Below, one piece after another: positions 1-64,000 of a stretch of 64,000 nucleotides of DNA. The notes beneath the pieces were generated by a model, which worked only from the letters and a program-made list of their open reading frames with translations, was not told the DNA's origin and did no database searches. Each line of letters starts with the position of its first letter. Position 1 is the first letter of the stretch. Made by a program: the position numbers and the translations under genes. The DNA is from an uncultured Nitrospiraceae bacterium (GTDB taxonomy: Bacteria; Nitrospirota; Thermodesulfovibrionia; Thermodesulfovibrionales; Dissulfurispiraceae): NCBI GenBank assembly GCA_963727805.1, contig CAVSHF010000003.1, positions 1,824,001-1,888,000 of the forward strand, given 5' to 3'.

Positions 1-467
1 AATACACCCACCACTTCAGGCCCGAGCATCCATTGCAGCATCCATGAGCCGTTGTGCTGTCTTTTGAGACAGACGACCGAGGCGTGACCAAAGGTGATAG
101 TGCTGTCATCAATGAAACCACATGTCAACAGCGAAAAAAGTTTCGGTAGGTAAGGAAGGTGGCCTACTAGCATTATGTTCATATCGCGGTCTCTAAGTCG
201 CTGCTCCCATTCAGAAGGATCGTCGAGAGGTCCGAGGTGATCGGTTTCCTGAACTCCCTTTCTGGGCCTAAGAAATTGCCCAAAAACACTAGCCGTCTGT
301 TTTGCACGCATTTTCTGGCTATGGTAGATAATGTCTGGGCGCACTTTAAGCCCTACGAGATACGACGCAATGTTCTTAACATTACCCAGCCCTCGTTCCG
401 AAAGGGCTTGAAATGGGTCGGCAAGTTCACTTTGTGCTTCGCCGTGACGCACGAGATAAAGAAACAT
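1..467 (-). CDS. sixA: Phosphohistidine phosphatase SixA (3' end runs off the window; absent from ORF track)
   Basis: Manual translation from ATG at 467 (GAGG SD): MFLYLVRHGEAQSELADPFQALSERG...IYHSQKMRAKQTA...MLVGHLPYL. Has the RHG, S..RA.QTA and LVGH.P histidine-phosphatase motifs. Confidence 0.9.
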   Translation of the reverse strand, partial: MFLYLVRHGEAQSELADPFQALSERGLGNVKNIASYLVGLKVRPDIIYHSQKMRAKQTASVFGQFLRPRKGVQETDHLGPLDDPSEWEQRLRDRDMNIMLVGHLPYLPKLFSLLTCGFIDDSTITFGHASVVCLKRQHNGSWMLQWMLGPEVVGV

Positions 468-524
468 CGATACCTCTGCTACCCCTTCTATAGAATCCCC
501 TTATTTAGGGTTGAACGCATGGGG

Positions 525-1016
525 TTAGATCTTGGCGAGTATCGTGTCAAGCGTCTTAAGGTTCTCGACCTTGACAATGACACCGTCCTTGGCAAGATAG
601 ATGACCTCCTTGATCTGGGCATTTCTGATCATCCTTGCGCAAAGGAGGCAGGGTTTGCCTTCTGCAGCGGAACCATCCTCCTCGGATCCTGCAATGTAAA
701 TACTCGCGTCCTTCATTCGCTCGGGGGACCCGTTGATGATAGCGTTCTGTTCAGCATGGACCGCTTCGCAGAGTTCGTAGCGCTCACCCGACGGGATGTT
801 AAGCTCCCTGCGCTTACATTTATTGAGGTCAACGCAGTTGATGGAGCCGCGCGGCGCCCCGTTGTAGCCGGTACTGACGATGACCTTGTCCTTTACTATG
901 ACCGCGCCATAACGCCTCCGCAGGCAGGTCGAGCGCGATGCGACCACCTTGGCTATCTCAATAAAATACTCGTCCCACGATGGCCTCTTGAGGGTAGTAT
1001 TTCCGTTGCCGCTCAT
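525..1016 (-). CDS. dCMP deaminase / ComEB-family zinc-dependent deaminase
   Basis: RPSWDEYF, STGYNG, HAEQNA and PCxxC motifs. Start moved to ATG 1016 (GAGG SD). Confidence 0.9.
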   Translation of the reverse strand: MSGNGNTTLKRPSWDEYFIEIAKVVASRSTCLRRRYGAVIVKDKVIVSTGYNGAPRGSINCVDLNKCKRRELNIPSGERYELCEAVHAEQNAIINGSPERMKDASIYIAGSEEDGSAAEGKPCLLCARMIRNAQIKEVIYLAKDGVIVKVENLKTLDTILAKI

Positions 1017-1029
1017 TGACCTTACCTCA

Positions 1030-3276
1030 CTAACACTTGGTAAAACCGCAGTTGTGGCACTTGGCGCAGCCTTCCTCGTGCTGGATGGTACCGCCGCATT
1101 CGGGGCAAGCACCCATTGTTATGTTATCGTTATATTTGGATTTGCCGTTGCCGTTGCCATTTTCGGCCTTAGTACCGCTCGGGATATAGTTTTCGAGGGC
1201 CTTTGCGATAGCATCGGAGCATGAAAGTATCCGACCTTCCTCGTGCCATGAGGGCTGGTGGCAGGATATGCCCTTGAGCTGTTTAACAATCTCATCGGTC
1301 TCAATGTCGGACCTGAGCGCAAGGGAGATAAGCCTTCCGATCGCCTCGGCCTGGCTCGACGCGCACCCGCCGGCCTTGCCCATGTTGGTGAAGACCTCAA
1401 AAGGCCTGCCGTTTTCGTCCTCGTTAATGGTGACATAAAGTTTGCCACATCCGGTCTTCATCAGTCGAGTTCCACCCCGGATCATCGCAGGTCTCTTTTT
1501 CGGGATGATCTTGCCTGGTTCTTGTGCCTGAGGCCGGGGCTTTTCCTCGGCTTTTTTCGTGCTGAGGACCTGCTCCTCTCTCGAACCGTCGCGGTAGACG
1601 GTAACACCTTTGCAGCCCGTCTTGTAGGCAAGGACGAAGGCCTCTTCCACATCCTTGGCTGTAGCCGCGTTGGGGAAGTTGACAGTTTTGGAGACAGCGT
1701 TATCGGTATATTTTTGGAAGGCTGCCTGCATCTTGATGTGATCGACAGGTGTGATATCGTGGGCCGTAATAAAGACCTTTCTCATTTCCTCGGGGAATTC
1801 TGTGAAATGCGCGATAGAACCTTCTTCCGCAACCTTTTCCATCAACTCCCTGGTCCATACCCCGACCTTTTTCGCCTCTTTTTCGAAAAAAGGATTGGTC
1901 TCGATAAGCTTTGTGCCTTCCATGACTGTCCTCACATAAGAAACAGCAAAGAGCGGCTCGATGCCCGAAGAACATGCCGCGATAATCGAAAGCGTGCCGG
2001 TGGGGGCGATGGTCGTCACAGTCGAGTTTCTTACTGCCATTTCGTCGTAAAAAATGCTCGTGGCATAATTGGGGAATACGCCGCGTTCTTCGGCAAGGGC
2101 GCCCGAGGCAAGCCGGCCTTCGGTCTGGATGAAGCTCATCACCTCTTCGGCAGTCTGAATCGCTTCGTCGGAGTTGTAACGGATGCCCAACTGGATCAAC
2201 ATATCGGCCCATCCCATAACACCAAGACCGATCTTCCGATTGCCTTTAGTATGCTTCTCAATCTCCTCGAGGGGGTATTTGTTCATATCGATAACATTGT
2301 CGAGGAAATGAACGGCCTTCCGGGTCGTGTCTTTGAGCTTTGCCCAGTCGACTTCGGCCCCTCTATCGGTCATTTTGACCATATGCGCAAGATTGATAGA
2401 GCCGAGATTGCAGGACTCGAATGGCAGTAGTGGCTGCTCTCCGCAGGGATTCGTCGATTCGATCTCGCCCAAAACAGGAGTGGGATTGCTGGCGTTCATC
2501 CTGTCGAGAAAGACTATGCCAGGTTCGCCGTTCTTCCACGCCTGTTTCACGATCTTGTCAAAGACCTCTCTGGCCTTCAGGGTGCTCATTATTTTTTTCG
2601 TTCTCGGATTGAGGAGGTCGTACTCCTCATCCTTCTCCACAGCCTTCATAAATCCCTCGGTTAAGCCGACAGAGATATTAAAGTTGTTAAGCTTATGACT
2701 GTTGTCCTTGCAGCTGATGAATTCGAGGACATCGGGATGGTCCACCCTAAGGAGACCCATATTGGCCCCCCTTCTGGTCCCGCCCTGCTTGACCGCCTCG
2801 GTTGCGGTATCAAAGACAGTCATAAACGATACCGGACCTGACGAAATACCCTTGGTGGAGCCGACCACGTCGCCTTTAGGCCTGAGCCGGGAGAATGAAA
2901 AGCCGGTGCCTCCTCCGGATTTATGAATGATTGCGGCGTTTTTAACACCATCGAATATTGATTCCATAGAGTCATCTACTGGAAGCACAAAGCATGCGGA
3001 GAGCTGTCCAAGCCTTCGGCCCGCGTTCATAAGCGTCGGACTGTTAGGGAGAAAATTGAGCGAGGTGATGAGTTCGTGGAACTCCTCTTCGACGTCCTTG
3101 ACCTCATCCTTCGACTTGCCGTAGGCGGCATCGGCCGACGCGACGAAGCTCGCAACCCTTTTAAAAAGGTCCTCGGCAGTCTCGATGACCTTGCCTTCCA
3201 TGTCTTTCTTCAGATACCGCTTCTCGAGGACTTTTGAAGCATTAGATGTCAAATTAAGAGTGCCTGATTTACTCAT
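1030..3276 (-). CDS. nrdJ: Class II (adenosylcobalamin-dependent) ribonucleotide reductase with C-terminal TSCPD and Zn-ribbon
   Basis: PNSPTLMNAG, LSACFV, TNPCGEQ, TIAPTGT, KGVTVYRDG motifs; C-terminal CPECG..C..CG. Confidence 0.95.
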   Translation of the reverse strand: MSKSGTLNLTSNASKVLEKRYLKKDMEGKVIETAEDLFKRVASFVASADAAYGKSKDEVKDVEEEFHELITSLNFLPNSPTLMNAGRRLGQLSACFVLPVDDSMESIFDGVKNAAIIHKSGGGTGFSFSRLRPKGDVVGSTKGISSGPVSFMTVFDTATEAVKQGGTRRGANMGLLRVDHPDVLEFISCKDNSHKLNNFNISVGLTEGFMKAVEKDEEYDLLNPRTKKIMSTLKAREVFDKIVKQAWKNGEPGIVFLDRMNASNPTPVLGEIESTNPCGEQPLLPFESCNLGSINLAHMVKMTDRGAEVDWAKLKDTTRKAVHFLDNVIDMNKYPLEEIEKHTKGNRKIGLGVMGWADMLIQLGIRYNSDEAIQTAEEVMSFIQTEGRLASGALAEERGVFPNYATSIFYDEMAVRNSTVTTIAPTGTLSIIAACSSGIEPLFAVSYVRTVMEGTKLIETNPFFEKEAKKVGVWTRELMEKVAEEGSIAHFTEFPEEMRKVFITAHDITPVDHIKMQAAFQKYTDNAVSKTVNFPNAATAKDVEEAFVLAYKTGCKGVTVYRDGSREEQVLSTKKAEEKPRPQAQEPGKIIPKKRPAMIRGGTRLMKTGCGKLYVTINEDENGRPFEVFTNMGKAGGCASSQAEAIGRLISLALRSDIETDEIVKQLKGISCHQPSWHEEGRILSCSDAIAKALENYIPSGTKAENGNGNGKSKYNDNITMGACPECGGTIQHEEGCAKCHNCGFTKC

Positions 3277-3395
3277 GATCCTCTCCCCTTTTTAAGCTCG
3301 AATTAATAAATAAGTACCGGCATAATTTTAATAATGGCGCTTTTTCAATCAGATCGTTGCGCCTGCAAAGCCCCTCATCTAGTATAATCACTGGT

Positions 3396-3423
3396 ATTAT
3401 ACCACAATATATTGTGTTGTCAA
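3396..3423 (-). promoter_or_regulatory. sigma70 promoter of nrdJ with an NrdR box as its spacer
   Basis: Minus strand TTGACA (3423-3418), 16 nt, TATAAT (3401-3396). The spacer 3402-3417 CCACAATATATTGTGT matches the NrdR consensus acaCwAtATaTwGtgt. A weaker second box lies at 3370-3385. Confidence 0.85.
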
Positions 3424-3444
3424 ATACAAAAAATAAGCCTTTGA

Positions 3445-4737
<1,293 letters not shown>

Positions 4738-4854
4738 GATACTCAAAGTTCTGATCATTACCCTTCTGCTTAAGATCATCCCGCAGACTAATCCGAATCG
4801 TGAATCGATATTTTTTTGGACGGTAGAATTATGATATACTAATTTTTTCAATTC

Positions 4855-4941
4855 GCCGGTGTGGTGGAACTGGCAGACGCGCCGGACTCAAAATCCGGTG
4901 TCCGCAAGGACGTGGGAGTTCGACCCTCCCCACCGGCACCA
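4855..4941 (+). tRNA. tRNA-Leu (anticodon CAA)
   Basis: GCCGGTG/CACCGGC acceptor stem, anticodon arm CCGGA-CTCAAAA-TCCGG, long variable arm, GTTCGAC T-loop, encoded CCA. Confidence 0.95.
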
Positions 4942-5035
4942 ATTTTTGATTCGGCTGCCCCGTGTCAGCATAGGAGGCGACACCGTCTGTGAGTCTGATC
5001 ACTGAATATATTCCTGCATCGTTTTGAAATGCAGC

Positions 5036-5470
5036 ATGAGAATAATTATTTCAGCCATGATATCCGCTTTTCTCTTTTTATCTGTTGCATCCGCCTCAGA
5101 AAAGACAACACACATCAGCGAGCCTTCATATTATAATAGAGAGCTGCTTTCGCAGATCAATCGTTACAGGCTGAGTCACGGCCTAAAGACCCTCTCTTTC
5201 GATAAAAAATTAGCAGGCCTTGCACAAGGTCACAGTGCCGAATTGCACCGGCGCGGACAACTGAATCACAACGGATTTGATCAAAGATTCAAAATGTCGG
5301 GACGCAACCTCTGTATTGAAAATGTTGGGTGGAATTATAAAACAGCGAAAGAGCAGTTTCTCGCATGGCAGAGGTCGGAAGGACATAATAAGAATATGCT
5401 GGCGAGAGACATCCAACGAGTCGGTATTGCAAAAGTAGGGACATCTGTGACGCTCTTCGCCTGTAATTAG
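5036..5470 (+). CDS. Secreted CAP/SCP-domain protein
   Basis: Signal peptide; IN.YR...GL, A..HS, ENV and W..S.GH..NML CAP motifs. Confidence 0.85.
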   Translation: MRIIISAMISAFLFLSVASASEKTTHISEPSYYNRELLSQINRYRLSHGLKTLSFDKKLAGLAQGHSAELHRRGQLNHNGFDQRFKMSGRNLCIENVGWNYKTAKEQFLAWQRSEGHNKNMLARDIQRVGIAKVGTSVTLFACN

Positions 5471-5485
5471 ACCGATTCAGGCAGC

Positions 5486-6733
5486 TCACTCTTCGAGGAC
5501 AGAATACAAGGCACGGTAGGCGGTACGATTTAATTTGTGTTTGTGTTCGGCGTCTTCTCTAAGTATCTGTAATGTTTTCTGCTGCGATAACCCTTTCCTC
5601 TTGGGCGTGCTCGTAATCAATGCTTCATACGAATCAGCAACCGTTACGATCTGGCTCAGCATATCGATGTCTTTCGCTGCAAGATTCTGTACATAGCCGC
5701 TGCCGTCAAGACGCTCGTGGTGCTGCAGCACTATTTCGTAAACATGCTGAGGCACACCCTTCAGACTTTTAATAAGATTCGCTCCTTCCAAAACGTGACT
5801 GCAGTAGTGCCTATATTCGTCAATCGAAAGATCGCCCTGTTTGTTGATGACCGGATAGGAAACAAAGACCTTGCCGATGTCATGCAGCAAGGCGCCAACT
5901 CCAAGACAATAAAGCGTCTTCTCGTCCATACCAAGGCGGGCGCCCAAGGTGATAGAAAAAATGCAGACGTTCACCGAATGCGCGCTTACACGTGAATCTA
6001 TATTCCGTATATCGACTAGGTCTTTTAAGCCATACAGGGGATGCTGTGCAAACTGTACGATGAGAGTCACAAGTCCGTATGTCTCCCGCAGCAGGATTGC
6101 AAACAGCGACTCATCTGTGTGGCTGTTCAGAAATTTGCTTAAGCGACATCTCAATAATTCCTGTCTTATGTGAAGCAATCGTTTTTCCGTGCAGAATTCC
6201 TTTTCTGCATCAATCACGCGGTGCAGATATTCCTCATATTTCGGCGCATCTTCACCTTTTATGACAATGTCCGCGTTCAGTCCCATTAGGGCTTTCAGCA
6301 TTTGTTCTGAAATATGATTACTCATAAGTGGGATGCCTCCGTAAATGGGATAGCGCATACCTCCTATTTCAAAGTTGATATCTGCCAATGGGGAGAGTAA
6401 GGTTTTATCTATATAGCTATGCTTTCTTTTGTATTCTGAATATTCAATGAACATAACGCTGTCATCCTTTATCATCCTGCCTAATTTTTCGGCATGACTG
6501 AGATATTCGTTAAAATTCAGATTATTGGCGTTTTTTATGTAAAATCGTGTAAGCCCTTGACGGTGTATGATCTCTTTTGCAAAAACGTTGAATATAAATC
6601 CTTTATCGAAGAGGGATTTTTTGAAGCCACCATCATCGGTAAAGACCTCAAAAGGAATGGCATGTCCCTCAACTAGTCTATCAAGCGTTATCGGGACATA
6701 CTGTTCTATTTCCTCGATAAAGTATCTCTTCAT
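5486..6733 (-). CDS. HD-GYP domain protein (putative cyclic di-nucleotide phosphodiesterase)
   Basis: HSVNV, LLHDIGK, QHHERLDGSGY(V), ADSYEA motifs. Confidence 0.85.
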   Translation of the reverse strand: MKRYFIEEIEQYVPITLDRLVEGHAIPFEVFTDDGGFKKSLFDKGFIFNVFAKEIIHRQGLTRFYIKNANNLNFNEYLSHAEKLGRMIKDDSVMFIEYSEYKRKHSYIDKTLLSPLADINFEIGGMRYPIYGGIPLMSNHISEQMLKALMGLNADIVIKGEDAPKYEEYLHRVIDAEKEFCTEKRLLHIRQELLRCRLSKFLNSHTDESLFAILLRETYGLVTLIVQFAQHPLYGLKDLVDIRNIDSRVSAHSVNVCIFSITLGARLGMDEKTLYCLGVGALLHDIGKVFVSYPVINKQGDLSIDEYRHYCSHVLEGANLIKSLKGVPQHVYEIVLQHHERLDGSGYVQNLAAKDIDMLSQIVTVADSYEALITSTPKRKGLSQQKTLQILREDAEHKHKLNRTAYRALYSVLEE

Positions 6734-6883
6734 GATTTCGTCCGGTTATGTCAGCCACTCACTAATAGTATTCATCCTGCTGAATTATTTCCTACTGAAT
6801 TATATCACGCTATGATATATGGTTTGTGAAGACTCAACTTTCTGCGTGATAAAACGATTATAATTAGAAAAGGCTTCTAGATT

Positions 6884-7693
6884 ATGAACATGTTCATTAT
6901 CGATAACGAACTCGCTATACGCCTTGGGTGTTTCTTTGGCGTTTTTATCGCCATGGGCGTCTGGGAATTGCTTGCGCCGAAACGCACGCTCACCTCGCCA
7001 AAAAGGCGCCGGTGGATCAGCAACCTTTTTTTAACCCTTCTCAATTCTTTGGTTGTGAGGATATTTTTTCCTGCTGCTGCGGTCGGAATGGCGTTCATGA
7101 GCGAATGGAGCGGGTGGGGGATCTTCAATATACTGCGGGTGCCTTCCATGCTCGCGGGGATCATGTCGCTTCTCCTTCTCGACCTCACGATATATGCTCA
7201 GCATGTCTCGTTTCACAGGCTAAAGCTTTTTTGGCGTCTTCATATGATGCATCATACCGACCTTGACATCGACGTGACGACAGGTGCCCGGTTTCATACG
7301 TTCGAAATAATCCTCTCGATGGAGATTAAGATGGTGATCGTTATCCTGCTCGGGGCCCCCGCATGGTCTGTTCTTCTCTTTGAAGTACTGCTCAACGCCA
7401 CATCTATGTTTAATCACAGCAATGTCCGTATGGCTGCCCACACCGATAAATTTCTGAGAATGTTCGTAGTCACTCCCGACATGCACCGGGTGCACCATTC
7501 GGTCATCATTGGAGAAATGAACAGCAATTTCGGCTTCAATTTCCCCTGGTGGGATAGGCTTTTCGCGACGTATCGCGATCAACCCGTTGAAGGGCATGAG
7601 GCTATGATAATCGGACTGCCAAATTATCAGGACAAAAAATATCTCACCTTACCGTGGATGCTCGCGGTCCCATTTCTTGGGAAAACCAGGTAG
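6884..7693 (+). CDS. Sterol desaturase / fatty-acid hydroxylase family membrane protein
   Basis: His boxes HVSFH, HMMHH, HRVHH; NFG..WWDRLF. Confidence 0.85.
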   Translation: MNMFIIDNELAIRLGCFFGVFIAMGVWELLAPKRTLTSPKRRRWISNLFLTLLNSLVVRIFFPAAAVGMAFMSEWSGWGIFNILRVPSMLAGIMSLLLLDLTIYAQHVSFHRLKLFWRLHMMHHTDLDIDVTTGARFHTFEIILSMEIKMVIVILLGAPAWSVLLFEVLLNATSMFNHSNVRMAAHTDKFLRMFVVTPDMHRVHHSVIIGEMNSNFGFNFPWWDRLFATYRDQPVEGHEAMIIGLPNYQDKKYLTLPWMLAVPFLGKTR

Positions 7694-7712
7694 TGCCGAC
7701 TGGAGCGGAATG

Positions 7713-7904
7713 CTACTCCTCAACGGTTATCGCTTCGACGGGGCAGTTCTCTTCAGCAGCTTCGCAGCAGCCGACGAAGTCGCAGGCATCAGGATCGATC
7801 ACTTCAGATTTCCCGGTCATTTCATTGAGATAAAAGACCGCCGGGCATATCTCCATGCACCTACCGCAGCCGATGCAAATATCTTCGTCCACCATGACGT
7901 TCAT
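7713..7904 (-). CDS. Small single-cluster ferredoxin
   Basis: CIGCGRC...CP and C-terminal CPVEAI; ATGA overlap with upstream gene. Confidence 0.85.
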   Translation of the reverse strand: MNVMVDEDICIGCGRCMEICPAVFYLNEMTGKSEVIDPDACDFVGCCEAAEENCPVEAITVEE

Positions 7905-8842
7905 TGCAGTCCCTCAATAATAATAGCCGCCAGTAGGGGGAACATGATCTCGTGGTGTCCGGTAAGAGCATAACACTGTCCCTTCCCGATCGTCGGTCTC
8001 TTGAGGACGTTCTGTTGCGGACGGTAATGCTGAATGAAATCCATGTTAACGGTTGTGAATTCTTCCACTTTGTGGCCAAGATTTCGCGCCACAGTCAGGG
8101 CCTTGAGAAATACCTCCGGTAAGACAACGGCAGAGCCGAGGTTGATGTAGACACCTCCCTCAAGATCAGCGACTACCGATGAGAGCAGCCTGAAGTCTCT
8201 GAGGCTTCCTTCGCCGATAGAAGCGCCGTCTGCTTCGGGGTGCATATGGATGATATCGGAGCCGATGGCGACATGCACTGTTGCCGGTATTTCAAGCTTG
8301 AAAGCCTCCCTGAAGATGCTCCTATCCCTGTTAGGGAAGTCCGAAGCGTCGATAAATTGTCCCATGGAGCGGCCTATGCCGAGTCCATTACGCACACCCT
8401 CTGTAATAGCTCGGTTGATCAACTGGCCAGTCTCCCTCCCCATGCCGAAACTCCCGGTGCACAATTCACGGGCAACATCTTCGGATGTCTGGCCCATAAA
8501 TGCTATCTCGAAATCGTGGACGATAGAGGCCCCATTCGAGGCGAACGCCGTGACAATGCCCTGCTTCATAAGATCAATGATGAGGGGCGAAAGACCCACT
8601 TTAATGGGATGCGCCCCCATTCCAAGTATTACAGGTCTTTGATTATTTCTGGCCGAAATGACCGCACCGGCAACTGTCTTAAGATCCTTTGCAGCAAGAA
8701 AATCGGGTAGCGCTCCGACAAACTCAGCAAAACTCCTTCCCTTGGTATGAGAACTGGCTGAAGCATCGATAGAAACAGTGCTCAGTCTCTCCCTTACCGA
8801 ATAAGTCTTTATGCTGGTGACGTCTATTTGCCTGTATTTCAA
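7901..8842 (-). CDS. Uncharacterised deoxyhypusine-synthase-like (DHS-fold) protein
   Basis: MGAHPIKVG, NGA..HDFE, VHVAIGSDI.H.HP, GSAVVLPEVFLKA, GHHEIM. TTG start at 8842 after GGAGG. Confidence 0.65.
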   Translation of the reverse strand: MKYRQIDVTSIKTYSVRERLSTVSIDASASSHTKGRSFAEFVGALPDFLAAKDLKTVAGAVISARNNQRPVILGMGAHPIKVGLSPLIIDLMKQGIVTAFASNGASIVHDFEIAFMGQTSEDVARELCTGSFGMGRETGQLINRAITEGVRNGLGIGRSMGQFIDASDFPNRDRSIFREAFKLEIPATVHVAIGSDIIHMHPEADGASIGEGSLRDFRLLSSVVADLEGGVYINLGSAVVLPEVFLKALTVARNLGHKVEEFTTVNMDFIQHYRPQQNVLKRPTIGKGQCYALTGHHEIMFPLLAAIIIEGLQ

Positions 8843-8977
8843 TTCATTACCTCCGGAAACTCTGCGGACTCTCCGTCGAAAGTCCTTAAATTGTAGCACA
8901 AATATTGATTTTATGGCACCATATATGCTATTTTTATGTCTTATTAAATACGTCGCAGATTACAGGAGGAACAACCA

Positions 8978-9268
8978 TTGGCAGGAAAAGCGGCACCTAA
9001 AAAGAACCCTTCGGCACTCAAGCGGGTCAGACAGTCTGAGAAGCTCGGCCTGCGTAACCAGTCCAGGAAGGCAGAGATAAAGACCCTCGAAAAGAAGCTT
9101 GAGTCGACAACGCCATCAATATCAAAAGAAGAGGTCGAAAAGCAGGTGAAGAATGCCGTCAAAATCATCGCCGGCGCGGCATCAAAGGGGATTATCCACA
9201 AAAACACAGCTGCAAGGAAGATCTCGAAGATTGCCAAGCTAGCGAACACGATCGGCAAAAAGGTCTAA
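8978..9268 (+). CDS. rpsT: 30S ribosomal protein S20
   Basis: SALKRVRQS, KGIIHKNTAARKIS; TTG start with GGAGG SD. Confidence 0.95.
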   Translation: MAGKAAPKKNPSALKRVRQSEKLGLRNQSRKAEIKTLEKKLESTTPSISKEEVEKQVKNAVKIIAGAASKGIIHKNTAARKISKIAKLANTIGKKV

Positions 9269-9274
9269 TAACAC

Positions 9275-10180
9275 CTAGATTTTTAAAAGTTTAACAAGCA
9301 AGTCTTCCATGACATGGCTGTGGGATGTCTTCACAGCCATATCTGCTTCATGGAGCAGAGTAAATACCCTGTCGAGCTTCTTTTTATCCAGCCCCTGCAT
9401 TTTTGCCCTCGCATAACTGCTCGAATACTGCCAGTTGAGCGCGCCCATCAGCATCTGTGGTTCCATAGTCCGGCTGATATTCTCATAAATCCTGAAGACT
9501 GCCGCTGCATCCTTTTTAGTCAGGGCGTTAGTGAGATCAAAGGCGCCGTATTCGGCACCCGCGTAGACCACGCCCCTTAGCTCATCGATATCGACTACAC
9601 GAGCTTCTTCGCTTGACGAGAATTTTTCGATCTCAGCATGGAGCATGCCTAGATCCGTTCCTGCGAAACTGATGAGACATTCCAGTGCCGCAGAAGTGAA
9701 GGACAGTCTTTTTTTTGCAGCCCTCTCTTTGATCCATACGGGAATCTCGCGTTCGCTAACACTGAGTGATATCGTCTTCAGATTCTTCATATGTGAAGGT
9801 TCGAATATATCCGGATTGGTCCCCTCAAAAATCATTATGAGCAGGGTAGAGGGGGAAGGGTTTTTCAGGTACTCGCCAAACTTCTGCGCCTCTTTTTTGG
9901 TCCACTTTTGTATGTTCCGGAGAACGAGGGTCTTTCTCTGGGCAAGAAAGGGCAAGGTGTTCAGGATGTCGATTATCTTCTCAGATGGGAGCTTCTCATC
10001 CGAAGAGGCGATATCGATGGTCTCAAAATTGAACAGGGCGGGGTCCTGAAACAGCCCTTTCAATACTATAATCGATTCATAAAGAAGGAAACTCTCCGTT
10101 GAATGCAGAAGATAAACGGGCGATGAGAACCCCTTCTCACTTTCCTGCTGGAACTGTCTGAGGCTCAATTGTCGACTCAC
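9275..10180 (-). CDS. holA: DNA polymerase III delta subunit
   Basis: PVYLLH.E..L, TLPF, E.EK motifs; conserved leuS-lptE-holA-rpsT synteny. Confidence 0.85.
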   Translation of the reverse strand: MSRQLSLRQFQQESEKGFSSPVYLLHSTESFLLYESIIVLKGLFQDPALFNFETIDIASSDEKLPSEKIIDILNTLPFLAQRKTLVLRNIQKWTKKEAQKFGEYLKNPSPSTLLIMIFEGTNPDIFEPSHMKNLKTISLSVSEREIPVWIKERAAKKRLSFTSAALECLISFAGTDLGMLHAEIEKFSSSEEARVVDIDELRGVVYAGAEYGAFDLTNALTKKDAAAVFRIYENISRTMEPQMLMGALNWQYSSSYARAKMQGLDKKKLDRVFTLLHEADMAVKTSHSHVMEDLLVKLLKI

Positions 10181-10751
10181 CTCTCTTTTCTGTACTTTTC
10201 TTTCCGGTGCTCTCAGAGGGCGCGGTCTTTGCCGGCCTTTTGTATATCATGCGCCTTGCTAGTTCCTGACTCAGATCTCGCAGCGCGCTCTCCGTAGCCA
10301 CTTCTTTCTGGGCGAGAACGCTAACAAGCGCACCCGACGATCTGAAATAAGTGATAAACGGAGAAGAGACGTTGGCTAGGGGCTCCTTTTTCTGCGTCTG
10401 TACGTCAATAATAATAAAATTCGCCACAATAGTAATCTGATATTCAATAGCCGTAAGAGATTTCTCAGAAACTGGTATGAGAGCGAACTTCTCTATCGAG
10501 CCTTCAATTTTGTACCTAGCGGAGGGTCTCACGTCAATCCCATATTCCATAAGCGTCTCGGCGAGAAGCCTGCTCATTCTGTCCTGCAACTTAGGCTCTA
10601 CGGTCGTGTTCTGAATCGTACCGAGAGATACGGTTTCGAAAGGGAGATCTGCCCTTCCCTGAAGAGTGTATCCGCAGCCCGATGCAAGTGCAGCAACCAA
10701 AAGAGAGATGATCAATCCAATTCTCACGAGCCGAGTCCTCCATTTATTCAT
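10137..10751 (-). CDS. lptE: LPS-assembly lipoprotein LptE
   Basis: Lipobox LASGC followed by GY; position between leuS and holA. Confidence 0.8.
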
Positions 10752-13261
10752 TTGATGACGATGTTCACCAGCCTTCCCTTGACCACTACTACCTTCACAA
10801 GCTCCCTGCCCTGGAGTAGTTCCTTGATCTTTGGGTGGTTAAGCGCCAGATCCTTTGCTCCATCGTCCTGCAGGCCCGAGGGAGCCGTTAGCCTAGCTCT
10901 CAGCTTGCCATTGACCTGGACCACAAGCTCAATCGCGTCCTCTTTTGCGAGTGCCTCATCCCATTCGGGCCATGACTGGGCAAAAATGCTCGGGTTGGAC
11001 CCGGTTGCCTCCCACAATTCTTCACATACATGGGGGGCAAAGGGGGCGAGCATGAGCAGCATATTCCTGATAGCGGTCACAACTGCAGCCTTGTCCTCAT
11101 TGGACTCAGGGCTGAATGAGGAGATTTCGTTGATCAACTCCATAAGCGCGGCAATTGCTGTATTGAAATGATAATCCTTCTCTATGTCATCAGTGACCTT
11201 TTTTATGGTCTGGTGCGTCTTGCGCACAAGCGCGGTGGCCTTCGGACTTTCGATTGACGCTGGTATTTGTACACCCGCACCGTATTTGCAGACGAGCATC
11301 CATACCTTGTTCAGAAAGCGGTAGGCGCCTTCGACTCCCTTATCTGACCATTCGAGGTCGCGCTCCGGCGGGGCGGCAAACAGGGAAAAAAGTCTCATAG
11401 TGTCCGCTCCGTATCGGTTGATAAGGGTATCGGGATCGATGACGTTCTTCCTAGACTTCGACATTTTCTCGACCCTTCCTATTTCGACGGGACTTGAGCA
11501 GAGAATACATTGATCGTCCCGCATGTCTTGGGGGAAAAGCCATCCATGCTCTGGACATTTGAGAGTCTCCTTGCATACCATTCCCTGAGTGAGGAGATTC
11601 TTGAAGGGTTCGCTGAAGGAAATGATGCCCAGGTCTCTCATGCACCGCGTGAAAAAGCGTGAGTAGAGGAGATGCAGCACCGCGTGTTCGATACCGCCAA
11701 TATACTGATCAACCGGCATCCAGTAAGCTACATTAGTCTTATCGAGAGGATCCTCATCCTTCCTCGAACAGTATCGCAGGAAATACCACGAGGAGTCGAC
11801 AAAGGTATCCATGGTATCCGTCTCGCGCCGTGCAGCCCCCCCGCAGAGAGGGCACGTAACTTTACTGAATGACTGTGATTCTGCAAGCGGAGAGCCACCA
11901 GTCCCAGTAAGTTTGATGTCCGTAGGCAATATAACCGGAAGGTCCCTTTCCGGAATAGGTACAACACCGCACTTTTCACAATAGACGATTGGGATCGGCG
12001 TTCCCCAGTATCTCTGGCGGGATATGCCCCAATCCCTAATTTTGTAATTGATTGTCCCCTTGCCAAGTCCTCCCAATTCAAGGTGCTCGGTGATCTTTTT
12101 CTTGGCATCGTCACTCACGAGTCCGTTAAATTGGCCTGAGTTGACGATGATACCGTCGTCCTCATAAGCGGCTGCTAGTTCTATTTCTTTCGACTTATCC
12201 CGAGGAACGATGACAGTCCGTATCGGCAGGTTGTATTTTTTTGCAAACTCGAAGTCTCTCTGGTCATGAGCCGGAACGCACATGATGGCGCCGGTCCCAT
12301 ATTCCATGAGAACGAAGTTGGCGAGATAGATCGGTATCTTCTCCTCGGTGAGAGGGTTTATCGCGTACGACCCGGTAAAAAGTCCGATCTTCACTTCGTA
12401 ATCACCGTAGGTAGCAGTAAGAGGCTCGATCTTACTCGAATCAGGAACAAACTCTTTTGCAAGCGGGTGGTTGGGAGCGAGACATACAAATGTCGCTCCA
12501 AAGAGTGTGTCGGGTCGGGTTGTAAATATCCTTATCTTTTCGTTGCGTCCATCTATGGGGAAGTCGACCTCGGCACCCTCACTTTTACCTATCCAGTTCC
12601 GCTGCATGGTCACAACCCTTTCGGGCCATCCCGAGAGTTCGTCGCACCCCTGGAGTAATTCCTCCGCATAGGCCGTGATCCTGAAGAACCACTGTTCGAG
12701 CTCTTTCTGTGCAACGTCGCTGTCGCAGCGCCAGCACTTACCGTCTATGACCTGCTCATTAGCGAGAACTGTGGCACACGAAGGGCACCAATTGACATAA
12801 GACGCCTTCTTATAGACAAGGCCCTTTTCGTATAGTTTCAGAAAAAACCACTGGTTCCATTTGTAGTATTCGGGGCTACAGGTCGTAACCTCTCTGTCCC
12901 AGTCGTAGCTTAGTCCCATACGGTTGAGCTGTTTCTTCATAAACTCGATATTTTCGTAGGTCCACCTGGTAGGATGCACGCCATGCTTGATCGCCGCGTT
13001 TTCAGCGGGCAGACCGAAAGCATCCCAGCCCATAGGATGCAAGACATTTACGCCGTGCATAATCTTATAACGGGCGATGACGTCGCCGATTGCATAATTC
13101 CGGACATGACCCATATGTATCTTGCCCGATGGGTAGGGAAACATTTCAAGGCAATAGAACTTCTTCCTGGAAGAATCGGTCTCGCTCTGGTGAAGTCTTC
13201 TTTCGGCCCAATAGTTCTGCCACTTTAGCTCGATTTCATTGAAATCGTATCGTTCTTTCAT
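10748..13261 (-). CDS. leuS: Leucine--tRNA ligase
   Basis: MFPYPSG..HMGH, KMSKS, CP1 editing domain, VQVNGKLR. Confidence 0.97.
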
Positions 13262-13371
13262 AACGCCTCACGACAAGTCTTAATCCTGCAAAATGAGCAT
13301 TAGAGCGAAAAAGAGTTCTGCCTAAAGCTCAATCTAAAATATTATTATATCCTGAAACGGTCGTTCTTTGC

Positions 13372-14082
13372 TCATATTTTGATGCCGAAATTGGGAAAAA
13401 AACTGGCGAGCCATCCGATGTTGTCTGAAAGAAGAATGATCCCGAAGGCGATGAGCACAAGGCTGCTAGCGACCGTCACGACCCGCATGAAGTTCTGGAG
13501 CTTGCGAGTATACGAGAAGAATACGTTTATGGCTATAGTGGAAAGGATAAAAGGCACAGCGAGACCAAGGGAGTAAACCGCAAGAAGTTTCAGACCATAT
13601 GACGCTGAAGCCTGTGAACCGGCATATATCAATATTGTGCCCAGGATCGGGCCAATGCAGGGCGTCCATCCCGCGGCAAAGCCCATCCCGATAAAAAAAG
13701 CCCCAGCGTAACTGGCAGGATGCTTGTCGAAATGAAATCTCTTTTCCCTCATAAGAAAGTCGAGCTTGAGGACTCCGGCTGTAAAAAATCCGAAGATGAT
13801 CACCAAGATCCCCCCTCCAATACGGAGGTAATCTTGATACTTCACAAACAGGGTGCCCAGCAGAGATGACGAGGCCCCCAAAGCCATGAAGATAGTTGAA
13901 AAGCCAAGGACAAAAGCTACAGTGCTGCCAAGTCCCTTCGTATAACGCCGGGTATGCCTCAACTCGTCGAATGAGAGGCCGCTGATAAAGGAAACATAAG
14001 CGGGAACGAGGGGAAGCACGCAGGGTGAAAGGAACGACAACAGTCCTGCAAGAAAGGCGAGTGTATATGAAACTTCATTCAT
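13372..14082 (-). CDS. ccdA: Cytochrome c biogenesis / thiol transporter CcdA
   Basis: SFLSPCVLPL and WTPCIGPIL motifs, multiple TM helices. Confidence 0.9.
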   Translation of the reverse strand: MNEVSYTLAFLAGLLSFLSPCVLPLVPAYVSFISGLSFDELRHTRRYTKGLGSTVAFVLGFSTIFMALGASSSLLGTLFVKYQDYLRIGGGILVIIFGFFTAGVLKLDFLMREKRFHFDKHPASYAGAFFIGMGFAAGWTPCIGPILGTILIYAGSQASASYGLKLLAVYSLGLAVPFILSTIAINVFFSYTRKLQNFMRVVTVASSLVLIAFGIILLSDNIGWLASFFPNFGIKI

Positions 14083-14095
14083 GTCCCGTACTCTT

Positions 14096-14575
14096 TCATC
14101 TGGCACAATCCCCAGGGCAACCTTTAATTTTCTCGATCGCGTGACTAAGAGTGTCCATAATCACGGTCAGGTTTTCCCGGACCGCCTTGGGGCTTCCCGG
14201 CAGATTGATGATGAGTGTCTCTCTCTTCACCCCCGCTATGGCGCGGGAGAGCATGGCGTTCTTCGTCTTTTTGAGGCCTTCTGCCCTCATAGCCTCAGCG
14301 ATACCCGGAATTTCTCTTTCGATAACGTCTCTCGTAGCCTCGGGCGTCACATCACGGGGAGAGAGGCCCGTGCCTCCCGTCGTTAGTATAAGATCGACCT
14401 TGCCGGCATATCTAAGGAGCCGGTCTCTTATGAGAGCCCGCTCATCGGGAAGAATGTCATAAAATTTCACTTCTCCGGTCCCTTTGAGTATTTCAGCTAT
14501 GGCAAGGCCGCTTTCGTCGAACCTTTCGCCCCTAGAGCCCTTATCGCTCAGCGTGAGGACAGCCACCGTTATCAT
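14096..14575 (-). CDS. mogA: Molybdopterin adenylyltransferase MogA/MoaB family
   Basis: TTGGTG..PRDVTPEAT, LSR..AG, NLPGSPKA. Confidence 0.9.
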   Translation of the reverse strand: MITVAVLTLSDKGSRGERFDESGLAIAEILKGTGEVKFYDILPDERALIRDRLLRYAGKVDLILTTGGTGLSPRDVTPEATRDVIEREIPGIAEAMRAEGLKKTKNAMLSRAIAGVKRETLIINLPGSPKAVRENLTVIMDTLSHAIEKIKGCPGDCAR

Positions 14576-15048
14576 TCTAATCTGTTCTCGACGATGTCGA
14601 GATTCTCGAGGAAAGCAACATCTATTTCATCGCCAACAGTTAGTGTGTCGCCCCTGAGGATCCGGATAAAAATCCCTTCCTTCGGCATAACGCAATCGCC
14701 GGCCTGCTCATAAATCGCGCACCGCGTGTGGCATTCCTTCCCTATCTGGCTGACTTCGCCGATCACGCCTTTGCCGAGCTTTAGCCTTGTGCCGATTGGA
14801 AGCGCGAGGAGATCGAGTCCCTTGGTCGTAATGTTTTCGGCAAAATCACCGGGCTTCACGTCAAGGCCCATGCGCTGCATCTTCTGGACGCTCTCAATCG
14901 CAAGAAGGCTCACTTGACGGTGCCACTCGGATGAAGCATGGGCGTCGCCGACAATTCCGTAATCCTCCTTGATCACTGCCTCCTGAACTGGAGTTTTCCG
15001 TTCCCCTTTCTTTTCGCTTATGTTGATAGATACGATTTTACCTTTCAT
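14572..15048 (-). CDS. MOSC domain protein
   Basis: GIVGDAHA, RQVSLL, PGDFAENIT, QIGKECH..C...GDCVMP. Start at ATG 15048. Confidence 0.88.
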   Translation of the reverse strand: MKGKIVSINISEKKGERKTPVQEAVIKEDYGIVGDAHASSEWHRQVSLLAIESVQKMQRMGLDVKPGDFAENITTKGLDLLALPIGTRLKLGKGVIGEVSQIGKECHTRCAIYEQAGDCVMPKEGIFIRILRGDTLTVGDEIDVAFLENLDIVENRLE

Positions 15049-15077
15049 CTTGTTCCGACCTTTCTGTAGAAGATTGT

Positions 15078-16028
15078 TTAATCTACCATAGAGCCACGCT
15101 TTAAAGCAGGGATGCCCTGAATCGGAAATTCCTCTCCTCTTTCCCTCATGAACTGAGCAACCTCCTCCAGACCGGGAATCCCAGCTCTTCCACCAACCTT
15201 TCTGCACTTCATTGCAGCCAAAGCTGATGCGAAGCGGATGGTTGATATGATATCCCATCGCATCAATAAGCCGAAAATATAGCCCCCGTGAAACACATCG
15301 CCCGCGCCGGTCGTATCAACCTCTTCGACATCGTATGCGGGGACAGCAATAGTCTGACATCCATGGAACGTGACGCTCCCCTTTTTCCCCAGCGTGATCG
15401 TAGTAAGACCGAAGCTGCGCTTTCGCAATAGTTCCCGAAACTTTCCTGCGTCTCCATCGTACCCTAGTTCTTTGGCGAATTCCTTTGAGGCTACTATATA
15501 GTCACAAAGCCCAGCGATATCGAGCATTCCTTCTCGGAGTCTTCCAGCGTCGATCATTACCGGCACTCGCATCACCTTCGCCCTGTGCGCAGCTGCAAGA
15601 GAGACGCCCTTCATAAGCCCGTCGAGAAGGAGAAAATCGGCCCCCCTCAAAAAATCGTCGCCAAGTTCATCAGGCATAAGTTCTTCTCCGGATGGGCGCC
15701 TCCAGAAGATCGTCCTATTCCCCGATCCTTTTTCGATAACGATGAAGGCCGCTTGCGAGACAGCGTTGTCGCGTCTCATAAGTCCGCCCACATCAACTCC
15801 TTCATCGACCAGAGACTGCCGGATTTTTACACCTTCCTGATCGTCTCCGATGACGCCGTAAAAGGAGCACTCAGCTCCAAGCCTTTTGAGTGCAATGAGT
15901 GCAGTTGCCACAGGCCCTCCCCCCTGCTCTTCCCAAAGGAGCACTTCTTTTTTGGTATCCCGCTCAGGAAAGGAATCTACCAGGGCGAGATAATCAAGAG
16001 AGCATTGTCCGACTCCGACGATTTTCAT
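15078..16028 (-). CDS. PfkB-family carbohydrate kinase
   Basis: QGGGPVATA and VDTTGAGDVFHGG motifs. Start at ATG 16028. Confidence 0.9.
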   Translation of the reverse strand: MKIVGVGQCSLDYLALVDSFPERDTKKEVLLWEEQGGGPVATALIALKRLGAECSFYGVIGDDQEGVKIRQSLVDEGVDVGGLMRRDNAVSQAAFIVIEKGSGNRTIFWRRPSGEELMPDELGDDFLRGADFLLLDGLMKGVSLAAAHRAKVMRVPVMIDAGRLREGMLDIAGLCDYIVASKEFAKELGYDGDAGKFRELLRKRSFGLTTITLGKKGSVTFHGCQTIAVPAYDVEEVDTTGAGDVFHGGYIFGLLMRWDIISTIRFASALAAMKCRKVGGRAGIPGLEEVAQFMRERGEEFPIQGIPALKRGSMVD

Positions 16029-16167
16029 AGTGCATTTCTGATAAGGCCTCTTCTTACTATTCTTAATGCTCAGCAAGTCAATTATAGCAGTTGTCTCTCC
16101 GGAATATGAATTATCGAAGCAAAATATGTTACATTCAAAGATTACATTTTGACAAAGGAGATTACGC

Positions 16168-17100
16168 ATGAAAAAATATGTTTTGCTATTGCTCTGCCTC
16201 GCACTCCTCGCATCTTGCACACAAGGTGGAGAGAAAAAAGGTGATGTCGTTGCGAAGATCGATACCGACGTGATCACAACCAAAGACGTTGAGAAAGAGA
16301 TCAATGCGCTGCCGGAATTCGCCAGGGAGTTTTTCAAAGGCCAGGATGGCATGGCCCGCCTCGTCGACGAACTCGTCAAAAAAGAATTGCTGTATGTAGA
16401 GGCGAAAAAGAAGGGTCTCGACAAGGATGAGGATTTTCAGAGAAAGCTTGAAGAAATAAAGAAAAACGCCCTCATCACCCGGCTTCTCGAAAAAGAGATG
16501 AAGGCAGTACCCCAGCTCACCGACAAGGAAGTCAAAGATTACTATGACAGTCATAAGGACGATTTCGTCCAGGCAAATGCAGTACGTCTGAGCCAGATTG
16601 TGGTAAAGACCGAGGATGACGCCAAGAAGGTCTATGAAAGACTCCAGAAGGGAGAGCCGTTTAATAAGCTTGCATCAGAAGTCTCTATGGATAAGGCATC
16701 GGCAAAGTCAGGCGGCGATCTGGGCCTTTTTAAGAGAGGCGAGATGAATCAGGATCTCGAAAAAGTCGCGTTCAGTCTCAAAAAGAACCAAATTAGTATG
16801 CCCGTTCCCCTCAAAGACGGCATCCATATTCTGGTCGTGACGGATATCAAGGGGACCGCATTTGATTTCGATAAAGTAAAAGGCAGTATCAGCCAGCAGC
16901 TCATGGCAAAGAAGCAGCAGGATGGTCTTGAAAAGTTTATTGAGGGACTTAGAAAGAATTACAAGGTTGAAGTCAACAAAGAAAATTTTTCAAAGATAAG
17001 CTTAGCACCGGCCCAGCCTCCGGCATCCGAACAGCCGGGTACGCCGCAAAAAGCTCCGGAGAAAGCACCGGAAAAGACTTCTGTCCCCGAAAAGAAATAA
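16168..17100 (+). CDS. PpiC/parvulin-type peptidyl-prolyl isomerase lipoprotein (PrsA/SurA-like)
   Basis: Lipobox LLASC; F..LA..S.D..SA..GGDLG.F rotamase motif. Confidence 0.88.
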   Translation: MKKYVLLLLCLALLASCTQGGEKKGDVVAKIDTDVITTKDVEKEINALPEFAREFFKGQDGMARLVDELVKKELLYVEAKKKGLDKDEDFQRKLEEIKKNALITRLLEKEMKAVPQLTDKEVKDYYDSHKDDFVQANAVRLSQIVVKTEDDAKKVYERLQKGEPFNKLASEVSMDKASAKSGGDLGLFKRGEMNQDLEKVAFSLKKNQISMPVPLKDGIHILVVTDIKGTAFDFDKVKGSISQQLMAKKQQDGLEKFIEGLRKNYKVEVNKENFSKISLAPAQPPASEQPGTPQKAPEKAPEKTSVPEKK

Positions 17101-17105
17101 CACTG

Positions 17106-17139
17106 AAGGGAGTGCGGATATCGTTCCGCACTCCCTTTT
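17106..17139 (+). terminator. Rho-independent terminator
   Basis: 13-bp stem AAGGGAGTGCGGA/TCCGCACTCCCTT followed by T residues. Confidence 0.8.
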
Positions 17140-17289
17140 ACTTCTAAGATGGTTGAGTGGTCAGTCTAAACCTGTCGTTTGTTCTCCTGCCTTCCGTGCC
17201 TTGACACAGTGCAAAAAAGCAGTTCACATCTAGAGCTGTTACTGCTATACTCTACAGGAGTTGATAATGTAACTCTAAGGAGCGTTAAC

Positions 17290-18738
17290 ATGCCTCTGCC
17301 AAGCAACAAGACAAAAATCGTTTGTACGATTGGCCCTGCGTCGGAATCTCCTGAAGTGCTGCAACATATGATCCGCGCCGGCATGAACATTGCCCGACTT
17401 AATTTTTCTCATGGCGATTACGAAAGTCATGCACGTATTGTCGAGCGCATCAGAAACGCTGCAGTACAGGAGGGTAAACGCGTTACACTCATGGCAGACC
17501 TACCCGGACCGAAAATGCGAATCGGTCGGATTGCCGAAGAGCCGGTTCAACTGCGTCCGGGCGATATGTTCACATTAACAACGCAAGACATAGTCGGCTC
17601 AGCCGCCGGAGCTTCCGTCACGTTTGATCGTCTGCCGCTCGTGGTTAAATCACGCGACACACTCTACCTGAATGACGGCCTTATACAGCTCGAAGTGATC
17701 CGTGTTGAGGGGAATGATGTAAAATGCGATGTTGTTGTGGGAGGGGAGCTCCGCTCGCGCAAGGGTCTGAATCTTCCAGGGATCGATCTCGGCATCAGTG
17801 CATTTACTCAGCGTGACCGACAGTGGCTGGAGATTGCCAAGCGGCTCGAACTCGATGCAGTGAGTCAGTCTTTTGTCGATTCAGGAGCCGACGTTGAAGA
17901 AGTGCGCACTGCTGCTCAGGCGATGGACTATGACCCATTTATCATCGCCAAAATCGAGAGACTGACAGCGCTCCGCAACATCGATTCGATCCTGTCGACC
18001 GCTGACGGCATTATGATCGCCCGTGGGGACCTGGGCGTCGAAATCCCGATCGAAGAGATTGCCCCTGTCCAGAAGATGCTCATGAAGAAAGCTAACCTCG
18101 TCGGCAAACCGGTTATCACCGCAACTCAGATGCTTGAATCGATGACCAATAATCCAAGGCCAACACGAGCTGAGTCTACTGATGTGGCCAATGCAATTTT
18201 GGACGGTACCGACTGCGTCATGCTTTCGGGAGAATCGGCAATGGGCATGTATCCGATAGCAGCAGTCGACATGCTCGCACGAATAGCTTCCGCTATCGAA
18301 AAAACAAGGCTGGCTCATGCAGTGCGCGAAGAGGTCCGGCAGATGAACTGCGATCTCCCCCCCAAACTTTCCGACCTCATCGCCCTCAGTGTCGAGACAA
18401 CCCTCGAATTCATCTCTCCTGCTGCAATATTTGTTCCGACCCGCGACGGCAATACTGCTCGAAGCATAACACGCTTTCGACTGCCCGTCTGGATTGTCGC
18501 GGTGAGTTCGCGGCAGGCAACCTGTCAGCGTCTCCAGTTCAGCTACGGAGCATTAGGAGTTTTTGAGTCCGACCACCCCGAAAGCTGGCGTGATTACGCC
18601 AAACAATGGCTTTGTAAAAATGGCGTCGACGCTAACCTTGTAATATTCACCGAGGGTCCGTCATCAAAATATCCGGAGATGAACAATAAGATGGAAATCA
18701 TCGACCTAACCAGGGAGGTCTATAAAAGCAAAAGATAG
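17290..18738 (+). CDS. pyk: Pyruvate kinase
   Basis: KTKIVCTIGPAS, RLNFSHG, AKIE, ARGDLGVE, ATQMLESM. Start at ATG 17290 (AAGGAG SD). Confidence 0.96.
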   Translation: MPLPSNKTKIVCTIGPASESPEVLQHMIRAGMNIARLNFSHGDYESHARIVERIRNAAVQEGKRVTLMADLPGPKMRIGRIAEEPVQLRPGDMFTLTTQDIVGSAAGASVTFDRLPLVVKSRDTLYLNDGLIQLEVIRVEGNDVKCDVVVGGELRSRKGLNLPGIDLGISAFTQRDRQWLEIAKRLELDAVSQSFVDSGADVEEVRTAAQAMDYDPFIIAKIERLTALRNIDSILSTADGIMIARGDLGVEIPIEEIAPVQKMLMKKANLVGKPVITATQMLESMTNNPRPTRAESTDVANAILDGTDCVMLSGESAMGMYPIAAVDMLARIASAIEKTRLAHAVREEVRQMNCDLPPKLSDLIALSVETTLEFISPAAIFVPTRDGNTARSITRFRLPVWIVAVSSRQATCQRLQFSYGALGVFESDHPESWRDYAKQWLCKNGVDANLVIFTEGPSSKYPEMNNKMEIIDLTREVYKSKR

Positions 18739-18870
18739 CGTAGAGGATTCTAGAGAATTCAGCAGTGTGATACCGATGCACACCTTCTTCTTCTGATATT
18801 TTGACTTTAAATATGCTATTGTGGATACTAATTATAGCAATTCCAAGACCTAAAGACTGAGAGGTTATCT

Positions 18871-19125
18871 ATGAGGATGCGATGGATAGTCGCTGTGATG
18901 TTTGTGCTTATTGTCGCGGGCTGCAGTAAGCTCACAATGGAAAACTACAACAAGCTCAAAGCGGGTATGACCTATAATGAAGTCGTGAATATCATCGGCT
19001 CTCCGGATAAGTGCAGCGACTTGCTGGGTATGAAGAACTGTGTGTGGGGTGATGAAAAGAAGTCCGCCACTGTCACCTTCGCAGGAGACAGAGTGCTCTT
19101 TTTTTCAGCCAACAATATCCATTGA
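18871..19125 (+). CDS. Small lipoprotein (BamE/SmpA-like fold)
   Basis: Lipobox VAGC; NYNKLKAGMTYNEV..IIGSP pattern. Confidence 0.75.
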   Translation: MRMRWIVAVMFVLIVAGCSKLTMENYNKLKAGMTYNEVVNIIGSPDKCSDLLGMKNCVWGDEKKSATVTFAGDRVLFFSANNIH

Positions 19126-19342
19126 CTCAGGCATTCTGTACCCAAGTGCGTCTGCCATCTGAACGTCGTGTCTGTGAATTCATTCCAAGTTTGTAAGTAG
19201 AAGCTGCGATCTTTTTTGCCGTTTGGTGTCAATATCAGATTGTGGTAACAGTTTTCATTTATTACTTCGGCGATTATGCTATTTTCTCAATTATACCTTC
19301 ATACCGCCTTCAGCCTGTCCGAGGAGACCAAGTTTGTCTGCG

Positions 19343-20737
19343 TTACTTGCCGATACAAAACTCCGAAAATATCCGATCGAGTATGTCCTCAGTTGTCACT
19401 GCCCCAATAATCTCGCCGAGACTATCAAGACATTCACGCAAAGAGAAGGCCGTCACTTCGAGAGGTTCCCCACGTTCCAGGGTTTCCCTCGCTTGTTCCA
19501 GTAATTCCCAGGCTTTGTCCAATAATTGCTTATGTCTGATATTGGTGATAAGGAGGCCTGGGATAACGTCCTGACTAGGTACATTCTTCGAGAGCAGCGA
19601 GGTGACTATCCTTTTCTTCAGTATATCAGTCCCTTCGTTTTTCAGGGCTGATATCTTGACGGCGGTATCTATATTCAATTCTATGTCGCCTTGATCAAAG
19701 TCGTGGTTGATACTGTCGCACTTGTTGATTACCATGATCGCTTTCTTCGTCTTCACTCGCTTAATAACCTGCCGATCTGCCTGATCCAGCGGTCGTGATG
19801 CATCGAAGACAGCCAAGACAATGTCGGCGTCTTCAATGGCGGCAAGGCTCCGTTTCACTCCTTCGGCCTCGGCAAGATTGTGAGCCTCTCTGATTCCAGC
19901 AGTATCCATGATGCGCACAGGCAACCCGTCAATATTCAGGCTCTCCTCTATAATGTCTCTTGTAGTTCCCGGCATATCGGTGACGATAGCACGATCCTTC
20001 TTAATTAAAGCATTCAGGAGGGAGGATTTCCCGACGTTCGGCTTGCCGACGATCGCCATTGACGCACCTTCTCGGAATAACCGGCCTTCATCGAAGCTCA
20101 GGATGAGTGCTGAAAGGCAATCACGAATAGCCCTCATGGAAGTGCCGATACCAGCCTTTGCAGGTATCTCGATCTCTTCCTCCGGAAAGTCGATATGCGC
20201 CTCAATGAGCGCACACAATTCTGTAATCCTGTCCCTTATGGCCTTTATCTCCACAGAGAGCATTCCTTCAAGCTGCTGTAACGCTATTCTCTCTGATTGG
20301 TCGGTCATGGCCGTTATTACATCGATAACCGCTTCTGCCTGCAATAGGTCAATCCTTCCATTAAGAAAAGCCCTTCTGGTGAACTCGCCCGGTTCAGCCA
20401 GACGCACGCCCTCTTTGAGCACTAGGCCGAGAATGCGTCGGAGAGGAACCGTGCCCCCGTGACAGTTAACCTCAACAACATTCTCACGCGTGTATGTCAT
20501 AGGTGCCTTCATAACCGTAACGAGGACTTCGTCGATTCTATCCGATGATGCTGGATCTTTGATAAACCCGTACATGATGGTGTGGGAGCGCATGTCCTTG
20601 AGACGTTTTTTGAGGGGAGAGAGAAAGAGCCGGTCGATGACCGCAATGGCATTTTTGCCACTAAGCCTGACGATGCCGATGCCCCCCTCACCTGGTGCCG
20701 TCGATACCGCTGCTATGGTGTCATCAAGAAAGTTCAT
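19343..20737 (-). CDS. mnmE: tRNA modification GTPase MnmE
   Basis: DTIAA.ST, GKPNVGKSS, GTTRD, DTAG, NKCD, C-terminal FCIGK. Confidence 0.97.
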   Translation of the reverse strand: MNFLDDTIAAVSTAPGEGGIGIVRLSGKNAIAVIDRLFLSPLKKRLKDMRSHTIMYGFIKDPASSDRIDEVLVTVMKAPMTYTRENVVEVNCHGGTVPLRRILGLVLKEGVRLAEPGEFTRRAFLNGRIDLLQAEAVIDVITAMTDQSERIALQQLEGMLSVEIKAIRDRITELCALIEAHIDFPEEEIEIPAKAGIGTSMRAIRDCLSALILSFDEGRLFREGASMAIVGKPNVGKSSLLNALIKKDRAIVTDMPGTTRDIIEESLNIDGLPVRIMDTAGIREAHNLAEAEGVKRSLAAIEDADIVLAVFDASRPLDQADRQVIKRVKTKKAIMVINKCDSINHDFDQGDIELNIDTAVKISALKNEGTDILKKRIVTSLLSKNVPSQDVIPGLLITNIRHKQLLDKAWELLEQARETLERGEPLEVTAFSLRECLDSLGEIIGAVTTEDILDRIFSEFCIGK

Positions 20738-20783
20738 GGGAAGGATTCATAGGCCAGCCGAACGGCCGTGCCGCGAGCCGCGT

Positions 20784-22382
20784 TTACCCCTTTTTGGACT
20801 TATCCGCCTTTTTATTGATATAGAACTGCTGTGCGATGCTCAGGATGTTGTTGACAAGCCAGTAAAGTACGAGGCCTGATGAGAAATTAAGAAAAATGAA
20901 GGTGAACATTATCGGCATTAGCAGCATTATCTTCTGCTGTTTGGGATCTGCTGTCGATGGCGTCATCTTCTGCTGAATGAATGTTGTAGCCCCCATCAGC
21001 AGCGGCAGAGGGCCTAGTGCAAAACCTCCTAAAAAGGGAACCGCAGAAGGGATATGTCCGAAAAGTGTATCAGGCGCTGCAAGATCCTGAATCCAGAGTA
21101 TGAAGGGTGCCTGTCTCAGTTCTATAGCCGTCGAGAGGATCGAATAGAGTGCGAAGAAGACGGGCATCTGCAGGAGCATGGGAAGACATCCGCCCATCGG
21201 GCTAACTTTATTATTTTTGTAAAGCTCCATCATCTCGCGCTGCATTTTTTGAGGATCACTCTTATATTTTTCCTTGATCTCCGCCATTCTCGGTTGAAGG
21301 TCGGCCAGCTTCTTCATCGACTTTTGCCCCTTGCTTATGAGCGGGAAGAAAGGAATCCTAGTGACGATCGTAAGAATAATAATTGCGATACCGTAATTGT
21401 GCGTCAAACTGTAAAAGAACTTCAGGACCCAAAAGAGTGGTCTTGCGATGATCGAGAAAAAGCCAAAATCGATGACATGTTCCATGCCCGACTGATATTT
21501 TTCAAGGATATCGTACTCCTTTGGACCTGCATAAATGACGTAAGAGTTCTCTCCTCCCTTCATCCTGACATCAACCATAGCATCGTTGTCTTTAGCCCAG
21601 GCACGCGCCTCCTCAAAGGCCACTTTGGGCACAATAAAGGCAGTAAAATACTTATCTTCCTGTGCTATCCACTTGACACCATCCTTATAAGTCTTGATCT
21701 CCTTGAGATCCTTGGGTGCCAAAGCAATCCTGTCGGCGTCCTTAAGAATAACGGGACCATGATGGTTGGTTCCTATCTTATCGTAAATCCCAAAGTCCTT
21801 ACCGAGAGCTATGACGTAAGAATCAATGCCTGTTACTTCATCTTTGAGCGCTATCGCATAATCGCCCTGATTGAAACTGTACGTTCTCCGGATCATGATT
21901 CCCTGGGAGCTATATTCGAAAACCAGATTGGCGGTTTTAGTTACCGTAATGAGTCTAGCATCCGGGCCGACAACTGAAAAATCCGCTCCCGCAAACTGGA
22001 AGCCTTCATCGAGGCCAATCGACAAAGGAGGAAGGACTTCATCTCCCTTTAGGATGATATGGTTCCCCTGATTATCTTTATACTGCTTAAGTTCGACTTG
22101 TTTGATGGTGGCTCCGCGAGAGTTAAAAACCATCCTGTAAACATCGTTTTCGACGGTAACCGTCTTCTCGGGTTTCTCAGTCCCTTTGTCTTCAACCTTC
22201 ACGGCCTGTGACGGAGTCATCGTAGCGGTCTTTGTAATCGCGGACAGCGGTACCTTTTGCTCCTCTTTTGAGGGCACCTGTTGTTGCTGCGCAGGAGGAG
22301 GTGTACTTTCTTTAATGAAAAATTGGAACCCTATAAGAACAAAAAGGGAAAGAACAATGGCGATCAATGTATTTTTTTCCAT
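20784..22382 (-). CDS. yidC: Membrane protein insertase YidC
   Basis: YAGPK, GGCLP.LLQMP, WIQDL..PD, LYW..NN..S..QQ. Confidence 0.96.
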   Translation of the reverse strand: MEKNTLIAIVLSLFVLIGFQFFIKESTPPPAQQQQVPSKEEQKVPLSAITKTATMTPSQAVKVEDKGTEKPEKTVTVENDVYRMVFNSRGATIKQVELKQYKDNQGNHIILKGDEVLPPLSIGLDEGFQFAGADFSVVGPDARLITVTKTANLVFEYSSQGIMIRRTYSFNQGDYAIALKDEVTGIDSYVIALGKDFGIYDKIGTNHHGPVILKDADRIALAPKDLKEIKTYKDGVKWIAQEDKYFTAFIVPKVAFEEARAWAKDNDAMVDVRMKGGENSYVIYAGPKEYDILEKYQSGMEHVIDFGFFSIIARPLFWVLKFFYSLTHNYGIAIIILTIVTRIPFFPLISKGQKSMKKLADLQPRMAEIKEKYKSDPQKMQREMMELYKNNKVSPMGGCLPMLLQMPVFFALYSILSTAIELRQAPFILWIQDLAAPDTLFGHIPSAVPFLGGFALGPLPLLMGATTFIQQKMTPSTADPKQQKIMLLMPIMFTFIFLNFSSGLVLYWLVNNILSIAQQFYINKKADKSKKG

Positions 22383-22403
22383 ACCGAGTCCTCTATCCGC
22401 TTC

Positions 22404-22613
22404 CTATTTCACCGGGTCATATCCGCCGGGATGGAAGGGATGACATTTCAGAATTCTTTTTACCGTAAGAAGCCCGCCTTTGAGTGCGCCGTACTTGCTA
22501 ACCGCTTCAAGGGAATACGCGGAACAGGTGGGTACAAACCTGCAACTTGTAGGTAGCAGAGGTGAAATCAGATACTGGTAAAACCTGATGAGGCCGATCA
22601 GAAAATCCTTCAC
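22404..22613 (-). CDS. yidD: Membrane protein insertion efficiency factor YidD
   Basis: YQ..ISP...SCRF.PTCS.Y...[16 protein letters not shown]. Probable GTG start at 22613; the longer ORF-track N-terminus is a shadow of rpmH. Confidence 0.92.
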
Positions 22614-22627
22614 TCCATACCTGCGTA

Positions 22628-22768
22628 TTAGCCGGCCAAACGGGTCCTTTTCTTTGCCCTTCTGTTTTTCAAGACCCTTCTGCCGGCCCTGGTGCTCATT
22701 CGCGTCAGGAAACCGTGTGTCCTCTTCCGTCTCAAACAATGCGGACGATATGTAGTATATGTGCCCAT
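22628..22768 (-). CDS. rpmH: 50S ribosomal protein L34 (46 aa; missed by ORF track)
   Basis: Manual translation [53 protein letters not shown]; upstream TTGACT-18-TATAAT. Confidence 0.95.
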
Positions 22769-22891
22769 TTTGTCCTCCGAAACAATAATTTCCAGAAACG
22801 AAATTATACTTCCTTCTGACTGGCAAAGTCAATTGTACGCGATGCGTGTCGACAGGATGAAAAGGTCTGCGTAGAACACTTGCTTCGTCGA

Positions 22892-24013
22892 TCACGGTTT
22901 CCAGAACTCTTCAAACTTGCCGTTTCTGGTTATCCAGACAATATAGGGCGCCTCGGAAACATCCCCTTTCTCGTTGAACATTATCTTCCCGAGAGCTGTC
23001 GGAAATTCCTTTGCCCTTATTTTGGCTATCACCGCCTTGGTATCAGTCATTCCCGCGTCTTTCACTGCATCGAGGAGAATGTTGACAGCCACATAGGCAT
23101 AAATCGAATAAGGCCCCAGATCGCCATATTTCTTCATGTATTTCTCGATGAAACCAGCAGCAGCCGTAATATGTGCGGGATCGGGACTGAAGGTAAGGTA
23201 CGTGCCCTCGGCTGCTTTATTGCCAGCTATCTCAATAAATTTCTGATCGATCGTCCCATCTCCGCTCATGAAAGGAACCTTCATGCTTATCTCTCTCGCC
23301 TCTTTTACGAGAAGTCCCGCATCGGCATAGATACCGCCGTAATAGATGAGCTGCGGATCCTTCTGCTTCATCGAGGTAAGGACTGTTTTGAAGTCCTTAT
23401 CTCCCCGCGTAATGCCGCCGTAATAAACAACTTCGATACCTTCTCCCAAAGCATCCTTAAAGATATCGGCGAGTCCTTGCCCATATGTCGTTTTGTCATG
23501 GAGGACAGCCACCTTTTTGAGCTTGAGTTTCTCTCTGACAAAGCGAGCCGCCACTCTTCCCTGTTGGTTATCTGTACCGCACACCCGGAAAACACCCTTG
23601 TAGCCACGTTCGGTCAGAAGAGGATTTGTCGAAGCCGGGGTTATCATGGGCGTACCAGCGCGTTCGTATACATCAGAGGCGGGAATCGAGCAGCTCGAAT
23701 TAAAATGGCCAATAATGCCGATGGCTCCCTCATTGACGATTTTATTTGCAATGGCCACGGCCTGCTTGGGGTCCGATTGATCATCTTCAATGACTGCTTC
23801 AACCTTTTTCCCTATTACCCCGCCTAGAGCATTCCACTCTTCAATTGCTATTGAAGCCCCTTGCCTGAAATCAGTACCCATCTTCGCATCCGGACCGGTC
23901 ATCGGCCCCGCAATACCAATTTTAATGACCTTTTCCTTTTTCTCACATCCAGCGATTACAACAACTGCGAGGAGGGCCACAACAAAGACGTTAAAAAATC
24001 GTGAAGTGAGCAT
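22892..24013 (-). CDS. Branched-chain amino acid ABC transporter substrate-binding lipoprotein (LivJ/LivK family)
   Basis: IKIG.AGPMTG, DDQSDP.QA, GHFNS, STNP.LT, YGQGLA. Confidence 0.9.
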
Positions 24014-24168
24014 GTTCGGTCTTCTCCTTAGTTAGTTTTTATTAATAGCACCGTCGCAAGACACCCGTATATTTTCACCGACCTTTCCCCTATTGTCAAG
24101 ATTATTCCTCTTTCGCCGATATATATAGAAGGAATTGACAATATAAAGGGATTACGCTATTGTAAGAT

Positions 24169-26067
24169 ATGGGAATTGTTGGGGCATCTTCGTTAGGCGA
24201 TTTACTTCTACAGTCCAAATTGATCTCTGAGGAACAGCTTCTCGAAGCCCTAGCCATCCAGAAGCGGGAACGTCAGAAACTAAGCACCGTCCTCCTGAAA
24301 CTAAACTTCATCAGCGAAGAAAGCCTTACGATGATTCTGAGCAAACAGTATGGGGTTCCTCCCATCAACCTTGCCGCTACTACCATCGATAAAATGGCGT
24401 TAAAGATAGTACCTTATGACACGGCTAAGAGATGCCAGCTCATCCCTCTGACATACGGCGGAGGAGAACTGAAAATTGCAATCGCCGATCCTTCGAACAA
24501 TTTTGCTATCGACCATATCAAATTCCTAACAGGCATGAAACTCCGGCTCTATGTGGCTTCTGAGTCGGCCGTCATGAATGCCATCGAAGCAAATTATGCG
24601 ACCAGAGACAAGTCCGATGGCATTACACGATCTCCTGTGGCACGACAGGCACCCGGTCAGACTCAAAATCAGGCAACCGGCCAAGTCCAGAGTAAACCCT
24701 CAGTCGAAGAGAAACTTACTGAAGAGCGTGCATTCATCCAGGAGATGAATTACGTAACGGAAGAAAAGTTCAATGACGGGAAAAATCTCTCCGAAGAAAA
24801 GTCTTTTATAGAGGAGGACCTGTCAAAGGTCATCGGAAGTGCCCTCGACGAGATTACCGTGATCGAGGAAGAAGAAGACACGATGGGGAAAATCGATGTC
24901 GACGCCCCCATCATCAAGCTAGTCAACAATATCCTGTTTAATTCCCTCAAGTCTAGAGCAAGCGATATCCATATCGAGCCTGCCGAGGAGATGCTCAGGG
25001 TGCGCTATCGGGTTGACGGCGTTCTCCATTCAGGGTTGCGCCTCCCCACCAAGATCAAGAATGCCATCATCTCTAGGGTCAAGATCATGGCCCACCTCGA
25101 CATTTCTGAAAGAAGGCTCCCCCAGGACGGAAGAATAAAGCTGAAGTTTGGCCAGAAAAAAGAGGTCGATTTCAGAGTGTCAACACTGCCGACCCTTTAT
25201 GGCGAAAAGGTGGTCCTTAGGATCCTCGACAAATCGAGTCTTCAGCTTGATCTGACAAAGCTCGGCTTCGATCAGAAACCGCTGGATGACTTTAACGAAG
25301 CCATTGAAAAACCTTACGGCATGATACTGGTAACCGGCCCTACCGGTAGCGGCAAGACAACCACCCTGTATTCCGCATTACAAAAAATCAATAAACCAGG
25401 TGTCAACATCATGACCGCTGAAGACCCCGTCGAGTACAACTTCTTCGGCATCAACCAGGTGCAAATGAAGGAAGAGATTGGACTCACCTTTTCTGCGGCC
25501 CTCAGATCCTTTCTGAGGCAGGATCCCGACATCATCATGGTCGGTGAAATCAGAGACTTCGAGACCGCTGAGATAGCCGTTAAAGCTGCACTGACAGGAC
25601 ATATGGTCATGAGTACCGTCCACACCAATGATGCGCCGAGCACGATAACGAGGCTCGTCAACATGGGGATCGAGCCGTTTCTCGTCTCGTCATCAGTTGT
25701 CCTCATTGTTGCGCAGAGGCTTGCTAGAAAAATCTGCCCAAAGTGCAAAGAAGAGCACACTTTGCCCGATACAGCTCTCTTTAAAATCGGGTTCCCCGCT
25801 GACGAGATTGGGAAATTCACCTGCTACCGGGGCGCGGGCTGCGCGAACTGCAACAACACCGGATACCGCGGAAGGATTGCCCTCTATGAAGTAATGCCTG
25901 TCAAGGACGAACTTAAAGAGTTGATTCTGCAGGGCGCATCGGGTCTCGATATCAAGCGGGAAGCGGTACGTCTCGGTATGGCAACCCTCCGCCAGAGCGG
26001 TGTCGGGAAAGTAATGGAAGGTGTGACCTCCATCGAGGAGATCTTGCGTGTCTCTTTCGAAGATTGA
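24169..26067 (+). CDS. pilB: Type IV pilus assembly ATPase PilB
   Basis: ASDIHIEP, RRLPQDG, Walker A GPTGSGKT, EDPVE, LRQDPD, TGH..ST.HTN, tetracysteine Zn motif. Confidence 0.92.
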   Translation: MGIVGASSLGDLLLQSKLISEEQLLEALAIQKRERQKLSTVLLKLNFISEESLTMILSKQYGVPPINLAATTIDKMALKIVPYDTAKRCQLIPLTYGGGELKIAIADPSNNFAIDHIKFLTGMKLRLYVASESAVMNAIEANYATRDKSDGITRSPVARQAPGQTQNQATGQVQSKPSVEEKLTEERAFIQEMNYVTEEKFNDGKNLSEEKSFIEEDLSKVIGSALDEITVIEEEEDTMGKIDVDAPIIKLVNNILFNSLKSRASDIHIEPAEEMLRVRYRVDGVLHSGLRLPTKIKNAIISRVKIMAHLDISERRLPQDGRIKLKFGQKKEVDFRVSTLPTLYGEKVVLRILDKSSLQLDLTKLGFDQKPLDDFNEAIEKPYGMILVTGPTGSGKTTTLYSALQKINKPGVNIMTAEDPVEYNFFGINQVQMKEEIGLTFSAALRSFLRQDPDIIMVGEIRDFETAEIAVKAALTGHMVMSTVHTNDAPSTITRLVNMGIEPFLVSSSVVLIVAQRLARKICPKCKEEHTLPDTALFKIGFPADEIGKFTCYRGAGCANCNNTGYRGRIALYEVMPVKDELKELILQGASGLDIKREAVRLGMATLRQSGVGKVMEGVTSIEEILRVSFED

Positions 26068-26262
26068 TGATCAAGCAGTTCTCCCGCCTTACTCATTGAC
26101 AAACTTGAGAGATTATTGTAGCATGTGTCAGAGTGTTTCGAATCGCCGTTTTCTTTTCCTTAAATTAATATTACTAATTATCACGGGAGAGGATATGTGG
26201 TTCCGCGAAAGCATCGTCAAATCTTGGGGGCATAAAATATCTGCAATTCGAGAGGGGGCCTT

Positions 26263-28071
26263 ATGACTCTGAATTACAAGAACTGGAAAATTTCAACCAA
26301 AATTATAAGTATGTCTGTTTTCACCATCCTTGCGGCAATCCTTGGGATCGGCGTATATTTCCTGCCCTCAATGGAATCGAAAATAATGGAGGAAAAGAGG
26401 GTTGCCACTCAGAGCGTTGTTGACGTCGCGTTTACTCTCATTACCGAATATGACGCGCGTGCGCAGAAGGGAGAATTCAGTACCGATGAAGCCCAAAGAA
26501 GAGCAATCGCCAGGATCAAAGAACTTCGTTACAAAAAAGAAGATTATTTCTGGATCAACAACATGCATCCCACTATGATTATGCATCCGACTCAATCGCA
26601 GCTGGACGGCAAGGATCTGAGCGACTATAAAGACCCTAACGGGAAAAAGCTCTTTATCGACATGGTTAACATATGCAAGGAAAAGGGTGAAGGCTTCGTG
26701 GACTACCAGTGGCCCAAGCCTGGGGGAACTAAGCCAGTGCCGAAGATTTCCTTTGTGAAACTCTATCAGCCCTGGGGATGGGTGATCGGCAGCGGTATTT
26801 ATGTGGATGATATTGCGCCGCAGATGGCCCATGCAAGAAACATAGTTCTGATTGCAACTGCTCTTGGTACTATTGTTCTAATTTTTCTCAACTTTCTGTG
26901 GTACCGCAAAAGCATCGTCAAACCCCTTCTGGCAATAGGGAACGTCATGGGCAACGTAAAAAAAGGAAATTATACCGATAGAATAACGATCGACTCGCGG
27001 GATGAACTATACGACATCGCCGAAACTTTTAACGAGACGATGGACAAGATCACAGTGCTGATTCAAACCGATGACGAGAGGAAGAAGATGCAGGAAGATA
27101 TCGTCCGGTTCCTCAACATACTGAGTGCCGCATCCGATGGTGATCTTTCCCAGAAAGCTGAGGTGACACCCGATATCTTTGGTTCCCTTGCCGATGCCTT
27201 CAACCTCATGGTAGAGGGGCTCTCCGACCTGATCACGGAAGTAAAAAAATCAGCCGAAGAAGCGAACAGCCGTAGTATTACACTGGCCGAGATTATCCGG
27301 AAGCTGGAAGCAGGTGCCGATATGCAGAAGATTGAAGTTAAAACTGCATCCGACGCCGTCATTATCTCCGCCGATTCGGCCACTCAAATCGCCGATAAAA
27401 CGAAGGTTGCACAACAGATATCTGAAGATGCATTCACGGCTATCAATAGAGGAGGCAAAATTGTCGCTGACTCGATTAACGGGATGCAGCTTATTCGTGT
27501 CACCGTCCAAGCGATTAACAAGAGAATGAAACTCCTGTCAGAAAAAATGATGGAGATTGGTATCATTTCTCAGTTAATATCTGAAATAGCCAATCGGACC
27601 AACCTGCTTGCCCTCAATGCGTCGATAGAAGCCGCGCGGGCTGGAGAACAGGGGAAGGGATTCGTTATTATCGCTGACGAAATCAGGGGATTGGCTGAAA
27701 GGTCTGGGAAGTCTACGAAACAGATTAGCGAAATCATCGGTGCCATCCAGAACGAAGCAGCCACCGTGACAAAGCATCTCGAAGAGGAGACCAATTATGT
27801 CGAGATGGAGACCAATATGGCGAGCGATACGGGCACGATCTTCGCACAGATCGAAACCATAATCAAGAATATTGGGTCGATAACCGCTGAGATCGATGCC
27901 GCGACCGGCGATCAGAAGGCCATTACCTCAAAGGTAGCCATTTCAATGGAGGAGGTCCAGCGCATTTCTCAGGATGTGTTAAATGTCGTCAGCGACCTCA
28001 CCGAAATCTCGACAGCTCTTTCGGATTCATCGAACTTCCTGATAACCTCGACTGAACGATTCAAGCTTTAA
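26263..28071 (+). CDS. Methyl-accepting chemotaxis protein (Cache sensor, HAMP, PilJ-like signalling domain)
   Basis: TM-Cache (YFWI..MHP...D..GK..F..W.KP...K..FV..WGW.IG.GIY.DD)-[29 protein letters not shown] hairpin tip. Confidence 0.92.
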
Positions 28072-28088
28072 ATGAGTCGGTAAATTCG

Positions 28089-28130
28089 CCGGGTATGCTA
28101 CTCTCTGTAAACACAGAGAGACATGCCCGG
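28089..28130. terminator. Stem-loop between convergent MCP and CheA genes
   Basis: CCGGGTATG...CTCTCTGT-AAAC-ACAGAGAG...CATGCCCGG. Confidence 0.6.
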
Positions 28131-28314
28131 AAATATTTTGCAGCACCTCGCCGATCATCTCGCTTAATGGTATTCGTGTTCTAAACTCCAAAGTCAAAAT
28201 ACAAAGTACAAACTGATAAATTCACGAATGTTAAGTTTAAACTGTAAAGTTTTCGTTGCCGATAGACTTCGTTACTTTTGGTTGTCGCAATTTGAGAAGT
28301 GGATTATTGATATA

Positions 28315-30747
28315 TCAAGCGGGCAGCAGTGCATATTTCTTGAGGCTTGCTACAAGGGACCTTTCATCGAAAGGCTTGACAAGATAATCATCAGCGCCGA
28401 GTTCGAGAGCCTTCTCCCTGTGTTTCCCGGTACTGCGTGATGTAAGAACGATGATCGGAATGGCTTTCAGCGTATCAGAAGCTTTTATCCTGCTGACAAG
28501 CTCATAGCCATGCATGACCGGCATTTCGAGGTCAGTGATAATTAGATCCACTTCGGTCTCTTCGAGCATCTTTAATGCCTCGTTTCCATTCCCTGCTGAG
28601 TATACCTTCAAATTCCTGGCCGTAAGGAACGTACTCAGGTATTTCCTGACACTCAATGAATCATCAACGATAAGAACTCTCCTGCCTTCAAAACTTTCTA
28701 TTTCAGGAGGCGTTATCAGAAAAGTCCTCGTTTCTTCCTCGAATATCTTGATGGGGTTCAACACCAGCCGTACTAGTCCGTCGCCTGATATGGTAATGCC
28801 GGAGTATATGGAAAGCCCTTCGAGAAACCGGTTAACAGGCTTGATGATCGCCTCTTCCTGCCCCAGGACATCGTCTACAATTAGACCAACCCGCTTGTTC
28901 GAAATACTGCAAACTAGAACAAAATTGTCCCTTTTGCCTTCGTGGCCGTTTCCGGCGATATAAAACACATCGGAGAGTCTCTTGGCCTGTATCGGAGTGC
29001 CACGGTGATAGACCATATCCAGTGATTCCTTACGATCACCGATTTTGTCATTTACCGGTTCATAGTGCACAACTTCTTCTATAAGGCTCGTCGGCATGAC
29101 AAATTCCATTGCCCCGTAAACGAAAACAATCACATTCGTTATGGCCAGTGAAGAAGGCACCCTGATCCTGAAGGTCGTCCCCTTTCCCACCTCGGTGCTC
29201 AATTCGAGAGTACCATTAATATTAGATATCTGACTGCGGACGGCGTTCATGCCCACGCCCCTGCCCGATATCATGTCGGTAGCACCTGCAGTGGAAAAAC
29301 CAGGCAAGAAGATCAATGAGAGTGTCTCCTCCCGAGAAAGCGTGGCTTCGGGTTTCACAAGACCCTGCTTTACCGCCGCAGCAAAAACCTTGTTGGTGTC
29401 AATACCAGCTCCATCGTCCGCGATTTCTATGATAATGTTGATGCCCTCGCGTCGCGCGGACAGTGAGATAACCCCCTCCCTGCGCTTTCCGCTCTTGGTC
29501 CTTTGTTCGCCTATTTCTATACCGTGGCCTATACAGTTCCTGATCATATGCATGAGGGGATCAAAAAGGTTTTCAAAAATTACCCTGTCAATCTTGGTGC
29601 TCTGACCGACGATCTGCAAGTCTACTCTCTTATCATGCTCTTTTGCCATGTCCTTGATCGGCCTTACAAAACGCTGAAACAGCCTGCCAATATCGATCAT
29701 CCTTGACTCAGACAGGTCAGACCTGAGGAACTTGACGATCTTATCGAGGGACTTGATATCGTCCTGAAAAAGTCCAAAAAACTGCATCAACTCCTTCAGC
29801 GCCTCGGTGATGTCTTCGGTCAGTTCTTGGAGTTTTCTCGAAAAGAGATTCTGTTCATCGTACCGGTCGAATTCGAGGTCTCCGAACTCAGAAAAGAGTG
29901 GGTCAATATATTTAGTATTGTCGGTAATCGTGTATGCATGCCGGTCAGCGAAGGCGTTAACCTCTTCGAGCAGTCTCTTGCCGGCAAAGAGTACCTCTTC
30001 TGAAACCTCGCCGGCCTCCTTGGTTTTTTTCAGCATAGCGTTCTTCATGATCGTAACTTCGCTGATGAGGTTGAACATATCTTCGATCTTCTTCAGATCA
30101 ATTCTGACAAAATTCCCAAAGAAATACTCGACATCGTCTTTTCTCTTTGCAACGGCTTCCTGAGCCTTCACACGGACATCAGGCGGGACTTTCGCACCCA
30201 CGGGTAGCATGGGCACCACAGGCTCGACCTTAACCGCTTCTGCCGGGGCGACAGGCTGCTCAATTGCTTCTTTAATTGTCGCAGGAGGACTGAGGGTGGA
30301 TTGCGCTGCTTCTTCCATTAAATTGAAACTCTCGAAAGCGTCTACCGGCCCTCCTGCCTGGGCCATCACCTCCGCAACCTGCCTGGTGAACTTCTTTTCG
30401 AGATCCCCATTCTCCTCTCTGCCTTCCGATATATCTCTCACGATATGGGCAACAGCATCGAGCATGGAGAGAAGCAAATCGATCACATCCTTCTTTACCG
30501 CAATATGCTTGTCTTTAAACGTCTCAAGAATGTCTTCCATCGAATGGGCTATCGAGCTTGTAACGGTGAGTCTCACAATAGCGGCAGCACCCTTTAGCGT
30601 ATGAGCAGCTCTAAAAAGCTCCTCAAGAAGCGCGGTCCTGTCAGCTGACGTTTCGAGTTCGGGGATGCCGTGACTCAACACATTGAGATAATCCTCGGCT
30701 TCGGCAAGAAAGTACTCGAGAAGCTCAGATCTGTCAGTTTTTCCCAT
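28315..30747 (-). CDS. CheA-like hybrid kinase (Hpt-HATPase-CheW-REC; ChpA type)
   Basis: LFRAAHTLKG Hpt, H..RN..HGIE, DDGAG, FLPGFST, SGRGVGM, C-terminal REC. Start at ATG 30747. Confidence 0.92.
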   Translation of the reverse strand: MGKTDRSELLEYFLAEAEDYLNVLSHGIPELETSADRTALLEELFRAAHTLKGAAAIVRLTVTSSIAHSMEDILETFKDKHIAVKKDVIDLLLSMLDAVAHIVRDISEGREENGDLEKKFTRQVAEVMAQAGGPVDAFESFNLMEEAAQSTLSPPATIKEAIEQPVAPAEAVKVEPVVPMLPVGAKVPPDVRVKAQEAVAKRKDDVEYFFGNFVRIDLKKIEDMFNLISEVTIMKNAMLKKTKEAGEVSEEVLFAGKRLLEEVNAFADRHAYTITDNTKYIDPLFSEFGDLEFDRYDEQNLFSRKLQELTEDITEALKELMQFFGLFQDDIKSLDKIVKFLRSDLSESRMIDIGRLFQRFVRPIKDMAKEHDKRVDLQIVGQSTKIDRVIFENLFDPLMHMIRNCIGHGIEIGEQRTKSGKRREGVISLSARREGINIIIEIADDGAGIDTNKVFAAAVKQGLVKPEATLSREETLSLIFLPGFSTAGATDMISGRGVGMNAVRSQISNINGTLELSTEVGKGTTFRIRVPSSLAITNVIVFVYGAMEFVMPTSLIEEVVHYEPVNDKIGDRKESLDMVYHRGTPIQAKRLSDVFYIAGNGHEGKRDNFVLVCSISNKRVGLIVDDVLGQEEAIIKPVNRFLEGLSIYSGITISGDGLVRLVLNPIKIFEEETRTFLITPPEIESFEGRRVLIVDDSLSVRKYLSTFLTARNLKVYSAGNGNEALKMLEETEVDLIITDLEMPVMHGYELVSRIKASDTLKAIPIIVLTSRSTGKHREKALELGADDYLVKPFDERSLVASLKKYALLPA

Positions 30748-31144
30748 AACCCATGGTTTTAATTCGGTAGGTCTCGAAAAAACTCTTGATATCGATGAGG
30801 TCATCGACAACGATATCGTCATCGAAGGTCACGAAAAAAGGAGATGTCTCGGAGAGAAAACCTATATTCTCATTCTCCACATCGATGATCAGCAGTTTGG
30901 GGCTTGCATAGGAAGGCTTTTCTATAGGATAGATTTTTGATAGATCAACCGCTGGGATAATTTTTCCGCGCAAGGGGAGAGCGCCGTAAACATAATCCGG
31001 TGCCCCAGGAATTGGGAATATCCTTGCAATATCGACAACTTCCCGAACGTCTTCAGCAGCCAGCAGGAACTCCCTTTCTCCCACTCCAAAAACGCAGTAT
31101 GTCTTTTCACCTGACGCGCCGTCGCGCATTTCGTCTTTTCTCAT
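30734..31144 (-). CDS. CheW/PilI-like adaptor
   Basis: VREVV, IPGAP..V.G...LRGKIIPAVDL. Confidence 0.85.
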   Translation of the reverse strand: MRKDEMRDGASGEKTYCVFGVGEREFLLAAEDVREVVDIARIFPIPGAPDYVYGALPLRGKIIPAVDLSKIYPIEKPSYASPKLLIIDVENENIGFLSETSPFFVTFDDDIVVDDLIDIKSFFETYRIKTMGYGKN

Positions 31145-31506
31145 CGGTTCAGAAATTTGTTCACTGCAAAGAGCAGCTCAGTTGGTTCGTACGGTTTAGT
31201 GAGGTAGAAATCAGCACCCTGTTGCCGCCCCCACATCTTGTCGCTCTCCTGGTTTTTTGATGTTACCATGATGACCGGCGTCGCTTTCAGTTTCTCATCT
31301 TTCTTTATCCACCGACACAATTGAAACCCGTTCTTTTTAGGCATTACCACGTCGAGGATGATGATGTCGAAAGGCTGGCTCTTAATTTTTTGTTCCGCCT
31401 CCTCGCCATCCTTTGCAAGTATGAGTTCGTGGCCTTTCTCGGTCAGTATAGATTCAATAAACTTCATATCCGTTGTACTATCCTCTGCAATTAGAATCTT
31501 CGCCAT
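31141..31506 (-). CDS. Single-domain response regulator (PilH-like)
   Basis: EDS, DVVMP..NGFQ.CR, TSKNQESDK.WG..QGAD..LTKP. Confidence 0.88.
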   Translation of the reverse strand: MAKILIAEDSTTDMKFIESILTEKGHELILAKDGEEAEQKIKSQPFDIIILDVVMPKKNGFQLCRWIKKDEKLKATPVIMVTSKNQESDKMWGRQQGADFYLTKPYEPTELLFAVNKFLNR

Positions 31507-33230
31507 TAAAATCCTCCTTTATAACTGAGGATCCCGACTTGAGCCAGCCTGTGAAGTATCTTTTTGGCCTCCGCCATTCCCAATCCGCTCAGCTCGGCAT
31601 TATCGACCACATTTCTCATACCGTCGACGAGGGAAAAAACCTTCTGTTCCTGATCATCAAGACCGAAATCCTGTATATCCCCAACCTTTTTCACAAAAAC
31701 GAGATCGTTATTTATACCGACGCTTTCCGCGATGCCACTCTCTTTTCTCCTCATGCTGTGAAGCAGCAGTGCGACAACATTTATTCTCTGGGGCATGTCG
31801 ATGAGAGCAGCAGGGACTTCCATCTTTTCGAAGAAAAATCCACCGTCCTTAAGATCTGCCACCATGGAGAGCGTTTCAGACATGCGCTCACTCAGACCTT
31901 CTCCCAATTCAGCCAAGGAGCTAAAAGTCTTGCGGTCCTTGCTTGCCAGAGCATATACAACCAATCCCTTCTCAAAATATATCTCTACGCTGCCGGTCGG
32001 AGCAAAGGCAAAGAACTTCCCTGTTAAACGACTTGAATCTATCAGCTTAAGGATTTCGACACTGTTAATCTCTCTGAGGCTACCGGAGAAAAGTATCGTT
32101 GACGGTCTTATTATGCTGTAACGCTTGAGGATATCCTCAATACTCTTTTCGATCAGCAACGGCAGTTCATCAGAAAAATACCTTCCCATAATCCGGTCCA
32201 CAGCATCCTCTGTGTTGGCTCGGTTGGCAAGGGCGCCACCAGCAAAGGCCGGGGGAACTGGTTCCAGCATGACTTCAGTCGGCGCCATCTCCTTCAACGC
32301 CTGCACGGCTTCAAAGTCAAATACGTTGAGGATTTCGGGCGTTGCCTCAGGCAATGACGGTGCTTCAGTACTCTCCACCTCGATTTGTTGCGTCGCAAGT
32401 CCCTCGAGATTAAAATCAAAAGAGGATATGCTCAGATCGGCCTCTTCCATTCCACTCTGAAAGGAGGGTTGCGGTTCCTCAAGTGTCGCCAGATCATCAA
32501 AAGATAACACTGGGGTCCCCTCGACCACTTCCCTTTCACCCTGAATCGAGGGCTGCGGCTCCTCAAGTGTCGCCAGATCATCAAAAGATAACACTGGGGC
32601 CCCCTCACCCTCTTGTATGTCGCCGAATTCCGCTTCACGATGGATGCCGCTCTCTTCCATGGGATGGTCAAATTCGCTCAGAGCTTCAGGCATCTCAGCG
32701 GGTGCCGGCATCTCAGCAACCTCACGGACTTCAGTCAATTCAGAAACTTCGTATTCGGGAACTGCTGCAGCCGCTACCTCTTCAAATGAATAGGAGGGAG
32801 CCTCTTCTACAGGTTTTTCGAACGTATCAAAAACAGGTTCTTCTCCCAGCCTCTGCCTCTGCGCATTGATAATCGAGTTTACCTTTTCGACTAGCATTTC
32901 GGATTTAAAAGGTTTTATAAAATAATCGTCAACAGCGAATTTTTCGGCAAACTTTTTCCCGACATCTTCACCTTTTCCAGTAATCAGGATGATCGGAATA
33001 TCTTTCAGAAGCTCGTTCTCTCGCGCAGATTTACAGAACTGATATCCGCTGATTCGCGGCATAATAAAATCGACGAGGATGACCGAGGGTCTCACTTCTT
33101 CAGATATCCGCAGCCCTTCTTCTCCGTCTTCCGCAGTATAGACCTTGTAGCCCTCTTCCTCCAGAGCCAGCTCGGCGAGTTTTCTGACAATTGGGCTGTC
33201 ATCTATGACGACAATCTTCTCTTTTGCCAT
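31506..33230 (-). CDS. Response regulator with acidic linker and C-terminal PatA_N/DUF4388-like domain (PilG/PatA-like)
   Basis: N-terminal REC (DD, D.IMP, KPF); C-terminal SGSL......EIL.LI.....TG....IYFEKG. Confidence 0.8.
   Translation of the reverse strand: MAKEKIVVIDDSPIVRKLAELALEEEGYKVYTAEDGEEGLRISEEVRPSVILVDFIMPRISGYQFCKSARENELLKDIPIILITGKGEDVGKKFAEKFAVDDYFIKPFKSEMLVEKVNSIINAQRQRLGEEPVFDTFEKPVEEAPSYSFEEVAAAAVPEYEVSELTEVREVAEMPAPAEMPEALSEFDHPMEESGIHREAEFGDIQEGEGAPVLSFDDLATLEEPQPSIQGEREVVEGTPVLSFDDLATLEEPQPSFQSGMEEADLSISSFDFNLEGLATQQIEVESTEAPSLPEATPEILNVFDFEAVQALKEMAPTEVMLEPVPPAFAGGALANRANTEDAVDRIMGRYFSDELPLLIEKSIEDILKRYSIIRPSTILFSGSLREINSVEILKLIDSSRLTGKFFAFAPTGSVEIYFEKGLVVYALASKDRKTFSSLAELGEGLSERMSETLSMVADLKDGGFFFEKMEVPAALIDMPQRINVVALLLHSMRRKESGIAESVGINNDLVFVKKVGDIQDFGLDDQEQKVFSLVDGMRNVVDNAELSGLGMAEAKKILHRLAQVGILSYKGGF
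32464..32606. repeat. Intragenic direct repeat, 59-bp copies at 84-bp period
   Basis: 32464-32522 vs 32548-32606 with 3 mismatches; encodes PVLSFDDLATLEEPQPS twice. Confidence 0.9.
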
Positions 33231-33433
33231 CTTCCCTCTCCTCGTTATGGGAATTTTTTACCATCTGCAACCGATTATCAACAAAAAAAGCTGCCCTCAG
33301 CCACAAAAAAAGGAGACATCTATTTCTTGTTGTAACAAAAATATATCACTGATAACAAATGATTGTCAATCATCGAACGTTTTAGTTGAAAGGCGAAGAG
33401 CCTTCTTTCAGCAAGCCAACGCCAACCCCTCCC

Positions 33434-34048
33434 TTAAATGATGACATTATACAGAAAATCTGCAACATTTGCTGTGATATCGCCCCTGAATATTCCAGAA
33501 GATGCCGCTACGCCGTCACATCCCACACTGAAAACCTGGGCTGCATTAGACGGATTAATCCCGCCTATGGCGATCACGGGTATTGCAATGGAATGCTTAA
33601 TCTCCAAAAGAGAGCCCGGACCTTTCGGGGTCCCTGCATCTTTAGTTGTCGTGGAAAAGATGGGACCGAAGCCGATATAATCAGCTCCTCCTTTTTCAGC
33701 TGCGAGCGCCTCTTTCAAATTGTGGGTGGAGACGCCGATGATCTTTCCGCTCATGATCATTCTCGCCTCACGCAGTGGCAGATCATCCTGTCCGATGTGG
33801 ACCCCGTCGGCCTCGACAGCGAGGGCTATATCGGCGAAGTCATTAACGATGAAGAGTGCTCCGAATCGTCCCGTCAGGTTGCGGAGCTTCCTTGCTTCGT
33901 GATAGAACTGCCTGCGTGTCCCGCTCTTCCTCCGGTATTGGACCCACCGGATACCCGCTTCAAGAGCGACTCTCACCGCTCCTTCGAGTCTTTCAGCATC
34001 TCCCCTGTCAGGAGTGATGAAACAAATCTGGCTAAGCTGTTTCCTCAT
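33434..34048 (-). CDS. thiE: Thiamine-phosphate synthase
   Basis: [36 protein letters not shown]. Start at ATG 34048. Confidence 0.93.
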
Positions 34049-35429
34049 CACTATTAACAGGTGCAGAAGATGCGTTGACGATTTTGCCAAGGGACATCTT
34101 TTCGATAAAATCAGTGTTGAAGTTACCCTTAATAAAATCGGGATGGTTAAATATTTTTTTATGGAAGGGAATCGTGGTCTTGATTCCCTCGATTTTGAAC
34201 TCGTCAAGGGCCCTGCGCATGCGGGAGATAGCCTCATCCCGTGTCTTGCCATGAACGATGAGCTTTGCAATCATAGAATCGTAGTATGGCGGGACCCACC
34301 AACCGGCAAATGCGGCACTATCCACCCGGACGCCCGGACCACCGGGGGGAAGGAAAAAAGTTATTTGTCCGGGCGAGGGAATGAATTTCTCTGGGTCTTC
34401 AGCATTTATCCTGCATTCGATGGCATGGCCGCTCGCCTTGATCTGGTTCTGCCGATACGAAAGCGGTAGCCCGGCAGAGATCTTTATCTGTTCCTTTATG
34501 ATATCGACGCCCGTCAGTTCTTCGGTGACGGGATGCTCGACCTGAACGCGAGTATTGACCTCCATAAAATAGATATTCTGTTCCTGGTCAACTATGAACT
34601 CGATGGTCCCAACATTCCTGTATTTCATCGCCTTTGCCGCCCTAACGGCAAGCTCGCCTATTCTCTTCCTGAACGATTCCGAAGACACAGGGGATGGTGA
34701 CTCTTCAATGAGTTTTTGGTGCCTCCTTTGTATAGAACAGTCCCTTTCCCCGAGGTGTATAACATCGCCTTTAGCGTCCACGATGATTTGTACTTCTATA
34801 TGGCGTATAGAGGGCAGATATTTTTCGACATAGAGCTCTCCGTTTCCAAAGGCGGCGAGGGCTTCCCTCTGGGCCATCAGAAAAGCTTGCTGGAGTTCCT
34901 GCTCCTCGCGCACAATTCTCATTCCCCTTCCACCGCCACCAGCAGAAGCCTTGAAAATCACTGGGAATCCTATCTTTTTAACCACCTTTATGGCCATTTC
35001 GTCGGAAAGCAGAGGTCCGTCACTGCCGGGCACTACAGGGATGCCTCTTCGCTTCATAACCTGTCGTGCCTTAGCCTTATCCCCGCCGATACGGATATTC
35101 TCCGCTGTAGGGCCGATAAAGGTTATCCCCGATGTTGCGCATGCCTCAGCAAAATGGGGGTTTTCGGAGAGAAAACCATAGCCGGGATGGATGGCTTCAG
35201 AATCGGTAATGTCTGCGGCACTTAAGATCGCCGGTATATTCAGATAGCTCTGCGTCGAGTTCGCAGGTCCGATGCAGATCGACTCATCGGCATACTTGAC
35301 ATGCAGCGCATCCCTTTCGATATCGGAGAAAACGGCAACAGCTTTTATTCCGAGTTCCTTGCAGGCCCTGATAATCCTAATGGCGATCTCCCCGCGGTTG
35401 GCAATAAGTATCTTTTTGAAGAGCGCCAT
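34032..35429 (-). CDS. accC: Acetyl-CoA carboxylase biotin carboxylase
   Basis: [50 protein letters not shown]. Confidence 0.96.
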
Positions 35430-35432
35430 ATG

Positions 35433-35870
35433 CTATCCCACCGGATCAACTAGAAAGAGCGGCTCGCCGTACTCGACAGGATGTCCGTTCTCGACGAGTA
35501 TCCTCGCTATAGCCCCATCCATTTCGCTTTCGATCTCGTTCATAAGTTTCATGGCCTCGATTACGCAGAGCACCTGTCCCTTCTTTACCCTCGCGCCGAC
35601 TTCGACAAAAGGTGAAGCATCCGGCGCCGGTGCCCGGTAAAAAGTACCCACGATCGGTGAGGCGACAGTGAGAAGGTTTCCTTCCACCTCAGAGATGATC
35701 ACTTCTTCCTTCACGGCTTTTCTTTCGAGCATGGACTGAGGGACCTCAATATGCCCGAAATATTTCTCCCTTTTGATCTTTATCTTGATCCCTTCTTTTT
35801 CGACCTGCAGTTCCGTGATATCAGTGTCTTTCAGCAGCCCTATCAATTCCTTTAAGTCCTCATGTTCCAT
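35433..35870 (-). CDS. accB: Biotin carboxyl carrier protein
   Basis: SPIVGTFY and EAMKLMN biotinylation motif. ATG 35870 after GGAGG. Confidence 0.95.
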
Positions 35871-35944
35871 TACTGTCCTCCGATTCGGTTGCCCGTTGTC
35901 CACTGCGCGTCACTACTAAATATCGGTAAAAAACACGGACGGAT

Positions 35945-36505
35945 TTACTTCACCTTCTCTATATATTCACAGGTCCTTGTATCGACCTTCAGGATGTCGC
36001 CCACCATGATATGGAAAGGGACCTTGACCATCGCGCCGGTTTCAAGTTTTGCCGGCTTGTTGCTGCCCGAAGCGGTATCACCTCGAAAGGCGGGTTCTGT
36101 CTCAACAACCGTAAGTTCGACGAACATCGGCGGCTCAACACTCATAGGCTGGTCGTTATAATAAAGAATGGATACCACCATATTTTCCTTGATGAATTTC
36201 TTTGCTTCACCGAGCTGTGCAACGGTCAAAGGAATCTGCTCGAAGGACTCTGTGTCCATAAAATAATGGAGATCGTCCTGCTCGTACAGATATTGCATCT
36301 TTTTTTCCTCAAGCTGCGGCGAATCAAATTTTTCTCCCGACCTGAACGTATCTTCAAGGACATTGCCGGTCCGTAGGCTCTTCAGTTTAGTCCTGATTAC
36401 AGCGCCTCCTCTTCCCATCTTCACATGCTGAAAATCAACGATCTCGCAGGGTTCCCCCTTGTATTCCAATTTTGCTCCCTTTCTGAAATCTGCAGTGCTA
36501 ATCAA
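35945..36505 (-). CDS. efp: Elongation factor P
   Basis: FQHVKMGRGGA loop, RGDTA, KPA.LETG, VDTR..EY. Confidence 0.95.
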   Translation of the reverse strand: MISTADFRKGAKLEYKGEPCEIVDFQHVKMGRGGAVIRTKLKSLRTGNVLEDTFRSGEKFDSPQLEEKKMQYLYEQDDLHYFMDTESFEQIPLTVAQLGEAKKFIKENMVVSILYYNDQPMSVEPPMFVELTVVETEPAFRGDTASGSNKPAKLETGAMVKVPFHIMVGDILKVDTRTCEYIEKVK

Positions 36506-36532
36506 GCTTTCCTCCCTGATGATTGTTAGACA

Positions 36533-37600
36533 TTACCCATTTATTAATTCAAGTTTTCTGCTGAGCGTCGTCAGCGTACTGCCCTTATCGCCCTCAACAA
36601 GCACAAGATCTTCTATCCTCACGCCGCCGACACCGGGGACATAGATTCCAGGTTCTATGCTGAATACCATACCCACTGCAAGAGATTCACGACCGCTCCA
36701 AGATATCCGAGGCCCTTCATGGACGTCGAGACCGATTCCGTGGCCTGTCCCGTGACCGAAAAAATCACCATAGCCGGCGGCCTTAATAACCTGCCTCGCA
36801 GCGGTGTCGACTTCGGAGGATTGTCTACCCTCCCCGACCTCAAGGATAGCCCTTTGCCGGGCCCGGTTAACAATATCAAAAATCTTCTTTTTCCGGGCCA
36901 TGTCAGGGCCTGACATCAACAAGGTCCGAGTCATATCGGAATAATATCCGTCGGCCTCCCCGCCCCAGTCAATTATAACAAAATCTCCTTTTTCAATCTT
37001 CTTTTCGGTTTGACAAGCGTGGGGCATCGCAGAATGCTTTCCCGACGCAACAATAATATCAAAAGGTATTCTCCGGCATCCCCTTTTTTTTAGCTCTTCT
37101 TCAATCCCCAGTGCAACAGCCCTCTCGGTGATGCCAGGTTTGATCCGGGGCTTGACCTTCAAGAATGCTTCTTCAGCTCTTCTAATCGCCTCTTTAATAC
37201 TTTTCAACTCCCCCGAGTCCTTTATCATACGCAATTTTTCGATAAGGCCTCTTTGCGGTATTATAGCGATGGGTAATTTTCTCAGTTGATCATGGAAATC
37301 AAATGAAATACTCGACTCGAAACCGATGCGACGAATCCCCAGCTTTTTTACCAGTGCCCGGATGATCGGAATTCTCTTTCCTTTTTCGAGTCTCAGCTCG
37401 AAGTTCTGAACTTCTGATCCGGCCTGTTCCCTATAACGGAAATCGGTGAAAAAGAAAGCTCTGTCCTCGGTAACAAGAGCAAAGGCAGATGAACCGGTAA
37501 AGCCGGTCAGATACCTAATATTCTTGATATTGTTAACAAGGAAGGCATCGATCTTTTTCAGACTGATAGTGTGGCGGAGACCCTCAACTCTGGTCAGCAT
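36533..37600 (-). CDS. Xaa-Pro aminopeptidase (M24 family)
   Basis: YLTGFTGS, TDFRY, YSDMTRT, HGTGHGIG...HE, EPGIY...GGVRIED. Confidence 0.92.
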   Translation of the reverse strand: MLTRVEGLRHTISLKKIDAFLVNNIKNIRYLTGFTGSSAFALVTEDRAFFFTDFRYREQAGSEVQNFELRLEKGKRIPIIRALVKKLGIRRIGFESSISFDFHDQLRKLPIAIIPQRGLIEKLRMIKDSGELKSIKEAIRRAEEAFLKVKPRIKPGITERAVALGIEEELKKRGCRRIPFDIIVASGKHSAMPHACQTEKKIEKGDFVIIDWGGEADGYYSDMTRTLLMSGPDMARKKKIFDIVNRARQRAILEVGEGRQSSEVDTAARQVIKAAGYGDFFGHGTGHGIGLDVHEGPRISWSGRESLAVGMVFSIEPGIYVPGVGGVRIEDLVLVEGDKGSTLTTLSRKLELING

Positions 37601-37636
37601 ATTGCTCACAGATTTCTCCTTGCCCCCTGCCAAAAA

Positions 37637-38059
37637 TCAGCGGTCTCCTACGGGCAGATCATCGAGAGAACCCGAAGCGAATCTTTTCTTGATAGCTTCC
37701 TGAAATCTATTCAAGCGCTCAATGGTCCTTTTGCTCGCAACATCCTTTGCTCCCCCCATTTTCGCATCGATCTCTTTGAGATAGCGGAGGGCAAACTTGT
37801 CCCCCGGGGACACTTCGAGGACAGCATAGAATTCCTTCCTAGCTTCGTCGAGCTTATCATCCTTAAGATACCAACGCCCAAGGGTGAGCCTGGCTGCAGC
37901 AAAGGCGGGGTTCTTTGCGATGCCTTCCTTAAGCACCATCCAGGCTTCTTCCTGTTCTCCCCTCTTTTTCAATTCTTCAGCAAGGGTCAGGATGAGCTTC
38001 GATCCGGGATTCTCAAGCACCCGCTCCCTGAGTTTCTCTATATAGTAATCAGCGTTCAT
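37637..38059 (-). CDS. Tetratricopeptide-repeat protein
   Basis: TPR-like helices (LAEE...GE.EEA, ARL.LGR.Y). Confidence 0.75.
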   Translation of the reverse strand: MNADYYIEKLRERVLENPGSKLILTLAEELKKRGEQEEAWMVLKEGIAKNPAFAAARLTLGRWYLKDDKLDEARKEFYAVLEVSPGDKFALRYLKEIDAKMGGAKDVASKRTIERLNRFQEAIKKRFASGSLDDLPVGDR

Positions 38060-39231
38060 CTTTTTCTTAGTTCGACTATCCGGTCAAAGATCGCTGAAGC
38101 AACCGCTTCTTTTGTCATCAAAGGAAGCGCCTTTTCACCCCCGACATCAAGGATCGTCACCTCATTGGTGTCCACATCGAAGCCAGCATCCTTTTTGGAC
38201 ACATTATTGAATACGATCATATCGGTTTTTTTTCTGACAAACTTTTTCCTCGCCCGGTCGATACGGTCACCTGTTTCGGCGGAAAAGCCCACCGTGAAAG
38301 GCCTTTTCTCAAGGGTTGATGTGGCGAGAAGTATATCGGGATTCATTTCCAGATTTAAAGAAAGACTTTCAGACCTCTCGATCTTCATCTCCTGGGCCTT
38401 TCCGGGTGTGAAGTCGGCGACCGCCGCGCACATAACAAAGATGGACGAATTAATAATATTTTCCATTACTGCCTTTTGCATTTCCGAAGCCGTTTCCACG
38501 CCGATCATCTTTACTTCATGCGGTGACTTCAAAGAAACGGGTCCGCTTATAAGCGTCACCTCGGCACCCCGCCTTTTTGCAATCTTCGCCAGGGCATATC
38601 CCATCCTGCCCGACGACCTGTTCGAAAGGAACCTCACCGGGTCAAGATATTCCCTCGTAGGTCCGGCGGTGACGAGGACATATTCACCTTTCAGGTCCTG
38701 TTCAACAATGGCGGTATGGACCGATTCCATAATCCTGTCAATCTCGGCCATCCGCCCTATTCCCTCCTCTCCGCAGGCAAGACTCCCCTTATCAGGACCA
38801 ACAGTCTTCACACCGAGCGAAGCGAGGTAATCGAGTTGCTTCCGAAGAATCGGGTTTTCATACATCCTCCAGTTCATGGCAGGTGCAAGGATGACGGTGC
38901 CGTTAAAAGCGAGGAGTGTCGTGCTGAGCATGTCGTCAGCGATTGCGCTCGCATATTTGCCGATGCTGTTCGCCGATGCCGGAGCAACTACAAAGAGATC
39001 GGCCCCGGCAGGCAAACTTATATGGGAAAGCGGATATTCGAACATGTCCGTATAAACTGTGTTTTGGGAAGCTATTTGCATTGACAGAGGCGTGATGAAG
39101 CGTTGTGAGGAGTCGGTCATAATCACGTTGACTGTAGCGCCATCCCGTCTCAACTCTTTGACAAGATCGAGGGTCTTATATGCAGCAACACTCCCGGTGA
39201 CACCGACAATTATTGACTTGCCTTTCAACAC
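38056..39231 (-). CDS. coaBC: Phosphopantothenoylcysteine decarboxylase/ligase
   Basis: GSVAAYK, APAMN..M, LACGEEG.GR, TAGPTRE.LDPVRF.SNRSSG.MG. Confidence 0.96.
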   Translation of the reverse strand: MLKGKSIIVGVTGSVAAYKTLDLVKELRRDGATVNVIMTDSSQRFITPLSMQIASQNTVYTDMFEYPLSHISLPAGADLFVVAPASANSIGKYASAIADDMLSTTLLAFNGTVILAPAMNWRMYENPILRKQLDYLASLGVKTVGPDKGSLACGEEGIGRMAEIDRIMESVHTAIVEQDLKGEYVLVTAGPTREYLDPVRFLSNRSSGRMGYALAKIAKRRGAEVTLISGPVSLKSPHEVKMIGVETASEMQKAVMENIINSSIFVMCAAVADFTPGKAQEMKIERSESLSLNLEMNPDILLATSTLEKRPFTVGFSAETGDRIDRARKKFVRKKTDMIVFNNVSKKDAGFDVDTNEVTILDVGGEKALPLMTKEAVASAIFDRIVELRKR

Positions 39232-39291
39232 CGTTCTTTATCCTATGCCGGTATTTAAGCTGTCCGATACAGATTAATGAAGCCCTCTGCC

Positions 39292-39678
39292 TTATGACTC
39301 GTAATTCTCGTCGGTCTCGCTGAATAGTTCCTCCAGCACCCGCTCAGTAGTTTCTCTTTCGTGCAGATAGGTTTTAAGGTCCTTTTCGAGTTCCGAGATA
39401 TCGGTGATTGACTTTCTCTTGTCCTCGATAAGCTTTCTGAAGTCAATCTTGTCAGCCTTTTCCCGCGCTTCCGCAGCCTTTTCGCCAATCACAAATTTAA
39501 TCTCGCCCGAGATAGTCTCGAGAAGGGCGACAGTGCCGATCTTCTGCGCTTTTCTGGCAATGCGTGGCTCTGCCCCAAAAGCTAGTTCCCTAGCTCGTTG
39601 CGATGCAATCACGGCAAGACGGTATTTGCTTTCTATCTTCTTTTTATCGTATTCGATCGGAAGCGTGATTATGTCCAT
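39292..39678 (-). CDS. rpoZ: RNA polymerase omega subunit with acidic C-terminal extension
   Basis: SKYRLAVIASQRAREL; gmk-rpoZ-coaBC synteny. Confidence 0.88.
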   Translation of the reverse strand: MDIITLPIEYDKKKIESKYRLAVIASQRARELAFGAEPRIARKAQKIGTVALLETISGEIKFVIGEKAAEAREKADKIDFRKLIEDKRKSITDISELEKDLKTYLHERETTERVLEELFSETDENYES

Positions 39679-39679
39679 T

Positions 39680-40300
39680 CTAATCCTCCTTCAAAAATTG
39701 TTCCACTAGCCACTCATGATCGATTTTCGCGATCTTGTTCCTTTCGGCCGTAATAATGGAAGCAAAAACGCCAAAAGCCTCTTCAAAGAGGTCATTTACT
39801 ATAACATAATCGTAGTATTTATATTCGCCGATCTCTTCGCGCGCCTTTTTAAGTCGTCTTTCGATGACTTCCACCGAATCGCTCATCCGGTTGAAAAGGC
39901 GCTGCTCAAGAGCCGGCATTGAGGGCGGCAGGACGAATATCAGGATGCTGTCAGGATAATATTCCCTGATATGACGCGCTCCCTGCACGTCAATATCGAG
40001 TATAACATCAAGTCCCTCGTTAACGATGGCCTCGATGCGACCCTTTGAGGTGCCGTAAAAATTGCCGTGCACCTCAGCCCACTCGATAAATTCACCATGA
40101 GCAACCATCGTGTGGAATTTGTTATGGCCGACAAAGGTATAATGCACATCTGGTATCTCGTCCGGCCTCGGTGCCCTGGTCGTATAAGATACTGAATGCA
40201 TCAACCCCTGAAGTTCCACTCCGGCCCGCCTGCACAACGTGGTCTTCCCGGCACCCGAAGGTGCGGATACTACGAAAAGACTACCCTTCTTTATCGGCAT
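39680..40300 (-). CDS. gmk: Guanylate kinase
   Basis: [33 protein letters not shown]. Start at ATG 40300. Confidence 0.96.
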
Positions 40301-40556
40301 TTCCACTCTCTCCCGAACCTCCAACAGGATTCGAGACGCGCTGAGCAATCGTCTCGACCTGCAGGGCCGATAGAACGACATGATCACTGTCGGTGATAAT
40401 AATAGACCGCGTCTTCCTGCCCTCAGTGGCATCGATTAGCTTGCCCCGCCCCTTTGCCTCTTCCCTCATCTTTTTGATGGGCAATGACCCCGGGCTGACG
40501 ACTGCGATGACCCGTCGCGATGAGATGACATTTCCGAAGCCGATATTAACAAGCAT
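40281..40556 (-). CDS. remA: DUF370 / RemA-family protein
   Basis: NIGFGN, LIDAT.GRKTRS, HVVLSA.Q.ET. Confidence 0.88.
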
Positions 40557-40584
40557 CGCGTCCCTACCTTATTGGATTTTCCGC

Positions 40585-41433
40585 CTACTGGATATTTTGG
40601 ACCTGTTCCCTGAGCTTTTCGAGTTCCGATTTTATGTCAAGGGTCAAGTTGATAATGTCGACATCATCGACTTTCGCGGCGATGGTGTTGACCTCTCGGT
40701 TTATCTCCTGGCAGAGGAAATCGAGTCTCCTGCCGACAGAGGCATCCGATGACAAAAAAGCACCAAACTGCCGGACATGGCTCCCAAGCCGCGCAAGCTC
40801 TTCGGATATATCGCCCTTCTGTGCGATAAAGGCGATTTCCTGCGCCATCCTTGTCTCGTCAGGCGGCGCGTTCTGGATCAGCTCAGCGATCCTTTTTGAA
40901 AGTTTCTCTTTATAGCTCTGTGTCATATTCTTGGAGGCCGCCTCGATACCGTCACGCTTTCCCGCGACAGTTTCAAGGCGCTGCCGGAGTTCTTTTTCGA
41001 GGGCGGTCCCTTCGTTCTTCCTCATCCCTTCGACCCTCGAGATGGCTTCTTTCACAGCTTTGAAGAGGGCATCCGTATTGTTCTCCGACTCTTCGGTCAG
41101 AAGCAATTCCCGATACCCCGAGAAAAAACCAATATCGAGTGAGCCCGGAAGGGCCAACTCCTTCTGGATTTCCGCAAACGCTTTATACATTTCACTTGCA
41201 AAGTCGATGTTGACTTTAACCTTCTTTCGCCTTTTATCGGTAAGAGATACTGAGACGTCGATCTTGCCCCGCTCAAAAGCCTCTTTCATGAGCTTCCTGA
41301 TCGGTATGTCCTGTTCCATCAGGAAAGAAGGAATTCTTACCGAGACATCGAGATATTTGTGGTTGAGGGAACGCACCTCGACCTTGAATCCTTCATTTTC
41401 TGCGGCGCCGTACCCAGTCATGCTTCGTATCAA
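40585..41433 (-). CDS. yicC: YicC/YloC family endoribonuclease
   Basis: SMTGYG, RSLNHKYLD, DISEE..RL..H, GRRLDF..QE.NRE.NT, REQVQN. Confidence 0.93.
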   Translation of the reverse strand: MIRSMTGYGAAENEGFKVEVRSLNHKYLDVSVRIPSFLMEQDIPIRKLMKEAFERGKIDVSVSLTDKRRKKVKVNIDFASEMYKAFAEIQKELALPGSLDIGFFSGYRELLLTEESENNTDALFKAVKEAISRVEGMRKNEGTALEKELRQRLETVAGKRDGIEAASKNMTQSYKEKLSKRIAELIQNAPPDETRMAQEIAFIAQKGDISEELARLGSHVRQFGAFLSSDASVGRRLDFLCQEINREVNTIAAKVDDVDIINLTLDIKSELEKLREQVQNIQ

Positions 41434-41693
41434 AGGTTCACTCCTCGCAGTTTGATAAGTTTATGACGCGACGATTCGCCCTTCATTATGATGACATCCC
41501 TCTTCCGGATGCCGAACTTTTCCGCTAGCAACTTAATAAGCAGTGCGTTGGCGGCACCTCCTACAGGAGGTGCCGTGAGCTTGATCCTGATAATTTTGCC
41601 CCCCGCACCAATAATCTCGTTTCGCGATGAACGGGGTTCGACCTTCACCTCGATGACGACACCATCCTTGGCCTGGCTATACGGAAGATCCAT
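41430..41693 (-). CDS. DUF167 (YggU) family protein
   Basis: V.PRSS, APPV.G.AN..L, GE.SR.K. Start at ATG 41693. Confidence 0.88.
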   Translation of the reverse strand: MDLPYSQAKDGVVIEVKVEPRSSRNEIIGAGGKIIRIKLTAPPVGGAANALLIKLLAEKFGIRKRDVIIMKGESSRHKLIKLRGVNL

Positions 41694-42549
41694 GGGCCCC
41701 TTCCGTCCAGAATTTATAATATACATCACCAACTACTATTGTGACAACGCTAAGAAGGACGCCTCCGAAGACATCAACGACATAGTGATACCGACAATAC
41801 ACCGTGGCGAAAATAAGGAGGATGACCGGAATTAATAGAAGGCGGAAAATGTTTCGGGCATATTTATATGAAAGAAAAAGTACGGTTAGAGCAATGCCGG
41901 TATGACCACTCGGGAAGGCATCGCGTTTCACCCCTTCGAGAAGGTTCAGAAAATCCTGTATCGGTTTTGATACCAGAAAACCTCCCACATCTGCTGTCTG
42001 AAGATGTTGCATGGCGTAACGGGGCCCAAGGGCCGGGAAGAGCATATAGCCGACATATGACAGATAAAAACAGAAAAGAATGAGGAAGAGGGATTTTTCA
42101 AAGACACCATTCTCGCCCCGCACCTTTAAAAAAACCCCTAATGAAATGGGCATGAAGTAATACGTCGAATAGGCGATTTCAAGTATGTCAGTAAGCGGGG
42201 GATAAATAAATCTTTCAAGATAAACCGTAGGATATCCACCAAAGATTAGATAGTCGAACCGAATTAGCAGGTAATCGATATCCTGAGGATTAATACGATG
42301 CACGATCAGTCCGAGGCTATCGAAGATTATCAGCACGCTCACTACGGGAAAGATAATATCCCGTGTTATTGCGAGAAACGAATTCATACCGCCAATACGA
42401 CTGAGGATGATCTGAAATAAAATGAGAGAACTAAAAATAATCATTAGATATCCCGCTGCTGGGACCACATGGTGAAAAAGTGCCGTGATGATCAAGAGAA
42501 GAAGGCTGAAAAATATGGTAAGAGTGTCTGCCGGCCTTAATCTGCTCAC
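41677..42549 (-). CDS. PAP2-superfamily membrane phosphatase / phosphotransferase
   Basis: FPA.GPR, AFPSGH, RYHY..DV..G. Confidence 0.85.
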   Translation of the reverse strand: MSRLRPADTLTIFFSLLLLIITALFHHVVPAAGYLMIIFSSLILFQIILSRIGGMNSFLAITRDIIFPVVSVLIIFDSLGLIVHRINPQDIDYLLIRFDYLIFGGYPTVYLERFIYPPLTDILEIAYSTYYFMPISLGVFLKVRGENGVFEKSLFLILFCFYLSYVGYMLFPALGPRYAMQHLQTADVGGFLVSKPIQDFLNLLEGVKRDAFPSGHTGIALTVLFLSYKYARNIFRLLLIPVILLIFATVYCRYHYVVDVFGGVLLSVVTIVVGDVYYKFWTEGAHGSSV

Positions 42550-43043
42550 AACTTACCTAGAATCCTTCTAAGGGTCTTCTCCTTTTTTGAGGGCCTGAAG
42601 GGATTCCCTTTCCGTTCATGTCTTTCATCCTCGTCGTCCTCCTCGACTTCCCGGACTTCATCTGCGTTTATTCTATGCGTTCTCGTTATGATGTCCATGA
42701 ATCTTTCCGGTGCTACGGCCACTGATCCGGCAGCCCACGCATGGTCGGCGATGTCCCGGTCAGCAGTGACCACGATCCATTCCCTCCGCTCCTGGGTGAC
42801 GGTTTTTTTTATGACATCGTCAGCCCGTTCGCCAAGCCGTGTAAAGATCACTTTCACGTTGTCCCTGAATGATAGCTGCTGAGTTGCCATGCCATTTTTG
42901 TATCCGTCAAAGACGACCGTGATATCGTGATCTTTCACCTTACGGTATTCAATCACGGCATCTAGCAAAGTATCCCTCGCTTTCTCCATGTCCTTGTGGA
43001 AAATGCCGATGACGTTATATCCATCGATAATGATATGCGAAAT
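42546..43043 (-). CDS. NYN-domain ribonuclease (YacP/Rae1 family), probable ATT start
   Basis: IIIDGYN motif lies upstream of the ORF-track ATG; VVFDG, ADD.I, VVT.DR motifs; GGAGGT SD 6 nt before ATT at 43043. Confidence 0.85.
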   Translation of the reverse strand: MSHIIIDGYNVIGIFHKDMEKARDTLLDAVIEYRKVKDHDITVVFDGYKNGMATQQLSFRDNVKVIFTRLGERADDVIKKTVTQERREWIVVTADRDIADHAWAAGSVAVAPERFMDIITRTHRINADEVREVEEDDEDERHERKGNPFRPSKKEKTLRRILGKL

Positions 43044-43132
43044 AACGATACCTCCAGGCTCGTAACACCATCCTCCCCTCTCTTAGTTAAGAAGGAGAAA
43101 AGGGGGAAGTTCCGTGGGTAGGCAAAGGAGGG

Positions 43133-43300
43133 TTATGCTCTGTTTGATGGTCTCCGGCTAATCTGCTCCCACATCTCTTCATCGATTGCGTCGATATATG
43201 CTGAAACCGGGTAAGTTCTGCCGCACACCGTGCAGCACAGAATGACCGATTTTCAGCCGATCAGCAACCGGATGAGCCCCTTGCAATCCCTGCATTTCAT
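43133..43300 (-). CDS. Small dual-CxxC selenoprotein (55 aa, UGA=Sec at codon 16; missed by ORF track)
   Basis: MKCRDCKGLIRLLIG-U-KSVILCCTVCGRTYPVSAYIDAIDEEMWEQISRRPSNRA; in-frame TGA at 43255-43253 followed by a SECIS-like hairpin. Confidence 0.8.
43202..43255 (-). promoter_or_regulatory. Bacterial SECIS element
   Basis: Apical stem UGCUGCAC/GUGCGGCA with GGU loop 23 nt after UGA; basal pairing of UGAAA/AUCGG with CCGGU/UUUCA. Confidence 0.75.
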
Positions 43301-43358
43301 CCCAATATCCCTTGCTTCCATTGGAAAAACAGATATCTAATAATATACCATAACATTT

Positions 43359-43910
43359 ATGATTAGACCGCATCTGCTATTGAATAATGAACTCGTCTGG
43401 CATGACAGGAAGAAATGGGATGAGGCCGTGTCACTACTCAGAGATTTGTTCGCTCATCATAACAGTGAGCTCTCTAAAATGGGCTGTTTGGCTATGGCAC
43501 TTAGAGGTCATATTGATGCCGTCGATCACTTCATTCAGCAAAACACTGCACAGGTGTGTCCTGACTGCCAAAAAGTCTGCTGCATCAACAGGCATGGGTA
43601 CTATGACTATCAGGACTTGATCTACATAACAGCGCTCGGACTGACACCGCCACTTTACGGAGAAGGTATCGTGGACACAGCTCCTTGTCAATTCCTTTCC
43701 GAATGCGGCTGCGCGATAGAGCGCTCCATCAGGCCTTTCAGGTGCAACTGGCACTTCTGCACCGACCTGATGGTCTTCATGTCATCAGGTCCTGCAAAGC
43801 CCTTGCGTGAATTCAACCTGCAATTTAAAGAACTGCAAGCGCTGCGACAAGCGATGATCGACTATTTCTTCGATATCCTTTCAAGAGACACAGACCGTAT
43901 CCTGCCATAA
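43359..43910 (+). CDS. Cysteine-cluster protein (YkgJ/CxxCxxCC-like)
   Basis: CPDCQKVCC ... PCQFL..CGC.I....RPFRC...FC. Confidence 0.7.
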   Translation: MIRPHLLLNNELVWHDRKKWDEAVSLLRDLFAHHNSELSKMGCLAMALRGHIDAVDHFIQQNTAQVCPDCQKVCCINRHGYYDYQDLIYITALGLTPPLYGEGIVDTAPCQFLSECGCAIERSIRPFRCNWHFCTDLMVFMSSGPAKPLREFNLQFKELQALRQAMIDYFFDILSRDTDRILP

Positions 43911-44159
43911 GTGTACGCAGCAGACGCTGCTGCTATTCGGAATTCTTAGACAATAGTGCTCTCACAAAAGAAGTCTGAATGGGTTTTGACGTGGGTCTTT
44001 TGCTTATTGATTAATAACTCGATATACTATAACGGGCAAATGAGATGGCTGCCCTCAACGACTTCTATATGAAGACTTAATTTCTCATAAGGTCGGAAAT
44101 ATCATCATAACAAATGCCCGCGGGCCACTGTGTCCCGTAAGGCGAAGGAGGAGGAAACT

Positions 44160-44366
44160 ATGGCAGTGTACAAGTTCATTGAATTAGTCGGGACTAGTGA
44201 GGAATCCTGGGAGAAAGCAGCAGCGTCGGCTGTCGAGCTGGCAGCAAAATCATTGCGTGAACTTCGGGTGGCCGAGGTCATTCAGACGGATATGACAATC
44301 GAAAATGGCAAGGTCGCCTTGTACCGCACAAAGGTCAGGCTTTCGTTTAAATACGAGGGTGCCTAA
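44160..44366 (+). CDS. Dodecin family protein
   Basis: VYK.IELVGTS.ESWE.A, YR.KV.LSFK; ATG 44160 after GGAGGAGG. Confidence 0.9.
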   Translation: MAVYKFIELVGTSEESWEKAAASAVELAAKSLRELRVAEVIQTDMTIENGKVALYRTKVRLSFKYEGA

Positions 44367-44471
44367 GCTTCGACTGTGGCATCATGCCAGAATGTTTGTC
44401 TGATGCATGGTCTTCAGCTGTAAGGGGAAACCGTTTTTGACTACGTCCACTGACTCGATGCAGTAGATAAC

Positions 44472-44515
44472 GAATCGGGAAAGAGTAATAACTCTTATTT
44501 GCTCTTTCCCGATTC
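44472..44515. terminator. Strong inverted repeat (probable bidirectional terminator)
   Basis: 14-bp perfect arms GAATCGGGAAAGAG / CTCTTTCCCGATTC. Confidence 0.6.
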
Positions 44516-44831
44516 CCCTCTATTGCAGTGGGCGCCAGCTCGGACCGTAACAGTTCAGGAAATATTCGCCGCTATTTTCACAGCCTTTTGTGATCATTAT
44601 CCCCAAATGAATAGATCTCTCGTTTATAGGTCTTGCCAGTCATGATTATGAGACCAATTTCATCTATAATATAAAATATAAGCATAAAGATAGCATAGAG
44701 CTGCGATCAAGATGAAGTCATTTGTCTCTTCAGTTGATCGCATTTAGGACGCGGTAAGTATGCTGTATATTTAAGGGAAAATATCTGCCTAAGCATAACG
44801 GGACATTTCATGCCAGCACATTTCGGCTCCC

Positions 44832-46094
44832 TCAGGTTTTTTCCTCTTTCTTCATATACCTTATCCTCTCCAGCATCGGCGGATGTGAGTAATATAGAAG
44901 AACATACAGCGGATGAGGATGGAGGTTGGACAGATTTTCTTTAGCAAGCTTTAAAAATGCACTTATCGCATCGCCTGCATCGCCCGTCAACTCTAGGCAA
45001 TCACTGTCGGCCTGTCTTTCGTAGCGTCTCGCGAAATAAGTCAAGACGGGTTTCATGGGAAATGCGACGATGCCGGCAAGAAATCCGATGATGACGATCT
45101 TTGCGTATACTGTTGCAGTCTCAACCTGAAAGAGCTTCGTCAACGTATCGCCCTCCATGAGCCGGAAAGCGATGTAGAGCCCTATGAGCGAAAGGGTTTC
45201 CATCGCGACAATCGATTTCAGGACATGCTTTCGCTTCCAGTGGCCGATTTCATGCGCGAGCACGGCAACGATTTCTCCCTGCGTCATTCCTTCGACGAGT
45301 GTATCGAAAAGGATAATCCTCTTCGTCTTCCCGATGCCCGTGAAATAGGCGTTGGAATGTCTGCTCCTCTTGGATGCGTCAATCTTCATGACCTTAGTTA
45401 CCTTAATATCGGCCCTCCGGGCCAATCCGACGATCTTTTCTTTAAGGGATTCATCTTCCACGAGAGAGAATTTATTGAAGAGTGGCTCTATGATATACGG
45501 TGAAATATACAAAATGATAATGCCATACGCGAGCATGACTCCCCATAACCACAGCCACCAATGTGCATCACTCCATTGCATGAGCCAAAATGCCGCAAAA
45601 AGGAGCACTGATATGAGTATCACAGAAAGGATCAGTGACTTTATGAAATCGGACAACCAAAGTCGTGGCGTCATGGTGTTGAAGCCGTATTTATTCTCGA
45701 TCTTGAAGTTTTCATAGAGATGGAAAGGGACATCCACCATGTCGCTCACTAAAAAGAGGACCAAGAAAAAGAGCCAACCGGATATGGCAAACGAGAAGTT
45801 GAGCGAGACAATCCATGAATTAAGAACGTTCAGAAGACCGCCGAATATGAAGACGATGGTGATAATGTTTCCGGAAAGAGATGAGACAAAACCGAAACGC
45901 GTCTTATCTGCTTCGTAATCACGCATCTTTCTCATCACACCTTCATCCATTACCAGTTTGAATTCAGGCGGCACCGTGGTGCCGAATCTCCCCATGTACC
46001 TGAGATTCAGGTACCGGACAATATATTCAAAGCCCTCCCGGACAAGATACGCAAGGAGGATGAATGCGAGAGTATGCCTCAAACCCGCCTCCAA
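44832..46094 (-). CDS. M48 (Ste24-like) zinc metalloprotease
   Basis: NAYFTG, LFDTL, HEIGH, E..AD, YSHPP..ER. Confidence 0.92.
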   Translation of the reverse strand: MEAGLRHTLAFILLAYLVREGFEYIVRYLNLRYMGRFGTTVPPEFKLVMDEGVMRKMRDYEADKTRFGFVSSLSGNIITIVFIFGGLLNVLNSWIVSLNFSFAISGWLFFLVLFLVSDMVDVPFHLYENFKIENKYGFNTMTPRLWLSDFIKSLILSVILISVLLFAAFWLMQWSDAHWWLWLWGVMLAYGIIILYISPYIIEPLFNKFSLVEDESLKEKIVGLARRADIKVTKVMKIDASKRSRHSNAYFTGIGKTKRIILFDTLVEGMTQGEIVAVLAHEIGHWKRKHVLKSIVAMETLSLIGLYIAFRLMEGDTLTKLFQVETATVYAKIVIIGFLAGIVAFPMKPVLTYFARRYERQADSDCLELTGDAGDAISAFLKLAKENLSNLHPHPLYVLLYYSHPPMLERIRYMKKEEKT

Positions 46095-46103
46095 GATAGT
46101 GCC

Positions 46104-46724
46104 TTATCTGGCAAGGGCGTTAATCTCCTGATAGATGAACAGAGTAAAGTCATAGCACATCCGGTCGTGCCGCAGGGACACATACGGTGAAAGATTCCGT
46201 ACCGCAAAGGAGAACACTTCTTCGGGCGAAGTGTAGTGTAACTCGAAATCTTTTTTAGGATTGTGGGCCGAAAGGGCGTTGAAGGCCAGGCCGATGCGGC
46301 AGCGGGCAAAGAGCTTTATCAGTGTATCCTTAATAACCTCATCAAGTCCCTCTACCCTGAGATTGAAAACACCACAGAGGAAAATGAAATCAAAATCTTC
46401 ATCCAGAACATCTCTGTCGATATCGAGGACCCTGAAATCCACGCCAGGGTATTTTTTTTGTGCAACAGTGATGAGCTTCCCGTTGATATCGCAGCCCGTG
46501 TACTCGACAGGAACCTCTCTCTCTTGCAGAAACTGATACAGGTCCCCCTTGCCGCACCCGAAATCGAGTATCTTCTTGCCTGCTGTATCCCCAATATCGA
46601 GCATGCTCTGGTAGTGTGCTCGCTGTCCGACCGTCGTCCATCTCACCGCCTCCGGCCTGTCACCGTGCAGCATGAGATTCGTATCGAAAAAAGAGATTAC
46701 GTATTCCTTGGAGAGTTCATCCAT
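46104..46724 (-). CDS. Class I SAM-dependent methyltransferase
   Basis: ILDFGCGKGD, Y.G.DI, GVFN. Confidence 0.85.
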   Translation of the reverse strand: MDELSKEYVISFFDTNLMLHGDRPEAVRWTTVGQRAHYQSMLDIGDTAGKKILDFGCGKGDLYQFLQEREVPVEYTGCDINGKLITVAQKKYPGVDFRVLDIDRDVLDEDFDFIFLCGVFNLRVEGLDEVIKDTLIKLFARCRIGLAFNALSAHNPKKDFELHYTSPEEVFSFAVRNLSPYVSLRHDRMCYDFTLFIYQEINALAR

Positions 46725-46893
46725 CGTCAGTATATTATCTTAACCCACTTTATCCGTAAAGTCATCTGCTGGCTCTTACGCTTAAGGCCATCACATGCGC
46801 GCACATGACGGGAGTGATATAGCTCTCTCAAAACTCTTACTCATCTCAAGTACCCCTTCGACGGACAATGAAAATTGTTGTAGAATATAACCC

Positions 46894-48012
46894 ATGACAG
46901 ACATATCTCTCATCAATAAACAAAGACTCATCGACACCTTTGTCGATCTGATCAGAATTAATTCACCGTCGTTCGACGAGAAGGACATCGGTGAATTCCT
47001 AGCGCGAAGACTTTCGGCGGCTGGCTGCAGTGTCAAGTTCCAACGGTATGAAAAATCCTTCAATCTGACAGCTGTTAAGAAAGGTAGAAAGAAAACCGCT
47101 CCTATTCTGCTGAGCGCTCATATGGATACGATCGAACCAACTACAGGAATCACCTTCACGATCGACAAAGACCGCATTAGATCAACCGGAACCACCGTGC
47201 TCGGCGCCGACGACAAGAGCGCCCTCGCACAGATTTTAGAAGCATTGACAGTACTTCACGAGAACGGGATACCCCATGCAAATCTCGAAATTGTCTTAAC
47301 GTCAGCGGAAGAAAGGGGACTTCTAGGCGCCAGGAACCTAAATTTTCAAAACATCAGGAGTCGCCATGCCCTTGTGCTCGACTCAGCAGGCAGTGTCGGC
47401 AACCTCGTCATTGGCGCCCCTACTCATCTGCGATATACATTGACCATAACCGGAAAGGCTGCCCACGCAGGCATCGAACCCGAAAAGGGAATTAATGCCA
47501 TCAGGGTCGCAGCCGAGATCATCACTAAAATACCCGACGGCAGGATCGATGAAGATACGACAGCCAATATTGGTATCATAGACGGAGGAACAGCGACCAA
47601 TGTTGTGTCAAGAGAGGTCATTATCCGCGGCGAATTGAGGAGCCATAGCATGAAGACTCTCGAAACGGTAAGAAAGATGATTTTGGAAACGGTCCGTCAG
47701 ACCGCCCACAAACATCATGCAAAGGTCAGCATTACTCAGGATGTGGCATACAAGGCATTCAGGATAGGGAAAAACGAGCCATTTCTGAAGTTCATGAAGG
47801 GCGTCTTCAGGGAATGCGGGATAGAGCCTCGTCTCACGAAAACCGGCGGTGGGTCCGATGCCAATATCTTTCACCAAAGGAGAATAATGGCTATCAATAT
47901 CTCCAACGGAATGCAGAAGGTGCATTCACCTGATGAGTTTATCCTGATTGATGATCTCTGTAAAGGCTGCTCAGTTGTATTGAAGACAGTGACTAACTTC
48001 GGGAAGTTATGA
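46894..48012 (+). CDS. M20 family peptidase (PepT-like)
   Basis: AHMDT, LGADDK, EE.GL.GA, AHAG..PE.G, GGSDAN, VHS..E. Confidence 0.9.
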   Translation: MTDISLINKQRLIDTFVDLIRINSPSFDEKDIGEFLARRLSAAGCSVKFQRYEKSFNLTAVKKGRKKTAPILLSAHMDTIEPTTGITFTIDKDRIRSTGTTVLGADDKSALAQILEALTVLHENGIPHANLEIVLTSAEERGLLGARNLNFQNIRSRHALVLDSAGSVGNLVIGAPTHLRYTLTITGKAAHAGIEPEKGINAIRVAAEIITKIPDGRIDEDTTANIGIIDGGTATNVVSREVIIRGELRSHSMKTLETVRKMILETVRQTAHKHHAKVSITQDVAYKAFRIGKNEPFLKFMKGVFRECGIEPRLTKTGGGSDANIFHQRRIMAINISNGMQKVHSPDEFILIDDLCKGCSVVLKTVTNFGKL

Positions 48013-48036
48013 GTGACAGGCACAGTGCAACATTAG

Positions 48037-48354
48037 TTATTGTACGGCTTCTGCCCGGTCCCTGCCCTCAGCCTGCCCATCCCCGCCAAACGCCTCCGCC
48101 TTTTCGGCAGCCTCTTTATGCATCAGGTAGATAGCCTCACTCAGACGGATGTCGGGATATTTTACCGTCGCTTCTATCGCTTCGGTGAGCGGATAATCGA
48201 CAAAATGTCCCTCGGGCAATACAATCCGTATGAATCTCCTTTTAAGCAAAAAACAGCGCTTCTTCCTCCCGTCCTTGCTGATGAAAGGAATTATGACATA
48301 CTCGATGTCTTCCTGGAGATGATAGTAGCTGATCAGCTCGTTTATCTCTTCCAT
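48037..48354 (-). CDS. Hypothetical protein
   Basis: 105-aa ORF filling the intergenic gap; no recognised motif. Confidence 0.55.
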   Translation of the reverse strand: MEEINELISYYHLQEDIEYVIIPFISKDGRKKRCFLLKRRFIRIVLPEGHFVDYPLTEAIEATVKYPDIRLSEAIYLMHKEAAEKAEAFGGDGQAEGRDRAEAVQ

Positions 48355-48552
48355 AGATCGCCCGCTCGAAAGGATTACTTACCTTATTATATACTTTATT
48401 ACACGGGCCGAAAACTGATGACGGCTCAGCGAGAGCATTAAACGCCACAATAAATAGGTAATGACCCCGGTCGCCTATGACGGGGGATGGCCCTGCAAGG
48501 GCTTCACAGTATCGATATCAGCCTGTTACTGCCCGCTTTCCCTATTGCCATG

Positions 48553-50286
48553 TTACAGATCTATAGACTTGCTGAGCGGTATGGTTATCAGAAGGGTTGT
48601 GCCCTTTGAGGGCCGTCCCTCAATGTGAAGATTGCCGTTCCAGAAACGGACTCTTTCCCTTATCCCGAGAATACCGAATGATTTAGAACCATGGATATTT
48701 TTCTTAGCGATCCCTTTGCCATTGTCGCTTATCCGAAAGGAGAAGAAATTCTTTGCGCTCTCCATAGTGACGATCACCTCTGTAGCTCCTGAATGGCGGA
48801 TTATATTGGTAAGCGCTTCCTGCATGATCCGGAAGACCGATATGGACAAGTCCCTGCTGATCTTCATTTCACGGGGATGTATTAGTACGATGCACTTGAT
48901 CCCAGTCCTCTTCCTGAATTCCTCTATCTGCCACTCAACCGCAGCGGTAATGCCGAGATGATCGAGGATATCGGGTCTGAGTTCAGTACAAATCCGCCTG
49001 ACCGACTTGATAGTCGAATCGACAAGAGCCAAGCTATCTTCGGCCTTTGCGATAAGGGCAGTTTCATCCTCGGATAGCCTGTTCCTGATCCAGAATATAT
49101 CCATCTTCAGTGCTGTAAGCGCCTGCCCCAGCTCGTCATGGACTTCTCTCGCGAACTCGGTCCTTTCGTCTTCTCGGGAGGATTGCAGGTGGGCTGCTAG
49201 CCGGCGGAGTTGTTCGCTCGAATTCTTCAGTTTCTCTTCCGCCTCCTTGCGTATAATAATGCTAGCAAGGACGTTCGCGATCGACGAGAGAAACTCTTTA
49301 TGTTGAGGATTAAGTTGTTGTTCTTCCTTCAAATAGAAATTCACAACCCCGAGCACCCGGTCAGAACTGAAAAGGGGAAGACAGTAGTGGCGGTGAGAAA
49401 GTTCTTCTTCATGGTTATGCCTCGGTTGTTGTGAAAAGACCGGGGCCCGTTCCGATGTAGCTTTACCACAGAAACATTTTACAAAAGACACCTCGGTACA
49501 CTGCTGCAACTGGGCCTGCGATATCCCCTTGTGGACCGTACACTCAAGCACTCCTGGCCTGTCCTTCACAAGAAATATGCAGCCCTTCTGCTCCAAAGGC
49601 AGCCAGGGCATCGAAAAGACCTTTTCGAGGGCCTGGCTGAGTATCTCTTCCAGATTCGAATTATTGAGGGACATGTGCAGGAGTGAATTCACGACGCGCT
49701 GCATCACGTAATGCTTCTTCAGCTTGTCCTCGATTCCGAAGCGTTGGATCGCCTCGCCGATTATTGGGGTTAACAATTCGAAGGCAGTGATCTTTTCGAT
49801 AGGGAGCATCCCTTCTTTTTCGTCGGCAATGTGGATCGCGGCGATTACTGCCGGGCCGTAGCGGATAGGAATTATTGCGAGAGACATAAAGCCATGTTTG
49901 ACGCAAACACCACGATATCGGGCCTTTCCCTTCTCGTTGAGACCTCGGATGAATGCACCTACGTTATCGTTGAGAAAGGAGCCAAAAGGGGTCATAAAAG
50001 AAATGTCCTGCGGTTCGGGTTTCGCGGTAATAACCCGGATGCAGGCACACTGCGCCTCTTTTATTGAAAGCCAGTTCTCGCTCTTCCGGAAATCATCACT
50101 GAACCCTGTATAGGCTTCGTAAGGGATTGTTCCATCCTCGTTTAAGACCCTTATCCCAACGCACCGACAATCACTCCATTCCCTGAAGAGGTCGACGACA
50201 TGGCCAAGATATTTTTTTCTCGATATCCGCTTAGTCAGCAGCTTGAGGAGGGCACTGCCTGATACTGGTCGATTTCCCGTCTCCAT
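48553..50286 (-). CDS. Cytoplasmic GAF-GAF sensor histidine kinase, HisKA_3 (NarX/UhpB) type
   Basis: REVHDELGQ.LT H-box, QEALTN..RH, DNGKG, GILGIRER; two GAF-like domains. Confidence 0.88.
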   Translation of the reverse strand: METGNRPVSGSALLKLLTKRISRKKYLGHVVDLFREWSDCRCVGIRVLNEDGTIPYEAYTGFSDDFRKSENWLSIKEAQCACIRVITAKPEPQDISFMTPFGSFLNDNVGAFIRGLNEKGKARYRGVCVKHGFMSLAIIPIRYGPAVIAAIHIADEKEGMLPIEKITAFELLTPIIGEAIQRFGIEDKLKKHYVMQRVVNSLLHMSLNNSNLEEILSQALEKVFSMPWLPLEQKGCIFLVKDRPGVLECTVHKGISQAQLQQCTEVSFVKCFCGKATSERAPVFSQQPRHNHEEELSHRHYCLPLFSSDRVLGVVNFYLKEEQQLNPQHKEFLSSIANVLASIIIRKEAEEKLKNSSEQLRRLAAHLQSSREDERTEFAREVHDELGQALTALKMDIFWIRNRLSEDETALIAKAEDSLALVDSTIKSVRRICTELRPDILDHLGITAAVEWQIEEFRKRTGIKCIVLIHPREMKISRDLSISVFRIMQEALTNIIRHSGATEVIVTMESAKNFFSFRISDNGKGIAKKNIHGSKSFGILGIRERVRFWNGNLHIEGRPSKGTTLLITIPLSKSIDL

Positions 50287-50540
50287 TTCCTACCACACAT
50301 TGAAACCCCGGACGGTCCCGGACTTTCTTGACTCAAACAGCATGGCATATCAATTCAATCTCTTTTTCTGCTGCTTACCATGCCGGCATCCCCCTGCAGG
50401 TCATCATTCCAGGATGTCTCAATAGATGCAATAATGTACCATATCCCCGCAATTAATTGAATATTGGCTGAATCGCATGAACTTTCAATGGAGATGGAAG
50501 AACCATTATAATATAAAAACGACAAGGAGGCGACGATACT

Positions 50541-50873
50541 ATGTCAAACCGGTTTCGATCTAAAAGACCTCAGACCATGAAAAAGATAACCGCCAAGCCG
50601 ATTTCTGAAATCGTGGCTGAACTCAAGCAGGCGTCCGGCCCACCCTCCGGCTACCGAGAACAATCGTTGCGTATCCACGGGCTGATTTGTGCCAAATGTG
50701 GCAGGGAATTCGACCATACTAACAGGCATCTGCTTACCGTCCATCACAAAGACAGCAACTCAAACAATAATCCACCCAACGGCTCAAATTGGGAAAATCT
50801 CTGCGTTTATTGTCATGACGACGAGCACAGCAGGGGCATGCTTGGGGATTATCTTTCCGGAGCTAAGCACTAA
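50541..50873 (+). CDS. YajD-family HNH nuclease
   Basis: YREQSL, CAKCGREF, LTVHHKD....NNP..GSNWENLC.YCHD.EH. Confidence 0.88.
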   Translation: MSNRFRSKRPQTMKKITAKPISEIVAELKQASGPPSGYREQSLRIHGLICAKCGREFDHTNRHLLTVHHKDSNSNNNPPNGSNWENLCVYCHDDEHSRGMLGDYLSGAKH

Positions 50874-51307
50874 TGATTCGAAAGCTCGTTCTTTTATTGC
50901 TCCCCTTTTTTATCTTCGGATGTGCCCAGGACCTTCGCTTCCATAATCTCGACAAAACAGAACAGGTCCCGGCCATAAGCTATGAAGCCTATTTTTTTGT
51001 CGCGGGTATCTCAGAAAGATCGCGAGCAGTCTTTCTGAAAAAACCTGATGTGGAAATCGCAATCGAACCGGCTTCCCCTGAGATCATAAGTACGACCGCC
51101 ACCTATGTCGAAGCAATGGCTTTTATGATAGAGAAGCGACTTATGCGGTCGATCACAACACAGACAGTTACATACGAAGACAAGCCATTAGGCTATTTGC
51201 TCACTTATGATCAAGCAGGCGTGAATGGAGAAAAAGTCATCACCAATCTATATGAACGAGGCGGCAAGATTTATTTTAGTGCGCAGGAGGGAGGCGAGAT
51301 CCAATGA
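50873..51307 (+). CDS. Hypothetical lipoprotein
   Basis: Lipobox IFGC; coupled to neighbours by overlaps. Confidence 0.65.
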   Translation: MIRKLVLLLLPFFIFGCAQDLRFHNLDKTEQVPAISYEAYFFVAGISERSRAVFLKKPDVEIAIEPASPEIISTTATYVEAMAFMIEKRLMRSITTQTVTYEDKPLGYLLTYDQAGVNGEKVITNLYERGGKIYFSAQEGGEIQ

Positions 51308-52152
51308 TTGACGGATTAAAATGCCTTGCCCTCAGCTTCCTTGCAATTTTTTTTTCCTCCAGCTTAGCGCTAGCTCTGCAGGTGGAGGTCTCACCGGGGG
51401 AACTCTTTCCCGGTGATCCCTTTTTACTCAAGGTATCGGGAGTGGACGCCTCCCAAAGGATAGCCGCCTCGATTGGAGGCAAAGAAATCCCTTTAAGCAG
51501 CTGCGGCGAAGATTGCGTTATCGGCATCGGCGTTGTCGACCCAGACACAAAACCGGGGGATTATGTTGTCTCCACCCAATTCGGCCTACAACAGCTGTCT
51601 ACCACCCTGTCTGTTAAAAAGGCGGAGTATCCTGAGCAGCACCTCACGCTTCCTGAAAAACAGGTGACTCTCAGCCTTGAAGACTTGGAGCGGACTAAAA
51701 AGGAGGCTGAGAAGCTGAAAGAACTCTGGCTGCTAAACACCGAGCGACTCTTCCGGGGAGGGTTCATTATCCCTCTTTCGAACCCTGTCTCTGCCGTATA
51801 TGGCGCGCGGCGCATCTTCAACAATAAAACCATCAGTATTCACGGAGGCATAGATATCAAAGGATCGAAGGGAGAAGAGGTCAGAGCATCCAACCGCGGC
51901 CGGATTGTTCTGGCTGAAAACCTCTTTTTCGGTGGAAATACCGTTATTATTGATCACGGACTCGGCATTTATACTATATATATGCACCTCGATCGGTTTA
52001 AGGCTCTGCATGGACAGATCGTTTCCAAGGGCGATGTCATCGGATTTGTCGGCTCGTCAGGCCGATCAACGGGCCCCCATCTCCATTTCGGCGCAAAGAT
52101 AATGGACGCTAATGCAAACCCTCTTTCGTTAACAAAACTCAAACTCGAATAG
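51304..52152 (+). CDS. M23 family metallopeptidase
   Basis: Signal peptide; HGGID, IDHG.G, Y.HL, GRSTGPHLHF. Confidence 0.92.
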   Translation: MIDGLKCLALSFLAIFFSSSLALALQVEVSPGELFPGDPFLLKVSGVDASQRIAASIGGKEIPLSSCGEDCVIGIGVVDPDTKPGDYVVSTQFGLQQLSTTLSVKKAEYPEQHLTLPEKQVTLSLEDLERTKKEAEKLKELWLLNTERLFRGGFIIPLSNPVSAVYGARRIFNNKTISIHGGIDIKGSKGEEVRASNRGRIVLAENLFFGGNTVIIDHGLGIYTIYMHLDRFKALHGQIVSKGDVIGFVGSSGRSTGPHLHFGAKIMDANANPLSLTKLKLE

Positions 52153-52230
52153 GCAAGCTCGCTTCATCCATCTCAGGAGAGAGCAGGAAGTGTCGGATTG
52201 CTTCTGCCCTCTGACTCCTGTTTTGTCATT

Positions 52231-52293
52231 TGTAGGACAAATGCCTACACTGGTACGTGTAATATCCTACAACAGTAACAAGAAAATCCTACA
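52231..52293. promoter_or_regulatory. Phased transcription-factor binding array upstream of sigma gene
   Basis: Palindrome TGTAGG-N7-CCTACA (52231-52249); CCTACA at 52244, 52266, 52288 (22-bp period). Confidence 0.55.
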
Positions 52294-52399
52294 AAAAAAA
52301 GAGTTTCCTTCCGATATTATTCCTTTTTGCCATCATGTATAGTTTTAGTTACCACATCAATTGCAAATCTACCAAAAATTAATATGAAAGGGAGCAAAC

Positions 52400-54001
52400 A
52401 TGTTCGAACCCGAAATCGCAAAAACCAGCAAGAGGGAAGCACTACCGTTTTCGGTCCGGGAGAAGATAACGAGCATCGAAGATTATGAAGAGATAGAACA
52501 TTTAGAGCTCCTTCAGGAGCGTCGACCTGAAAATGAGGAAGTATTATGGGAGCAGCCATCTGAGATAAGCGAAGAGCATATTGAGATAGCCGAGGAGAAG
52601 AAAGTGCCAGAAGGGGGGAGCGAGTTTGATTCGATGAAGATGTACCTCAAGGCTATTGGGCGAATCCCGCTTTTGACAAAAAAAGAGGAAATTGAGCTTG
52701 CCATGAGGATAGAAAAAGGGAGGGCGAAGATGACCGCCCTCGTCTTTTCACTCCCTTTTTCGTTGCGGAGACTCATATCGTTGGGGAGTAAAGTGGAAAA
52801 AGGCGAAGTTCCCCTCGTCGATGTAATACAAAGCAGTGGAAATGGAGAATCTATAGGACTCGATGAGATGAGAGACTTCTTCGTAGTAACCGAATCTATC
52901 AAGGCGCTTCACCGGCGGAGACGGATCACTAGAAACGGCCAAAGCAGGAAGCCGTTGTACGGATTTTCAGTGTCGAATGGCGTACAGGAACTGATGATAC
53001 CCTGCAGGGAAACTTATGGGAACACTCACCGGCGTATCATCGAAAAGGTACTGGGACTTGGACTTAAAGACGAATTCGTGCACAAATTCTATGATGAGCT
53101 TGTCAAGACTTCAGACGCGATCGAGGAGATCATACGCGAATCTTCCGGGAAGCAGAAATCGCATAGAATCCCTTTAGCCGCGCGCAAATTGATAACAGAA
53201 TACGAAGACAAAATCGGCATCTCCTACCATGAAATGAAGAAATTCATGGGATATTTCGGCGGAATTCTTCGGGAGATCGATGACGCGAAGAATGCGATGA
53301 GCGAAGGGAACCTGAGACTTGTCGTAAGTGTTGCGAAACGTTTTATCGGCAAAGGCTTGAGCTTCGCCGACCTCGTCCAGGAAGGCAACATCGGATTAAT
53401 GAAGGCGATCGACAAATTCGACTACCGGAGAGGCTTCAGATTCAGCACTTATGCGATCTGGTGGATACGTCAGGCGATCAAAAGAGCCCTCGATGATAAG
53501 TCAAGAATGATCAGGGTGCCTGTTACGATCCTTGAAATGACAAAGCACGTATCCAGAATGAAACGGGAAATGACACAGGAATTGTGCGGTGAACCCTCGC
53601 TGGTCGACATCTCATCACGGCTGAAAGTACCTATGGCCAAGCTGGTTTCGACCATGAGGCTTACACGCGAACCACTTTCTCTTGAAACCCCTATAGGAGA
53701 TGACGACGGACACCTGAGCGATTTCATCGAGGACGGCGGCGCCTACAGCCCGCTCAAGGGAATTGTGAGCAAGGATTTGAAACGGCAGATCGAAAAACTG
53801 CTCGTAACGCTCAATCCCAAGGAAGAGCGGATATTGAGGTTAAGGTTCGGAATCGGTAGCGACCACCCATGTTCACTCGAGGAAATCGCTCAGGAATATG
53901 AAGTAACTAGGGAGAGGATCCGCCAGATCGAAACAAAGGCGATCCAGAAATTAAGGGAACCCGCGGTAAGCTGCTGCCTCGAACAGTTTATAGAGAATTA
54001 G
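52400..54001 (+). CDS. RpoD-like (group 2) sigma70 factor lacking a typical region 1.1
   Basis: Region 1.2 MYLKAIG..PLL, NLRLVVSVAK, DLVQEGNIGL, FSTYA.WWIRQAI, region 4 TRERIRQIE.KA. Confidence 0.88.
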   Translation: MFEPEIAKTSKREALPFSVREKITSIEDYEEIEHLELLQERRPENEEVLWEQPSEISEEHIEIAEEKKVPEGGSEFDSMKMYLKAIGRIPLLTKKEEIELAMRIEKGRAKMTALVFSLPFSLRRLISLGSKVEKGEVPLVDVIQSSGNGESIGLDEMRDFFVVTESIKALHRRRRITRNGQSRKPLYGFSVSNGVQELMIPCRETYGNTHRRIIEKVLGLGLKDEFVHKFYDELVKTSDAIEEIIRESSGKQKSHRIPLAARKLITEYEDKIGISYHEMKKFMGYFGGILREIDDAKNAMSEGNLRLVVSVAKRFIGKGLSFADLVQEGNIGLMKAIDKFDYRRGFRFSTYAIWWIRQAIKRALDDKSRMIRVPVTILEMTKHVSRMKREMTQELCGEPSLVDISSRLKVPMAKLVSTMRLTREPLSLETPIGDDDGHLSDFIEDGGAYSPLKGIVSKDLKRQIEKLLVTLNPKEERILRLRFGIGSDHPCSLEEIAQEYEVTRERIRQIETKAIQKLREPAVSCCLEQFIEN

Positions 54002-54034
54002 CTGCAGTGATTAGCGAGTCAAAATTAGATCATT

Positions 54035-54059
54035 GAGGGGCGATATGCCCCTCTTTTTT
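54035..54059 (+). terminator. Rho-independent terminator
   Basis: GAGGGGC-GATAT-GCCCCTC followed by TTTTTT. Confidence 0.85.
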
Positions 54060-54076
54060 GCCACAGTACGTTTATC

Positions 54077-55027
54077 TTATTCCAGCGGTGTTCCGTCCTT
54101 GAGGTCTTCGTAGAACCTTCTGAGGTCAGGGAGTTTCTTTGAGGACATTGCCTTTATTCCGCTCCTTGGGTGTTCGTTCAGAATGCCGGTAATCAAATAT
54201 GGTATATGGTAACCCCATTCCGTGTCAGCCTTAAGCGGGATAAAGATTTCCTGTATTACTTCCAAAATTGGTCTGATGTCAAACTTGGGGTTTTTTAGAA
54301 AGGAAAGTAGAAGCTCAAGGGGGCAATTGCCGGCCCCCCTGCCCATGCCATAAATGGTTGCGTCCAAACGGTTTATGCCAGCGATGATCCCCTCGATAGT
54401 GTTAGCAAAGGCCAATTGCTGATTGTTGTGTGTATGAATGCCAATTTCTTTCCCGGGAAGTGCCTCAAAATATTTCTTTGCGAGGAACTGTATCTGTTCA
54501 GAGTACATTGCACCAAAGCTGTCGACAAGATAGACGACTGGCACTTCGCTCTTGGAGAGGTCTTCCAAAGCCTCGTCAAGATCTCTTTCCAAAACTTTGG
54601 ATACTGCCATAAGATTGATAGTCGTGTCGTATCCCTTTTCCATGCAGTGATGCGCAAGACTTATTCCTTTATCAACCTCTTTTACATAGCAGGCCACCCT
54701 GATCATGTCAAGCACGCTACCACTTTTTGGCGGGACATCATGGTAATCGACACGACCTATATCAGCCATGGCAGATAGTTTCATGCTAGTTTCACAGTCC
54801 CCGATGATCTTCTTCAGATCGTCTTCGGTGCAAAACTTCCAAGCTCCGTTTTCCTCTCTCGAAAAATATTTTTCAGAGGATTTATACCCTATCTCCATAT
54901 AGTCGACGCCCGAATGAGAAAGGGCAAGAAAGACTTTTCGGACAAGATCATTATTGAATTTCCATTTATTTATCAGGCCACCATCCCTGATGGTGCAATC
55001 CAAAACCTTAATCTGAGGCCGATACAT
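54077..55027 (-). CDS. DRE-TIM metallolyase (HMGL-like / 4-hydroxy-2-oxovalerate aldolase-like)
   Basis: LDCTIRDGG, DSFG, GIHTHNN, GMGRGAGN. Confidence 0.85.
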   Translation of the reverse strand: MYRPQIKVLDCTIRDGGLINKWKFNNDLVRKVFLALSHSGVDYMEIGYKSSEKYFSREENGAWKFCTEDDLKKIIGDCETSMKLSAMADIGRVDYHDVPPKSGSVLDMIRVACYVKEVDKGISLAHHCMEKGYDTTINLMAVSKVLERDLDEALEDLSKSEVPVVYLVDSFGAMYSEQIQFLAKKYFEALPGKEIGIHTHNNQQLAFANTIEGIIAGINRLDATIYGMGRGAGNCPLELLLSFLKNPKFDIRPILEVIQEIFIPLKADTEWGYHIPYLITGILNEHPRSGIKAMSSKKLPDLRRFYEDLKDGTPLE

Positions 55028-55175
55028 ATGTTATTCCCTCCCGATTTGATTTTTCGCAAGCAATGGGTAACGTGAAATTATACACAATTTAAGCACATTT
55101 TGGCGAAGCCGAACAGCCTCACAATGCGCTTTTTCCACCGGAGAACGGAATGCTTCAGGTTATAGAATCTGAGTT

Positions 55176-55823
55176 TTACGACTTCAGTTCGGCTGTTTTT
55201 TGGACAAAGCTTTTTGCAAGATCGGCAATAGATTGCCACTGCCCGCTTTGCACAAATTCACGCTTAATAATGGCGGAACCAATCAGTATACAGGATGCCC
55301 CAGCTGCCAAATAATCAGAGAGATTGTCGAGATTAACGCCACCGGCCAGCATGTATTTTATAAAAGGCAGAGGGCCCCTTACTTCCCTGAGGAAGCCGAG
55401 ACCTCCCATCTGGACAAAGGGAAATATCTTTATTATGTCGCCTCCGGCCCTATACGCTCTGTATATCTCTGTCGGCGTGCATGCCCCAGGGATAGACACG
55501 AGCCCCTCCCCTTTGGTGAATTTAATCAATTCCTCATCACAATTGGGGCTGACGAGATATGACGCTCCGGCATGAATTGCTTTTTGCGCGTCTGAAAGTG
55601 TCAGCACAGTGCCTGCACCGACAGTTACCCTGCTATCGGCACTCAATTCCCTGATAACGGATTCCGCTTCAGGGACAGAAAAGGTGATCTCTATATATTT
55701 GATGCCGCCTTCAATACACGCAAGGGCTGCACTATATGCATCCCGGGGTGTAGTCGTGCGCACCGCTACCATCAATTGATGCTTCCCGATATCCTCTAGC
55801 AACGCCAGACATTTTCCCGTCAC
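55176..55823 (-). CDS. eda: KDPG/KHG aldolase
   Basis: GG...IEIT, GAGTV, LVSP, PG..TPTE, KIFP, GGV. Confidence 0.9.
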   Translation of the reverse strand: MTGKCLALLEDIGKHQLMVAVRTTTPRDAYSAALACIEGGIKYIEITFSVPEAESVIRELSADSRVTVGAGTVLTLSDAQKAIHAGASYLVSPNCDEELIKFTKGEGLVSIPGACTPTEIYRAYRAGGDIIKIFPFVQMGGLGFLREVRGPLPFIKYMLAGGVNLDNLSDYLAAGASCILIGSAIIKREFVQSGQWQSIADLAKSFVQKTAELKS

Positions 55824-55890
55824 GTCGAGGCCTCTACGTTTAAAAAGCGTTCTATTTTCATATCATGCAGCCCTCTGCCGGATGTAACCT

Positions 55891-57795
55891 TTAAAATCTT
55901 TTCTCCGTCCACATGTCGGAGGTAAATCTTACGGCCTTATTTCGTCCGGTCTCCTTGGCTTTGTAAAGTGCAACATCGGCGAACTTGATCGCCTCCCAGA
56001 AACCTTGCGTATCCATGGGGAATTCGCTAATTCCGATACTGATGGTCTTCTGGATAAAGCCTCCTGTAGTATGTATCTTGTTCTGTTCTACTGTGATCCT
56101 TATTTTCTCAGCTATCTCCATGGAGTATTCGTTTTCTATGTCCATAAGCAATACCAAGAACTCTTCACCGCCGAATCGAATGACTAGATCGGAACTGCGG
56201 ACGCACCTTTTGATACAAGCAGCGGTCTCTTTCAAGACGATATCTCCGACATCGTGACCGTATCTGTCATTTACCTCTTTAAAGAAGTCCAAATCGCACA
56301 TCAAGAGTGCTAAGCGTGTTGCCCTCCTCAGAATACCCGAAACCACATTATCGGCGGTTTCCTCAAGGAATCTTCTATTATACAGGTCAGTCAAAGCATC
56401 TTTGATGGAAAAATCCTTGAAGGCCTTCATGATTGTTTTTGTACCGAGTACAGGTTGTGCCTCAGAGATATATTCCCGTGCCTTGCTCAATCTTCTCATC
56501 AGTTCGGGTGACGCGGCATCCTTTGTATCGGCAATGATTTGTACTACTCCCCCTACCTGTCCGGCAATAATAATCGGGATACAGAAGTACACATTTTCTT
56601 GCTTGCTTTTGAAGTATTTGCAGATTCCATCGTATTCCATCGAAGAGACACTATGACCTGTTCTTTTTACCCTGCATAAATCGCTGTTAAGAAGGATATC
56701 GGCACCGCAGTGCAAGGCTGCTGTATCTGCACCGGGAGGGTAGACAGGTTTAATTGTATTGTTATACGTCGATATTTCATAAATAATACACTTGTGAAAT
56801 CCTATTTCCTCAGTCATGATAGTCCCGAGGCGAATGTAAATGTCTTCGACGTTCTCATCCTCTTCAATGACCCGTTTAAAAGAGGTCACTACCTTGAACG
56901 CATTCAGGAATCGATTATACTGCTCGGCGAGTTCACCAATCTCATCTTTTGAGATCACCTCTATCTCCCTGGCAAATTCGAGGTCTCTGGCAGAGAAGGC
57001 TTTGAATCTGGAAATTATCGCCCTAATCGGTTTCACAATGTTCTGGGCTATTAAATAGCCGAAGATAATCGAAAGCATTGCCCCGGCGATGAAAGTTAGC
57101 GAAATAAGCAAAAGGGCAACTCTGAACTTATCCTTTATGATGTCTGAAACACTGCCCCATTCCTTGCTCAACCCGACAGAAAGTTTATTAAGAACTCCCA
57201 CAGTGCTTTGAGTAATGGTATCGCATTCTGATAACCGTCCCCTCAGATCACTTGTCATCGCCCCGATTCTTTCCCTTGAATTTACGAATTCGTTCAACAG
57301 ACCTTCCGCGTTTCTTATGCTTGAAATGGCCTGTTCGATTACCTTCCTTTTTGCGGGATCTTCGATAGAGACAAGAGCGAACTCATCGTATAGCTCACCA
57401 GAAGATCGGGAATAGTCCTTTATCTGGCCTCCTGTAAGCAATGTGATCAGAAATGAGCGGCAATCCTCTAACCGAGTTTTGCCCAAATGGTAATACTCAT
57501 TGATTTCCTCGGTGCTGCCGGCGATGGCTATTTTGTGCATCGAAATGTTTGCACCCCCCAATTTTCTCACGCAGCTATTCAAAACCTTCTGTTCAGGAGT
57601 GATTATATCAACCAATTTGGCAGTCTCAGCACCCAGACTGAATATCATCACAAAACCCACAGCCGATGTTGCAACCAGCCAGAAAAGTGTCCCTGCAGAG
57701 AAGAAAAAAAACTTCTTGGTGATTGATACATTGATAAACGCCAAGGTATTGAAGAAATGTCTCAAAAGTAGTTTTATGGTCATTTTGTTCAGCAT
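55891..57795 (-). CDS. Membrane diguanylate cyclase (TM-sensor-TM, HAMP, GAF-like, GGDEF)
   Basis: DALTDLYNRR, DLDFFK.VND.YGH..GD, RSSD I-site, RFGGEEF, AD.ALY.AK..GRN. Confidence 0.9.
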   Translation of the reverse strand: MLNKMTIKLLLRHFFNTLAFINVSITKKFFFFSAGTLFWLVATSAVGFVMIFSLGAETAKLVDIITPEQKVLNSCVRKLGGANISMHKIAIAGSTEEINEYYHLGKTRLEDCRSFLITLLTGGQIKDYSRSSGELYDEFALVSIEDPAKRKVIEQAISSIRNAEGLLNEFVNSRERIGAMTSDLRGRLSECDTITQSTVGVLNKLSVGLSKEWGSVSDIIKDKFRVALLLISLTFIAGAMLSIIFGYLIAQNIVKPIRAIISRFKAFSARDLEFAREIEVISKDEIGELAEQYNRFLNAFKVVTSFKRVIEEDENVEDIYIRLGTIMTEEIGFHKCIIYEISTYNNTIKPVYPPGADTAALHCGADILLNSDLCRVKRTGHSVSSMEYDGICKYFKSKQENVYFCIPIIIAGQVGGVVQIIADTKDAASPELMRRLSKAREYISEAQPVLGTKTIMKAFKDFSIKDALTDLYNRRFLEETADNVVSGILRRATRLALLMCDLDFFKEVNDRYGHDVGDIVLKETAACIKRCVRSSDLVIRFGGEEFLVLLMDIENEYSMEIAEKIRITVEQNKIHTTGGFIQKTISIGISEFPMDTQGFWEAIKFADVALYKAKETGRNKAVRFTSDMWTEKRF

Positions 57796-57938
57796 TGCTC
57801 CATCAAACCCGACTTATGTGTATCCATTAGTTCCGTTTCGTATCGAGCGGTCTTGATTAATATAGCCTAAAACAGACTCCATCGTAAGCATTCTGAGCAG
57901 GTAGCTTACCTCGAATTGCGTACCTCAGTGAATGATCT

Positions 57939-59219
57939 TCATGGAAATTGAGATAAAGCCCCGACGGACACATCCTCCCATTCATATTTTGTAAAGGAGA
58001 CCCACAGTCTGTTTATAATTCCACTCCCCTTGAAACATACAAGCGTGGGGTCGAGATAGATTATATCCGATTTATTATTATTCTCATTAGACTCATCAAT
58101 GAGATGCTGGGGGTTTACAACCGCCCGAAAAGGATGCGGGACTACCTTGGTCATATGGGCTGGATCTTCATTCAAGTAATATACTGGAATTACAACCGTC
58201 TGTTTCCCGCCGGGTGGGATCGCATTTAATCCCACCGTGTTACCCCAGCCAGTACCATGAAGATCCACCACCTGCACGACTGCCTTATTCTGTGCTGGAG
58301 ATGCGATTGATCCGATATTTGAGACGGTCACCTCAAAGGTAAAAATGGGACTGTTCAGTTCGCATTTCCCCCACCCTTTGAAGCTGAATTTCTCTATAAT
58401 GAGGTCCGGCTTGCCCGCTCCCCCCATAATTTTGATCAGGCAGCATGAACAATTATTTGCTTCATTACTCTCTTTTGTCTTATCGCCGGCATCGATTACA
58501 GCGCACAGGAAGTAGTCTCCCGTCGCGATATCTGACGGTATGGTGTTAGGTCCGTCGAGTTTAACCTCCTGCCTTTGCCCCCCGCCCAAAGAGACCTGGC
58601 CGCGTCCGCCCTTCAGAAGGACTCCGCTCGAATAATGAGGCGAATAGACTGCGGTGGGGGTGGGGACCGGACAGGAAAGCTCTTTTTTTAGAACAAGATT
58701 GACCTCGACGTCCTTAACCGCAAGCTCAGAACGATTGACAGCCTCCACCTTGACGAATGAGCCTAGTTCGTGTCCAGGCTTTATTGCCTTGGGACAGTGT
58801 TTAATTTTTACAGTTAGATCAGGAGTAGTCTGATCGCAGGTCACGCTAAAATCCACCTTATTCGACTCGCGTTCCTGTGGATAGACTATGTGTATTGACT
58901 GCCATCCTTCGCATCTTATCTTGCCGGAGGCACATGATATCCCTGTAGCAATAACTTCTTTTATGCCGGGCGTATTGAATTCAAGCGTTTCAACGGGCTG
59001 TATCACTCCGTCGCTCCGGACGAACTTATATTGGACCTTACCTGGTTTGTCCGTCGTTATCGTCCCTTTAAAAGTAATATCGGCGGGGCATGCACCAGAA
59101 TAGGAAGATTTATCAGCATTCAGTGTTGTGGTTATCCCTGCGAGTACCACCCCGGCAGGCAACAAAAAAAACAAGGCACTCATCACGAACATCAACGATC
59201 TTTTCCCCTTAGCAAACAT
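57939..59219 (-). CDS. Secreted protein with CARDB/Ig-like domains
   Basis: Signal peptide after ATG 59219 (GGAGG SD); repeated PDL.....N.G and ESNE.NN motifs. Confidence 0.7.
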   Translation of the reverse strand: MFAKGKRSLMFVMSALFFLLPAGVVLAGITTTLNADKSSYSGACPADITFKGTITTDKPGKVQYKFVRSDGVIQPVETLEFNTPGIKEVIATGISCASGKIRCEGWQSIHIVYPQERESNKVDFSVTCDQTTPDLTVKIKHCPKAIKPGHELGSFVKVEAVNRSELAVKDVEVNLVLKKELSCPVPTPTAVYSPHYSSGVLLKGGRGQVSLGGGQRQEVKLDGPNTIPSDIATGDYFLCAVIDAGDKTKESNEANNCSCCLIKIMGGAGKPDLIIEKFSFKGWGKCELNSPIFTFEVTVSNIGSIASPAQNKAVVQVVDLHGTGWGNTVGLNAIPPGGKQTVVIPVYYLNEDPAHMTKVVPHPFRAVVNPQHLIDESNENNNKSDIIYLDPTLVCFKGSGIINRLWVSFTKYEWEDVSVGALSQFP

Positions 59220-59288
59220 CTCCCCTCCGACCGCCATCTACAGTTATCTATTTTACACTATCCGTTGCTACAGGGGGTAGAAGACAGA

Positions 59289-59310
59289 AGGGCCGGGAAA
59301 TCCCGGCCCT
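59289..59310 (-). terminator. Terminator after glnA
   Basis: AGGGCCGGGA-TT-TCCCGGCCCT followed by pyrimidine-rich tail on minus strand. Confidence 0.75.
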
Positions 59311-59333
59311 GTGCGTATTTGTGACAACTACTA

Positions 59334-60746
59334 TTAGATATCGTAGTAGAGAAAGAATTCGAAAGGATGCGGCCTGAGTCTCAGGGCATCAACCTCTTTC
59401 GTTCTCTTGTAACTGATCCAAGTATCGATAGCATCCTGGGTGAAGACGTTGCCTTTCAGGAGATACTCGTGGTCTTCCTCGAGATTGTCGAGCGCCTCGT
59501 CAAGGCTGCCAGGCATGGTCGGGACTGCTGCAAGCTCCTCGGGACCAAGCTCGTAGATGTCCTTATCAAGCGGCTCTCCGGGGTCCAGCTTATTCTCAAT
59601 ACCATCAAGGCCAGCCATAAGCATTGCGGCAAAAGCAAGGTAGCCGTTGCATGACGGATCAGGGAACCTTACCTCAACCCTCTTGGCCTTGGGGCTCGGC
59701 GAATATGTCGGGATTCTCATTGATGCAGAGCGGTTCCTTGCAGAATATGCGAGATTGACAGGCGCTTCAAAGCCCGGTGTAAGTCTCTTGTAGGAGTTGG
59801 TGGTCGGGTTGGTAATGGCAGCGAGGGATTTTGCATGCTTCAAGATACCGCCGATGTAGTAAAGGGCGATCTCGCTAAGACCTGCATATCCGTTGCCTGC
59901 GAATGTAGGCTTTCCGTTCTTCCAGATGCTCTGGTGACAGTGCATTCCCGAACCGTTGTCGCCGAAAAGGGGCTTAGGCATGAAGGTAACTGTCTTGTCA
60001 TGCCTTCTTGCCACATTCTTTATGATGTACTTAAACATCATAAGCTTATCGGCCATCGTGACGAGAGAGTCGTATCTCATATCGATTTCTGCCTGCCCTG
60101 CAGTGGCGACTTCGTGGTGCTCTCGTTCGACATAGATGCCGCACTTCTGCATCTCCATTACCATCTCGGTCCTGATGTTGACCAGGCTGTCTGTCGGGGG
60201 GACCGGGAAGTATCCCTCTTTGTGTCTCGGCTTGTAGCCGAGATTCGGCCCCTCATCGCGGCCCGAATTCCAGATGCCTTCTTTGGAATCAATGAAGTAG
60301 TAGCCACTGTGCGCGGTCTGATCAAACATGACATCATCAAAGATAAAAAACTCCGCTTCGGGTCCGAAGTATGCAGTATCTCCGATGCCGGTCGACTTAA
60401 GATATGCCTCTGCTTTCTGGGCTATGTATCTGGGGTCTCTCGAATAAAACTCCCTTGTGATCGGATCGACGATGTTACAGATGAGGCTGATGGTGGGATA
60501 CTCCATGAAGGGATCCATAAAAGCGGTCTTTGGATCTGGGATAATCAGCATGTCCGAAGTATGAATCGCCTGCCAACCCCTGATCGAGGAACCATCGAAG
60601 CCGAGTCCTTCCTCGAAAACCTCTTCCTTTAATTCTGCGATGGGTACAGCAAAATGTTGCCAGATTCCAGGGAAATCAAGGAACTTGAAGTTCGCCATGA
60701 CTGCCTTGTTTTCCTGGGCCAATTTAATTACATCTTTTGGTGTCAT
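59334..60746 (-). CDS. glnA: Type I glutamine synthetase
   Basis: [36 protein letters not shown], adenylylation-site KDIY. Start at ATG 60746. Confidence 0.97.
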
Positions 60747-60861
60747 TGCCTCTCCTCCTTCTTGTGTTTGTTTATTGCTCATTGCCGGTTCATTTGGCAA
60801 TTGCAGAACGATGAATATAGCCTGTCAGTTTATAAATCATCAATCGTCATTCAGAACAATC

Positions 60862-61203
<342 letters not shown>

Positions 61204-61213
61204 TCACCTCCTG

Positions 61214-61909
61214 TTAAGTAGTATGCGTGTTAAAAAATTTTTGATAAAATGCGAAAGCCCTTTTACGATAATCATCGTAGTACCGCCGTGTCTCGGCCCT
61301 CAGATTGTTCATATCAGTTTTCTCGCCGGACATCCAATCATATATTATCTGTTCGGTAACTTCAATATGGAACTGGAAGGCATAGCCCCTCCCATACTTG
61401 AATGCCTGATTAGGATAGAGATCGGAAAAGGCGAGACGTGAGGCCCCTTGGGGAATGTCAAAGGTCTCCCCATGCCAATGGAACACCTTGGACTTCTTCC
61501 ATATTGCGCCGGAATCGGGATGGCTGGCCATCATAATCATCAGTGAGTCACGCAATCCTTGTTCACACAGGGTGATATCAAGCCACCCAACTTCAGGCCC
61601 TGGACCCTTGTAGACCTTCGCACCAAAAGCCTTGGCCATTATCTGCGCTCCCAAGCAAACACCCAGCATTTTCTTTCCGACCAAGGCGAAGTCCCTCACC
61701 AGTTCCTCTTCTTTCCTGATGTAAGATATATCGTCGTTAACGCTCATTGGACCGCCGAGCATTATAAGCGTGTCAAAGGAGGTCGCATCGGGCAGAGACG
61801 CTCCCTTGCAGAGATCGATAATAGTATAGGGAATTTCCTTCAGACGAAGGTAATCCTCAATGGTACCGGGACCCTCGGTGCTTATATTCTTGCAGATGAG
61901 AACAGACAT
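61214..61909 (-). CDS. Class I glutamine amidotransferase-like protein
   Basis: LGGPMS, GVCLGAQ (Cys nucleophile), HWHGETF, QFHIE. Confidence 0.88.
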   Translation of the reverse strand: MSVLICKNISTEGPGTIEDYLRLKEIPYTIIDLCKGASLPDATSFDTLIMLGGPMSVNDDISYIRKEEELVRDFALVGKKMLGVCLGAQIMAKAFGAKVYKGPGPEVGWLDITLCEQGLRDSLMIMMASHPDSGAIWKKSKVFHWHGETFDIPQGASRLAFSDLYPNQAFKYGRGYAFQFHIEVTEQIIYDWMSGEKTDMNNLRAETRRYYDDYRKRAFAFYQKFFNTHTT

Positions 61910-61923
61910 AGATATATCATAGC

Positions 61924-61940
61924 AGCAACTACTGTACCAG
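61924..61940 (-). promoter_or_regulatory. sigma54 (-24/-12) promoter for GATase-glnB-glnA
   Basis: CTGGTACAGTAGTTGCT (GG-N10-GC). Confidence 0.75.
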
Positions 61941-61983
61941 AAAAGGGGGTGTTGAAAAGTAAGGTTATTTTAGAAAGAACAGA

Positions 61984-62014
61984 CAGCCACTGCCTGTTTT
62001 TATGGCAGCGGCTG
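61984..62014 (-). terminator. Terminator after amtB
   Basis: Arms CAGCCGCTGCC / GGCAGTGGCTG on minus strand, followed by T-rich tail. Confidence 0.65.
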
Positions 62015-62057
62015 CCCACAAAATAATCACTCATTAGTAATCGCTGAACAGATCAAT

Positions 62058-63359
62058 CTATGAGGAATAGCCACGCTCTCCGTGCTGGGAGATGTCGAGG
62101 CCCTTATGCTCATCATCTTCGTTGATCCTTAAGCCGACAATCATGTCAATAACTTTGAGCAGTATTATCGTTATGACAAAGGAATAAACAACACTAACAC
62201 CGACAGCTATGAATTGGGTGATAAGAAGGCCAGGATTACCGAAAAAAAGGCCGTTGCTTCCGGCGGGGTTGACGAGGGTCTGGGCAAAGAGACCCGTTGC
62301 AAGGGTACCAATAATTCCTCCCACCCCGTGAACACCGAATGCGTCAAGGGAGTCATCATATCCGAACTTAACTTTCATATTCAGTGCAACATAGCAGACA
62401 GCACCTGCTGAGAGACCTATGATTAAGGCCGACATGGGGCTGATGAAGCCCGACGCGGGGGTTACGGTGGCTAGTCCGGCAATTGAGCCTGTTGCTGCAC
62501 CGAACATGGTCGGTTTCCCCCTGTGCAACCATTCGATAATGACCCAGATGAGAGTTGCGGCAACTGCAGAAGTATGGGTCGCAACAAATGCCCATGTACT
62601 TAGGACTCCCGATGAAAGAGCGCTTCCGGCATTGAAGCCGAACCAGCCGAACCAGAGCAGGCCCGCGCCAAGAACTGTCATCGGGAGGTTATGGGGATAC
62701 ATGGCATCATGTGGAAATCCTTTTCGTCTGCCAATAACAAGAGCCGCGGCAAGTGCCGAGATACCCGATGAAATATGAACCACGACACCACCGGCAAAAT
62801 CCAGAGCGCCCATATTCTTGAGCCATCCGCCGGTTCCCCACAGCCAGTGGGCGATGGGATCATAGACAATCGTCGACCAGAGGACAACGAAAAGAAGAAA
62901 GGCTGAGAACTTCATGCGTTCGGCTACAGCACCCGTTATCAGCGCCGGTGTGATAACCGCGAACATCGCCTGGTAAATCATGAAGGCGAGATGCGGGACT
63001 GTCGGTGCATAGTCGGGATTCGGATTGGCACCGACGCCACATAGCCCAGCCCAGTCGAGGTTCCCGATGAAACCGTGGAAGTCCGGTCCGAAAGCAAGAC
63101 TATAGCCGAAAACTATCCATTGCACACTTATTATGGCAATGGCGATGAAACTCTGCATGAGCGTACCAAGTACATTCTTCCCCCTGACCATGCCGCCATA
63201 AAAAAGGGCAAGGCCGGGGGTCATCAACATCACGAGTGCCGCGGACAAGAGAACAAAGGCCGTATCACCCGAGTCGATCTTTGCCGGTGTGTCAGCAAAC
63301 GCGCAGACAGGGCTTGCCGTGAGCAGTAGGAAAACCGCAAAGAGCATCTTTGCTTTCAT
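62058..63359 (-). CDS. amtB: Ammonium transporter
   Basis: MTPGLA.FYGG, DFAGG.VVH, WFGWFGFNAGS, DDSLDAFGVHG. Start at ATG 63359 after GGAGG. Confidence 0.96.
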   Translation of the reverse strand: MKAKMLFAVFLLLTASPVCAFADTPAKIDSGDTAFVLLSAALVMLMTPGLALFYGGMVRGKNVLGTLMQSFIAIAIISVQWIVFGYSLAFGPDFHGFIGNLDWAGLCGVGANPNPDYAPTVPHLAFMIYQAMFAVITPALITGAVAERMKFSAFLLFVVLWSTIVYDPIAHWLWGTGGWLKNMGALDFAGGVVVHISSGISALAAALVIGRRKGFPHDAMYPHNLPMTVLGAGLLWFGWFGFNAGSALSSGVLSTWAFVATHTSAVAATLIWVIIEWLHRGKPTMFGAATGSIAGLATVTPASGFISPMSALIIGLSAGAVCYVALNMKVKFGYDDSLDAFGVHGVGGIIGTLATGLFAQTLVNPAGSNGLFFGNPGLLITQFIAVGVSVVYSFVITIILLKVIDMIVGLRINEDDEHKGLDISQHGERGYSS

Positions 63360-63416
63360 GAAAACCTCCATGGTACCGTTATCTAAGTTAATTCCGTATA
63401 GTAAGCAGTATTGCAA

Positions 63417-63433
63417 AGCCAGAATTGTACCAG
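63417..63433 (-). promoter_or_regulatory. sigma54 promoter for amtB
   Basis: CTGGTACAATTCTGGCT (GG-N10-GC). Confidence 0.65.
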
Positions 63434-63486
63434 AATCGATATTGTTGTTTTTAAAGAAGATTTAAGAGAATAGCTCGCTGTCAAAG

Positions 63487-63595
63487 CTACATTTTTGTAG
63501 GATATTTTAGGCAATAACTTGTTTTTTTATAGAGCACGCAATAGTTTACCACAATAAGCTGCAATTTTGTATGAACTACATTTTTGTAGGATATT
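63487..63595. promoter_or_regulatory. Duplicated palindromic activator sites
   Basis: CTACATTTTTGTAGGATATT occurs identically at 63487 and 63576; weaker CTGCAATTTTGTAT at 63559. Confidence 0.65.
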
Positions 63596-63837
63596 AAAGC
63601 AGAGCAGTACTGTCTATTCAGTCGCTCAATGCAATTGCCCGGAGGGATCAGACAATTCGAAAGTCTTTGATAACACTAAGTTCCATACACAGTTAGGGAA
63701 ATCCCAAAGATTTCTGCCGCCTCTTTCATCATGTAAATTACATTGCACGTTTGATGCCTGTTGCAACGGGCCGAGCCGGTATCCCTGCTCGGCCGCCGCA
63801 TTGGAGGGGTTGGAAGTCATCTTCCATTTTTCTATAT

Positions 63838-63854
63838 AGCCAGTTTCGTGCCAG
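63838..63854 (-). promoter_or_regulatory. Third sigma54 promoter
   Basis: CTGGCACGAAACTGGCT; related ACA-N4-TGT sites at 63899 and 63917. Confidence 0.6.
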
Positions 63855-64000
63855 AACGAAATCGCCTGTCTTCCAAGGCGTTAGACGATGTTCCATTCGC
63901 ACAATTCTGTAGAACAATACATATTTGTTGATTGCTGGTTTGTACGACTCTCGCCGTTTTTAAATGTCTTCTCTCTCTTACTTGCTTCTTCGCGGGCTGG

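Follow-up and report, generated by a model that had tools for sequence, protein, structure and literature searches.

A small dual-CxxC selenoprotein gene of family NF041197 in a Nitrospiraceae genome: predicted recoding, coding-region hairpin and candidate functions

A short minus-strand gene of an uncultured Nitrospiraceae bacterium is almost certainly a member of family NF041197 in which the UGA at codon 16 is decoded as selenocysteine (Sec), as judged from profile matching, conservation and folding of the DNA. The gene lies in the window, the term used here for the whole 64,000-nucleotide stretch that was analyzed. The family is already known: its prediction dates from 2007, NCBI maintains a curated entry for it and a 2026 review includes it in a table. 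The discovery value of the gene is small and the value that remains is practical. NF041197 emerges as a near-universal small selenoprotein of the selA-bearing lineages of the phylum whose gene is fragmented by gene callers, and natural variants at residues 16 (Sec or Cys) and 52 (Cys or Ser) could serve directly as controls in biochemical work.

Reading frame and family membership

The first-pass annotation had described a minus-strand open reading frame that remains protein-like across an internal TGA. Translation of positions 43133–43300 (minus strand, stop codon included) matched this description: the frame continues for 55 residues across one in-frame TGA at codon 16 (43253–43255, minus strand) and ends at TAA. 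The first CxxC motif (Cys3 and Cys6; 43283–43294, minus strand) and the second (Cys23 and Cys26; 43223–43234, minus strand) furnish predicted zinc ligands, and residue 52 (43145–43147, minus strand) is serine at the site of the cysteine that is usual in the C-terminal xC[DN]R motif of the family. A likely ribosome binding site, AAGGGA, was read from the sequence at 43308–43313 (minus strand). An alternative in-frame ATG at 43321 would add seven residues to the selenoprotein. The start at 43300 is favored because AAGGGA is positioned 7 nt upstream and because ATG occurs there in 24 of 30 homologues, the other six of which have GTG, TTG, CTG or CTC. No match to a sigma-70 promoter or an intrinsic terminator was found within 42950–43500. 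The gene region lay under contigs of three metatranscriptome runs at a depth of 2–3.4, with 4–5 differing letters per 150 among the differences listed, values that derive from contig records and represent small shares.

The read-through peptide matched the NCBIfam profile NF041197 with 56.3 bits across profile positions 1–52 of 53, compared to a curated cut-off of 40, and the gene scored 46 bits against this profile in a six-frame search of the genome. No Pfam family matched the peptide over its cut-off. The NCBI-curated entry NF041197.2 (CxxC_Se_CxxC) is named ‘dual CXXC motif small (seleno)protein’, and its layout of two CxxC motifs flanking a single Sec or Cys in a protein of about 55–70 residues was found in the window gene. 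Thus, the small dual-CxxC (seleno)proteins that the first-pass annotation had mentioned exist as a curated family. Table 1 of the 2026 review contains NF041197 twice, as OS_HP3 (RxU) and as hypothetical protein DW (GxU), and a RefSeq representative of the family is given in the same review (PMC13188914). OS_HP3 was predicted computationally in 2007 from an Olavius symbiont metagenome (PMC1976440), and DW was reported by deep-Sep; one OS_HP3 gene escaped deep-Sep itself (PMC12013277). No published function for the family was found in the literature searched.

A search with the single sequence against a set of 5.8 billion proteins yielded no candidate. A profile search of the 90%-clustered set returned 16 matches, 15 of which were truncated and began downstream of the Sec codon, which indicates that ordinary gene callers cut the selenoprotein gene. 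The suggestion that standard callers miss the gene therefore is correct for public gene calls, but does not extend to NCBI, which curates the family, or to the review with its RefSeq representative.

Codon 16 and its decoding

Matches to NF041197 were detected in 53 of 61 genomes, comprising the genome of the window and 60 relatives, and all 59 places listed contained exactly one TGA. Across an evenly drawn sample of the phylum (301 genomes) the family was present in 127 genomes. The 133 places in this sample had one TGA in 130 cases, no stop in two and TAG in one partial match, and both stop-free copies possessed Cys at residue 16. Within the loci that were extracted, column 16 was TGA in 46 and Cys in seven (L052, L066 and L068–L072). 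Against 1.84 billion representatives, 108 matches were listed, 106 of which were parsed; five long ones were left out and 70 displayed the motif spacing. Residue 16 in these 70 of the matches listed was Cys in 62, Trp in four and another residue in four, three of which look unrelated. The Trp residues probably reflect TGA translated as Trp by the gene caller. Homologues with TGA and homologues with Cys at position 16, for which the first-pass annotation had proposed to look, were both found.

The conservation extended to both sides of the TGA, as the same annotation had anticipated for the downstream part. An alignment of 31 Sec forms, which is a biased set consisting of the window copy and the 30 best-scoring loci, revealed that C3, C6, U16, C23, C26, Y35 and W44 are invariant. 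Residue 16 is conserved and is distinct from the four ribbon cysteines. Position 52 was Cys in 39 of the 46 Sec forms and in six of the seven Cys forms, is Ser in the window copy, and is variable and often without Cys in distant members. The Cys forms L052 (genome G297) and L066 (genome G313) are found in genomes that keep selA and are natural controls for loss of the SECIS element.

Distribution of the family was compared with that of the selenocysteine synthase gene. Comparison of match lists placed selA in 119 of the 127 gene-bearing genomes. Two of the remaining eight have selB, and the other six (63–96% complete) had neither selA nor selB at an E-value of 1e-60. In families that lack selA the selenoprotein gene was found in 0 of 142 genomes, and three selA-bearing families (10 genomes) were without it. 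The TGA is a stop in the output of gene callers, and in principle it could be a genuine one, with the frame being a pseudogene, a product of chance or the result of a sequencing error. This explanation is extremely improbable: a single TGA recurs in more than 120 genomes and was verified at column 16 in 46 loci, the sequence is preserved before and after it, counterparts with Cys exist, compensatory changes occur in the downstream stem, and the gene is restricted to lineages with selA.

The genome of the window, which is 100% complete, contains selA, selB and two selD genes, each over its cut-off, and a tRNA-Sec(UCA). Thus, the complete selA, selB, selC and selD set that the first-pass annotation proposed as a check was recovered. 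The selD paralogues are located at C3:482960–483883 and C5:157506–158420, both on the minus strand, and each bears an in-frame TGA and a downstream hairpin. The genome also harbors a second dual-CxxC copy at C3:2016723–2016884 on the minus strand (L067:4724–4885), which scored 36 bits, under the cut-off of 40, and has a 7-pair hairpin of its own. An RF-1-domain gene is positioned upstream of this copy and a PF03692 gene directly downstream. Two family matches per genome were observed in five of seven genomes of the same genus. In a relative from the same order, a sequence was found that matches a protein labelled Ca. Magnetomonas plexicatena, and the source organism therefore is probably a Nitrospirota of the Thermodesulfovibrionia type.

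The hairpin within the second CxxC motif

In bacteria, hairpin-bound SelB brings Sec-tRNA to the UGA codon. Recoding of codon 16 as Sec in the window gene would similarly involve SelB and a hairpin within the coding region. Folding and homologue conservation located a SECIS apical stem-loop at 43219–43237 (minus strand) with an 8-bp stem and a GGU loop at 43227–43229 that overlaps the codons of the second CxxC motif. The loop begins 23 nt after the UGA and the hairpin alone folds with −10.8 kcal/mol. The 71-nt region around the UGA folds with −26.6 kcal/mol (z = −3.26), and none of 200 shuffled sequences folded as well. A G-looped stem of at least 8 pairs at SECIS distance accompanies 1.3% of the 149,995 TGA triplets in the genome, counting any frame on both strands.

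The bacterial SECIS model in the legend to Fig. 2A of the 2026 review has a loop of 3–9 nt, a stem of 4–16 bp, G in the first two loop positions, a spacing of 16–37 nt and a minimum free energy of −7.5 or lower (PMC13188914). The window hairpin, with its 3-nt loop, first loop base G followed by G, and the stem length, spacing and energy noted above, agrees with all four published criteria for bacterial elements as presented in that source. It differs from the consensus in that its stem coincides with the coding sequence of the second CxxC motif itself and in that no conserved lower stem was found.

The first-pass annotation had proposed both a GGU-looped hairpin after the UGA and basal pairing that includes the UGA. 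The former was substantiated. Basal pairing over the UGA was present in the minimum-energy fold of the window copy, but the consensus of the 31 homologues retains only a 7-pair apical stem, and conserved basal pairing therefore was rejected. The consensus stem was 94.9% paired with 14 compensatory cells, and neither value was attained in any of 500 shuffles. Slid controls for the stem were 18–50% paired.

As codons of the second CxxC motif make up the stem, amino acid conservation confounds conservation of the stem and synonymous codon choice therefore was tested. Among the 46 Sec forms, the codons for the third and fourth cysteines were TGC in 90 of 92 cases compared to 67 of 92 for the first and second cysteines, the loop base was G in 45 forms, and threonine codons at the loop position were ACG in 16 of 16 instances versus ~24% ACG in the long frames of the genome; these counts and the associated Fisher P values overstate independence as the genomes are related. 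The matching cysteine codons of the seven Cys forms were TGC in only seven of 14 cases and the loop base was G in two of the seven. The codon constraints imposed by the hairpin were lost in distant Cys forms. The stem follows in part from the amino acids R-C-x-x-C-G, and one recent Cys copy still possesses a partial stem. Overall, the pattern of synonymous codons indicates that the SECIS hairpin is under selection.

Gene context, predicted fold and candidate functions

Two AF2 runs with pLDDT values of 78 and 74 agreed on strands at residues 9–14, 19–23 and 29–31 and on helices at residues 32–35 and 41–48, a predicted secondary structure that is compatible with a C4 zinc ribbon. Residue 16 was placed in the turn between strands 9–14 and 19–23, outside of the four-Cys site. 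The C-terminus was modelled poorly (pLDDT about 50), such that the model does not establish that residue 16 reaches residue 52. No fold stood out in the Foldseek and VIA lists: the matches were weak, with a best E-value of 0.1 in Foldseek (Thermus thermophilus ZifS, 8yoz) and a best Z-score of 3.4 in VIA (RNA polymerase subunit I, rmsd 2.4 over 38 residues). Zinc ribbons account for several of the top matches, and Rieske and unrelated folds scored nearly as well. A sequence search of the PDB gave generic zinc-finger matches only (best E-value 0.007). The models suggest that a zinc ribbon is the likely fold of the selenoprotein, in which Cys3, Cys6, Cys23 and Cys26 are predicted to bind one Zn. 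Prediction of a homodimer for a natural Cys-form homologue with Zn gave a score of 0.02, which speaks neither for nor against a dimer. A thioredoxin-fold selenoprotein was considered and rejected: Sec is situated 10 residues after Cys6 and 7 before Cys23, there is no UxxC or CxxU motif, and no match to such a family was obtained.

The preferred proposal, to which about an even chance is assigned, is that the protein is a small zinc-ribbon scaffold with a single exposed selenolate that acts on a partner by thiol/selenol redox chemistry. The four cysteines would hold a structural Zn, and Sec16 would be an exposed, reactive redox nucleophile that in most members may be resolved by the C-terminal Cys52. 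The window copy has Ser52 in place of this cysteine and so would need an outside reductant. Most uncharacterized selenoproteins are presumed to be redox proteins according to the 2026 review (PMC13188914). The lack of a thioredoxin fold and of UxxC or CxxU motifs argues against a redox role, as does the absence of Cys52 from the window copy and from many distant members.

Gene neighborhoods were compared in 45 related loci with about 1.5 kb on each side, following removal of 14 duplicates and the window locus. A YacP/Rae1-like NYN nuclease gene was downstream in 25 loci, a Cys-rich 183-aa gene was oriented head-to-head in 23, a PAP2 gene was present in 15 and a weakly PF03692-like gene (E-value 0.021, below the cut-off) was downstream in 12. 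Six loci, those of family f22, have upstream a gene that from its sequence we take to be aspS-like. A locus search with a single Cys homologue produced 15 loci, five of which were kept as true relatives and 10 of which were weak and were dropped. The Desulfovibrionaceae-type Cys forms adjoin genes that presumably are priA- and rlmE-like. No conserved redox-enzyme neighbor was found among the related loci. As the neighbors differ by lineage and no partner is common to all, the gene context gives no function.

The 183-aa Cys-rich open reading frame (43359–43910, plus strand) has the pattern CPxCxxVCC ... C ... GC ... RPxRCxWxFC, matched no Pfam or NCBIfam family and, on visual inspection alone, is similar to YkgJ-type cluster proteins. 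Close to the selenoprotein locus, at 44130–44366 on the plus strand, is a dodecin gene (Pfam PF07311), and none was seen near homologues within about 1.5 kb. The YacP/Rae1-like NYN gene (42546–43043, minus strand) has an apparent ATT start at 43043, 7 nt after GGAGG. The start position of this gene in 26 loci was ATT in 16, ATC in two, ATA in one, TTG in two, ATG in two and another codon in three, which suggests a conserved AUU start. The AUU start of infC is coupled to IF3, and by analogy that of the NYN gene possibly is as well. A literature search found nothing on an AUU start in YacP/Rae1-like genes.

The Cys-rich neighbors raise a different function for the selenoprotein, namely metal or Fe-S handling in which Sec16, alone or together with Cys52, would be an additional soft ligand that either binds a metal (Cu, Hg, Ni) or Fe-S unit or passes it on. 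YkgJ-type cysteine-cluster proteins are possible recipients. In addition to the head-to-head and weakly PF03692-like genes enumerated above, the PF03692 gene directly downstream of the in-genome paralogue encodes a CxxCxxCC protein. According to the 2026 review, about 70% of predicted selenoprotein ligand interactions involve metals (PMC13188914). However, the link to Cys-rich neighbors is confined to near relatives and was not seen in the six f22 loci or in the five Desulfovibrionaceae-type loci. Moreover, the divergent 183-aa gene has no match to Pfam PF03692, and profile comparison was weak with a probability of 9%. Metal handling is viewed as rather unlikely.

The adjacency of separate lineages to translation and RNA genes points in another direction, that of a translation-linked accessory factor. 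Its zinc ribbon would dock on an enzyme of RNA processing or ribosome rescue, and Sec16 would act as a switch that responds to redox state or selenium. The NYN nuclease gene and the aspS-like gene are in keeping with this role, as are the RF-1-domain gene upstream of the paralogue, the presumed rlmE-like gene that follows the selenoprotein homologue in L068, and faint matches to Trm112 and S27e with E-values of 0.11–0.58. Such variation of neighbors between lineages nevertheless is expected for a small gene among housekeeping genes, and the matches to Trm112 and S27e score well short of the cut-offs and extend over no more than the generic ribbon. An accessory factor of this type is distinctly improbable. 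A yet more specific scheme can be envisaged in which the protein acts in anaerobes as a zinc-ribbon switch that is gated by selenium and controls ribosome quality control, with cycling of Sec16 against a C-terminal Cys regulating an RNA-acting partner such as the downstream Rae1/YacP-like nuclease. This speculative scheme, which would tie mRNA decay to selenium and to redox state, is very improbable. Membership of known ribbon families was rejected on score for Trm112/YcaR (12.7 bits compared to 77 for NF038101, and 10.6 compared to 22 for PF03966) and likewise for S27e.

In relation to known systems, a selenolate-presenting zinc ribbon would share with small C4 zinc ribbons, including Rpb9/RPC10, topoisomerase I, ZifS (8yoz), S27e and Trm112, a pair of CxxC knuckles with a beta hairpin between them. 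The best structural matches span about residues 1–45, and all are weak with E-values of 0.1 or worse and Z-scores of 3.4 or less. NF041197 has a Sec or Cys at the hairpin tip and an acidic helix with a terminal [DN]R motif, neither of which was found in the C4 ribbon matches. Within NF041197, the window gene has the CxxC-x9-U-x6-CxxC spacing, the downstream SECIS element and the Cys homologues, and its GxU-type context resembles the DW entry as tabulated in the 2026 review (PMC13188914). The differences from the family are minor: the window copy carries an additional Cys22 and has Ser where a C-terminal Cys is usual, and the genome also carries the second, more divergent copy.
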